Positions 1-64,000 of a stretch of DNA of 64,000 bases are shown one piece after another. Source of the stretch: Macrostomum lignano (taxonomy: Eukaryota). Position 1 is the stretch's first letter, and every line of letters begins with the position of its first letter. The position numbers were made by a program, and so were the translations under genes. The stretch is taken from NCBI GenBank assembly GCA_002269645.1, contig NIVC01003969.1:1-64000 (forward strand), read 5' to 3'. A model generated the notes under the pieces. The model did no database searches. It was not told where the DNA came from and was given only the letters and a program-made list of their open reading frames with translations.

Positions 1-3000
1 GCCTACGGAAAAACCTGTATGAAGTGCGGAAAAAAGAATCATTTTAGCAACGTCTGCAGATCTGGAGCTACTCGTTCGCTGCACCACACGACGGCAGACC
101 AAGGTGACGAGGGCGAAGAGCCAGCTCATTCACCGGGATCCATCATGCACCTCACCGACGCAAGTTCTGTGCACGCTATCAGCGAGACTATCGAAACGGT
201 GGTCGTCGATGGCAGAAGCCTGAGGATGCAGGTTGATACTGGGGCGTCTGTCTCAGTGATTTCAAGTGCGCAGTGGATTTCGCTGGGTCGCCCGCACCTG
301 CAAAAATGCTTTCGCCGCCTTGAGGCCTTTGATGGTCACGTCATGCGTACACTGGGCAAATTGTGCACCGCTGTGCAGCTCCGAGGACGTTTGCACCCAG
401 CAGAGCTTATGGTTGTTGCCTCAAGCAAGGCTCATGGTCTTATCGGCCGTGATCTACTGCAGTCAGATAAACTCTTTCACGCTACGGCCTTGCCATCTTA
501 CATCCAGCAGGCTGTGGAACCTCTGCCGACAATTAAGGGCGTGAAAGCCAAAATGGAGCTCGTGGACGGAGCCAGGCCACAGTTTTGTAGGGCTCGGCCC
601 GTACCAATCGCACTGGAGGCCAAGATCAACGCGGAGCTGGATCGATTGCAAATGTTGGGCGTCATCGAGCCCATTGAGGGCCCTGTCAACAACGCGTCGC
701 CCGTCGTGTGGGTGAAGAAGAAGGATGGCTCATTAAGAATGTGTGCCGACTATAGCGTACACGTCAACGCAAAAATCCAATCAGATTCCTACCCCATTCC
801 AAACGTCGAGACGATGTTCTCACGGCTCAAGAATTCAAAGACATTCGCTACTGTGGATTTGCGTTCTGCCTATTGGCAGATCGAACTGGATGATTCCGCT
901 CGGGATTTATCCGTAATAAACACATCCCGGGGCTCTACCGCGTCAATAGGCTTCAAATGGGGATGAAAAACGCTTCCTTCATCTTCCAACGCACAATGGA
1001 GTCCATTTTGGGTGATATTAAAGGTCTACTCATCTACCAAGATGATATTCTCGTACACGCACCGGACGCAGTCGTCTTGGAGAAGCGACTAGCGGCAGTC
1101 AGGAAGCGCCTCACCGAGAAGCGAGTGACTATAAACGAATCCAAGTGCATCAACTACTCTGACTCTGTGTCATTTCTAGGCTTCCGGATTTCCGCCGCCG
1201 GAATCCAGCCAGACGAGCGTCTCGTAGAGAAGATTCGCCATGTATGCGTACCGAAAAACAAGACGGAGCTCTCCCAGTTTCTAGGTCTAGTCAATTTCTT
1301 CGGACGATTGATTCCGAACTTTGCAGGCAAAACTGCTCCGCTTAACAGACTGCGAAAGGCTGGCATTCCGTTCACCTGGTCAGACGAGTGTTCCCGAGCC
1401 TTCAATAATCTGAAAGCGGAGATTGCATCCGCGCCGGTCGTGCAGCCATACAGTCTGACTAAAGAGCTGATTCTGACGACAGATGCGTCCAAAGGTGCAC
1501 TCGCCGCCGTGGCAACGCAGGAGGGTCATCCGGTAATATACGTCTCCCGTACCCTTTCGGCCGCTGAAAGCAACTATTCAAACATCGAACGCGAAGCACT
1601 TGCAATCTTCTGGGCCGTCTCCCGACTCAAGCATTTCCTACACGGTCGCAAGTTCGTGATTCAGACAGATCATCAGCCGCTACTGCGCCTCTATGGAAGC
1701 GGGATTCCGCTAAATACGTCAGCGAGGATTGGCCGCTGGGCCATGTACTTAATGCAGTTCGACTTTGACATCCGTTACGCGCGAGGGAGCAGCATTCCCC
1801 ATGCTGACGCAATTTCTAGACTGCGCTTTGACGACTGCACCTCGGACGACAAGGAGACGTTTGAAGCTATTAATGCTGTGGCTTTTGAGGCACCGGTGAT
1901 TGACGCAGATAGGGTTGCAGCCGAACTGAGTACTGACGCGTTCGCTCAACGCATCTTGGAGCGTGTACGCTCCGGCAATTGGAGGAGTTGCAGTCAGGCA
2001 GAGGCATCCTTCAAGAAGGTTGCGGAGACACTAACGCTGGAGAACGGGCTTCTCTATATGCAGAGACGCGTGTTTATACCACCGCGGCTGCGCAAGGCAG
2101 CGTTTGAGGCCGTTCATGACACCCATTCAGGTGCACAAGCTTCGTACAACCTGCTCTCAGCGTCCTGCTGGTGGCCTGGCATGCAGCAGGATGTAACCCA
2201 GTTTGTCCAGCGCTGCCCAGGCTGTTGCCACTTGCGACCTCGCTTGGGAAATGACAGAGACCACTGGCCGGCAGCTTCGTACCCGTTTCAACGTATCCAT
2301 ATGGACTGGGCCTATGTGAAGGACGCCGGTAACATTCTAGTCATCGTTGACACATTTTCTGGCTGGATAGAGGCATTCCCCTGTCGGAATAGAACTGGCG
2401 AATCAGTTATGCAGTGTTTGCGCGCAGTGTTCGCACGCTTTGGAGTGGCCGAGCTGGTAGTGTCCGATAATGCACCAGAGTTCATCGGTGATCCCCTCTA
2501 CTCTTGGCTACGGGCCAATGGTGTCCATAAACTTGAATCGCCAGCTTATTATCCACAGGCAAACGGAGCGGCCGAACGCGCTGTACAGACCGTCAAAGCT
2601 GCACTGCGCGCGTGGTCAGAGAGAATTACGCACATGGAATTCAGCCATTTTCTGCAGAAAGTGCTGCTCCACCATCGGAACTCAGCATCGTCGCGGGGGC
2701 AATGCCCGGCCGAGATACTGTTCGGCAAAAAGCTCAGAGTACCGGTGGTGACGCACTTTGAGCAAGGTGACGGCGTCATGTATCGGCCTACCGCCTCCGC
2801 AAGCACCAACTCAGCCACATTTCTAATGACGTCAGGGCGCAACACCGCATGGATTCTGGCTAAAAATGGATTGCACCTGGCCAGTACAAACCAACTGGCG
2901 CCCGCGGCCGATCCATTCGCCACCGACGAGGAGGATAGCTATGAAACCGACGCTCCAGTTCCGAACGTCGACGAGGACTCAAGAGACGAAGACCCTGCTA

Positions 3001-3092
3001 CGGGACAGGAGGGTCCAACCCAGGAGCATGGGGCTGCGTTGCCCCGCCGTAGCACCCGTGCATGCCGCGCGCCTGATCGCTTCTCACCATGA
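1..3092 (+). CDS. gag-pol polyprotein, split by one frameshift at about 929-932
   Basis: ORFs 19..966 and 957..3092 join into INTSRGLYRVNRLQMGMKNAS if one G is added to the GGGG run at 929-932. Confidence 0.9.
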
Positions 3093-3260
3093 TTGACTCA
3101 CTGACAATTCTTCAGATAACAAAAACTGCTCTACTTAATCATATACCTAACATAACGCTCTGGCATAGTCGTTTCCCACATATGATAGTTTGAATAGTTC
3201 TTTCTATGATTGTTGCTCACGCGCGTATGCGTGAATATCGGCCCACGCCCTTCGTTCCGT

Positions 3261-3532
3261 AAGGGGGACATGTTGTGCATCAGAGCTCAGCCTATAGCTT
3301 TAGTGCATTATTGTTTTTCTGTCTATGTGACTTAAGCTCGCTCAACTTTCGTTTTGTTGCTGTTTAGTTAGTCTATGGCAGTATACTCTTTCTTTCGCAG
3401 AGCTCCTCTCGGTTTCAGCCCTTCTCCCCCTCAAGACCCCGCCCAGAACTATGCGTTCAAGATTCCTGATTATACCATCAAATATAAACGATAACCTTGC
3501 ACCGCTCGTCATCTTAATCTCGACACACATCA
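3261..3532 (+). repeat. Polypurine tract (3261-3268) and putative 3' LTR (3271 to about 3532, TGTTG...CATCA)
   Basis: AAGGGGGA lies directly before TGTTGTG. AATATAAA occurs at 3481. CA ends are available at 3529 and 3532. The partner LTR is not visible. Confidence 0.65.
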
Positions 3533-6149
3533 ATTTTTGTGCTAAATATCGTGTTTTGTAGTCTTAATCGAAAAAAAGGCCTATAATGGCCTTCTGAAGG
3601 GAGATTTTTGCTCAAAAAATTATTTCTTGCAACTGTTTTGATGAAAATGAAGGCCTTGGCTCCAAATCATTTTGCAGCAACTTCTCTCCAAACTTCACCT
3701 TTCTATTGTTATTCGGTTTGTACACACAAAGGGTGGAAAATTTGTGTCATATTTTATCAAATTAATTGTTATACCTTCGAGAGAATCGAACTCCCGACCT
3801 TTCGTATTTAAAAATGCGCGTTGATTCACCCTCTTCCCAATAGCAGTGGAGGCGCAACAAAAAACAGGAAATTCTTTAAAGCTGTTTAGGAGTTCGTAAA
3901 TGAAAAAAATAAATTGGTACCGTACATGTTAAGGCAAAGAAAGGCAAAGAAACTGTAAAAAAATCAATAACAAATTGAATATCTGCTGTACAAAATTGAA
4001 TCGCACCAATAAGTGTGAATTAAATGTCTCAGAAAGAGGAATCCAACCGGATTAAGATGTCAAGCAAAATAAATTATTACGGGTGTAGTAGTGCTTAGAT
4101 AATGAAGATAATTAAATAGATAATGCAGATGCAGAGAGATGGTAAATTTTATAGTAAGCCAGAATGAAACATTAACATTAAACAGCGTTGTATATTAAAC
4201 AGCTACAGCCCACCATGAACATCCAACTTGGTGGTAGAGGGGCGAGTGTCCATTTAAGGGTGTTGCCTCCACGCGCTTGCCTCTTATTTAGGGTCATCAA
4301 ACTCTGTTACTTTTTGAAAGCGCCATGAAATTAACCGTCAAATTAAACGTCTGCTGTGCAAAACCACGAAAAACTTGTAACAAGCTATGTGTTCTCAAAT
4401 AGTTCAGAATCATTTATTAGGTGGATGTGTGAACAAGCCTGTAAATAGTAAACTGTAATACTTGCAATTATTTACATATTTACAATCCCATTTAAAGTCG
4501 AATGGTTGTGTCCTACTTAAAATGTTACGTATACTAGTTTTAGTAGTAAAATAGCTCTTTATTATTCTTTATTCTCTCTTTATTACTCTTTACTCTTTAC
4601 TCTTTATTATTATTCTTTTTTTATTATAATCACATAGACATAGAGACAAGTTTTTGTTTCTAAAAAGTACATGCCACAGTGGAATAGCTCTGATAAATTT
4701 CTGAGTTAAGAACCGTTAAACGTACTTGTGAGATATTTTTAGTAGAACGTTTTGCTTTGCCTTTGCTTTTTCAAATAGTTAAATTTGAAAATAATAACTT
4801 TAATTAATTAAATTTTATTGGAAAATCAATAATAAAATAACAGTTGCTAACGCTAATCAGTTCAAGTTAGCTTAACCGCCGTTTTCTATCGGTGAGAGAA
4901 ATATTTATTTCCTAAAGTATTATGTAAATATGAAGTTCTTTTTAACTTACATAATAGTTACACATTAGTAACATATTAGCTATTCAAAAGGTAAAGCAGT
5001 GAAGCACCATTCCAATTAGAGTAGCATGCTAAGGACAGCAACTTAAATTAAGCTGAACAAAAAGATAAGTTAAAAATCTGCATAGTTTCCACCACGCTAA
5101 AGATATCTTCAAAAAGAAAAACTATTGTTTCAAAAATGTAATTTTTAAGTATATTTGAAAATTATGATTTTGGTGTCTGTTTGCATATTTAACCTGTTGA
5201 GCGATAAAAATATGTATTATTTGTTATAACGCGTTATAATTTTAAATTAATATCTTTTTCGCAGAATCGCTGGTTGAGACTTACGAGACTGGCATCTTGC
5301 TTGCTGTACTTGCGTGGCTAAAGGGGCTTGCCCTAACTCTAAGCTGAGGTGGATAAGAACTGACGTAAATTCATATGTCTTTCGTGATTGAAGGATTCAA
5401 AACCATATACATTTGGGATTGGGACTCAAGTTTTTACTGGCTGGGGATTTGGTATTCATATATTTTAAGTTAGCCTATCAAATATTTTAACTTACTCTTT
5501 TTTAACTTGCCAGGCACTTAGGAGGTTTCCATCTGTATTTTGTATCCAAACTGATAAGTGACACTAAGTAACACTAAGTACTAAAAGTAAAACTAAGTCT
5601 GAGGTATCTATCTATAAGGCATTATATGAAGCAATGTCCAAGTAAGGTTTACTTAATCAAATATTTAATCAAATTTAATCAAATCACATTTAACAATTTA
5701 ATTAAGTCCCTAACAATGCAATATACGTTGTCCTAACCTAATCTTAACCTAAGTAGGCTTAAGTAGTCAATTTTATGTTTATGTTAGTTTTTTATTTTAT
5801 AATAAATCCTTAAAAAAGAAGTATTATGGCCTAGGACAAGGTCCTTAAAATATTAAGTCATAAAAAATAGAAAATAGTCAAAATCTAGTTAAGTTAGATT
5901 AGAATTTGTTACAAAAATCCTTTAAACTCTAATTTGCATAGGCCTAGGCCTATGATATGGTAAATATTGATGCGACACAGACAATTTATTTTAGTTTGAA
6001 TGATAATGCAGCAAACTGATCTATTTGCTAAGTAAAAATTCACAACAAAGAAAGGCTAGATTTAGTTATATAAATACAAAATGGTATAAAATGATATTTG
6101 AGTTATCAATAAAAGTTAAAATAGAAAGTATGTTATGTATGCAAGAGGG

Positions 6150-6425
6150 CCATAGCCTAGCAGTCTAGCATAAGCTCTAGTATTCCAGTAACCCAGGCTT
6201 GATTCCAAGTGCAATCACATTAATTTGGGACTGAATTGGAATCTTGGCTTGGCTCTACTCTTGCAATTAATGGCCTTGAAAGCCAACCCTCCCCCTAAGG
6301 CGCAATGAAATATATATGCCTAACAATAAAATAAAGTTAGGGCCACTATACATCCCTATATGAGTGAGTACCTATGTACATATCCATGCACTTGTATGCT
6401 TGCTCAGGGGAGTTGGTGGAATGGG
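6150..6425 (+). mobile_element. Degenerate tRNA-derived SINE, left half (interrupted by the YR element)
   Basis: Aligns by eye to copies at 20281-20506 and 53370-53670 (GGCTTGGCTCT..GCAATTA; GCTCAGGGGAGT..GGAATGGG). Confidence 0.7.
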
Positions 6426-6568
6426 AAGCAATGGAGGGTTCATCGGAAGTCAGAGTTAAAGGCAATGGCCTAATTGACACTTGCGGCTACCGCCACTCTG
6501 CGGCTACCACGGCTTGTGTCAAAGGCCATTGCCTTAAACTCTGACTTCCGATGAACCCTCCATTGCTT
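6426..6568. repeat. 143-bp foldback: 45-bp arms with 1 mismatch plus an inner TTGACAC/GTGTCAA stem
   Basis: 6426-6470 is the reverse complement of 6524-6568. The loop holds two TGCGGCTACC direct repeats. Confidence 0.95.
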
Positions 6569-6770
6569 AAAATTTCAAAACTCTTACGTAATCTATGCAC
6601 TTTATGGACACTATCTTGAATTCTTATCAGTCGATGCTTCTAAGGGGATTTGAGATAGGCCTAAGGTTACCTCCACCTTGCCTATGTCTCACCTTTAAGT
6701 CGCGCACCTGAAGTCACCCACCCCTTACTCTGCACCCACCCCTAAATTAATTACAAATATAAATATTTGC

Positions 6771-8308
6771 ATGTCTAGAGGTCAAATCTCAGATAGAGAA
6801 AAGCGGACGGCTGCAGAGATGGAGGCACCACTCATTAATTGGAAGCATTTGCCCTGCAGTGAGCTGGGCAACGTGACTAAGGACAAATTGAATTTTGTTT
6901 CGGAGGCTTCTTACAATGACAGAAGGGACAATGAGTTCGCTAGATTTCTCGAATTCATTCAAAAGGAGCCCGAGCCCAATGAGCATCTGCCGCTCCTGCA
7001 GGAAGGTGGCGTAGATATCAGCGCCATGGACATCGCCGAGATTGACAGCCTACCAGCAGACAGCAGGAAGCAGATGATCAGCCATGGACAGCGGTTCAAG
7101 ACATTCCTCACAGAGGAAAATCTTCAGCGCAATTTACAAACCATTCCGAATTCGGTGCTCAACCAATACATTCGCTACTTCTACTTTAAACTGAAGAAGA
7201 TTGACGGCAAACCTTACTTGCCCGCATCGCTGGTGTGCATCAGGGCTGGACTGCAGCACTATTTGTGGATGATTGAGAAGCTAACCGTTGACATCATCAA
7301 TGGAGAAGACTTTTCTTCTGCAAATAGCATGCTGCGTGTGAAGGTTCGAGACTTTCACCAGAGTGGTGGGAGGACGCAGCAGTTTGAGCCAATCGAGGAG
7401 GGGGACATGAGGAAGCTGATGATCTACTTCCAAGGCAGCACAGCTGAAGTTGAGCAGGACAAATTCTTATTCTACATCATATACAGCTTTGGCGAGCGAG
7501 GCCAGGAGCACCTCAAGTTCTTGAAGGATAGAAGCTCACTTCAATTGCACGTCGACTCTGATGGAAAGCCGTTCTACTGTCTGCCTCCGTTGCCCTCGAA
7601 AAATAAGTCAGCAGATCCAGAGAAGGCCAAGAAGCAGCCGGACAACAAGCAGGCCAGAATTTACGACGTGGAAAAGGTGGAGAAATACCTCAAGCTGCTT
7701 CCAGTTACAACGAAAGACAACAATCTGTTTCCTCGTCCTTTGGCCAGCCGCAACGATGGAGGCCCTGTTTTCTCCTCGAAGCAGAACCGTGGAGAGAATT
7801 ATCTGAGTGGCTTCATGAGAAAATTGAGTATGAAGGCGGGACTTGCGAAGACCTACACAAATCATTGCATTCGGTAAGACTGATAAATTAATAATAGTAA
7901 CTTTAATTATGTTATGATACATGTTATGTTACCAATTACTCATGAATCCAACTATATAAATTTGCACTCTAAAACAGGGTCACGCGAATATGCGATCTCG
8001 AGGCGGCAGGGCACAGCATGAGCAATATAATGAGCATTACTGGACAGCTGAGCGAGCGAACGACTAGGAGGTACCTAGCCAAGCGTCGCAACCAGTCGCT
8101 TCAAAAGACGAGTGAGTCTGTTCAGGTGGCATTGAATCGTCATGATCTAGAGCAAGAAGCTGGGCCACCCGAACATGCTGATGCTGTTGAGATCGTCGGT
8201 GAGACTGCAGTATCAACGGAGGTTAGTGTTAGCACTGAAGCTGCCTATTCTGTTGGTACGAAGTTTGCCTTCAACAATTGCACCTTTCACGGATGTTCCT
8301 TTAATTAG
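6771..8308 (+). CDS. Tyrosine recombinase (Crypton/DUF3504-like), 2 exons: 6771-7873 and 7978-8308, about 477 aa
   Basis: Motifs FYFKLKKIDGKPYLPASL..IRAGLQHYL, FGERGQEH and TNHCIR. A GT-AG intron (7874-7977) joins in frame to VTRICDLEAAGHSMSNIMSITGQLSERTTRRY. Confidence 0.85.
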
Positions 8309-8668
8309 GCATGCAATCTTTACTTCTACAGGAATCAGCAAATTGTACTCGTAGAATTACTGAAAGAATAAGAATGACAGTCTAGTTTAATATTTTTTAT
8401 TTAGTGACTTTAACGACCAGTATGATGTTCATCACCGACAAAAGTTTACATGATACACTGACACTGTGCTTTTTGTACTGTCGATTTTGCAATTCCTGTG
8501 CCAGTTTAATTATTTACATCTTAAAATAAACATTTTGAATTGACTGATGCAAAATATGCTTTGCAAGATGCTGGATAAAAACTGGCTTGAATTAATTGGT
8601 TGCATTGGAATTGGAATTCTAGGCAATGGCCGGCCATTGCCATGGGTCATTGCCATGAGGAGAAATTT

Positions 8669-8740
8669 TGGGCAATGCCTCTTGTCAGTTGTATGTTATG
8701 TCATTTAAAGTGCGCCAGGGTGCATATAACCCCCTTGCCT
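8669..8740 (+). mobile_element. tRNA-derived SINE, right half
   Basis: GGGCAATGCCTCTTGTCAGTTGTATG..TTTAAAGTGCGCCAGGG continues the consensus GGGCAGTAATGCCTCTCGCTGGTTGTGTG..TTAAAGTGCACCAGGG. Confidence 0.65.
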
Positions 8741-10595
8741 CTAATAAAAAATGTTATGTATAGGCATTGATATACACATGAATAGGGTGCACGCTTAGCA
8801 TGGTAAGCAGCCCACAAAGTGAGTCAAGGTTTAATAGCTAGGCAGTCAATAGTGAGCAATAACCCCCCAACACTTCAAATATAATAAAATTTATTGAGTT
8901 ATTTATAGAGTTAAGACTTTATATAAATTTAATTTAGTTAGATTAAGAACAAGTCAATGAAAAATTGTGTCAAATTTCAAGTCAATTGCATCATATGGAG
9001 CAAACTTTAATAGCAAAAAGTTATTTAATTTTAAAACCTATTTATACTAAGGCTAGATAAAAAAGAAAAGGAAATAAAAGTTAGGGTAATTGTCTTGCTA
9101 AAAAAAGTAGGCTAGCTTTAAAAGTGCATATCACCATTTAGGAATCACTTTTAGATTCAAAATTTTATATAATTGCATTGAAATAGTTAAGATTGGTTTT
9201 TTCAAATTTCAAACTGATAAGTAAAAGTGGAGCAACACTGAAAGATAAAAGAAAAATCTAAATATACTTTTTAGTAGGCCTAGTCTTAAGTAGGAAGACT
9301 TGAATTTAGGAAATTTTAATGGTACATAGCCTTTTGAAGACATTTTCTATAGGCTAGGCCTAATGTTTTTAAAAATAGGTACAAAATTTGGTATCATTTG
9401 GTTGAGTGGTTCAGAAATCCATAGCAAATAGATTTGTACATAAGCTTAAAGTTTATAAGTATATAAAATCTATATCTATATATTTTTTCTAAAATCTATA
9501 TATAGATTTCCTAATTTTTCTATATATACATATACAATGGAAAAAATGGTAATTTTTTTACAATGGAACAATGTACAATGGAACAACCTAATGTATGTTG
9601 AAGAATAGTAAGACCTTGGCTATATGGCAAGAAATCCTAAAAGTGTATATGTTGCCTTCCAAACTATGGCAATTATAATTGTCTTAATAAGCCTAAATGT
9701 CCCATCATCTAATATTAGTACTATATCTATATACTAATAGACATTTTCTCAACTTACTATTGGTCTACTATAAATTACAATGGCTGGATTGGCTAGGTTG
9801 GCCAAAAGTATGCATGTATATTCCTATATTTGATTTCTTTTGTCCTGTGACTTAAATATATTTTTCCAAAATGTACAAAGTGCCAACATGCTTTTTACAA
9901 ATATAATATGCCAAAATCTATGAAAATAGGAATTGGCTCCAATTGGGATTAATTTACTTGTTATATAACATTGAATATATTGTTTACTTTAATATTCATA
10001 TAAGGTTTATTATATAATACAATGTTCTTTGACTATATAACTTTTTTCTGTTTTTTGGGTAAGTAAATGGTAAACAAAGTGGTAAACAAAGTAAACAAAT
10101 GGTAAAACATGGTATTTTCATTCCAAACAAAGTTGCATGGCCAATTTAATTTTAAACTTTATATGAAATATATATATAAGCTACTTTACTATCATAACTA
10201 AAATAACTTTGGTAGCTTATATGACATGCTCAATACATTTAAATCTAGGAAGAGTAATAAGGAATAAGTAATTGGAATTATTTGAAAAGTTTAAGTATTA
10301 TTCATATTTTCTTTTGCCTAATAAAACTTAATATATTTTCTGTTTATTTAGTACTTAATAGGTTACGTAAAATGAAAATAATACCCATTATGAAGAATGA
10401 AATAAATTCTTGTTAGAAACAAGAATTCTTTCTCAAAAGGAATAGATATATTGCAGTTAAAACTTAATTTAGTTTATAATTCAAAAAAATTATATTGTTT
10501 CAATTAATCCAGTTGTTACTGCTGAGGTTTATAATTTTTGGACATTTTAAAAAGTTATTAATCAAGCTGCTAATCGATATTTTGCTGTGTCCAGA

Positions 10596-12890
10596 ATGGC
10601 ATCCAATGGTACAAATGACAGCTCCAGTGCCAGCCCTGCTGGTCATCTGTCCATGGACGAGCGATTGGAAATCTTTCTCGAAGCAAATCTTGTTGCTTCT
10701 CTAATCGATAATGTTGCAGACAGCTGCACCAGTGCGGACTGCAATACTAATGCTGTTGATAATTTGCTGTTAGACCCTCTGGCTAGCAGAGATTGCGCCA
10801 ACAATCGGGTTGTCAGGAATCGGGTGAGCTTTGCCAACAAGCAGCCGCAACAACAGAAGCATCGCAGGAGAGGCACCTACGAACTCAACGACAGTCAGGT
10901 GAATTCGCCACCTCCCAGTTGGCTTCTAGATAAACCGGAACAAGACCTGAATCGAACATTCTGTTTAGTTGAATCCAACGATCAGGATAAGAAATCTCCG
11001 ATTGTCAGTTCTGAGAACAAAGACTTGCTGTCGCCGCTGAACTCCTTGCCGATTCCAGCAACTCGCCAGTCGGCTTCCAGTCGGTCGTCCTACGCCACGG
11101 CGAGATCTTCGCTGTCTCCTCCGCCTATGTCGCGTCTAGTTGAAGTTGAAATCGATGATGAGTCCAGGTGCGAGAATGAGGATGATGCGGTCAGCTCCGA
11201 TGTGGGCACAATGTCTCCGCCTTTGCCGCCGCCGCCGCAGGAGCTTCTGGATAATGAAGAGATTGCAATATCCGAATTTGACGATGCGGACAGAACCCTG
11301 GTGCCGCAGCAGCGGTCGCAATCGATAATTGCTTCTCCTGCTTTGCCATTGCCGTCGCGTTTATCGAATCTTGATGCCACATTTTTGCGATCGCCAGCGC
11401 AACAGCATTCAGTCTTGAAAATGGCAGTTGAAGACTCAGATTGTCCACTTGAACAGTCCTTAGCTCAGTCTGAAGTCTTGGCAACAGAACCTGATGGACC
11501 TGAACTTGGCCATACAGTTTCTGGGAATTTTCCTGAAGTTTTGAGAACTAAGCCTGAAGTCTCATCAGATGAGCCTGAAGACTCAACAGCCAAGTCTGAA
11601 GTCTCATCAGGTGAGCCTGAAGTCTCAACAGCCAAGCCTGAAGAATCAACAACCAAGCCTGAAGAATCAACAACCAAGCCTGAAGAATCAACAACCAAGC
11701 CTGAACTCTCAGCAGATAAGCCTGAAGTCTTAACCGCTGAGCTTGATGACTCAACAGCCAAGCCTGAAGTCTCATCAACTAAGCCTGAAAATTCAACAGC
11801 CAAGCTTGAAGTCTCATCAGCTAAGCCTGAAATCTCACCAGCTAAGCCTGAAGTGTCATCAGCTAAGCCTGAAGATTCAACAGCCAAGCTTGAAGTCTCA
11901 TCAGCTAAGCCCGAAATCTCATCAGCTAAGCCTGAAGTCTCATCAGCTAAGCCTGAAGATTCAACAGCCAAGCTTGAAGTCTCATCAGCTAAGCCTGAAA
12001 TCTCATCAGCTAAGCCTGAAGTCTCATCAGCTAAGCCTGAAGACTCACCAGCTAAGCCTGAGGATTCAACAGTTAGGCCTGAAGAGTCAATAGCAAAGCC
12101 TGAAGTGTCGCAAGAAGAATATGAAGTATTGACGACTAACTCTCAGCCGGATTGTTTTGAAACAGAGCTTGAAGACCAACAAATCGAGACTAGTTCCTTG
12201 AAAGCAGAGCCCGAAGCCACAGTTGCCCAACGCGAGGTACTTAAAGTCGTGTCCGAAAACCCACCGGTTGAGATCGAACAGCCCGAAGAGTCTAAAAAAG
12301 CCCATAATGAGGGCTTAAGATCAGAGCCTGAAAAATCATCCGTTAAGCAAGCATATTCGGAAACCAAGTTTGTAGACTCAGCGTCTCGGCTTCATCAACC
12401 AGCTACTCAACTTCATCAACCAGCTTCTCAGCTTTATAAACCGGCTTCCCAGCTGCATCAGCCGGCTTCGCAACTTCATCAACGAGTTTCTCAGCTTCAT
12501 CAGCCAGCTTCTCAGCTTCATCAGCCAGCTTCTCAGCTTCATCAACGAGTTTCCCAGCTTCAGCAGCCAGCTTCTCAGCTTCATCAGCCAGCGTCTCAAC
12601 GATCGATGCTTCCTCCTCGTAGTCAAACGCTTCCCCAGCCTCGCCAGTCGGTGCTTTCCCAGCCTCCTCGCCTGTCGATGCCTCCGCCTCATCAGTCGGC
12701 TCTTTCCCAGCCGCAGCCGCAGTCCCGGCTTCGAGGTTCAGTCGTCAATCTTCGTCCTCCAGTCGCTCCGGCAGCCGCAGCTGCGGAACCAAAGAGTCGC
12801 TTGAGTCGCCTGCCCTGCCCATCAGCCACAGGCGGCGCGGCGCGACCTTCTGGACTTCGTCGACCTTCCGTTATGCCTCAGAATCGCTGA
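10596..12890 (+). CDS. Intronless, low-complexity, probably disordered protein with 7-aa repeats (AKPEVSS; LHQPASQ), function unknown
   Basis: 2.3-kb open frame whose non-repetitive parts are also open. First ATG is 10596, preceded by CCAG. Confidence 0.7.
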   Translation: MASNGTNDSSSASPAGHLSMDERLEIFLEANLVASLIDNVADSCTSADCNTNAVDNLLLDPLASRDCANNRVVRNRVSFANKQPQQQKHRRRGTYELNDSQVNSPPPSWLLDKPEQDLNRTFCLVESNDQDKKSPIVSSENKDLLSPLNSLPIPATRQSASSRSSYATARSSLSPPPMSRLVEVEIDDESRCENEDDAVSSDVGTMSPPLPPPPQELLDNEEIAISEFDDADRTLVPQQRSQSIIASPALPLPSRLSNLDATFLRSPAQQHSVLKMAVEDSDCPLEQSLAQSEVLATEPDGPELGHTVSGNFPEVLRTKPEVSSDEPEDSTAKSEVSSGEPEVSTAKPEESTTKPEESTTKPEESTTKPELSADKPEVLTAELDDSTAKPEVSSTKPENSTAKLEVSSAKPEISPAKPEVSSAKPEDSTAKLEVSSAKPEISSAKPEVSSAKPEDSTAKLEVSSAKPEISSAKPEVSSAKPEDSPAKPEDSTVRPEESIAKPEVSQEEYEVLTTNSQPDCFETELEDQQIETSSLKAEPEATVAQREVLKVVSENPPVEIEQPEESKKAHNEGLRSEPEKSSVKQAYSETKFVDSASRLHQPATQLHQPASQLYKPASQLHQPASQLHQRVSQLHQPASQLHQPASQLHQRVSQLQQPASQLHQPASQRSMLPPRSQTLPQPRQSVLSQPPRLSMPPPHQSALSQPQPQSRLRGSVVNLRPPVAPAAAAAEPKSRLSRLPCPSATGGAARPSGLRRPSVMPQNR

Positions 12891-13629
12891 CTAAAGTTTC
12901 CACTCAATGGTATCCAAGCAGCTCTAATTAGATGACGAGGCATTGGTGTATATTAAAGTGGCAATAGTTGCTCCCGCTGTTTACCATTAAGCAAGTTTTT
13001 CTATAATATTAGGTATCCTAAGCCTATAACAAAAGTCCATTTGGCATTTAAGTTTAATTATTTTCTTGGTAAAATATTTATCAACAATCTTAATTGCATT
13101 TTTGCCTGTATTTCGCAGTTTGCGCCTGTGTAAAGTGTTCAACCAAAATTGTTTATTTTTTAAAAATGAATTTTTATATTCCAATTGATGTGTCACCTGT
13201 GTGCAATTTCAACTTGCATTCTACTGCAACTTGATTTGCAATCTGCCATAAATTTAATTATTGTCTTCTTGGATTTCTTGGAAAAGTTTTTGAAGGCTCA
13301 TTTTATAGAATCTTCCATAATCGTAATCAATGGCTATGATAATTATGAGTAACGTAAAATTTCTAAAAGTTTTCCAAGAAATAAAGTTCCCAACCTCTTA
13401 CTTTTAAGTGATCCTTGATAATGAACCTGTTATGGTTATGTACAATCTCACTGTATTGTCTCTATGCCTTTATTACCTTAATTTAAACCCAGTTTTTATA
13501 TTATTAGCCTGCAGCTGGCAAGTTAAAAGTCAATAAACAAGTTGCACTGGTTTGAAGTTTTGTTAAACATTTTGCTTGTAGTTTCTTTTAATTTTGATAG
13601 TGTCAGTTTTAATTACAGATATTGTCATC

Positions 13630-14048
13630 TGAATAGTGGGTCTCTAATTATAAATTATTATATCACCTGGTTAATGGGATATCTAATTATAGATTATTAT
13701 CACCTGGTTAATGGGACCTCTGATTATTATCACCTGGATAAAGGGATCTCTAATTATAGATTATTATCACCTGGATAAAGGGATCTCTAATTATAGATTA
13801 TTATCACCTGGATAAAGGGATCTCTAATTATAGATTATTATCACCTGGATAAAGGGATCTCTAATTATAGATTATTATCACCTGGATTATGGGATATCTA
13901 ATTATAGATTATTATCACTCGGATAATGGGATCTCTAATTATAGATTATTATCACCTGGATAAAGGGATCTCTAATTATAGATTATTATCACCTGGATAA
14001 AGGGATCTCTAATTATAGATTATTATCACCTGGATAAAAGGATCTATA
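13630..14048. repeat. 37-bp minisatellite (CTGGATAAAGGGATCTCTAATTATAGATTATTATCAC)
   Basis: About 11 tandem units; a (GT)n tract follows at 14081-14106. Confidence 0.95.
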
Positions 14049-14175
14049 GAACCTCTAGAACCTGTTCAGTAGCAGACCCAGTGTGTGTGTGTGTGTGTGT
14101 GTGTGTGGGCAGGGCACTCGCACCTGTTTCTATCTATATCTGTATCTGTTTTATTGAATCATTTTCATCAGCAGC

Positions 14176-17100
14176 ATGGCCAGCAGTTCAAGTCTGCTGG
14201 ATGACTCCAGGGCTCAAAGCGGCTCTCACAGACGTTACGTAGCTCTGGCATCCCAGACTCAGTCAGATGCTGCTGCAAATGCCTCATCTTCTTCATCAAC
14301 ATTAGCTTCGGATGAAGATGAGGCACCGCTAGTTACTGAGCGGCATCAGCGTAGATGCAGCGGCGGCTCTGCATACGTCTCAGCCGGGTTGCTCTGCCTT
14401 GTGAATTTGTTAAATTATGCCGATCGAAGCACAGTGGCAGCTGTCTTGCACAGAATTAAAAGCAGTTTTAAAGTTGATTTCAAAGATTCTGGACTGCTGC
14501 AGACTTGCTTCATCCTGTCCTATATGATGCTGTGTCCGGTGAGTGTGTTGTGTGTGTGGAAGCTAAAATTGTTGTATTAGTAAATTTTATAAATCACAAT
14601 GATTAACAAAAATAGGTTTATTAAACCTCTAAACTGATTCTAAGAAATCGCTAAACTGGAATTGTAATCTCAATTGTTAGGAATTGTAATCCTAACAAAT
14701 TCTAAGAAGGCGTTACGCGGAATAAAAAAAGCATCAAGCAGAATCTCTTAACAGATTCTGAGAAATCCAAACGAATTCTAAAAATACCTATTTACTGAAT
14801 CTAAGAAACCTCTTGGAGGATTCCAAGAAAATTTCAACAAGTTCTAAGAAACCTCCAGACGGTTTTAGGAAAACCTCTAAATGGATTCCAAGAAATAGCA
14901 AACTGGTTTTAAAAAACTATCAAAGCGAATTCTTAAAAATCTTAATTGATTCTAAAAAATACTCACAATGAAAATCTTTGAATGCATTCCTAAACGGGAT
15001 TAAATAGGAATTAAACAGAAAAACTGTCAATCAGTAAAATGCCCTTTAAACTGCAGATATTTGGTTATCTAGGCGACCGCGGTCAACCAGGTCGTTTGCT
15101 ATTCAGCCGAAAAGGCATCATGCTGCTGGGTGTCTGTCTCTGGTCTGGCATCACTTTAGCTTCATCATTTGTGCCAAACAGCATGTTCGGCCTGCTGCTG
15201 GTCTCCCGCAGTCTGGTGGGTGTCGGCGAGGCCTCCTATGCCACCGTGTCTGCGCCCATCATTGCCGACCTGTTTGCTCACGATGCCAGGACTTGGGCGT
15301 TGATCCTGTTTAATCTGCAGGTTTGTGCGATCGCTTGTGAAGCTGGTTAGTGATGCAGATTGTCTGGCTACTTCACCCCTGATCCTTCAGTGACCCCCTT
15401 TCTCTGATCCCTCAGTGAGACCTTCCACTGATCCTTCAGTGACCCCCTCCACTGATCCTTCAGTGACCCCTGTCCCTGATCCCTCAGTGACCCCTTTCCC
15501 TGATCCTTAGTGACCCCTTTCCCTGATCCCTCAGTGACCCCTTTCCCTGATCCCTCACTGACCTCTTTCCCTGATCCCTCAGTGACCCCTTTCCCTGATC
15601 CCTCAGTGACCCCTTTCTCTGATCCCTCAATGACCCAATTCTCTGATCCCTCAGTGACCCCTTTCTCTGATCTCTCAGTGACCCCTTTCCCTGATCCTTC
15701 AGTGACCCCCTTTCTCTGATCCCTCAGTGATCCCTTCCCTGATCCCTCAGTGACCCCTTTCCCTGATCCCTCAGTGACCCCTTTCCCTGATCCCTCAGTG
15801 ACCCCTTTCCCTGATCCCTCAGTGACCCCTTTCCCTGATCTCTCATCGACCCCTTCCCTAATCCTTTAGTAACGCTCGCTAAATCTTGTATGGCAGCAAA
15901 AAAGATTACCGTCGATTAAATGTGAATATTTAAAAATGAAGTTCATTATGGCGTGCCGAATGCTGGCAACCTGTAATTATAAAACACGCGTGTTCAGATT
16001 AGCGTCACCAGCTAAACAGGAAGCTCTGTCGCTCTGATGTGAAATTTGCATAGAATATTGTGCCAGTTTAAACTGCAGAAGGTGCAGAAAGTAGTGCTGG
16101 TCATACAGAGATGTGTGCCTGTGCGTATGACTGCGAACGTATCCGCGCGATTGTGTGCCTGGTCAGGAGAGTTGGCGGAATGGGCAGTAATGCCTCTTGC
16201 CGGTTGTCTCTCTTGTCTTTAATAAGATTGGTTGCTCAAAATGTGCCCATTTAAAAAGCCCCAAAGCCGATTTCTAAAATGGCAAATTACCCTGCATAAT
16301 CGGCCTTCAAAAAAGCCCCAAACAAAACCCCAGGTGCCCTTCGGCACAGGCGTCGGATTCGTGATTGGCCAGCTGGTATCAGACGCCACTGATAGTTGGA
16401 ACTGGGCTCTGCGAGTCACCTCGCCTCTGGGTCTGCTCTGCGTCATCTTGCTGGCCGTCTGCTTTCGGGAGCCGCGGCGAGGCCAGTCCGAAGGACCCGC
16501 AGCCACGGCGGCGGCCGCTGCGGCGGCTATCAATCCATCCAGATGGTTGGACGATCTGCGAGCCCTGTCAAAGATTAGCACTTTTGTGCTCACAACGCTG
16601 GGATTGAGTTCGGTGTCCTTTGTGACTGGAGCGCTGGCTCTGTGGACACCTGAGATGCTTAGACTGTCTGTGCTCAGTAGAGGTGAGAAACTTCATTGAA
16701 AATGATTGTCCTTAACATTCCTAATTGCCTCCCCCACCCCAGACGGCAGCCAATAAGAATTGGACACCCACCCCTCCCCACCCCAGACGACAGTCAATAA
16801 GAGTCGGACACAAACACCTCTTCACCCACCCCAGACAGCAGCCAATAAGAATCAGACACCAACACCCCTCCCCCACCCCAGACAGCAGCCAATAAGAATC
16901 AGACACCAACACCCCTCCCTCACCCCAGACAGCAGCCAATAAGAATCAGACACCAATACCCCTCCCCCCACCCCAGACAGCAGCCAATAAGAATCAGACA
17001 CCAATACCCCTCCCCCCACCCCAGACAGCAGCCAATAAGAATCAGACACCAACACCCCTACCCCCACTCCAGGCGGCAGCCAATCAGAAGCGGGCAGCAC

Positions 17101-17743
17101 CACGCTGGTGTTCGGCGTCTTGACGTGCTTGGCCGGCATCTTCGGTGTGATCGGCGGCACCGAGCTCGCCCGCCGACTTCGCCGAAGAACCGCCAGAGCG
17201 GATCCGCTGGTCTGCGCTGGCGGCCTGATGCTCTCGGTTCCGTTCCTAATGGCCACCCTGCTCACCGTCCGGTCCTACCTGGTCCTTGGCTACGCCTTCA
17301 TCTTCTTAACTGAGTTGGCCCTCTTCACCAACTGGGCCCTGGTCACCGATATGTGCATGCGAGTCTGCCTGCCGAGTCTGAGAGCTACGGCAACCGGCTT
17401 GAGTCTGCTCAGCTCTCACCTGCTTGGCGACGCCACATCGCCCTACCTGTTGGGCCTACTAACCGACTGGTTTCGTGCCGGTGGGTCTGACAGCTATTAT
17501 CGGCAGTTCATTGCTTTGCGACGGGCCATGTACCTGGGGCTGTTCGTGCTCGTCGCCGGGTCTGCAGCGTTTATGGCCTGCGCTATTCGCTATCCGGAAG
17601 ACTGCCGACGCGTGGCCAAGATCGAGGAGGCCGCCCTGATTGCCGCTGCTAACAATAGGTGTCTGGATGATGAGGACGATGGGGAGACTGGGAATGAGGG
17701 CGAGTCTGAGCGGCTAGTGGCTGCTGCAGCAACTGTGGCTTAA
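14176..17743 (+). CDS. SPNS1: Spinster-family MFS transporter, 4 exons: 14176-14538, 15057-15320, 16334-16682, 17073-17743 (548 aa)
   Basis: Motifs NLLNYADRSTVA, IFGYLGDR, RSLVGVGEASY, WNWALRV and FTNWALVTD. All three GT-AG junctions keep the frame (sum 1647 nt). Confidence 0.92.
15375..15870. repeat. 24-bp minisatellite in spinster intron 2
   Basis: Tandem GATCCCTCAGTGACCCCTTTCCCT. Confidence 0.95.
16115..16210 (+). mobile_element. SINE fragment (same family as 20281 and 53370)
   Basis: CGTATCCGCGCG..GGCGGAATGGGCAGTAATGCCTC. Confidence 0.65.
16725..17072. repeat. 48-bp minisatellite in spinster intron 3, built from the intron 3/exon 4 junction
   Basis: Unit CCCCACCCCAG|ACAGCAGCCAATAAGAATC resembles the true junction CCCCCACTCCAG|GCGGCAGCCAATCAGAAGC. 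Confidence 0.9.
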
Positions 17744-17779
17744 GGAGTTTGATAATTTAGAAAATGAGATCACAGAATG

Positions 17780-18330
17780 AAGGTTGCTATGATGCCTGAA
17801 GTGTTCCTGAGGGTTTTCCGTGTGATTCCTGAAGCTTTCCTGAGTTCTATGATGCCTAAAGCGTTCCTGAGGATTTTCCGTGTGATGCCTGAACCTTTCC
17901 TGAGTTCTATGATGCCTGAAGCGTTCCTGAGGATTTTCCGTGTGATGCCTGAAGTTTTTCTGAGTTCTATCATGCCTGAAGTGTTCCTGAGGATTTTCCA
18001 TGTGATTCCTGAAGTTTTTCTGAGTTCTATGATGCCTGAAGTGTTCCTGAGGGTTTCCATGTGATGCCTGAAGTTTTCCTGAGTTCTATGATTCCTGAAG
18101 TGTTCCTGAGAGTTTTCGGTGTGATTCCTGAAGCTTTCCTGAGTTCTATGATGCCTGAAGCGTTCCTGAGGGTTTCCATGTGATGCCTGAAGTTTTCCTG
18201 AGCTCTACCGGTATGATGCCTGAAGCGTTCCTGAGGGTTTTCCATGTGATGCCTGAAGTGTTCCCGAGGGTTTTCCATGTAATGAATGAAATTTTCCTGA
18301 GTATTTTGTTTCATGCCTGAAGCTTCCCTG
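17780..18330. repeat. About 60-bp dimeric minisatellite just after the spinster stop codon
   Basis: Tandem ATGATGCCTGAAG..TTCCTGAG subunits. Confidence 0.9.
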
Positions 18331-18699
18331 AAGATTTGTGCAACACTTGAAGTTTCCCTGAAGATTCTTTCTTACATTTGAAGATATGTTTATTTTGTGG
18401 CCTTAAAAGCCTCCCTGAAGATTATTCTCGTGCTAGAAAGTTTCTAGATATTAAAGATATTTTATTCGTATGATTTCTGAAGCTTTTATGATAATACGTG
18501 TTGTTTTTTTTCTTGAAAATTGTGCCAACTATCTCAACTGCCACAATCAGTCTATTGGCTTCATGGGATACTTACCTATTCAAGATGTCAAATTTTTTTT
18601 CCTATCTATAATTGCTAATGTTTTGAATTCATGAAATTATGGCTTCAGTGCATACAGTAAAATAGAGATTTTTTATTCCATTTTTATTATCTCAAATAA

Positions 18700-19455
18700 T
18701 GATCAGGGAGAATTTATTCCCTCACTTAAGGATCTGGGAGAATTTATTCCCTTACTTAAGGACCTAGGAGTATTTATTCCCTCACTTAAGGACCTGGGAA
18801 AATCTATTCCCTCACTTAAGGATCTGGGAGAATTTATTCCCTCACTTAGATAGGATCTGGGATAATTTATTCCCTCACTTAGATAGGATCTGGGATAATT
18901 TATTCCCTCGCTTGATTAGGATCTGGGAGAATTTATTCCCTCGCTTGATTAGGATCTGGGAGAATTTATTCCCTAACTTAAGGATCTAGGAGAATTTTAT
19001 TCCCTCCCTTGATTAGGATCTGGGAGAATTTATTCCCTCACTTAAGGATCTGGGAGAATTTTATTCCCTCCCTTGATTAGGATCTGGGAGAATTTTATTC
19101 CCTCACTTAAGGATCTGGGAGAATTTATTCCCTCACTTAAGGATCTGGGATAATTTATTCCCTCACTTAGATAGGATCTGGGATAATTTATTCCCTCCCT
19201 TGATTAGGATCTGGGAGAATTTTATTCCCTCCCTTGATTAGGATCTGGGAGAATTTATTCCCTCACTTAAGGATCTGGGAGAATTTATTCCCTCACTTAA
19301 GGATCTGGGATAATTTATTCCCTCCCTTGATTAGGATCTGGGAGAATTTTATTCCCTCCCTTGATTAGGATCTGGGAGAATTTATTCCCTCAGTTAAGGA
19401 TCTGAGAGAATTTATTCCCCCACTTAAGGATCTAGGAGAATTTATTCCCTCATGT
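18700..19455. repeat. 30-35-bp minisatellite (GGATCTGGGAGAATTTATTCCCTCACTTAA)
   Basis: Direct tandem copies with TAG/GATT insertion variants. Confidence 0.95.
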
Positions 19456-20280
19456 GCTTAACAAGATACGGAATTTACTGTATTGCGATACTTACAGAAA
19501 AAAGACACACACAACAGTATGTTTCGATTAGAAGGATATTATCTGTTCCCTTTTCTCAGTATTCTATTGTTCATCTCGATGTACCAATCACCAGCTGTGT
19601 TTTTATCGAGCGAATCTCCGCTATGAGCTAAGCTAGTGTTCCTTGTGTTTTTTGTTTTACTGTTTTTCTTCTTCTCTATCACGTATACTCGGTGCTGCTC
19701 TTGTTTACTCTCTGTACCAGGTTTGTACACCAATAGATTGATTAATTAATAAATTACTTACAACATTTTTATTATTTTAAACTTTCGAGTATGTGTTATT
19801 TATTTTTTAATAGAGTCGGGGGTGCTTCGATCCGTGCGAAAGCCAACCCCCGAGGCACAGGAAGTGTACACGTCTGACGATTAGAAAGTCAGGACCTTAG
19901 AATTAGAAAGTTGGTTAGACCCTAACGTCTTGGCTAGGGCTGGGTGTGAACTACTTACTAACCCAAGCCTATGGACTAAGGCACCGCCAACCCAACAGTG
20001 GAATCAGGGACGGTGCTAGGACCGAGTCCACCCAGGCCACCACCCAGCAGACAAGTCCTTGGGAGTGCGCCCGAAAAATGGTTTAAAAAGCTTAAGTTTG
20101 CTACTTAAAGCGGTCCACTTAGAGTGCCAAGTTTAATTTTTAGTTTAGACGGCTCTTTCCGCTTATATTTTCTTGTCTAAAACTCCGCGTAATAATCCTA
20201 CTTCTGACATCTTCCGCCAATAAAGCTACTAACATTAGTGACAATGGCTTTATTGTATTCCTTCTGTCCTACGGATTCAG

Positions 20281-20506
20281 GGGCCCTAGCCCAGTGGTTC
20301 AACGAGGCGCTCTCACATTAATAGTTTGGGGCTGAATTGGAATCTCGGCTTGGCTCTGCTCGTGCAATTAACGCCTATGACGACCAACCCTTAAGGCACA
20401 GTAAAGTGTACATGCCTAACGAAAAAGGAAGCTAGGTAGTCGGCGGAATGGGCAGTAGTGCCTCTCACCGGTTGTGTGAAAATGTCACTTAAAGTGCACC
20501 AGGGTT
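20281..20506 (+). mobile_element. tRNA-derived SINE copy
   Basis: Degenerate A box (TAGCCCAGTGG). The body matches the minus-strand copy at 53370-53670, which has a GTTCGATTCTC B box. Confidence 0.7.
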
Positions 20507-20690
20507 AAAAAAAATCCTACGGATTTCCATATCTGTCATGTAAACTATAGGGGGCAATCAAGTGTAGGCTGAGTTTTGATAAAAACATTTTTTCCTTCGT
20601 CCAGCTTACGAGATTATGCTGTAACTCAATGTGAAATAAAACGACCCATTTCTGGCCAGCCATCTCTCCCTCTGCTGCCAGCTCGCACAG

Positions 20691-21464
20691 ATGAATCGGC
20701 TGCATCGCCTTCTTCTACCGTCGCTGCTACAGCGGCATCACCGGAGAGCCTACGGCATCCTGGACACACCGGAGCAGAAGACCGTCTATCCCAGCTTCAA
20801 GCGTCTCCTTGATGCGGCCACTTCGGCGTCCCAGCAGTCCGACAAAGATCAACAGTCTACTGAAGACTCCGACAGCGCCGAACCGTCAGATCGACTATTA
20901 GACGCTGTTCAACGTTACGACAGCGAATTTCGTAAATCAGTTGAAGAAACTGCCGCTCTGGTTGCTACGGCAATGTCGCCAGATTTGGTAACTGCGGCTG
21001 TGTTGGAGTCGGCCAAGTCTGCCGGGCTGGTAACCGAGTCGAGAGCGGAACGATCCATCAGTTTGAGCTCGGATCCGTCTAAGAAGTTTCTGTTTTTGTC
21101 CGACTGTGTCCGGCGGTTGAATCGGCCAATTCCAAACTCGTTGCTGTCCGAGATCGCCACTGTAGGCGATGCAGTGGATTATTTCTTGCAACCGGCCGAG
21201 TTGCCTAAAGATCCGCTGAAACGGCTGGCCATGTCTGACGACCTGCCACCGAATGTTCACGTGCAGATTGATCCGCTGAGGTTTACAGATAATCCCGAGT
21301 TCTTTGATGGTGTCGACGCTTATCCAGGCAGGGACACTTTGGTTACGCAGCCCTGGGCCAGGGCCAAGTACCGCAGCAAGATTGCTCCGCCGCTGAGGTC
21401 GCCAAGGTGGACTGGGGTTGGCAGGAATCCCGGCAGTCTGTCCGATATGGTTAATAAGAGCTGA
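20691..21464 (+). CDS. MRPL50: Mitochondrial ribosomal protein mL50, intronless
   Basis: KFLFLSDC...IPNSLLSEIATVGDAVDYF...LPPNVHVQ..LRF...FDGVDAYPGRDTLVT matches the mL50 pattern. The N-terminus is Arg/Leu-rich and presequence-like. Confidence 0.8.
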   Translation: MNRLHRLLLPSLLQRHHRRAYGILDTPEQKTVYPSFKRLLDAATSASQQSDKDQQSTEDSDSAEPSDRLLDAVQRYDSEFRKSVEETAALVATAMSPDLVTAAVLESAKSAGLVTESRAERSISLSSDPSKKFLFLSDCVRRLNRPIPNSLLSEIATVGDAVDYFLQPAELPKDPLKRLAMSDDLPPNVHVQIDPLRFTDNPEFFDGVDAYPGRDTLVTQPWARAKYRSKIAPPLRSPRWTGVGRNPGSLSDMVNKS

Positions 21465-21489
21465 TTGTCTTGATGAAGTCTGCTGTTCT

Positions 21490-21925
21490 CAACTCTGTAC
21501 TCACCTGTCTCTAGATTTGTCTGTTCTCACCTCACCTGTCTCTTGAACTGTCTGTTCTCACCTCACCTGTCTCTAGACCTGTCTGTTCTCACCTCACCTG
21601 TCTCTAGACTTGTCTGGTCTCACCTCGCCCTGTCTCTAGACTTGTCTGTTCTCATCTCACCTGTCTCTAGACTTGTCTGTTCTCATCTCACCTGTCTCTA
21701 GACCTGTCTGTTCTCACCTGTCTGTTCTCACCTGTCTCTAGACCTATCTGTTCTCACCTGTCTCTAGACCTATCTGTTCTCACCTGTCTCTAGACCTATC
21801 TGTTCTCACCTGTCTCTAGACCTGTCTGTTCTCACATGTCTGTTCTCTAGACCTGTCCGTTCTCACCTGCCTCTAGACCTGTCTGTTCTCACCCGTCTGT
21901 TCTCACACGTCTGTTCTCACCTGTC
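21490..21925. repeat. Variable-unit minisatellite (CACCTGTCTCTAGACCTGTCTGTTCT) between the MRPL50 stop and AATAAA at 21932
   Basis: Direct tandem copies. Confidence 0.9.
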
Positions 21926-22896
21926 CGTCGGAATAAAAAGTTCCTAACCATCTTGCGGACTTATAGTAAATTTTAACGTATGTTTTTCAAGTGTCTGCAG
22001 CATATTTGCTTGTCATCTTGTTGAGTTTATTTTTGTTTCTTCGTTGCTATTGACGCAAGCTGAATGCACACATTATTGCTTGTGCGACTTTCTGCTTTTT
22101 GTATAATTCGAGTCATTTAAACAGTTTTCTAGTTGCAAAGTTGCTCCAAGAAAACCGTGTTAAACTGTTCTCTAAATATGTAATGGAAGTTTTCTGTAAT
22201 TGTTTTCTAATTGTTCATTTTTTACACTATATTAGAGGAAAAAGGTGTCGAATACCGTGACATGATGCCCCAAACGTGCACGATCTCGTGACAAGAATCG
22301 CTATAAAAACTCTCTAGTGGCTATAGGTTAAAAAGACTCTTGCGACTTTGTAACGACTCGAACGTGTCTATTGCAAGGCAGAGTCGTCCAATATTCATTG
22401 CGATGGCGCTTAACTTTTGGACACGCGTGGTACCTTGCTGGGGATTTACTAGTGGATTTACTGGTTTTAAATTTTGGTAGAATCGCTGCCACCAGGCTTC
22501 CTGCTTCCCTAATCCTATTAGTTTAGAGACAAAGGAAGAACTCAGGAAAACCAAATTATTTAACAAAAGTTTATATTTCAAAAAAATAGAATCCCGAATT
22601 CTAAGGAATCCCGAAAGCTAGCGATTTTCCCCCGCTCTAATTACTTTCCCAAACCTAAACTACTGACAGTAGGCAAAAAGCATATCTGCTTCGCTACTAA
22701 TTCCCCTTCCTAAAATACTACCCTACTACACTTTCTACTAATTAAGTAGGCTAGTTAGCGGGCAATTGGACATCAATAGGTCGCACTATTGCCAATGATA
22801 CTCATTCTAGCGTAGATCAAGTCAACTGTTACAGCTCTGGATTTTCTTTACTAACTTATTTCATCAATTTTCATGCAGGTTTGTGTCAGTTAGGAC

Positions 22897-23313
22897 ATGG
22901 AAGATCTCGGAGGCCGGTGTCACAAGTGCGGCTTCCACGGTCACTATTCGTTCCAGTGCAGAAACATTGTGAATGGAGCTGAGATGGCTCTGGACGTGAG
23001 CAGCACGTCATCTGAGGATGAACCCGGCTCGTCCTTACAGAAACGCGACCGATCCAGGTCTCCTGTCCGGCCTAAAGAAGCGGCAGAGAAGCAGAAAAAG
23101 AAGCGAAAGGCAAAGAAAAAAGACGACAATAAAAAGAAGTTAAAAAAGAAAAAAGAGAAGAACAGGAAACGGTCGAGAAAGTCTTCAACCTCTTCGACGT
23201 CCTCGTCAAGTTCCAGTTCGTCTTCAGACTCGTCAAGCGATGCAAAAAAGAAAAAGAAGAACAAGAAGAAAGACAAAAAGAAGAACAAGAAGAAGGATAA
23301 GAAAAAGAAGTAG
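22897..23313 (+). CDS. SREK1IP1: SREK1-interacting protein 1-like (CCHC knuckle plus Lys/Ser-rich tail)
   Basis: CHKCGFHGHYSFQCRN followed by LDVSSTSSED and a poly-Lys/Ser tail. Confidence 0.85.
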   Translation: MEDLGGRCHKCGFHGHYSFQCRNIVNGAEMALDVSSTSSEDEPGSSLQKRDRSRSPVRPKEAAEKQKKKRKAKKKDDNKKKLKKKKEKNRKRSRKSSTSSTSSSSSSSSSDSSSDAKKKKKNKKKDKKKNKKKDKKKK

Positions 23314-23704
23314 CTTAGCGATGTTACGACACATTTTAGGTCTTCTTAATCATATGGCTTAATATTTGACTCAAATTCGTAATTGTAAAATTTTTTGTCA
23401 ACTCAAGTGCTTAACACTTTTAAATATTTCTACTGGTATTGCTTTTGTCATGCTAAGTTTGTAAAACAGGCGTTCAAAGTTGAAAGTCTATAAAATAATA
23501 AAATAGGTTCGGTCATACACAACACGCAAATTTCTGACTTAAGAAACTCCAATAAAACGCAAGCATTTAGCACAAGCACACAAGCATCCAATTGTTAAAC
23601 GAACTGATTAACATCAGTGCGCTCTACCAGTCTGAGAAATAATAAAGCTCTAAACACCGAATTATACCAATATTTATGGGCGTTAGCTCGTTTCGGCCCC
23701 ATGC

Positions 23705-24326
23705 AACCCTGTTTCACCACCCGCTGAGACTGTCTATGGTAAAATCCCATTTACTCCAATGCATTCAGTTGGTTTCACCACCCGCTGAGACTGTCTATGG
23801 TAAAATACCATTTACTCCAATGCATTCAGTTGGTTTCACCACCCGCTGAGACTGTCTATGGTACAATCCCATTTACTCCAATGCATTCAGTCGGTTTCAC
23901 CACCCGCTGAGACTGTCTATGGTAAAATCCCGTTTACTCTAATGCATTCAGTCGGTTTCACCACCCGCTGAGACTGTCTATGGTAAAATCCCATTTACTC
24001 CAATGCATTCAGTTGGTTTCACCACCCGCTGAGACTGTCTATGGTAAAATCCCATTTACTCCAATGCATTCAGTCGGTTTCACCACCCGCTGAGACTGTC
24101 TATGGTAAAATCCCATTTACTCCAATGCATTCAGTTGGTTTCACCACCCGCTGAGACTGTCTATGGTAAAATCCCATTTACTCCAATGCATTCAGTTGGT
24201 TTCACCACCCGCTGAGACTGTCTATGGTACAATCCCATTTACTCCAATGCATTCAGTCGGTTTCACCACCCGCTGAGACTGTCTATGGTACAATCCCATT
24301 TACTCCAATGCATTCAGTTGGTTTCA
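23705..24326. repeat. 61-bp minisatellite, about 10 copies
   Basis: Units start at 23711, 23772 and onward. Confidence 0.95.
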
Positions 24327-24469
24327 CGGCCCGCTGAAAATGTCTATGGCAAAGTCAGAAGAAAGCGGGGTCAAGGGGTCGCTAAGCCCCCTTTCAAAGG
24401 TGTGGGGCTCCCAGCACACCAGTACTCTAGAGAAAGAATGAAATCTAAGAAATTGTCTGCGAACTTATC

Positions 24470-24560
24470 AGTGGGCTTGTGTGCCTGCTCAGGGGAGTCG
24501 GCGGAATGGGCAATAAATGTCTCTCGCTGGTTGTGTGACAATGTCGCTTATTGGATGGAA
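24470..24560 (+). mobile_element. SINE 3' fragment
   Basis: GCTTGTGTGCCTGCTCAGGGGAGTCGGCGGAATGGGC..GCTGGTTGTGTGACAATGTCGCTT. Confidence 0.7.
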
Positions 24561-25169
24561 AGAATAGGCATATCTAGGAAAGTCTATGTGTGTTAGCTTA
24601 GCTGCTTCTCGAGAATCTTTTTTATATTTGTTAAAAAGGTAAATAAATTTTTTCGTACGTAGTAGAAAAGTGAGTCTCGCGCAATTTTGTTTGATACTGA
24701 ATTCCAATGCTCTAAAATCTTCTTCCAGTCTGCGTAATTAATGCAAATTATCTATGACGGCAATTGCCTAAAGACAAGACGTTTCTATCAGTTCAATGTA
24801 TTTCTTTACAGACTGACTGACTTTTGGAGAAAAAAATGGCAAAGAAAAAATATGAACCTTGCATGCTTTGTTGCTATTTTATAGGCCTTTTTAAGCTGTA
24901 AATATTATATTATAAATATATAATACGACGATAAGTATGCATCATTTTATCGGTTTTTACAATTATATGAATGTTGGAAAATTCTCACAGGAATCTAATC
25001 AGAAAACCGTTGGTTTGCGCCTTTAAAGTTATTTTTTAACTAGCTACCGTTATCTATATTATTAGATCATATAATCTTAGGCAGGATTGGGAATGTGCAG
25101 TACACCAGTTATAGGAGCAAAACTATGAAAAAATTGGTTATATTTTAAAGGAATTATTGTTCCTCGTTC

Positions 25170-26835
25170 CCTCATGCTGTCTCTAGAATCTCCCTCATGC
25201 TGTCTCTAGAATCTCCCTCATGCTGTCTCTAGAATCTCTCCTATGCTGTCTCTAGAATCTCCCTCATGCTGTCTCTAGAATCTCCCTCATGCTGTCTCTA
25301 GAATCTCCCCTATGCTGTCTCTAGAATCTCCCTCATGCTGTCTCTAGAATCTCCCTCATGCTGTCTCTAGAATGTCCCCTATGCTGTCTCTAGAATCTCC
25401 CTCATGGCTGTCTCTAGAATCTCCCCTATGCTGTCTCTAGAATCTCCCTCATGCTGTCTCTAGAATCTCCCCTATGCTGTCTCTAGAATCTCCCTCATGG
25501 CTGTCTCTAGAATCTCCCCTATGCTGTCTCTAGAATCTCCCTCATGGCTGTCTCTAGAATCTCCCCTATGCTGTCTCTAGAATCTCCCCTATGCTGTCTC
25601 TAGAATCTCCCTCATGCTGTCTCTAGAATGTCCCCTATGCTGTCTCTAGAATCTCCCTCATGGCTGTCTCTAGAATCTCCCCTATGCTGTCTCTAGAATC
25701 TCCCTCATGCTGTCTCTAGAATCTCCCTCATGCTGTCTCTAGAATCTCCCCTATGCTGTCTCTAGAATCTCCCTCATGCTGTCTCTAGAATCTCCCCCAT
25801 GCTGTCTGTAGAATCTCCCTCATGCTGTCTCTAGAATCTCCCCTATGCTGTCTCTAGAATCTCCCCCATGCTGTCTGTAGAATCTCACTCATGCTGTCTC
25901 AAGAATATCCCTCATGCTGTCTCTAGAATCTCCCCCATGCTGTCTGTAGAATCTCCCTCATGCTGTCTCTAGAATCTCCCCTATGCTGTCTCTAGAATTT
26001 CCCCCATGCTGTCTGTAGAATCTCACTCATGCTGTCTCAAGAATATCCCTCATGCTGTCTCTAGAATCTCCCTCATGCTGTTTCTAGAATCTCCCCCATG
26101 CTGTCTGTAGAATCTCCCCCATGCTGTCTCAAGAATCTCCCTCATGCTGTCTCTAGAATCTCCCTCATGCTGTCTCTAGAATCTCCCCCATGCTGTCTCT
26201 AGAAGCTCCCTCATGCTGTCTGTAGAATCTCCCCTATGCTGTCTCTAGAATATCCCTCATGCTGTCTCTAGAATCTCCCCCATGCTGTCTGTAGAATCTC
26301 CCTCATGGCTGTCTCTAGAATCTCCCCTATGCTGTCTCTAGAATCTCCCTCATGCTGTCTCTAGAATCTCCCTCATGCTGTCTCTAGAATCTCCCCTATG
26401 CTGTCTCTAGAATCTCCCTCATGCTGTCTCTAGAATCTCCCCTATGCTGTCTCTAGAATCTCCCTCATGCTGTCTCTAGAATCTCCCTCATGCTGTCTCT
26501 AGAATCTCCCCCATGCTGTCTGTAGAATCTCACTCATGCTGTCTCAAGAATATCCCTCATGCTGTCTCTAGAATCTCCCCCATGCTGTCTGTAGAATATC
26601 CTTCATGCTGTCTCTAGAATCTCCCCTATGCTGTCTCTAGAATCTCCCTCATGCTGTCTCTAGAATCTCCCCCATGCTGTCTGTAGAATCTCACTCATGC
26701 TGTCTCAAGAATATCCCTCATGCTGTCTCTAGAATCTCCCTCATGCTGTTTCTAGAATCTCCCCCATGCTGTCTGTAGAATCTCCCCCATGCTGTCTCTA
26801 GAAGCTCCCTCATGCTGTCTGTAGAACCAACCTCA
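25170..26835. repeat. 23-bp minisatellite (CTCCCTCATGCTGTCTCTAGAAT)
   Basis: About 1.65 kb of tandem copies. Confidence 0.97.
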
Positions 26836-26866
26836 TGCTATATACGCTGTACACTGCTCAGGAGCA

Positions 26867-27400
26867 TTAGAGCCGGTAAACTTCTACAGTTCTCCAGTAA
26901 ACACCTGTCTTGCTGGCCTTCTCGTATCTCCGAACTGCTGGCCACACTGAAGTGACATTAAACAGCAGTTGATTTTTCCACCGGCCTTGTGCAGCAATCA
27001 GTCGCACGGAAGCAGATTGAATCAGGCCGTGATGTTGCAGTCCAACCGTGTACTCATTTGGTTGCAATCCGGCTCTGATTGCCGTAGCGTTGGGTTCGCC
27101 AGTTACATTGGAGACTATACTTGAGCAGGCTTCGCTTCGAGTAGTGTAGACAGCTCTTAGTTCTGGCCATCGACGGAGTTGCTGGCAGAGGCCGAGCATT
27201 ACGTCCGGGTTTCTCAGCGTAGATGAGAAATACTCCCACGGCAGCAGGTACACGCTTCGCTCCGGTTGGTACCTGTCTGCTCCTGGCTGCTTTCTCTGTT
27301 GTTGCTTTCTCTGCCACAGCAGGTGACATTCGGTTGGGAAGCTCCCGTCTAAGCTGAGATCTGCAATTGTTGGTAGAGCAGGCTTGGTAAACGCTAACAA
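26867..27400 (-). CDS. Probable terminal coding exon of an unknown protein (acceptor near 27360)
   Basis: Non-repetitive open frame (SVYLLPWEYFSSTL...). TTGCAG acceptor; candidate upstream GTAAGT donor near 27766-27771, not resolved in frame. Confidence 0.45.
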   Translation of the reverse strand: MLAFTKPALPTIADLSLDGSFPTECHLLWQRKQQQRKQPGADRYQPERSVYLLPWEYFSSTLRNPDVMLGLCQQLRRWPELRAVYTTRSEACSSIVSNVTGEPNATAIRAGLQPNEYTVGLQHHGLIQSASVRLIAAQGRWKNQLLFNVTSVWPAVRRYEKASKTGVYWRTVEVYRL

Positions 27401-27891
27401 TAATATTGTACTCGTATTTCACAGTGTGTGAGTTGGTATCCTTCGCATCTCCATAAGTGCAGATAATAAAGTGGATGTCGGCTTCAGGGCCGAGAATGGA
27501 GACCGTAGTGAAGCTCCGGAACTTAACTTGATCATTCATTGTTGACACGAGATCCAATTTTAATTATCCCCGCAATTGAAGCAAGTATCTCACGCCTTAA
27601 CAACGAAACCATTTTGCTTATTCCGTCTCGATTTAAAATCTTGAAGACAGGGCGTGCTACGTCTCTGCCTGGTTTAAACACTGTGCCTTGCGAGAGAATT
27701 GATCTAGATTAATGTTGCTTTAGCTACTGGGTCGGATGTTGCCATTTACTTCGTCAGGCTTTCAACTTACGAGGGTACTGGGACTAGATCTAGATAAATA
27801 CATATGCGAGTTATTTTTAATATCACCTTAATTTAGACAACCCTTGACAATTTCGTGGCAGAAGCTCGAAATTAATTAATGCAACCGTGCA

Positions 27892-30326
27892 CTAGAAATC
27901 GAACCACGAGGGCGACGGCGCTACAGTCAGGTTCGTTAAACGCTTTAATTGCTCTGCCAAGTCTCCTCTTCCTGTCTCTCTATTATTACCTTGTCCAATG
28001 GACTCCCTTCTCTGCATAACGTCGATGGCGTGTCGGAACCAGGCACTTCCCGGCGCAGCTCCCATAGCCGCCGGGCTCAGTTTGAACTGAGCATTCTCAA
28101 GGATGCGATGGTTCTCTGGTCGTTCCAACGCCAAGAAGATGACGGAGTTTGCAGCTTCCAGTGCGATGTCGAGTGGCTTCAGGCACTCCACTGTAGTGTC
28201 CAAGAAGACACCTGCGAGGTGTGATGGGAAGAGGCTGATTTGGGGATTCTGCCATGGATGTACAGCCATGACTACTATCTGCAAATTTGTCTGCTATCTA
28301 TCTGATACAGCTAAATTATAGCACGCATCTATCTGCCCCAATCCAACGCTAACTACTCCCACTCCAACCCCATCTAACTACCCCGCTCCAACCCCATCTA
28401 ACTACCCCACTCCAACCCCATCTAACTACCCCACTCCAACCCCATCTAACTACCCCACTCCAACCCCATCTAACTACCCCGCTCCAACCCTATCTAACTA
28501 CCCCGCTCCAACCCCATCTAACTACCCCACTCCAACCCCATCTAACTACCCCACTCCAACCCCATCTAACTAACCCACTCCAACCCCATCTAACTACCCC
28601 ACTCCAACTCCATCTAACTACCCCGCTCCAACTCCATCTAACTACCCCACTCCAACCCCATCTAACTACCCCACTCCAACCCCACCAGCCAGACTCACCC
28701 CCGAACCGATGCAGCACAGGATACTTGGCCATAGCCAGCCTCTCAGCCTGACTAACAGTGCCAGATGAGTAGAGTTTGAGCAGCTCCGGCCACTCTTTGA
28801 GCAGCAACAGGCGAACATCGGCCTCAGTCCAGAGGTGCACAGTCCATCCGGGATTCAGTGCGATGCAGCTGTTCATCAGCGGCGCCAACGCGGCCGGCAG
28901 CAGCTCAGACCTGCTGGCAAAGTGCAGCAATTTCGGGATAGTTGAGTCTGACTGGCCTAAGCCTGAGATGGCGAGGTAGAGCTGCTGTATGCCGCCGCTT
29001 TGCTCCATCGCGATGAGCAGCGCTGCGATCACTAGCACCTGAGTGAGCGGTTTAGAGTTCGTTAGCTGGGGTTTGGATGGCCTGTGATCACAGGGGTGAT
29101 TTCCTAGAATAGATAGCTGTGATCTCAGAGTGATTTTCTAGAATAGATACCCTGTGATCTCAGGGGTGATTTCCTAGAATAGGGACCCTGTGATCTCAGG
29201 TGTGATTTCCTAGAATAGATACCCTGTGATCTCAGGGGTGATTTCCTAGAATAGATACCCTGCGATCTCCAGGTGATTTCCTAAAATAGATACCCTGTCC
29301 CTAGAATAGCTACCCTGTGATCTCAGGTGATTTCCTAGAATAGGGACCCTGTGATCTCAGGTGTGATTTCTTAGAATAGGGACCCTGTGATCTCAGGTGT
29401 GATTTCCTAGAATAGATACCCTGCGATCTCAGGGTGATTTCCTAGAATAGATACGCTGCGATCTCAGGGTGATTTCCTAGAATAGATACCCTGTGATCTC
29501 AGGGTGATTTCCTAGAATAGATACCCTGTGATCTCAGAGTGATTTCCTAGAATAGATACCCTGCGATCTCAGGTGATTTCCTAGAATAGATACCCTGTGA
29601 TCTCAGAGTGATTTCCTAGAATAGAGACCCTGTGATCTCAGGGGTGAGTCAGGTGATTTCCTAGAATAAATACCCTGAGATCTTAGGGTGATTTCCTAGA
29701 ATAGATACCACGAAATCTCAGAGTGATTTCCTAGAGTAGATACCTGTGATCTCAGTGTGATTTCCTAGAGTAGATACCTGTGATCTCAGGTGATTTCTTA
29801 GAGTAGATACCTGTGATCTCAGGTGATTTCTTAGAGTAGATACCTGTGATCTCAGGTGATTTCCTAGAGTAGATACCTGTGATCTCAGGTGATTTCCTAG
29901 AGTAGATACCTGTTATCTCAGGTGATTTCCTAGAGTAGATACCTGTGATCTCAGGTGATTTCCTAGAGTAGGTACCTGTGATCTCAGGTGATTTCCTAGA
30001 GTAGGTACCTGTGATCTCAGGTGATTTCCTAGAGTAGGTACCTGTGATCTCAGGGTGATTTTCTAGAGTAGATACCTGTGATCTCAGGGTGATTTCCTAG
30101 AGTAGATACCTGTGATCTCAGATGATTTCCTAAAATAAACACCCTGTGATCTCAGATGATTTCCTAAAATAAACACCCTGTGATCTCAGATGCTTTCCTA
30201 AAATAAACACCCTGTGATCTCTGGTACTGAGCAAGCTCACACACGCATAAACACCTGTCTCACCATCAATAGCAAAGATAGCAGAAGTCTTTGTCCAATC
30301 CGTGTTTTTGAAAGGCAAAATTTCAT
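27892..30326 (-). CDS. GT32/OCH1-like glycosyltransferase-family type II membrane protein. Exons 30326-30264, 29038-28699, 28211-27892; alternative first exon 31475-31392
   Basis: IPKLLHF...[16 protein letters not shown]...ER...[10 protein letters not shown]|[14 protein letters not shown] matches the GT32 layout. Splice phases 0 and 1 are consistent. N-terminal TM anchor present. Confidence 0.8.
28335..28685. repeat. 24-bp minisatellite in the GT32 gene intron
   Basis: Tandem AACTACCCCACTCCAACCCCATCT. Confidence 0.95.
29080..30220. repeat. 31-35-bp minisatellite, array 1 (GTGATCTCAGGTGATTTCCTAGAATAGATACCCT)
   Basis: Tandem copies in the intron after exon 1a. Confidence 0.95.
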
Positions 30327-30704
30327 GCTGTATTGAATGACAAGAAAATGTTAGTCTTGCTTTAAAGGTCCAAATCGTAGCCATATAAAAGGGTCATCCA
30401 TGTATGAATAAAACCGTGTATAGGACTTTCCGTGCATAAGCACTGCAGCTTACGTTTTTACCATAGACAACTAAGGGATCTGCAGTAACCAATCGGTGCG
30501 AACGATGGCTTCGCGGGACAAAGTTGCATCCCCAAATTTAAGGCAGACGAGCAATCCATGGTTTTATTCATCCATGGGGTCATCCGAAAAGTTTCAGCAA
30601 TCGGATGATTTTGTGCCATAGACAACTCGTGTGATTAGGAGCAGTCGCAAACTTCTGTTCTCTAGAGAAAATTTTGTGAGATCACAGAGATAGCTCGTAT
30701 ATAC

Positions 30705-31335
30705 CCTGTGATCTCAGGTGATTTCCTAGAATAGATGCCTGTGATCTCAGGTGATTTCCTAGAATAAATACCCTGAGATCTCAGGTGATTTCCTAGAATA
30801 GATACCCTGTGATCTCAGTGTGATTTCCTAGAATAGATGCCTGTGATCTCAGGGTGATTTCCTAGAATAGATACCCTGTGATCTCAGTGTGATTTCCTAG
30901 AATAGATGCCTGTGATCTCAGGGTGATTTCCTAGAATAGATACCCTGTGATCTCAGTGTGATTTCCTAGAATAGATACCCTGTGATCTCAGTGTGATTTC
31001 CTAGAATAGATGCCTGTGATCTCAGGGTGATTTCCTAGAATAGATACCCTGTGATCTCAGGTGATTTCCTAGAATAAATACCCTGAGATCTTTAGGGGGA
31101 TTTCCTAGAATAGATACCCTGAGATCTCAAGGTGATTTCCTAGAATAGATACCCTGAGATCTCAGGGTGATTTCCTAGAATAGATACCTGTTATCTCAAG
31201 GTGATTTCCTAGAATAGATGCCCTGAGATCTCAGGTGATTTCCTAGATTAGATACCATGTGATCTCAGGGGTGATTTCCTAGAATAGATACCTGTTATCT
31301 CAGGTGATTTCCTAGATTAGATACCTGTTATCTCA
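30705..31335. repeat. Same minisatellite, array 2
   Basis: Tandem copies after exon 1b. Confidence 0.95.
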
Positions 31336-31849
31336 GCTATGACAAGTAAACATGCTTACACGCACACGCACAATAACCGAGCCTTTCTCACCGTCAAAAA
31401 CAAAGACAACAGACGTCTTTGTCCAATCCTTGTTTTTGTAAGGCAAAAATTGCAAAACTTAAAAAAGTTTTTCATGCTTTTGTGGATGGCAACAAAACTG
31501 TGTTAAAGTCTTGCATTGGGCTTGGCTCTGTAGCCATATATTGCAATATATATCATATTGCTAAGCGACAGAGAATTTCTACCCAGGTTATAACCGGTGC
31601 AGGTGAGGTTCATTATGTACTGTACAGGCTCTGGAATTGCGCAGTTCGGCGCACTGACGAATGAAATATCTGGGGTGGCTGGTAGCTATAAATATTTAGT
31701 TGCCAATCATTCTCTTCTTATACTGGTAACTTGGCAACTTGGCTCAAGCATTATTTTCAATTCTAATTAGTGCCGGGCTTCACCTGCTGTTTCAAGTCAC
31801 TAGCGTATGCTAAAACCGAGTTTGCATATTTGTGGTATTAAAGCACATG

Positions 31850-33800
31850 AGTCTGAAATCCCGATTTGAGTCTGAATCTCAAATCCCAATTTGAGTCTGA
31901 ATCACAATTTGAGTCTAAATCCCTATTTGTAGGGCCTCAAATCCTAATTTGAGTCTGAATCCCAATTTGTAGGGCCTCAAATCCCAATTTGAGTATCAAA
32001 TCCCAATTTGAGTATCAAATCCCAATTTGAGTTTGAATCCCTATTTGGGTGGAGAATCCCAATTTGAGTATCAAATCCCAATTTGAGTATCAAATCCCAA
32101 TTTGAGTATCAAATCCCAATTTGAGTATCAAATCCCAATTTGAGTATCAAATCCCAATTTGAGTTTGAATCCCTATTTGGGTGGAGAATCCCAATTTGAG
32201 TATCAAATCCCAATTTGAGTATCAAATCCCAATTTGAGTATCAAATCCCAATTTGGGTATCAAATCCCAATTTGAGCACCTATCAAATCCCAATTTGAGT
32301 ATCAAATCCCCATTTGAGTATCAAATCCCAATTTTAGTATCAAATCCCAATTTGGGTATCAAATCCCAATTTGAGCACCTATCAAATCCCAATTTGAGTA
32401 TCAAATCCCAATTTGAGTATCAAATCCCAATTTGAGTATCAAATCCCAATTTGAGTTTGAATCCCTATTTGGGTGGAGAATCCCAATTTGAGTATCAAAT
32501 CCCAATTTGGGTATCAAATCCCAATTTGAGCACCTATCAAATCCCAATTTGAGTATCGAATCCCAATTTGAGTATCAAATCCCAATCTGAGTATCGAATC
32601 CCAATTTGAGTATCGAATCCCAATTTGAGTATCAAATCTCAATTTGAGTTTGAATCCCTATTTGAGTATCAAATCCCAATTTGAGTATCAAATCCCAATT
32701 TGTAGGGCCTCAAATCCCAATTTGAGTATCAAATCCCAATTTGAGTATCAAATCCCAATTTGAGTTTGAATCCCTATTTGGGTGGAGAATCCCAATTTGA
32801 GTATCAAATCCCAATTTGAGTATCAAATCCCAATTTGAGTATCAAATCCCAATTTGAGTATCAAATCCCAATTTGAGTATCAAATCCCAATTTGAGTATC
32901 AAATCCCAATTTGAGTATCAAATCCCAATTTGAGTATCAAATCCCAATTTGAGTATCAAATCCCAATTTGAGTATCAAATCCCAATTTGAGTATCAAATC
33001 CCAATTTGAGTATCAAATCCCAATTTGAGTATCAAATCCCAATTTGAGTATCAAATCCCAATTTGAGCACCTATCAAATCCCAATTTGAGTATCGAATCC
33101 CAATTTGAGTATCAAATCCCAATCTGAGTATCAAATCCCAATTTGAGTATCAAATCTCAATTTGAGTTTGAATCCCTATTTGAGTATCAAATCCCAATTT
33201 GAGTATCAAATCCCAATTTGTAGGGCCTCAAATCCCAATTTGAGTATCAAATCCCAATTTGGGTATCAAATCCCAATTTGAGCACCTATCAAATCCCAAT
33301 TTGAGTATCGAATCCCAATTTGAGTATCAAATCCCAATTTGTAGGGCCTCAAATCCCAATTTGAGTATCGAATCCCAATTTGAGTATCAAATCCCAATTT
33401 GTAGGGCCTCAAATCCCAATTTGAGTATCAAATCCCAATTTGAGTATCAAATCCCAATTTGAGTATCAAATCCCAATTTGAGTCTGAATCCCAATTTGAG
33501 TATCGAATCCCAATTTGAGTATCGAATCCCAATTTGAGTATCAAATCCCAATTTGAGTTTGAATCCCTATTTGGGTGGAGAATCCCAATTTGAGTATCAA
33601 ATCCCAATTTGAGTTTGAATGCCTATTTGGGTGGAGAATCCCAATTTGAGTATCGAATCCCAATTCGAGTATCAAATCCCAATTTGAGTATCAAATCCCA
33701 ATTTGAGTATCAAAACCCAATTTGAGTATCAAATCCCAATTTGAGTCTGAATCACAATTTGAGTCTGAATCCCAATTTGAGTCTGAATCCCAATTTGGGT
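31850..33800. repeat. 19-bp satellite (AAATCCCAATTTGAGTATC) with higher-order variants
   Basis: About 1.95-kb tandem array. Confidence 0.97.
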
Positions 33801-34524
33801 GAAAAATCTCAATTTAAGTATCGAATCCTTAAGACCAAACCCAAGCTTCTGAACTCTATAGCCTTTCTCAACCTTCTCTTCCTTCGCCTGACTCATCCAA
33901 CTCTGTGAATGTTCAACATCAATCCTGCTGGATAAACGCGCAGAAACCTCCTCACCAACGAGCCGGTCGCAATGAAGGCAGTCAGCTGCCGCCGTCTCCA
34001 GCTGCCCCGAGGAACAACGAATTTGGCGCTCATATTGATAAAATTTTTTTGCACAGCATGTAGTCTGAGTCTCTGCTCTACCCATAGTTGGTTTTGAGCT
34101 CCCGCGGAGCGGATTAAAAAGAATCAGGGTCCTCCTGGTGTTGCCTGCCTGGGGTTGTTGCAAATTCTTCAAGTGGGAAGCATTAACTATAATCCTTTCC
34201 TGTCTTACCTCTCCTTGGGGGGTAGGGGGGGGGGTTGCATTTTATTACTTCCTCTCTGTTGAAAATAACAATGTTCAGATTTTTGCTGAGCTGTTCTGCG
34301 GCTCTGCAGGGCAGCATCTGCTCCCTATAGGTACCTCAGCTACAGTCACGCATGCAGACTGCAAATTCTCCTTTTCTACTGTTGAGACAGAAAAAACGAT
34401 TTTTGCAAGTATTTTAACGTAAATTTTACATGAAATATTACTTTTTGCTATTCAAAAGGATCGCAAATAAAAAGTTCTTGGCCTGTCACGTGGCAAAATG
34501 TATTATCGATTAACATTCTAAATC

Positions 34525-36340
34525 GGAAATCACGTTACCAAGTAAATAAACAGAGAAAAGCTACAAAGTTTAAAAATCACGGGACCAAGTAAATGAACGG
34601 ATAAGAGTTCCAAAGTTTTAAGATCACGTGACCAAGTAAATAAACAGAGAAAAGCTCCAAAGTTTAAAAATCACGGGACCAAGTAAATAAACAGAGAAGA
34701 GTTCCAAAGTTTTAAGATCACGTGACCCAGTAAATAAACAGAGAAGAGTTCGAAAGTTTTAAAATCACGTGACCAAGTAAATAAACAGAGAAGAGTTCCA
34801 AAGTTTTAAGATCACGTGACCAAGTAAATAAACAGAGAAGAGTTCCAAAGTTTTAAGATCACGTGACCAAGTAAATAAACAGAGAAGAGTTCCAAAGTTT
34901 TAAGATCACGTGACCCAGTAAATAAACAGAGAAGAGTTCCAAAGTTTTAAGATCACGGGACCTAGTAAATAAACAGAGAAGAGTTCCAAAGTTTTAAGAT
35001 CACGTGACCAAGTAAATAAACAGAGAAAAGCTCCAAAGTTTAAAAATCACGGGACCAAGTAAATGAACAGAGAAGAGTTCCAAAGTTTTAAGATCACGTG
35101 ACCTAGTAAATAAACAGAGAAGAGTTCCAAAGTTTTAAGATCACGTGACCCAGTAAATAAACAGAGAAGAGTTCCAAAGTTTTAAAATCACGTGACCAAG
35201 TAAATAAACAGAGAAGAGTTCCAAAGTTTTAAGATCACGTGACCAAGTAAATAAACAGAGAAGAGTTCCAAAGTTTTAAGATCACGTGACCAAGTAAATA
35301 AACAGAGAAGAGTTCCAAAGTTTTAAGATCACGTGACCCAGTAAATAAACAGAGAAGAGTTCCAAAGTTTTAAGATCACGTGACCAAGTAAATAAACAGA
35401 GAAAAGCTCCAAAGTTTAAAAATCACGGGACCAAGTAAATGAACGGATAAAAGTTCCTAAGTTTTAAAATCACGTGACCGAGTAAATAGACGGAGAAAAG
35501 CTCCAAAATTTTAAAATCACGTGACCAAGTAAATAAACAGAGAAAAGCTCCAAAGTTTAAAAATCACGGGACCAAGTAAATGAACGGATAAAAGTTCCTA
35601 AGTTTTAAAATCACGTGACCGAGTAAATAGACGGAGAAAAGCTCCAAAATTTTAAAATCACGTGACCAAGTAAATAAACAGAGAAAAGCTCCAAAGTTTA
35701 AAAATCACGGGACCAAGTAAATGAACGGATAAAAGTTCCTAAGTTTTAAAATCACGTGACCGAGTAAATAGACGGAGAAAAGCTCCAAAATTTTAAAATC
35801 ACGTGACCAAGTAAATAAACAGAGAAAAGCTCCAAAGTTTAAAAATCACGGGACCAAGTAAATGAACGGATAAGAGTTCCTAAGTTTTAAGATCACGTGA
35901 CCGAGTAAATAGACGGAGAAAAGCTCCAAAGTTTCAAGATCACGTGACCCAGTAAATGAACAGAGAACCAAAATTTTAAGATCACGTGACCCAGTAAATG
36001 AACAGAAAAGAGTTCCAAAGGTGTTATATCACGTGACCCAATAAATAAACAGAGAAGATTAGATCACGTGACCCAATAAATAAACAGAGAAGAGTTCCAA
36101 AAGTTTTAAGATCACGTGACCCAGTAAATGAACAGAGAACCAAAATTTTAAGATCACGTGACCCAGTAAATGAACAGAGAAGAGTTCCAAAGGTGTTATA
36201 TCACGTGACCCAATAAATAAACAGAGAAGAGTTCCAAAAGTGTAAGATCACGTGACCCAGTAAATAAACAGAGAAGAGTTCCAAAAGTGTAAGATCACGT
36301 GACTCAGTAAATGAACAGAGAAGAGTTCCAAAAGTTTTCA
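34525..36340. repeat. 47-bp satellite carrying TCACGTGA and GTAAATAAACA motifs
   Basis: Unit GATCACGTGACCAAGTAAATAAACAGAGAAGAGTTCCAAAGTTTTAA, roughly 38 copies. Confidence 0.97.
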
Positions 36341-36859
36341 ATCATGTGACAAGACTGACGGCCTGATGGCTTGTGGATTAACTGTTGGATTAACAATCCG
36401 CGTAAAAATGTTGTGTTTTTGTCTAAGCCATTCTACACTTACCCTTGTATATGTATTGAGCCTCCACATGGTAGCACTTTTGGGACTTCGCCAGACAATT
36501 TCTCTTATTAATAATAGGTCTAGTAGGTAATACTGTGTTTTCCAGTCTTTTTTATGCGAAGGCAAGACAAAAACAGCTGTTTAAAGGAAAAGCAGAATGC
36601 ATTTAATTGCTGAGTTGGGCTAGCACACAGCATGCAGGCATGCGTCCGCACAGGGCCATTATTGCCAAAATAAACCAGCTCTCCAGGTTCGAGATGATAT
36701 GCATCTTCAAGGAAACTGATTTGCTGCTCTTCTCGGATCAGCAGGGAATTACTGTGGACTTTATCCGCTTCTTGAGAGCAGAAGCTGCTTTTAACCCCTC
36801 ACTTTGCCCCCTTGCCATAACATGCACTCTGAATTCCTTATATGGAAAAGCTGCACTTT

Positions 36860-37135
<276 letters not shown>

Positions 37136-39656
37136 GTGTTGATTTTGTTTACAACGACACGCGCTATCTTCAAGTCAAAGCACAAGCATGGGAAAGGCCT
37201 TTGCGCCATCCTACGCCAACATATTTATGTCTGCCTGGGAATCCAAAGCTTTAGAAGCTGCTCCGTTTACCCCTCGTTTCTTCAAGCGCTACATTAACGA
37301 CATTTTTATGGTTTTCGTCGGCACTGACGACGAACTAAAGGAGATGCACAGGCATCTGAATGAATTCGATAGCGACATCAGACTCACGATGCAATACAGC
37401 AGAGAGAAGATTCACTGAATTCCAGGACTGCTGTGTCAGTCTGACTGACGCAGGCAACAACAAGAAGAGACTTTTGTGCTCAATCTACTTCAAATCCATC
37501 GATTCACGCCAGCTCTTACATCCGGGATCTTTTCACCCTGAAAAGCACACTTTCAAAGGTATACTGAAATCTCAGTTCCTCCGTTACGCTCACCGTTGCT
37601 AATTTAAAGAAGACTTCGATGAGGCCAGCAGCAGCTTAACAAGCATCCTGAAGAAACAAGGATACTCTGTCTGCTTAATCAGGGATGCTAAGAAATCTGC
37701 TCTCATCCAGGTAGGCCTCTACATAGAGCACGGGAACTTTGGCCCAGTTTGTTTGATGTTGAACGAGGGTGGGAACCAGTGCTACCCGCGGATCAGCCCA
37801 GGGAAGGGCTCTGCCGCTAGAGTTAAGGGGCTAATCTACCAGGGGCATATAAGCCCGAGTAGCCCAGATTTGGACCAGGACTCAAGGCCTGGTGAGAGAG
37901 CCTTATTGAGCGCTACTCACCCAAGCCTATGAACTAAGACACCGCCAACCCAACTGTGGAATCAGGGGACGGTGCAAGGACCGAATCCACCCAAGCCACC
38001 ACCAACGACAAAACCCGAGTGTGCGCGAAAAGTTTTGGAAGTTTTTCGAAAAGCGATCCGAGAGTGGGAAAACCCAAAGTCTGCGGAAAGAATGCTTTAG
38101 ATTGGAGCGAGACTGGGCAGCTTATTGCGATGGGCGAGTCTCCTGTCAGGTAGGCCACGACCCAAATAACCACCTATAGGGCTGCCAGCCACAAGGCTTT
38201 TTCACCATCCAGCTCTAAGAGATTTTGGAATTACTTAGTAGCAGTCCGAGAGCGGAAAGACTCGAGTCTACGGGAAAAGGCTAATTTATTGGAGCGAGAC
38301 TGGGAAGCTTATTGCGATGGGAGAGTCTCCTGTCAGGTAGGCCACGACCCAAATAACCACCTATAGGGCTGCCAGCCACAAGGCTTTTTCACCATCCAGC
38401 TCTAAGAGATTTTGGAATTACTTAGTAGCAGTCCGAGAGCGGAAAGACTCGAGTCTACGGGAAAAGGCTAATTTATTGGAGCGAGACTGGGCAGCTTATT
38501 GCGATGGGAGAGTCTCCTATCAGGTAGGCAACCGCATAATCCTCCTATAGGGCTGCGAGCTTCAAGGCTTTTTCGCTATCCAGCTATCTGGGGAAAGCCG
38601 GTTTTCCCCGAGTCGGGACGAACTCATTCCCCAGGACTCCAATTCACTGTCAGAGATGAGAGCCGAGACACAAAAGCAGGGAGACAACCAGAGGAGCCAG
38701 CAGATGGACCGAGGGAGCAGGTGGAAACACTGAGGCGAGACTTTCACTCCCAATGATTGGGTGGCTCAAGTGCCAAGATAAAACCAAGGGCTAAAACATG
38801 GGGACTAAAACTGAAGGAGGATCACACAACCTCAGGGGCTCAGCCTCAGGGCTGGCATCAACTGGGCTCTACCGTAAACTTTTGTGAATGGTCGTCTTTC
38901 CTGCAGGGCGGGTGCGACCGAGGGGCTGAAGTCCCGATCTAGCCACACTGCAGTCAAGATCTCCAACTCACTCCAGGTACACCTCCCCCCCCCTAAACCA
39001 AGGCAGGGCCGAAAAATTAGAAAAGAATTCAGGGTCTATTTTTAGATGTGTACATCGCCTCCGGTGAGGGCACATTTATGATTGGGCTACCCGATAGATA
39101 GGCCAATTAGATTGCGGCACAACCCGAGAAATGCCGCCAGAAGGCAGCCAGGATAAAAACAGTCAGATACCGTCTTTACGGTCTACCGGCCAAGTTTTTT
39201 TAGGGTCGTCCAGTGCAACAAAAATGATTTACAAAATTTGTCAAAAAGTTCGCTGTAACTCCAGGAATGTGGTGTATGCCATTCTGTGCAAGACTTGCAA
39301 TGACCGCTGTATCTACGTAGGTGAGACTGGAGGCGCTCTCAAAGTCAGACTTCAGGCTCACTTGAGCGACATCAGACTGGCTAAGGACACCCCAATCTCC
39401 AGGCACTTTCGGTCACCAAACCACAGTATTCAGGACCTCCGCTTTATGGGTCTGTGGTGCCTCAGTACTGAGTGCCTGGCCACTAAAGAGGGCGCTCAAC
39501 GCAGGCGGAGGAATATGGAGCAGAAGCTCATCGCTTTACTACAGACCCAGACTCCGGCAGGCTTAAACACCGTCATCACTGAAAAAGACGCCTGCATCCC
39601 AATAGTGAATTTAATTAAAGAAATTGTAATTGTACTGTGTCTGGTTTCTTTTCGCC
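37136..39656 (+). mobile_element. Decayed Penelope-like retroelement (Neptune-type: RT fragment plus C-terminal GIY-YIG)
   Basis: RT motifs YLQVK..AMGKAFAPSYANIFM, RYINDIF and QLLHPGSFHP..SQFLRY. Endonuclease motifs [33 protein letters not shown]. Frameshifts and stops present. Confidence 0.9.
38102..38580. repeat. 187-bp tandem repeat (about 2.5 copies) in the PLE linker
   Basis: TTGGAGCGAGACTGGG starts at 38102, 38289 and 38476. Confidence 0.9.
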
Positions 39657-39990
<334 letters not shown>

Positions 39991-40589
39991 TACTGACTGC
40001 AACCAGTTTAGTAACACTTGGCCCCCACTGCAATTATCCTAAGCACGTTACAAGGCAGTAATTAACCACCCACCTTGACTCCGCTCTCGTCCCAGGACCA
40101 ACCCAAGAGCGGTGAAACAGGAGTGCGCACCACCCACCAGGATGTCCTCGCCTTTGCAATTACTGTTGTTAACTATTCGCGACCAGAGAAGCAAGCCCCA
40201 CCCTTGTCTGCTTCCGAAAGCGCTCCTGTGTCTTCCGTTTGCTAATTGCTGAGCTGGGTTTGATGTTGCGCCTGATCGACTCAGTTTTATTTTAGTCCCA
40301 AGCCCCAGTCTGCAGACTCGTGCTCTTATTCATTTTTGTAATGCCAGTTTTAGGTTTGTCTCTTTATGTAATCCGTGTCAGGTTACTTTTTACACTGGCT
40401 TGTCTCCCACTGCCAAGCTGTTTCATCTGCCTCAAATGTGCATGGCACGGCAGTAACCTTGCAGTGCACTTAAGCCGAGGAGGCTCTTGTCGGTCTGCGA
40501 ATCCCTGCCTGCCTCCTCTCTTATCTCTGTTCTCCCTCGATTGCACTTCGATCTCATTTTCTGTGGCTCCGGTTCCTTTCACGTTCTTA

Positions 40590-40928
40590 ACCATATTATC
40601 CCTCTCCCTCCCTATCTCTCTCTTTCTATCCCCCTCTCACCCTCCTTATCTCTCTCTCGCTCTCCCCTCTCACCGTTTCCCTCCTTATCTCTCTCACTCT
40701 CCCCCTCTCACCGTTTCCCTCCTTATCTCTCTCTCACTCTCCCCCTCTCACCGTTTCCCTCCTTATCTCTCTCTCGCTCTCCCCTCTCACCGTTTCCCTC
40801 CTTATCTCTCTCTCACTCTCCCCTCTCACCGTTTCCCTCCTTATCTCTCTCTCACTCTCCCCTCTCACCATTTCCCTCCTTATCTCTCTCTCTCTCTCAC
40901 TCTCCCCCTCTCACCGTTTCTCTCCTTA

Positions 40929-40962
<34 letters not shown>

Positions 40963-41290
40963 CCTCTCACCGTTTCCCTCCTTATCTCTCTCTCTCTCAC
41001 TCTCCCCCTCTCACCGTTTCCCTCCTTATCTCTCTCTCACTCTCCCCCTCTCACCGTTTCCCTCCTTATCTCTCTCTCTCTCTCTCACTCTCCCCCTCTC
41101 ACCGTTTCCCTCCTTATCTCTCTCTCTCTCACTCTCCCCCTCTCACCCTCTCCCTTTTTTCTCGCTTACTATCTTTCTCCCTCTCATTTCGCTCCCTTCT
41201 CTTTACCTCTCCGATCCCTACCTCTCTCTCGCTCTCCCTTCCTATCTCTCCCTCTCCTCTCTCTGTCATCGTCTCTGTCTCCCCCCTCTC
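40590..41290. repeat. Pyrimidine-rich minisatellite (about 39-bp unit) with (CT)n
   Basis: Tandem CTCTCTCACTCTCCCCCTCTCACCGTTTCCCTCCTTATC. Confidence 0.9.
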
Positions 41291-41599
41291 CTTGTCTTGA
41301 AGTGAATATCTAGAAAACAAAACATCTAAAAACAAATATTTTCCCTCTAAGTATCATAGGAGCGTAGAAGTATCTTAGACATATCTTTTCACTTTCCCCT
41401 TGTACTTCTCACAGACAGGTAAGCTCTGTCGGCAGCCACAACTATGGCCTGAATTTTATATCAATAAGTTTTGTATTTTTTCGCGTCATAAATATTAATT
41501 TCCTATCGAAATTTCAGGTTTTACAGACAAGCAACGACAAAAAAGCTGAATTTCAGCATCGAGATATTTTTACACAAAAGCTGAAGATGTCTCTCTACC

Positions 41600-42800
41600 T
41601 GTCCCTGTCTATCTGCCTCTTCCTCTGTCTCCCTACCTCTCCTGTGTCTCTACCTCTCCCCTGCCTCTCTACCTCTCCCCTGTCTCTACCTCTCCCCTGT
41701 CTATCTACCTCTCCCCTGTATCTCTACCTCTCGCCTGTCTATCTACCTCTCGCCTGTCTATCTACCTCTCCCCTGTCTATCTACCTCTCACCTGTCTATC
41801 TACCTCTCCCCTGTCTATCTACCTCTCCCCTGTCTATCTACCTCTCCCCTGTCTATCTACCTCTCCCCTGTCTATCTACCTCTCCCCTGTCTATCTACCT
41901 CTCCCCTGTCTATCTACCTCTCCCCTGTCTATCTACCTCTCCCCTGTCTATCTACCTCTCCCCTGTATCTCTACCTCTCCCCTGTCTATCTACCTCTCCC
42001 CTGTCTATCTACCTCTCCCCTGTCTATCTACCTCTCCCCTGTCTATCTACCTCTCCCCTGTCTATCTACCTCTCCCCTGTCTATCTACCTCTCCCCTGTC
42101 TATCTACCTCTCCCCTGTCTATCTACCTCTCCCCTGTCTATCTACCTCTCCCCTGTCTATCTACCTCTCCCCTGTCTATCTACCTCTCCCCTGTCTATCT
42201 ACCTCTCCCCTGTCTCCCTACCTCTCCCCTGTATCTCTACCTCTCCCCTGTCTATCTACCTCTCCCCTGTCTATCTACCTCTCCCCTGTCTATCTACCTC
42301 TCCCCTGTCTATCTACCTCTCCCCTGTCTATCTACCTCTCCCCTGTCTATCTACCTCTCCCCTGTCTATCTACCTCTCCCCTGTCTATCTACCTCTCCCC
42401 TGTCTATCTACCTCTCGCCTGTATCTCTACCTCTCCCCTGTCTATCTACCTCTCCCCTGTCTCCCTACCTCTCCTGTGTCTCTACCTCTCCCCTGTATCT
42501 CTACCTTTCCCCTGTCTATCTACCTCTCCTCTGTCTCTCTACCTCTCCTTTTTCTCTCTACCTCTCCTCTGTCTCTCTACCCCTCCCCTGTCAATCTACA
42601 TCTCCCCTGTCTATCTACCTCTCCTCTGTCTATCTACCTCTCCCCTGTCTATCTACTTCTCCCTTGTCTCTCTACCTCTACCCTGTCTCTCTACCTCTCC
42701 CCTGTCTCTCTACCTCTCCCCTGTCTCCCTACCTCTCCCCTGTCTCTCTACCTCTCCCCTGTCTCTCTACCTCTCCCCTGTCTCTCTACCTCTTCCTGTA
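41600..42800. repeat. 19-bp pyrimidine-rich minisatellite (CTACCTCTCCCCTGTCTAT)
   Basis: Read directly. Confidence 0.95.
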
Positions 42801-43111
42801 TCTCTACATCTCCATCGTCTCCCTACCTCTTTGTATCCCTCCCCACTGTTAACCGTCCCAATATTCCTTCCCTGTACTTCCCACCTGACATGAGCCTCTG
42901 AATCTGCAGCGACAAGCCGAGAGTTGCAAAAAAGTCTTTGATCAACCCAAGCTGCATTCAATTCCAATAATTAGGAATGTCCTAAGAAATATGCCTTTTA
43001 ATCGTATTGATCCGTGAGAACTAGCCGCTTCAGTAGTCCCGATCAAAGTTTTATTAGTGCAACTGAAAAATAGAGTGCATTTCGCTAAGGAAAAAAACCG
43101 ATTGGGGGACA

Positions 43112-44385
<1,274 letters not shown>

Positions 44386-45990
44386 ACCGAGCTGACTAAA
44401 TGACTATTGGATTAAAACTAGGATAAGTAGCTCGTAATCAATGTACTATATTTAAACTTATTACAATTTTGTTATAATGAGTAGCAAATTCAAAGCTTTC
44501 TTGCACACGCAACTTAGAAAAGCAGACTAGTAACTTGACAAAAATAGAATTTCTGGACAGAAGTTAATTGCAAAAGCTGATAGCAACGCACACAATCATG
44601 ATAGGACAAGAAATCTTCGCAGTGGCAATAGCAAATTAACTGTGACACAATACGCCTTAGAGCAGTGGGTTATGTTAAGAAAGTAAAATCAATCATATTA
44701 TCAAGCATCAAGCTTGCAATATTTCCTATCCAAATTAAGCATTTGAAAAGAGGTCAAACAGACTGCTTTTTTGTGATAAAAATCGTTTTAAATTGGTACT
44801 TCTGAATGGTTGATTTGTTTAACAATGCACCCTGTGATTACGCAATCGCGCATGTACGAGTACTTTTTCAATTATAAAAACATTCTGTGATCCAATTGAA
44901 CTGAGCGCTAAATAGAAAAATGTGGGAGTACACACAAAATACTAAAAATCATTGGAAAAAATAACAGCATAGAGTTACTTCTAAAGTAAAAATTGAAAAA
45001 AACGTGTACAGAATAAGTTCATTACAAATTTCGATGTATTTTTAATATAACAATCAATATCGTATACTACATCATGGATAGGTGAAGCAAAAGGACGCCA
45101 TACTCGCAAAAGTTGTTTACAAAGAAAACAAAATAATTTGCCAAAATTTTGAACTTTTTTTGCTCTTCAGTAATATTTTTTTCAAACTATATTTGAATTT
45201 CGGTAGTCCAGAATTTAGCGCTGAAATATCTTACTAATGCAGTTTTTGTAGCGGAAAAAGGCGCGTCTGGACTGCAGCAAAGTTTGCACGATTTATGAGT
45301 TTATAGCGTCCTTTTACTACAACTGGGCCTGCGTCCTTACTGACAAGCAGGGCATGAAAACGAAAAGTCCGAACCTCTGGTAAATTAGACGTCTTTAGTT
45401 CGAATTCGCGGGCTTTGCTTTCCCATCTGAGTCCCGACGGCGACATGTGGCTCTTGTGTCCAACTGGGAGCTGCAGAATTGAGTTGGTTGGGTTTCGGGA
45501 AGCTCCATACGGACGCTGAGGTAAGTGAGGCTACAGAGGGTCTTCAGATAATGCTTCGAATAGCTAACTTTTCTTTAGTGCCCATCAGAATCTTAATAAA
45601 AAAATCTAAAAAGCTCAGCTAAAAATAGATCGACCTTTGATGGTTTGCGTCTGAGCGGGTTTCAAAGTCGGGTTTAACAATTTGCAAGTCGATGGGTTCC
45701 TTTGTACTGAGTCGATTTGAAATTGCATCCGATCATTGGCATTCTACGCTCGTAATTAAATGGTTATTTGAATAATTTTTTTAAAATAGAATATATTAAT
45801 CCAAGCATTAGATTCCCTGTTTATCGATCTGTTGTGAATTCAGTAACAAATACTTGGCTCATAACCGCTTGTCTTTCTGTCTGCCAATTGACAGCTTCAC
45901 TCGGGCTCAGATTTCTCAGCAATCTACTTGAAATTAATTTTAGCGACAAGCCTTACCTTAGCGGAATTAAACACCTGATGGGAACTATGC

Positions 45991-48900
45991 CTAGCGCGAC
46001 TCGTCAGCTGAGTAGCGGACCAGACAGAACACAATGTCCGATGCCAGCATGGGGAAGTCGGGCGCTGGGTTAGTGATGACGTACCGGGCGATGAGAGCCT
46101 GCTCGCCCTCCTCTGGCGGGGTGATGAAGCGGTACAGGCCGATGCACAGAATCCCGTGCCGGTGCAGAGCGCCCAAGAACAGCTTGGAGAAGTCGCCCTG
46201 GCTGTACTGGCGGAGTCGCTCGTCGCTGACTGGCAGCTGGGCGACACGAGCTCGATCTCGCCTGCGCAGCGTTTCCGGACTGCAGAAGCCGCCTCGGATG
46301 CCGGCACCCTCGGCGAGAATCTGCTCCAGCTCAGGAGTGGCGCCGCCGGTCACCAGAGTCCGGATGAGGGTCAGCGCGTTCTCGTTGAAATACGCGGTGC
46401 TCATCAGGGAGTCCAGCACACTCACAGCAAACGAGGTGCCGCAGGCGAACGGCTGCGTCATGTAAAGCTCTGTGTCCGGATCGTCATCGTCGTCCTGCTC
46501 CAGGAATTGGACGTTTGCATCGACCGCCAACTCGGTGAGGATGCAAATGTTGTTGAGACGATTCGAGCCCGAGCCCTGTTCGACAGGCGGCGTGTCGAAG
46601 GCCATGGCCTTGATGTTCAGGGAGCACAAGATCGCCTCCTTGTCGACAAGAGTTGCATCGTCGCCCATTCCAGAGTTCTGCTTAGAGCTGAGCACGACGC
46701 ACATTTGAGCAAGGTTGATGTTCACCGCTCTAAGGTTGGAACGGTTTAGCGGGGAGCCCGGAAAGAAGCTCAGCTTGGGAAAGTTTATCAAGGTCTTCCA
46801 CTCGCGCCTCAGGTACTCCATGTTGCCGACAAATATGATGTGACGCAGCTCGCTATAATGAAAGTTGCTGGCCCTCAGAGGCATCACGAAGCTTCTGAGG
46901 CCAATTAAAGGACTTGATGAGTCTGCGAACACGCACACAACGATATGGTTGCTGAAAACTGTTAAATTCACCTGCTCCCGGCTCAGTACTAGCTCTTCAA
47001 ATGAGGTCTCTTGGCACCAGTGGAACATGCCTGTCGAGTCGAACCGTCGCTCGGACTGCTGCCCGAGTATTTTGGCTTCGTTAGGAGACAGAAGTGACGG
47101 TCTGCGGCTGCCGGCGTTGAGTTCGGTGCTCGCTGGAGCTGAGGTGCCGCCGACGCCGCTGCTGCTGGCGCTGCCGCCGTTTCCGCTGGGGTTTCCACTG
47201 CCACCATTGCCAGCCGGTGTTGTTGTCAGGTTCGCCGAGCTGTCCTTGCTGTGCCGATTGCGAATCACAGTCTTGCCGGCCGAATGCTTCGGGTTGCTCT
47301 GCCTGCAGCGGCATCGCTTCACCAGCTCTGGGTCTGCAACGTCGCTGTGGCATCGGCTGCAGTAGAAGTAGGCCTTCTTCACCTCTTCGGCCGACTGGGC
47401 AACGAAGAACCCCTGAGTGCCTGCCTCTACTTTGATGCCCTCCTTCGGGTTGATGGCGATGCCAGTCTCGCCTTCAATGGCAATCAACAGGAGGTGCAGC
47501 TTGCTGAAGCAAACCTCCGCTGCCGCAGGGAAACTCAGACCATCAAAAGCTGGCGATAGAAACTCGGTGTACATTTCCATGCCCGCCCCCTGCAAATAGT
47601 TGTTGAGCCATCTGGGGATGCTTTTCCCTTCACGGTAGCTGCGCATGGTAAACAGATTCGCCAACAGGGTGGAGAAGCCGAACGCCATGCAGCTCTGAGC
47701 CAGGAAGCCTAGCTTCAGCTCGGCGACGCAGACGGCATCGTCGCCTTGCTTCCAGTCCCAGCTGGGGATGTTGAGCAGGTAGGTCTTGTTGTGGTACTGC
47801 ATCAGCTGGATGATCACCTTGATGCGCTCGCAGAAGTTTTTAATTGAGATGACGCGCATGATGTTGGCGGCATCCTCGGCATCCGGGTCGGGGCAGTACT
47901 TGTTGGCCAGCACCAGACAGGCATCTGCAGACTCCAGGCCCACCCTGGCCAGGTCCCTCGTGTTCATCACGGAACCCTGAAAGAATTGAACCTGCGTGAA
48001 ATGTCGCTTCAACAGGCCTTGCATCTCCAGGTCGGGTACGTGCTTGTCCAGCACCACAATCTGAACGTCGACATCCTCGCGATCCTCGTGCAGAAAATCG
48101 CCAAGAAAGTTGGCCACCGATTCGAAGGTGATGTGGCCGCACAGCACGATGTGCTGTTTGCCTGCCTCCTTGCGAAAGTGGCCGCCGTACTTGTTGCGCG
48201 AGCTGAGGATGTCCGCAATCTCGGGGATAGAGTTAGCGAACACGGCCAGGCCGCCCATGATGACCAGCGCGGAGCCGATTTTGCCCGAGATCGTGGTGCA
48301 ATAAACGTCTCCGTAGCCAACGGTTGACATTGTGACAATGACAAAGTAGATGCAGGTGAAGTAGTTCATGTCGTATAAGGTATTTTTGTTGGTAAAATTT
48401 GGCGGATCGCCAGAGTTTTCGACCAGGTGGATGAGACCTGCCGCGGTCAGGACCAGAGAAGCAAAGAAAGTGATCAGCTGTAGCAGCCGAATCCCTGTGC
48501 TGGTTCTTAGAATGTTTAAGTATTGAAGCACGTCCGGCAGGCTGAGAATTCTCAAGGCCCTGGTGGACCTGAGGCCGATCCAGTTCTGGTCAAGATAGAC
48601 GGCAACAAATGACGGAGGAATGGTTAGAATATCCACTATGCTGTACATTTCAAACCAAAACCACAGTTTGTCCTGGGCGGCTATAAACCGAACAAAAAAG
48701 TACACCAGAAAAATGACATTAAATGCCAGGTCCACCTGCTGCGTGACGCTTTCGGACCAGGCGACGCACTCCTCCGTGTTTTTCATTCGGACGGTGTCAA
48801 TTTGGTACACAACAAGAGACGCCATGCTCACGATGAACACCAGAACTACCAGGATCCTACCCGTAGACGTCTGACCCGAGATGAGCTCGCCAGCCCAGTC

Positions 48901-49167
48901 CTTGGCTTCAGTGAGCCAGCTGATCTCTATCTGCTCCGACTCCTCCTCCGGAGGCTCCTCGTCCTCGTCAGTCTCCGGAGCGTAGCTTCGCTGCCCGCTG
49001 CCGATCCCAGAGCGGTGGCGCTGAATTAGGCGGCCGATGAACCGGCTCAGGAGGACAGTCAGAATGCCGCCTACCAGGGCGATCGCGCTGGACGCCAGAA
49101 AGATGTGCCACTTCCGGTGCTCAACGCAAGCAAGTTCCGGTGATGAAGAGGCATTGCTGCTAGACAT
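45991..49167 (-). CDS. KCNMA1: Slo1/BK calcium-activated potassium channel alpha subunit, single exon, 1058 aa
   Basis: S0 (FLASS), [14 protein letters not shown], pore TVGYGD, RCK1 ([12 protein letters not shown]), heme motif CSRCH, calcium bowl [12 protein letters not shown]. Confidence 0.97.
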
Positions 49168-52100
49168 GGTTGGCAGGCTTGGTTGTTGGCAGCCCCCCTT
49201 ACACAGCGATACTGTCCCCTAGGTTAGGATGCAGTCGAAGTATCGAGAAATCCAATGCAATTTTCTAGTTGCAGGATCTCGTGATTTTGATTTCACTCGC
49301 GACTGATTTTCGATATTTTCTGGCTGCTTCCTTCGGTGAAGACATTTTAATATTGTTTCATTCTCGCTCTCTTTCTCTCTCTCTCTCTTCGGTAACGCGT
49401 GCTAATCACTCCCGCCCTCTACGCTTTCACCATTGGCTGAGTAACGAAACTAAACGCGGTTGGCTGACGAAACAGCAAAATCGTGGCATGGCTGGGTGAG
49501 AAGTACGCGCGCCATCCCCACCCCCGCGAGTGCTATGGTGTCGCGAGACGTTTGCTGTTGCGCTAAGCTGAGGTGAGGCCTTGTCTCAGCTGTTCCTGAT
49601 TCCCGCTCCCCCACCCCACTATTTCTTTCCCTTGCTCCCCTCTCTGCTTATATCTCATTGCCCACCTCGCTCCCTGATCCCACAGGCCTTTTCTGCTTCC
49701 GCGTGAGCGTGCGGGTGCTTAGGTTGAAGAATGAGAGCAAGAGAGAGAGGGAAAGGGACAGGGAGGGAATTACGGAATCCCGCAGCACTTTTGAGTGCAA
49801 AGCAGCTCATAACGCCACCTAACGCCCCGTCCGCTTCCTTGGACCAAGTCCTCCACGGTTTTAGGGGCTAAACAGAAAGGGGGTCGGTTGAGCAGTAACG
49901 CTGCCGCCATCTCAGTCTCAGAGCACTGTGGGGGCATTATCCAGTGCAACTCCCCCCCCCCACAGATAACCCCCTGGGGGCATGGGAGGCCTCTCTGTCT
50001 TGTTCTGCCTTCCTGTCTGTCCCCACCCGCCAGTCCGCTCAAACACTTTAATGCTTTTTTCTTCCGCATTTTCTCTCTCTCGCTCTCTCTCTGCGGCGGA
50101 GCTTTGCATTAATAAATACAAATTTTATACGCCTAAAAATGCAGAGCCAGCTTATGTAACAAGCCGGAACAGCGGGTCAAAAAGCCGGGCGGACAAGCCC
50201 CCCCCTCTCCCCGTCGTCCCCGGCCCCCTCTTGCGCATCCTGAATTTATTAAATGCTTTGAATAAAAAAAGTTTGGTGTGACTGTCAGAGCAATGCTGCG
50301 CAAAATGCTGAGATGGGGCAGGGGTGCATAGCCTACGGCTCAAGCATACGCTCGTAGAGAACACCTGGTTGGATGATGTAAAGCCGCCTTCTGCTTCTTA
50401 TATTTTACCCGCGATTTCCTATATGCCTAAAAATCATAAAATATGGCACAGCTCGACTCATAGTTTTTTATGACTCTACTAGCGTCTTTTATAATTTCGG
50501 CAAAGCATAATTGTCGGCAAAGCATAATAAAAAAGAAAGAGTCCTAAAACCAATGAGTCGATCCGCGCCATTTTTATATGATTTTAAACACAGTGCATGT
50601 ACGATTGTACGTAGGATATAAAATTGAATATCAATAGAGCTATAATATAAGAAAGGCAAAAAATAACAAAAGATGAACACTTGGGTCTCCCTTCTATTAA
50701 AAAGCAATAAAAAATTTTGCGTTGAAAAATGAAGCCTCCTATCTCCGTAATGTCTTTTTTGGTAAAACATAGCTATCTAAAATTTTCCAAAAAACGTTAC
50801 ATTAGTTTCAAGGCTCGTTCCAGAATACCGCCGTGACACATAATGAGTTGGTTGTCGTCTCTGTCCCCTACAGCCCCCTCTGCAAACTTACTAATATAGC
50901 CAGTAGCTTTATGTATGTGTAACACGCAACTGACAGTGTTTATACAGTTCAAGAGGTATCCTTTGGTCGACTGATTTGCACTTCAGGTCACGCGGTGACA
51001 GGATGTCAAACTTCGTTACGTCTATATGAGGTTCTCTGGTCTTTCAACCGAGGTTAAGTGCATAGAGCCCGCTATAGTGAAGTAAATGAGCTACAAGAGG
51101 TGAAGCCGTGAGGTGCAGCTCCAATTAGCGTTTTTAGCGGTCATAAATTTAATTGGATTGTTGATGCCTATCATCAAATTTGAAGCTAAAGGATATACTT
51201 CCGTACTATTAGAAATTCCCTACTGAATGCTTCCAATCGTCCTTTAAAGGCTTGAATGATCGAAGAGCTCCGGCACAAACCTGCAATATCATTGTGCTGC
51301 AATAGAGCCATATACTGTAAATGAGCAAACACGAACTTTCACAGTTGCACAATGAGCCTGCAGTATCGAGGATTAAATTATATGCAAATGTAATTGGCTG
51401 TGTTGCTACAGGATGGAGCAGGTTAGTGATAAACTCGTCTGACTCTGGCGCCACGACACCTGGTTTGGTTCTGTGCATCTCTACACGCTATGAGTATGAG
51501 CGTGTTTGCTCAGGATGTGCTCACGAGTCAGCGGATGTGTCCAGAATTGCCGTCAGCGCTGATTGTGGGACATTTTCACCGACGTGTCCACATCTCTTCC
51601 TGCAATTGCTCATGCTCATGTGGGCTGTTGAGATGCCAAGTGTCAATAGGGAGATGTTGGTACGCCAAGCATCAAAGGGAGAGTTAGCGTTAAGACATGG
51701 CGGAAAGTGAGCTAGGATTTGATGTCAAAGCTGAAAGGGGGTGCTGATATCTTTTGCTACGAGTAGATACTCGCGTAGCAGCTGACTTTCAAACATCTTT
51801 TTTTCCTTAAGAAACTAAAGAAACTTGTATGTAACACAATGTCGAAAGCTACATATGTAGCTTATTAAAAAATATTCATTTTTGTTGCCTTCCTATAAGA
51901 GAGAGAAGAATGCTAGTCCTCCATAGATAAAAAATGACAGTAAAGCTCGACAGTAATGTCTACTGAATGGTAGATGAGTTTCTGGGAAGCGTACGTCTCG
52001 AGAAAAGCAGGAAAGTCTCGAGATTGATAAAGGAGTCTCGAGATAATTATGGAATGGAACGATGAAATGATGGATGGAAGAGTCTGAAGACTGATGAGTA

Positions 52101-52523
52101 TCATTGAAGAGTCTCGAGAATGACTGAAGAGTCAGGTTGCAGAGAAGGCTGCTGCTGCTGCTGCTGCTGCTGTCATTCCGCCCGGATCGGAATGGCTTGA
52201 TGACTGCTAGGCTGTAAAATATGCAAAAAAATCCACAAAGTTTTTTATTGATTCAAACGACATAAAAACGTTTTGCCCTGCAGATAGGAAGCAGCTTCGA
52301 AGTTTTTATGCTCCAAATTTTAATTGGAAAATTTGAAAACTTCTTCAAACAAGTCAAGCTGCGGTGCTAGAAAGCTAGAAAAGTTTCTTTATTCTAGTTG
52401 GTTACAGTCCTTAACTTTGCTAATAAATACTTTTACAGCAGAAGAATATCGGTTGGAAGGTTTATATCTCTAGCCCGCTACTTAAAGTAACAGAGAAAGG
52501 GTTTTATTAGTAGAACATCTTGC

Positions 52524-54214
52524 TCAGTAACCGTGCTCATGGTTGATCTTCTTTGATGTCACTCCGCCAACCCCGCTGCCAGGCTTGCTGTCCTGGGTCA
52601 ACCTGGCCACGTCCTCCCGGTTCATGAGGTCGTTCAACTCCTGCTCGATGCGCAGCAGCTTGGCATTGCTCTCGTTCTCCTTGAACAGGGTGTCCTTACA
52701 GGTAACCTGAGCCAGGAGCGAGTTCAACTGCGACTGCTCCAAGTTTTTGAATACAGTTTGATGATTTTGGTTAGGCTCCGAATCGATCTCCTGGATGAGG
52801 TTGTGCAGTCCGTAGTTCAGAGCCCGGGTGTCGCCGCCCTGCTTGGCGCCCGGATCCGACAGCTGACTGTCGCGCGGCAGCTTCTGAGCGGCCGGTTGAT
52901 CTGCAAGCGGACAAAAATACACAATTAAAGCTTTTACTTAAAGCCAGTTCATACTGCCCGACAAGTGGAAAGCGAGGACTTTCTGTACCCGGTATTACGG
53001 TTTAGAAACTCCGGGGCTCTGGTCAGTTTTGGGTCGCCGATCCGGAGACTGCAAACGGGCTGGGATCTCCGACCATCTTAAAGGGTTTAGGATCTCCTTC
53101 GGAGAATACAAACGGTTAGGGATCTCCACGATCGGAGATCCGTAACCGTTGTGGGATCTCCGGGGCATGGTCAGGTCTCCCTATCCGGAGATCCAAAACC
53201 AGATTCTGTTATCCCCTCGGAGATTCTACACCGATATCCGTGAGGGCGATTGTAAAATCACGTAATTTTTTTGGCCGGAGATCCTTAACTCCGGAGAGCA
53301 GAAACCCTAACACCGGCTGAGTAAGTGTGTGAAGTGCCATACCAGCCGTTTTTGCAAACTAATTACAACAGTGTATGAGCACCCTGACGAACTTTAAGCG
53401 ACATTGTCACACAACCAGCGAGAGGCATTACTGCCCATTCCGCCGACTCCCCTGAGCAGGTACACAAGCGCGCGGATACGTACGCAATCATACGCACAGC
53501 AGCCCTAACTTTATTTAACGTTAGTTATGTACACTTTACTGTGCCTTGGGGGTTGGCCCTCAGGGCCGCTAATTGCGCGAGCAGAGCCAAGCCGAGAATC
53601 GAACTTGGGCCGCTAGAGCCAAGATAGCTACGAGCGTATCAAGCGTCAACAGATATAGCTCGCAGACTTTTATGCTTCCATTTACGCTCCTAGCAATAGC
53701 CAAAGAAGTTTCTATACAGTGGAACTAAAATCTGGTAATTCAGACACTCGTGTCGTTCTACAAAAGAATGCACTGCAGACTATGCAAACCATTTAATCAG
53801 CTCAATGTTCGCTCTCGTTTGTGTCTCACCTCCTCCTGTGTTTTTCACTCCGCCAATGCCAAACTTGAGTATGGACACATCCGCGCCCAACGCCTGCTGC
53901 CCAATGGAGGCAGTGGAGTCAAGCGAGCCACGGTTTAAATCCGCAGGCGGTGTGCACAGCGGGAAGTGCTGCCGCACAATGCGACTCTGCTCAACTTCAA
54001 TGTCAATCGGTAGCAGCATCCGTTTTTGATCAGGGGAAGCCTCCAGCTTCTTGCGCAGGATGGCGCACACCAGGCACTCGGGATCGCGGCGCTTGCCGCA
54101 GGCTTCCATCATCCGCTGGATCCCTTCGCGACTCAGACTTTCCGAGTGGTTTATAACAGTGACGTCATTTAAGTGTTTTTCGCCGATTGACGCTGTCTGT
54201 TTGCTTTTTTGCAT
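52524..54214 (-). CDS. Unknown protein, 2 exons (54214-53830 and 52900-52524), about 253 aa
   Basis: GTGAGA donor and TTGCAG acceptor join in phase 1 (GG|DQPAAQ). Both exons are long non-repetitive open frames. Confidence 0.65.
52989..53316. mobile_element. MITE-like element with imperfect TIRs and internal GGATCTCC/GGAGATCC hairpins (intronic)
   Basis: CCGGTATTACGGTTT..CTCCGG at the left, CCGGAG..AAACCCTAACACCGG at the right. Confidence 0.5.
53370..53670 (-). mobile_element. tRNA-derived SINE, best-preserved copy (intronic)
   Basis: B box GTTCGATTCTC on the minus strand. The body is shared with four other loci in the window. Confidence 0.75.
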
Positions 54215-54544
54215 TTTAAAAGGAGCTGACTTGGGGCGATTTAAGTAAAAGCAGCAATACTATTGAGCAATTTTAACTTCCCAAATAATACGAGCGTTTT
54301 TGACACCATTAATAAAGCAAGCAGACATAGACAATTGTTTTTCCTTAATCGGGGATCTGTTTTATTAATTGATAATAATTGATTACACCTGCCCCACTTG
54401 GCCCAGATGTGCAACCGACAGCTCAGCCGCAGCTTGTGCGGGGCATCTGAAGGCTGCGTACGGCTGTTCAGTCCAAGGACTGTGGGGTCGTCACACAACC
54501 TCGATTACCCCAGCTAATGCTGGCACCAATTTTTAAGTTGAGTG

Positions 54545-54669
54545 AACTGAAGCAATGCAGAGCTTAAAGTGCCTTGCTCAAGGCCACAAATTGTTCCAGT
54601 GGGATCGAGAATCGAACCCTCGACCTTCAAGTCGTGAGTCCGACGCTCTGACCACTAGGCTATCACTCC
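54545..54669 (-). mobile_element. tRNA-derived CORE-like SINE (second family)
   Basis: Minus strand reads A box TAGCCTAGTGG, B box GGTTCGATTCTC, then GTGGCCTTGAGCAAGGCACTT, which resembles the CORE/MIR motif. Confidence 0.75.
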
Positions 54670-54789
54670 TTAGTTTTTATTTTTTCAACTTTTCTTGATT
54701 TTTTTCAACAAAAGTAAGGCAATAGACTATAAGGAAATAATAAACGCTTAATGATAGGTACTTGATTTCATTCCTGATTTCACGCACAG

Positions 54790-55037
54790 ATGTGGGCAGA
54801 AACACCTACACGACGAAGATTCGGCAGTCCAGCCCTCCGGTGACTTCCGATTCAACTTCTATCTGGTCGGCCGCTGCCCCATCCGTCATGCGCTGCCTTT
54901 CCAAGTGCAGCGCCAGAGCCGACTGCCAGGCCGCCGTTTTCTCCAAGCGGCTGCTCGCCTGCCACCTGCTGGAGTTCGCCTACCCGCCAGCCAGCCTGAC
55001 CGGACCCGACTGGACTCTCTACCAGCGTGGCTGCTGA
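54790..55037 (+). CDS. Terminal exon of a small PAN/apple-like domain protein
   Basis: SVMRCLSKCSARADCQAAVFSKRLLACHLL has PAN-type Cys spacing. Acceptor CACAG at 54789; upstream exon not found. Confidence 0.5.
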
Positions 55038-56004
55038 AAACGATGACAACAAAAAAATTGACTTTTTTGGATAACCAAACGCAAATCAAGAACGTTGTCT
55101 TCTGTTGTCCTTGATGCAAAAAATAAACCCATCATTTACTTGCTAACCGTTTGATTGAAGCCTAGCTTAACAGTTCGTCCAATTGAACTAGCAAAACGAT
55201 TGTAATCGTCAAGATGTTGACGAATTGACTGCAAAATATGGAGTTTCTACCAGCGGAGACTCCTGCTTGCTTAATTATATTTAGATTTTAACAATTAGCA
55301 AGCTATGCGCGAGTATTTCTATCCAATCCAACAGAGCTAATAGTGTCATTACATCGAGGCAAAACGCTTTTTTTCAGGCAGCCTCTGTCTTTGGTGGGCA
55401 CCAGTGTATCTTGGTGGGCGCCCATTTCTGTAGGTTGGCGCCCCTTTTTTAGGTTGGCGCCCCTGTCTCTTGGTGGGCCCCTCTTTTCTCTTGGTGGGCG
55501 CCAGTGTCTCTTGGTGAGCGACCCTCTAAGTTCGCCACTTCAATGCAATCAGCTTGAACTTCAAGAAAGTCAAGAAAGTCAAGAAAGTCAAAGTCAAGAA
55601 AGCAAAAATTGACTCACTCTCACTCATATCTTTGATTGATAAAAATTCCCCTATGGCACTTGAAATATCGTGGCAGCAACATTATATTATCACTCTCTGA
55701 ATTAGTAAGGAATCTTAGCCCCTGACAGAGCAGTTCAGTGAGCAGTTTTTAATTGCATTTCGTTCCCACAGCCTTACAGGAAAACTCTGCTTCAAAGTTA
55801 CTGCATGGAAACATGTGATTGAAGTTGATGCAGCTTGTGGATGCGAAAAGTTGGACTGGTGAAGACTTGGCTGATTTTCTGATTTAATCAACAATTCAAA
55901 GCACGAGCAGTTTCATAGGCTGGCTTTAGGTTAGATTTGGCTTCCACAATATCTCTTCATCAAGAGATTACAAAATGGTTAATAAGGTATTTAGTTGTAA
56001 AAGA

Positions 56005-56195
56005 AATCTGACTGACTGACTCACTGACTTAGTGAGTGGGTGACTGACTGACTTAGTGAGTGGGTGACTGACTGACTGACTGACTGACTGACTGACTGAC
56101 TGACTGACTGACTGACTGACTGACTGACTGACTGACTGACTGACTGACTGACTGACTGACTGACTGACTTAGTGAGTGGGTGACTAGCTGACTGA
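56005..56195. repeat. (ACTG)n microsatellite
   Basis: Read directly. Confidence 0.95.
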
Positions 56196-56711
56196 CCGTA
56201 AGTAGGCAACGTTAATGAATTGGCTTCACAAGGTTTGATAACAGATTCATCTCTTCAAAATGTTATCAGTAGTGTAGATAATATGACAATATGGTTTGCA
56301 AACAGCGATATTGCTAGACTGTAAAGTATTGCGTAGCGTTCAAGCGTAAATGCTGCAAATCAACAGAAAAAACCGGATGTTTGGGCAGCCCACACGAGGT
56401 TCAACGGTCTTTCCTTAGTCCTCAATATCGGAGCAGGTGGAAATATATTACTTTGGCAGAAAAAAGTTAATGAATAATGCATTTATTCGCCCAAGGAGCT
56501 GCGTGTGCACTTTTTCACCCCCCTCTCTACCTCGTCACTGTGCGAACCCGGCAAACATCAAGCGGGAACCAAGAAGTTTTTTCGGTTCTCTCTCTCCCTC
56601 TCCTTCCTCTTCGCTTCAACGTATTGTAAACTGGCTATTGCGCCGCAGCCTCCAGCCCGCTTATCTTATCGGACCCGTTGCTCCTTAAATGCGCATTCCG
56701 ATGGATAGAGA

Positions 56712-57989
56712 ATGAGGCCAGATCCGAAGAAATACCAGATTTTAGCTTGGCTGCTTAAAGCGGCTCTCGAGCACACTATGCCAGATCTCGAGGGTGAAAA
56801 CTGCAGCACCGGTTCGCTGGGAAACTGGACAACTCAGTTTTATCCTACGACTCAGTATCCTTTCAGTGAATCGTGGAACAAATTTCACTGGTGCGTCTTT
56901 GTTTGGCTGTTTCCGACGCTCTGCTTTGTTGGCGGCGTGATGAATTCGCTCTGCTTCTGGGTGATCCTGAGGCATCGCCGCCTGTTCCCGAGGGTCACTC
57001 GGCTGTTCATGCTCATCATTAGCCTGAACGATGCTCTCATCCTACTGCTGAAGGCACCGACGCATTATTTGACTTACATGTCGCAGCCGTTCGTAGCAAA
57101 TGCCTGGGACTGGTTCGTCAATCCATTTTACGGCAGTCACGCTGGTTGCATTCTCTATGTGTTCGTCACCCACTATGCCCTGTTTGGTGCGCCTTTCTTT
57201 CAGCTGGGCCTCACTGTGGATCGCCTGGTAGCCGTGGCGACTCCGTTAAGAGCTCGGCGCATTATGACAGTGACAAAGACTGCAGCTCTGCTAGCTGCGG
57301 TGACCACTTTGGCCATGGTACTGCCGGTACTGCGCACGGCCACAACTAGCTGGAATGCAGACACTTCAGCCTGCATCGTTGGGGAGAACCAATACTATGA
57401 GTCAACCTATGTGAAGCTCGAACTGTTCTATGGCCGAGTGGCTCTGACTGTCTGCCTCATCTCTGGCTCGCTGGTGATTTGCATCCTTCTCCGCCGGTCG
57501 GATGTTGCGGCAGCCGATGCTGCAGCTGAACTGGGTCAGGCCAACAACAGAACGGCCGCTGTGCGAAGATTCCGGACACTCACTCGTCTCAGCATTCTGT
57601 TGGGCCTTTTCAATGCAGCCTTTTTGATTTGCAATCTACCTTGGAGTTTGGCCGAAATGTTGCATCTAGTTGGCGCCCTCGACCAGATACCGTCGAACAC
57701 TTACGAGCTTCTCTTGCGTCAATTGAACACTCTGATGTACTTTCAGTGCGTTCTAAACGTTCTGGTGTACTTTTCTGGCGGAAGCTTCAGACAGAAGTTC
57801 TCCGCTACCTACTCTCGCGGCTGTTGTCGGCAAATCTGTTGTTGCTGTCCTCAGCAGTCGGGCGCGATTGTCGAAGCAAACGTCTTCTCGTTCAGCGGGA
57901 CCGTTAATCCCATGGCTGCCGCCGGTAGATATCAGAGAAATCGAGACTCCGGATTCAGAAACGTTCGCGACTCAACCAAGAACTGTTAA
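56712..57989 (+). CDS. Class A peptide-type GPCR (FMRFamide/Srw-like), intronless; ATG may be 56778
   Basis: Seven hydrophobic segments, GGVMN in TM1, LTVDRLVAVATPLR (DRY variant), CNLPW in TM6, LNVLVY in TM7, N-glycosylation sequons. Confidence 0.88.
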   Translation: MRPDPKKYQILAWLLKAALEHTMPDLEGENCSTGSLGNWTTQFYPTTQYPFSESWNKFHWCVFVWLFPTLCFVGGVMNSLCFWVILRHRRLFPRVTRLFMLIISLNDALILLLKAPTHYLTYMSQPFVANAWDWFVNPFYGSHAGCILYVFVTHYALFGAPFFQLGLTVDRLVAVATPLRARRIMTVTKTAALLAAVTTLAMVLPVLRTATTSWNADTSACIVGENQYYESTYVKLELFYGRVALTVCLISGSLVICILLRRSDVAAADAAAELGQANNRTAAVRRFRTLTRLSILLGLFNAAFLICNLPWSLAEMLHLVGALDQIPSNTYELLLRQLNTLMYFQCVLNVLVYFSGGSFRQKFSATYSRGCCRQICCCCPQQSGAIVEANVFSFSGTVNPMAAAGRYQRNRDSGFRNVRDSTKNC

Positions 57990-58917
57990 AACTTGCACTT
58001 CAAGCCACTTCAAGCACCTTGATAGACGTGTCCTAAGCCACAAGTAAAATTATATGAAGTTTGTATTATTTCATTAAAATGTTTTTTAACTATACAGACA
58101 TTCTGTTGTTTATTTTGTCAATCAGCTAGCTTCTCATCAGCTAAGTTTGTGTAATAGAAAAACTAATGTGTACATGGTTGATTGTTATAAAAACGTTATT
58201 GTTAGAATGACTTTGAATTCCATGAATGCGTGCGCATATAGGCCAGAGCAAGACTATGCAAGATTTCATACAACACGTATTTGACTAGCTCTCTGATGTA
58301 GCTTGGAAGAGAATTTAGACCTTTAAAGGAATATTCATAATTTTTGTGTTTATACTTCCTGCCTGTATCCTGGATCTTGGTACTTCCTGGATGTTTGGTT
58401 CTTGTTTCAAATACCTACTGATACTGACTTTTTTGCGATATTTATTGATATAGGCTTCGCTCGTAAAGTCGAGAAGTCGAAAAGTTGCGTAGATAGTTCT
58501 GAACTTTGTCGGCGCTGCATCTTATGCTGGTGCTGCACTAGCTATAGCAGCAATCGTTCTCTACTTCGTTTCCGGGTTCCAAGCCAGCGCTGCATATATA
58601 AACAAAAGATGCAAACTATCTAACCTTCAAACGCGCCAATTCCTATAAAAATGCGTGTAGACATCATAAATGCGCATAAAGAGCGAACAATGTGTTTAAA
58701 CTTAGCGACATCCGATATGGTTTAAGACGACGTTTTGGTCTGTATCGCATGACAAAACGCGAACAATGATAAAATGGCTTGGTTTCCTAAAAATACTACA
58801 CCATTATTTTGATGACTTTGTTTAACGTATGCCACTTTGGATGCTACTTGTATATTAGGACAGTAAATTTTCTACCTTGCTAGTTCAACTGAAAGCGACA
58901 TCTGAAGAATCACAACC

Positions 58918-59339
58918 ATGCATCATTGCATTCGGAAACTTGTGTATTTAGCTGCCGTCGCTACGTTTATTTGCTGTGTGGCTCTTCAAAGCTGTACAAC
59001 GGTCAGATATCACAGGCTAAATCTGGAACCGTCAGAGACACTGACTAAATCCGATAACAAAGCGACGCATTCAGCAGTGAATATTGGCGGATTTCACGCT
59101 CACTACCGACAGTTGCGAGAGGAAATCACTCGAAAATATTTGTACTGGTTTGATCGGCACAAACTCCTGCCAGTGATGCGGCTCAAGTCTGAGGAGGCCA
59201 ACTTTCAACTACGAGTGAAAGCTGGTCTAGAGTGGATGCATCGGCAGGACCTGGTGGTGGCAATCACTGTTCGCGATGCAGCTCAAGGCCTGCCCGACTC
59301 GCTGGCGAACCTCGACCGTTTGAGAGCCCTGTTTAACAG
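58918..59339 (+). CDS. First exon of a type II membrane protein, possibly a GT-A glycosyltransferase
   Basis: N-terminal TM anchor, then LVVAITVRDAAQGLPDSLANLDRLRALF, a beta-alpha start typical of GT-A folds. Donor AG|GTTTGT at 59340. Confidence 0.55.
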
Positions 59340-59699
59340 GTTTGTGAAGGGGCTGTCTTTTCAATGCCTTACAAAATATTATTTTTATCCTCGACTCCGC
59401 CTTCTTTTTCCATTCCTGGAGACTTCAATTTTATTAAAAACTAAATCTGGACTGCAGTATTACTAGTAGGACTCTGATTGCAGAAAGGGTTTTGGTCATG
59501 AGGTCACCATGGCACCCTGGCAATTCCGCTGGGTCCTGAGAACAGACAAACGCGCCAATACTGCATGTACGCAGGCACGCACTCGTACACACGCTCACAC
59601 AGGGTGTACAGCAGTTCTGACTTTCTAACCGTCATGAATGTCCACTCTCTTTAGTAGAAGGCATGAGGGGGCTTTTGGGACAAAATTTTTCACATCCTC

Positions 59700-59910
59700 C
59701 ATAATCCCATTAAATCCATCCATATTATCCCCGACAGAATCAGAAAAAAAGGGGGGTCGCACTCGCTCACAAAACGTCCTCCATAATCCCATTAAATCCA
59801 TCCATATTATCCCTGACAGAATCATGAAAAAGGGGAGGGGCCGCACTTGCTCCGAAAACTTCGAACATAATCCCATTAAATCCATCCATATTATCCCTGA
59901 CAGAATCAGA
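59700..59910. repeat. Three 82-84-bp subterminal direct repeats
   Basis: CATAATCCCATTAAATCCATCCATATTATCCC at 59700, 59782 and 59866. Confidence 0.92.
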
Positions 59911-60114
59911 GCAGGTGTCCACTGATACCCGTTATGCTCACTGACACTGACATAATCCACTGACATCCACCCATAGCATCTTCGAAACAATCAGAAAATA
60001 ATCTGCATTCTTATCCCCACATTCGATTCGCAACATGAAACCAGATCCCAAAGACTTTAAATCATCAGCGCAGGGTCCTTACCCTTTGAAAAAAAAATTA
60101 AATTCTCAATAAAA

Positions 60115-60351
60115 ATGTTTCCAGTTGTCTCTCCAGGTTCCTATTATACTCAGCCTCATCCATTGTACAAATCCAAGTACCGATGCAAACTTGAATGCAG
60201 CGAATACATGAGAAAATATTGGCCCAACGTTGATATCCATGTCCCTAATATTAATCTAGCTCTCCAAAGACACTGGTTTCATAAGTATGGAGTAGTCATT
60301 AACGATTACGACAGCTACTATAACTTTGCAGAAATCATTAGGCAATTGTGA
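60115..60351 (+). CDS. Small Tyr-rich viral ORF (78 aa), function unknown
   Basis: AATAAAAATG start context. Its stop lies 4 bp from the convergent mCP stop. Confidence 0.6.
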   Translation: MFPVVSPGSYYTQPHPLYKSKYRCKLECSEYMRKYWPNVDIHVPNINLALQRHWFHKYGVVINDYDSYYNFAEIIRQL

Positions 60352-60355
60352 TTTC

Positions 60356-61219
60356 TTACATTCTCTCAATGATCAACGTCAATACAAACTCTTCACCGTT
60401 GAAATCAACACCCATCCCATCTTCAGTCTCAAACTGTAGCACAATCTCGTGAATCTCCTTATTACTCAATACAACTCTTTTCACTGGATTTGGTTTCTCT
60501 ACCACCATCTGTCCTCCAGCAACAGAGTTGGAGATGTTGTACAAAATATTCGTTCGCTTTCCCTTAAATACCCAATCAAGACTGAGATTGCTTCTGATTA
60601 GAATATTCAAACCCTTTACAATGTCTGCAATATTGGGTGCTAAGAACAAACCGCTTACACTTTCCCGGACCATTCTAACAGTCCCCGATGCTTGAGTGGC
60701 GGTCCGCGCCGCGGATTCTGCCTTATAAACTTTCTTCTCGAATCCCAGTTCCCTATACCAAGTGTCATCTTTAAACTCAACCTCCGCATCTTTGTGAACT
60801 TGCATGACCACTCTCATTACAGTGAGATCATAGGTTAGTTTGACAGGGAACAGTTTCTTCTCTGGCTTACTCGCATCAGGTGTCTCAAAATGGCCTCTCT
60901 TAGTAAAGACATTTTCTAGAAAGTAATTGTAGGTATCCACACTTTGCGTGCTCACATGGAATACCACAGGGTCTGCTGCTGCACCTTTCCATTTGTAATA
61001 AAACTTATTATTTGCTGCCATCACATTGGGAACGTTTGACCAACCAGTGAAGTCGTTAAGATAGACATGGTAATTAGCGCCTGGATCCAGGCTAATCGCC
61101 TGCTCTAATTTTTGAACAAATATCCCGTTTGAGTCATTAATCCGCCCAGTTATTGTAATAGGAATGCTCTCCTTGGAGTGCGAAATAATATTGTTTAGTC
61201 TTTCGGCTATAGCTTCCAT
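60356..61219 (-). CDS. Minor capsid protein (penton, single jelly roll), 287 aa from ATG 61219
   Basis: VPN..NNKFYY ... NILIRSNL..KGKRTNILY..GQMVVEKPN..IHEIVLQFETEDGMGVDFNGEEFVLTLIIE follows the Polinton mCP pattern. Confidence 0.82.
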   Translation of the reverse strand: MEAIAERLNNIISHSKESIPITITGRINDSNGIFVQKLEQAISLDPGANYHVYLNDFTGWSNVPNVMAANNKFYYKWKGAAADPVVFHVSTQSVDTYNYFLENVFTKRGHFETPDASKPEKKLFPVKLTYDLTVMRVVMQVHKDAEVEFKDDTWYRELGFEKKVYKAESAARTATQASGTVRMVRESVSGLFLAPNIADIVKGLNILIRSNLSLDWVFKGKRTNILYNISNSVAGGQMVVEKPNPVKRVVLSNKEIHEIVLQFETEDGMGVDFNGEEFVLTLIIERM

Positions 61220-61243
61220 TTTTTTCACCCACAAAAAAAATAT

Positions 61244-62530
61244 TTAAACTTTACTGGATGAATTGTTGATCATGTTAAGCTTCACCTTCCTCTCAAATGC
61301 ATAGATAATGTACAGGTCCACGGGTGTTGCGACAGTCCTCTCAATGTTAGTCACGATATTCACAGGGCTGTTATCAGTAGGCATTTGTCTGGCAGACACA
61401 TCAGCGCCAAACATCGGATATAGAGTTCCATATTGAAGAGCAGTGATAGCAATTCCATTGTTCTCTTTCACAGCCAAGTCGACCAACTCGCTGTAAAATT
61501 TGCTAATCTTGTTCTGACTGAAATCTCCATTTTGTGGCAGTGCAGGGTAAAGATTATCACTGATTTCATGCTGAATGGACCGCACGTCTCCATGCATGTA
61601 GCGTATAATGCTATTTGGGTTTCTCATATTAATAATGATATACCTTGGATTGCTGCATGATCCCTCTTTAATGCAGATATTTGTTCTAGTTTCGTTTCGC
61701 TCATCTCGACACATGTAGGCCGTGTATGCAACATCAATGTCCTTCTCTATTGCCTTAAGATAATCCGCTTTTAGTGCAGTCTTTGGCTCAATGACTTCCA
61801 AATACAGCTCGATTCCGGTTAGCTTCACCTCCATCCTAGTGTGGTCCGCCCCAGTCCACAACACTCTACTGCGATCATCTCTAGTCAGTCTAAATGTGTA
61901 GCTAAAGTTACTAGTCAGTCGATTAAATGTATTACAGAATCCACTCATGAATCTCAATGGTACAAATACATCAACAGACCGATACTGCGGGTTCTTAGCA
62001 GCATCATCAGCACCTTGCAATGCATAGTTGTATCTCTTCTTCCTATTTTTATAGCCACTGTCATTGATATCTCCTTCTTTTTCGTCTGCAATAAAACCCG
62101 CACCACTTCCCAATTGAATAAAATCAGTATTCTCGATCAAACAATGAGCGTCATAGACAATTCCAAAGTTGGCGATTCGCTCCAACTCAGTGCTCCCATT
62201 CGATACACTAAACTCCTTGAACATGTACGCCCAAAAGTTACTGATCAGAGCCACATCCGCATCATGCTTGTCAACGTTAGCACGAGCCGCATCCGCACCA
62301 CCCTTTGTCTTGAATTGAAATGTCATATGGAAGCCGCTCCTTAGACTGTGGACACTGACCAAAGACGAACATCCATTGTATGTAAATGTCAGTGTTTGGC
62401 CAGGACCAAGATTAGTTTCATTCTGATTTTCCTGACTGGGAACTCTTACCTGAGTCGCTTTGATTGTGCTATCATCACTCAAAATAGGCTTGTTAATTTT
62501 GTAGAAAACTGGTGTCAGTGGGTCGTTCAT
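61244..62530 (-). CDS. Major capsid protein (double jelly roll), 428 aa, intact
   Basis: DDSTI ... ISNFWAYMFKE..NG ... VPLRFMSGF..F..LTR ... PRYII ... YPALPQNGDF..Y ... GADVS ... YAFERKV follows the Polinton MCP pattern. Confidence 0.85.
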   Translation of the reverse strand: MNDPLTPVFYKINKPILSDDSTIKATQVRVPSQENQNETNLGPGQTLTFTYNGCSSLVSVHSLRSGFHMTFQFKTKGGADAARANVDKHDADVALISNFWAYMFKEFSVSNGSTELERIANFGIVYDAHCLIENTDFIQLGSGAGFIADEKEGDINDSGYKNRKKRYNYALQGADDAAKNPQYRSVDVFVPLRFMSGFCNTFNRLTSNFSYTFRLTRDDRSRVLWTGADHTRMEVKLTGIELYLEVIEPKTALKADYLKAIEKDIDVAYTAYMCRDERNETRTNICIKEGSCSNPRYIIINMRNPNSIIRYMHGDVRSIQHEISDNLYPALPQNGDFSQNKISKFYSELVDLAVKENNGIAITALQYGTLYPMFGADVSARQMPTDNSPVNIVTNIERTVATPVDLYIIYAFERKVKLNMINNSSSKV

Positions 62531-62560
62531 TTTTTAACTAAAAATAAAATAAAATAAGAA

Positions 62561-63738
62561 ATGAAGCGAAAAAGTACACAGCAGATATCTGAATTGGAGA
62601 AGCTAGCACAAGCAGAGAAACGAGTTACCGGGCTAATAAATAAGGAGCAACAATCCTACAATGAGTTTGTCCAAGCAGCCACCGAATTTCACAAACCCGG
62701 ATACACAGAAGCGAAGAAAAACCTCGACACTGTGAAGGAAGCAGTTGATGATATTCAAGAGAGCCACTTGCAAAACACATTGGGTAAAATCCCATCTTCA
62801 CCAGGACAACCACAGGCTCAGGAACCAGGACAACCGGTGCAGATGAAAGTGACGGATAACTTTTTTGGCCCCGTAGTGGATGATGGAAAATATATTTTTG
62901 GAATTAGCGCCTGGCGAAAAAATATTACCGGGGAACCGGCGGATTACAACATTGAAGTGACAAAGGAAAACATTTCAATCAATAAAGGCGCAAAAACTAA
63001 AAGAATCCAGTTCACTCAAACTTTACTTGATTACATGACTAAAAATCTAGAGAATACGTCTAAAAAGCAGCTCAAAAATTACAAAGATCTTGTTACCTTT
63101 GCTCTCGATAGGGATATAGATATGCTCAAGAACAACGGTGTTTTGAAAATTTTACATGAAAACGGGATTGTCTTGAACAGATTTAGAAAATACAAATACT
63201 TTAAACAATGGTTTGGTTTGCCGGATCAGGAAGAGGTCATAAGACAACAACCACAACAACAACAGCAACAACAGCAACCGCCACAACAGCAGCCACATTT
63301 ACAGAAGTACTCAGGCAACTGGAAAATGCAGATCCGACTCAAGTAGCTAAATATAAAAATGATCACCCAACAGACTGGCAACACTTAGAACAACACTCTC
63401 CAGATCGAATGAACAGAATCAAGCAAAGAGTTTTCACACCTCAACAAAGACAGGCGCCACATGACAGTTCCATCTCTGAAAGTGAGCAGTCTTTTGGATC
63501 ACCTCCCCAGCAGCCACAAGCCCAACCAACTCCACAACCCCAAGACCAACCACCCAAATCTGGAAAAGGAATAGCTGAAATCTACAAGCGAGTAGCGGTT
63601 CTTCTAGGAGCGGCAAAGACCGGAATGAAAGACGAGTATAGAAAAGAATTTGTCAACATCCTGGACAAAATGCTTGAGAGAAAATACATCGATAAGAGGG
63701 CGAGAGAGCTTCTGCTTTCGCGGTTCAACAAAAAATAA
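62561..63738 (+). CDS. Polinton conserved hypothetical protein(s): two overlapping frames (62561-63346, 63208-63738), possibly one frameshifted gene
   Basis: C-terminal RVAVLLGAAKTG..EFVNILDKMLERKYI resembles the conserved Polinton RL.LL.A..AGN..EI..I..EL motif. The overlap lies in a CAA/CAG tract. Confidence 0.6.
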
Positions 63739-63754
63739 TTTATTTCAAGTAAAA

Positions 63755-64000
63755 ATGCCACTTATTTTCGAAAAAGACATTGACAAATACTATGACAAAG
63801 AGGAACTTAATCTCATTAAACGCGGATCTGGACTTTTCCCTGCAGGCCACTATCCAAGAAAAGAACGCTCTGGGAATGGCCTTGCCGATTTGATCGCTCA
63901 GGGGGCTAAGATTTTTAAGGTCATTGGAGAGAACAAAGAGAACATCAAGAACGTTGCCGAAGCGGCTGGCAGTGTAGCCACAGCAGCCAAAAAGATTAAA
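63755..64000 (+). CDS. Viral ORF truncated by the window; GxG motifs followed by an amphipathic helix
   Basis: My translation is MPLIFEKDIDKYYDKEELNLIKRGSGLFPAGHYPRKERSGNGLADLIAQGAKIFKVIGENKENIK..., open to the end of the window. Confidence 0.6.
   Translation, partial: MPLIFEKDIDKYYDKEELNLIKRGSGLFPAGHYPRKERSGNGLADLIAQGAKIFKVIGENKENIKNVAEAAGSVATAAKKIK

Follow-up and report, generated by a model that had tools for sequence, protein, structure and literature searches.

What do two open capsid genes in an animal genome represent: a virus that can still form particles, or one worn copy of something more common? The window analysed here is the whole stretch of 64,000 nucleotides from position 1 to 64,000 of contig NIVC01003969.1 in the Macrostomum lignano assembly GCA_002269645.1. 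Near its right end a sequence-only reading had placed the major capsid protein (MCP) and penton genes of a Polinton or adintovirus, thought to be recently integrated, free of decay and possibly virion-competent. We are fairly confident that these genes form the capsid-encoding end of a Polinton of about 16 kb, which is flanked by a 6-bp target-site duplication (TSD) and belongs to a young family numbering about 230 elements or more, with capsid genes that were likely under selection during its spread, and that this insertion itself is likely not autonomous.

Insertion site and host surroundings

The element starts at position 59653, and its length of about 16 kb is of the Polinton/Maverick/adintovirus type (Table 1). 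A twin contig, C27, matches the window contig and its flank at 99.6-99.8% identity from window position 52148 up to where the contig stops, and pairing of the left terminal repeat with the far end of the element in this twin extends over 875 bp at 92% identity. The repeat overlaps the 3' end of the penton gene, and the 78-aa ORF inside it may not be a gene. A further locus, on C217, is 97% identical and continuous over the insertion point without the element. The TSD matched in the twin and this empty locus thus identify a true insertion, which is more recent than the separation of the C217 and window loci.

Table 1. Features of the element and its flank in the window
Feature	Position	Strand	Basis or remark
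Intronless rhodopsin-family GPCR, host flank, outside element	56712..57989	+	PF00001, E 1.9e-15
6-bp target-site duplication, left copy	59647..59652	.	Identical 6 bases flank far terminus in twin C27
Left terminal inverted repeat	59653..60527	+	Starts AGTAG; contains four 82-85-bp internal repeats
78-aa ORF within terminal repeat	60115..60351	+	Without family
Minor capsid protein (predicted penton), 287 aa, single jelly roll with insertion domain	60356..61219	-	Alignment-based fold model
Major capsid protein (MCP, predicted), 428 aa	61244..62530	-	PF21738, double jelly roll family
Conserved gene of about 400 aa, no assigned function	62561..63738	+	Two pieces here (261 + 176 aa); 392-aa single ORF in twin
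Conserved gene of about 129 aa, no assigned function, start only	63755..64000	+	Continues beyond window

The host is an animal, since the window contains both the GPCR gene and a Slowpoke/BK potassium channel gene (45991-49218, minus strand). The latter is a single uninterrupted frame of about 1056 codons, and an intronless BK channel gene is unusual. Elsewhere in the window a Ty3/gypsy-like pol region (1-3092, plus strand) has protease, reverse transcriptase (RT), RNase H and integrase recognizable by eye in two frames, and a 392-codon frame (6699-7877, plus strand) resembles, also by eye, a tyrosine-recombinase-like/DUF3504 protein. The host flank includes a 182-aa ORF (58918-59466, plus strand) whose N-terminus is hydrophobic and which belongs to no Pfam family, and immediately to the left of the insertion lies a high-copy repeat of about 45 bp (59566-59612), which is the only part matched by many contigs from DNA runs and from runs guessed to be RNA.

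Because the contig stops within the element, it might be taken for a contaminant or a chimera, an explanation that we consider next to impossible. Against it stand the TSD, the twin contig with the same flank, the empty paralogous site and the host genes, and at least half of the capsid words are present in 20 runs of one organism from seven studies, one of them possibly the source of the assembly; no RNA run was listed among the runs that contain these words. A contaminant or chimera is ruled out by the junction evidence, and the proposed integration into an animal genome is well founded.

Capsid genes

The two capsid ORFs are uninterrupted, in the same orientation and 24 bp apart, as had been reported. 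The product of the longer is, by its profile matches rather than by any model, a predicted double jelly-roll MCP. As a single query it matches PF21738 in Pfam with an E-value of 1.5e-5 and 24.8 bits, under the 27-bit cut-off, and 53 of the 57 sequences aligned with it match PF21738 and no other family, the best with an E-value of 3.9e-51. Its single-sequence model (pLDDT 31.6) is unusable, and a search of PDB sequences with the MCP profile returned nothing significant. The nearest MCP relatives in public contigs are seven sequences at 70-77% identity and two at 44%, with the remainder mostly below 35%. An undescribed host-specific lineage, which the sequence-only reading had raised, is conceivable alongside these relatives.

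A Pfam scan of the penton gave no match. A model built from a 24-sequence alignment (pLDDT 81.6) retrieves the mavirus penton first in a fold search (E 1.2e-9), followed by adenovirus, Sputnik and PBCV-1 chains, and with an independent aligner six viral capsid chains score at Z 10.0-12.4, the next row at 7.5. The superpositions have an rmsd of 10-15 Å in five of these six chains, the first chain superposing at 3.1 Å over 131 residues. Judged by this model, the 287-aa ORF encodes a single jelly-roll penton. In the ESM Atlas both capsid proteins fall among clusters of viral 'hypothetical' proteins, one of them a PF21738 cluster, with recognition below threshold for both. The identification of a Polinton/adintovirus capsid module therefore stands, on PF21738 for the MCP and on a fold like those of mavirus, Sputnik and adenovirus for the penton. 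The accompanying claim that there is no sign of decay holds for the MCP and penton ORFs only; the next gene is in two pieces, a break that is likely to be a contig-end assembly error.

Other genes of the element and relatives

The contig ends inside the element at 67284. Its final 3.3 kb encode the ATPase and the protease, both in pieces, together with two additional ORFs. Polymerase, pX, integrase and phospholipase A2 (PLA2) genes are found in the twin and in other copies, so that the genes predicted to lie beyond 64000 are all accounted for, the protein-primed polymerase by its motifs. Complete copies are typically 15-16.5 kb long, with the order penton, MCP, ~400-aa ORF, ~129-aa ORF, ATPase, ~270-aa ORF, ~230-aa ORF, protease, polymerase, pX, integrase and PLA2. 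Matches above the Pfam cut-offs were obtained in another copy for Pox_A32 (PF04665), Peptidase_C5 (PF00770), Adeno_PX, rve (PF00665, E 2.2e-9; present in the twin at 94%) and PLA2 (PF08398, E 1.2e-13), the pX match lying in an ORF separate from that of PLA2. For four element ORFs, including the hydrophobic ORF of about 230 aa, no match to a Pfam family passes the cut-off.

The polymerase gene has about 1300 codons and family-B motifs read by eye. Neither a Pfam polymerase nor a PDB match was found, the only hit being a sub-threshold one to endonuclease VII, and the designation as a putative protein-primed family B polymerase rests on motifs and context. One Cys motif and one His motif can also be seen by eye. 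Terminal-protein and vOTU domains have been described in the Polinton polymerase (PMC11161782).

Taken together, the predicted gene content and ends are those of a Polinton/Maverick element (Polintoviricetes): terminal inverted repeats (TIRs) with a TSD, a PF21738 MCP, a penton, an rve integrase, an ATPase, a protease and a polymerase assigned by motifs. As described in PMC8097293, vertebrate Mavericks likewise have a length of 15-17 kb, TIRs starting AGT and a 6-bp TSD; they encode a polymerase, rve integrase, ATPase, protease, MCP and penton, show purifying selection on morphogenesis genes, and are broken in the majority of copies. Their copy number has a median of 8 and a maximum of 287, the latter copies all defective; the family described here lies near the top of that range, yet its copies are 96-98% alike. 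It differs further in having the terminus AGTAGA rather than (AGT)2 or (AG)3, in carrying PLA2 and pX genes, and in terminal repeats that vary from about 0.2 to 5.5 kb between copies.

The element also resembles the adintoviruses, as characterized in PMC8502044, in its animal host, adenain, PolB, rve integrase, FtsK-type ATPase, hexon, penton, parvovirus-type PLA2 and adenovirus pX-like protein. In that account the Alpha adintoviruses are defined by a PolB matching pfam03175, with PLA2 typical of their virion modules, whereas Beta adintoviruses are marked by a divergent PolB of Terrapene type and by GasderminX/cupiennin genes. PF03175 was matched neither by the N-terminal 1059 aa of our polymerase (E<=0.1) nor by its C-terminal pieces (E<=0.01), and in this the element departs from the Alpha group. 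It does have a PLA2 domain; the PLA2 and pX matches fall in separate ORFs, whereas the Alpha virion module has a PLA2X gene. The pentons of mavirus, the Sputnik virophages and adenovirus (penton base) resemble that of the element in fold, at a sequence identity of about 10-13%, and no helper giant virus is known for this element. Further Polinton context is given by 10.1101/2023.08.22.554363, PMC6431247 and PMC11131425.

Decay or assembly error in the insertion at 59653

Over 9.3 kb the window contig departs from its twin by 3 substitutions and at 15 places where the length differs by one base, every one of these 15 in a base run and no more than 4 kb from the contig end. We infer that these are consensus errors, so that frameshifts in this assembly say little. 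Damage to the twin is nevertheless evident: its polymerase is split by a 5.9-kb element with endonuclease, RT and RNase H and by a 1.2-kb RT fragment, its right end is present twice with 9 kb of unrelated sequence in between, and its ATPase ORF is broken. The 9-kb segment (C27:374868-383892) contains a pair of direct repeats of about 900 bp at 95% identity and is possibly an LTR element. The window contig stops about 570 bp short of the first twin insert, and its own haplotype might lack both inserts.

The sequence-only reading had proposed here an intact, possibly virion-competent provirus, and the open MCP and penton genes, the error-like character of the length differences and the ending of the contig before the twin inserts are all compatible with one. 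We nevertheless consider it quite unlikely for this insertion. The twin, at 99.6-99.8% identity, has the two RT-bearing inserts, the duplicated right end and the broken ATPase, and its two terminal repeats are merely 92% alike. Moreover, the element is one of hundreds of near-identical copies, and two open capsid ORFs are therefore to be expected from youth alone. The insertion at 59653 is likely to be crippled and no longer autonomous. More widely, stops arising by substitution occur in every gene class represented by enough copies. A full polymerase frame of about 1300 codons was found in none of the sampled copies, and in the 35 that have the motif the longest runs to 1097 codons. Of 1579 candidates the 43 best were compared, and two of these, not counting the query's own copy, cover at least 1000 residues without a stop.

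Size, age and variants of the family

Exact matches to the terminus number 462 in the assembly, against none for the reversed control, and this corresponds to at least about 230 elements, short derivatives and twins counted. MCP matches are 98-100% identical in all 98 scored, these being the best 98 of 660 candidates, and the capsid block is 96.5-98% identical to that of the window in 40 copies and about 78% identical in three. The suggestion of recent integration agrees with these near-identical copies and with the empty C217 site. Both ends are seen in 42 of 57 stretches, a set in which two twin pairs are counted twice, with a perfect 6-bp TSD in 30, one mismatch in 4 and none in 8. The MCP is unbroken in 37 of 43 copies, a proportion inflated by the choice of 36 of the 43 from the best MCP matches; when eight copies were picked by their termini, the MCP ORF was complete from its usual start codon position in two, and one further copy was not callable.

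A second capsid variant is present at C66, C298 and C33, with amino acid identities of 82-83% for the MCP and 79-80% for the penton. These copies have the same termini, a polymerase region that is 94-96% identical and a near-identical integrase, a pattern that suggests either exchange of the capsid module or a second sub-lineage. Ordinary full-length copies have arms of about 0.2 to 0.9 kb, and the two ends are closer within a copy than between copies (0.27 vs 1.06 mismatches per 38 bases; 0 of 2000 shuffles).

Short derivatives, 0.6-3.6 kb long, that have both termini as well as a TSD were found at C32:1150965-1151833, C124:22982-23697, C289:58541-59180 and C544:473028-476600, those on C124 and C289 being a single site. 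At C1098:26001-56000 and C2829:72001-93793 there are partial copies, in tandem or nested, that have several termini and no matching TSD in the fetched stretch. Assembled contigs of three runs guessed to be RNA cover coding and non-coding parts of the element, none of them on unique flank, and at hundreds of copies are indistinguishable from DNA carry-over.

Foldback copies

At four insertion sites, each with a perfect TSD, one arm of the element is duplicated in inverted orientation. Several of these were chosen for their palindromic look, and four sites give no frequency. One capsid-arm foldback is a single site in three contigs that share the flank (C276:289398-300645, C1652:28604-39932 and C3945, about 57496-68440); its 4.7-kb arms are 99.6-99.9% alike and its core occurs in both orientations. 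The other capsid-arm foldbacks have arms of 4.8 kb (C633:134497-147606) and 1.75 kb (C1584:127375-135893), and in all three the polymerase and integrase are absent or residual. The fourth (C975, about 122373-133902) is a replication-arm foldback, with an arm of 5.5 kb and no capsid genes. Three junctions were searched for evidence of spread in trans, with 40 candidates scored for each, and each was found at one insertion site only, which gives no support to such spread; for one junction a bridging contig is absent among the 32 of 5084 pieces shown. Our literature search, whose coverage stopped short of Repbase, subscription journals and supplements, yielded no paper in which this Polinton family, or Polintons with foldbacks, are described.

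In the adenovirus cycle, and in that proposed for Polintons, a strand can fold back on its terminal repeats and have its ends repaired. By analogy, the foldbacks are likely to be products of such repair, although they may instead reflect post-integration repair or misassembly. A bolder idea, which we put forward as possible if rather unlikely, is that the family is still active, making particles and re-inserting, and that the foldbacks are copy-back defective genomes from panhandle replication that were integrated by helper copies.

Selection on the capsid genes

To compare constraint between genes, the codons of each copy were counted against the commonest codon per column, a crude, treeless measure of pN/pS for which 36 of the 43 MCP copies had been selected by their MCP score. 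The copy on C1652 was excluded throughout and the twin C27 for MCP, penton, ATPase and protease; the shared-frameshift counts of the polymerase, which include alignment artefacts, and the PLA2 row, with two copies, were discarded. For variants shared by at least two copies, pN/pS is 0.05 for the MCP (175 synonymous and 36 non-synonymous, 43 copies), 0.11 for the penton (43 copies), 0.05 for the ATPase (42 copies), 0.14 for the protease (39 copies), 0.08 for the integrase (32 copies), 0.15 for pX (34 copies) and 0.05-0.14 for parts of the polymerase. For private variants it is 0.23-0.73, and stops occur among them. The low shared and higher private values indicate that the capsid genes were constrained like the integration genes in the source lineages and that drift followed insertion. 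From these sequence comparisons, selection for particle formation likely acted on the capsid genes during spread, although the shared variation could predate entry into the genome, in which case the selection may have acted in a virus population outside the host and not during spread within it. The same argument from selection has been made for vertebrate Mavericks (PMC8097293).

Two other explanations of the open capsid genes deserve mention. A purely intracellular, self-synthesizing transposon could have capsid genes that are open only through a recent burst, and it is true that the copies are young, with 1.6-3.1 private substitutions per kb in all but one of nine gene regions, that TSDs also flank copies without capsid or replication genes and the 0.6-0.9-kb derivatives, and that particles are not known here. 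We think this unlikely, as shared MCP and penton variants are constrained as much as those of the integrase and polymerase, and the second capsid variant sits on the same ends beside a closely similar polymerase region. It is very improbable that the host has kept the capsid genes for itself, or for a virophage-like defence against a giant virus. The mavirus penton is the closest in fold and some foldback copies have doubled capsid arms without replication genes, but private variants move towards neutrality, stops included, and the doubling is not specific to the capsid, as the replication-arm foldback without capsid genes attests.

Biological implications

We thus favour a Polinton whose capsid genes were selected as its family spread. 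By analogy with Polinton and adenovirus biology, an excised or incoming linear genome would be copied from its terminal repeats by the protein-primed polymerase and packaged by the A32-type ATPase into shells of MCP and penton; the shells would be matured by the adenain-type protease, and re-insertion would be the work of the rve integrase.

Open capsid genes in animal Polintons are already known, and their finding as such is ordinary. Some value lies in the family, whose young copies number in the hundreds and which offers an unoccupied site, capsid genes under purifying selection and foldback derivatives, the last of which bear on how the ends of the element are repaired. Should the family indeed be active and the foldbacks be of copy-back origin, they would prove the Polinton replication model at the genomic level, and the animal would be a tractable host for seeking natural Polinton virions. 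Particles of endogenous animal Mavericks were unobserved as of 2021 (PMC8097293), and a host with so young a burst is a sensible place to seek free genomes or particles.
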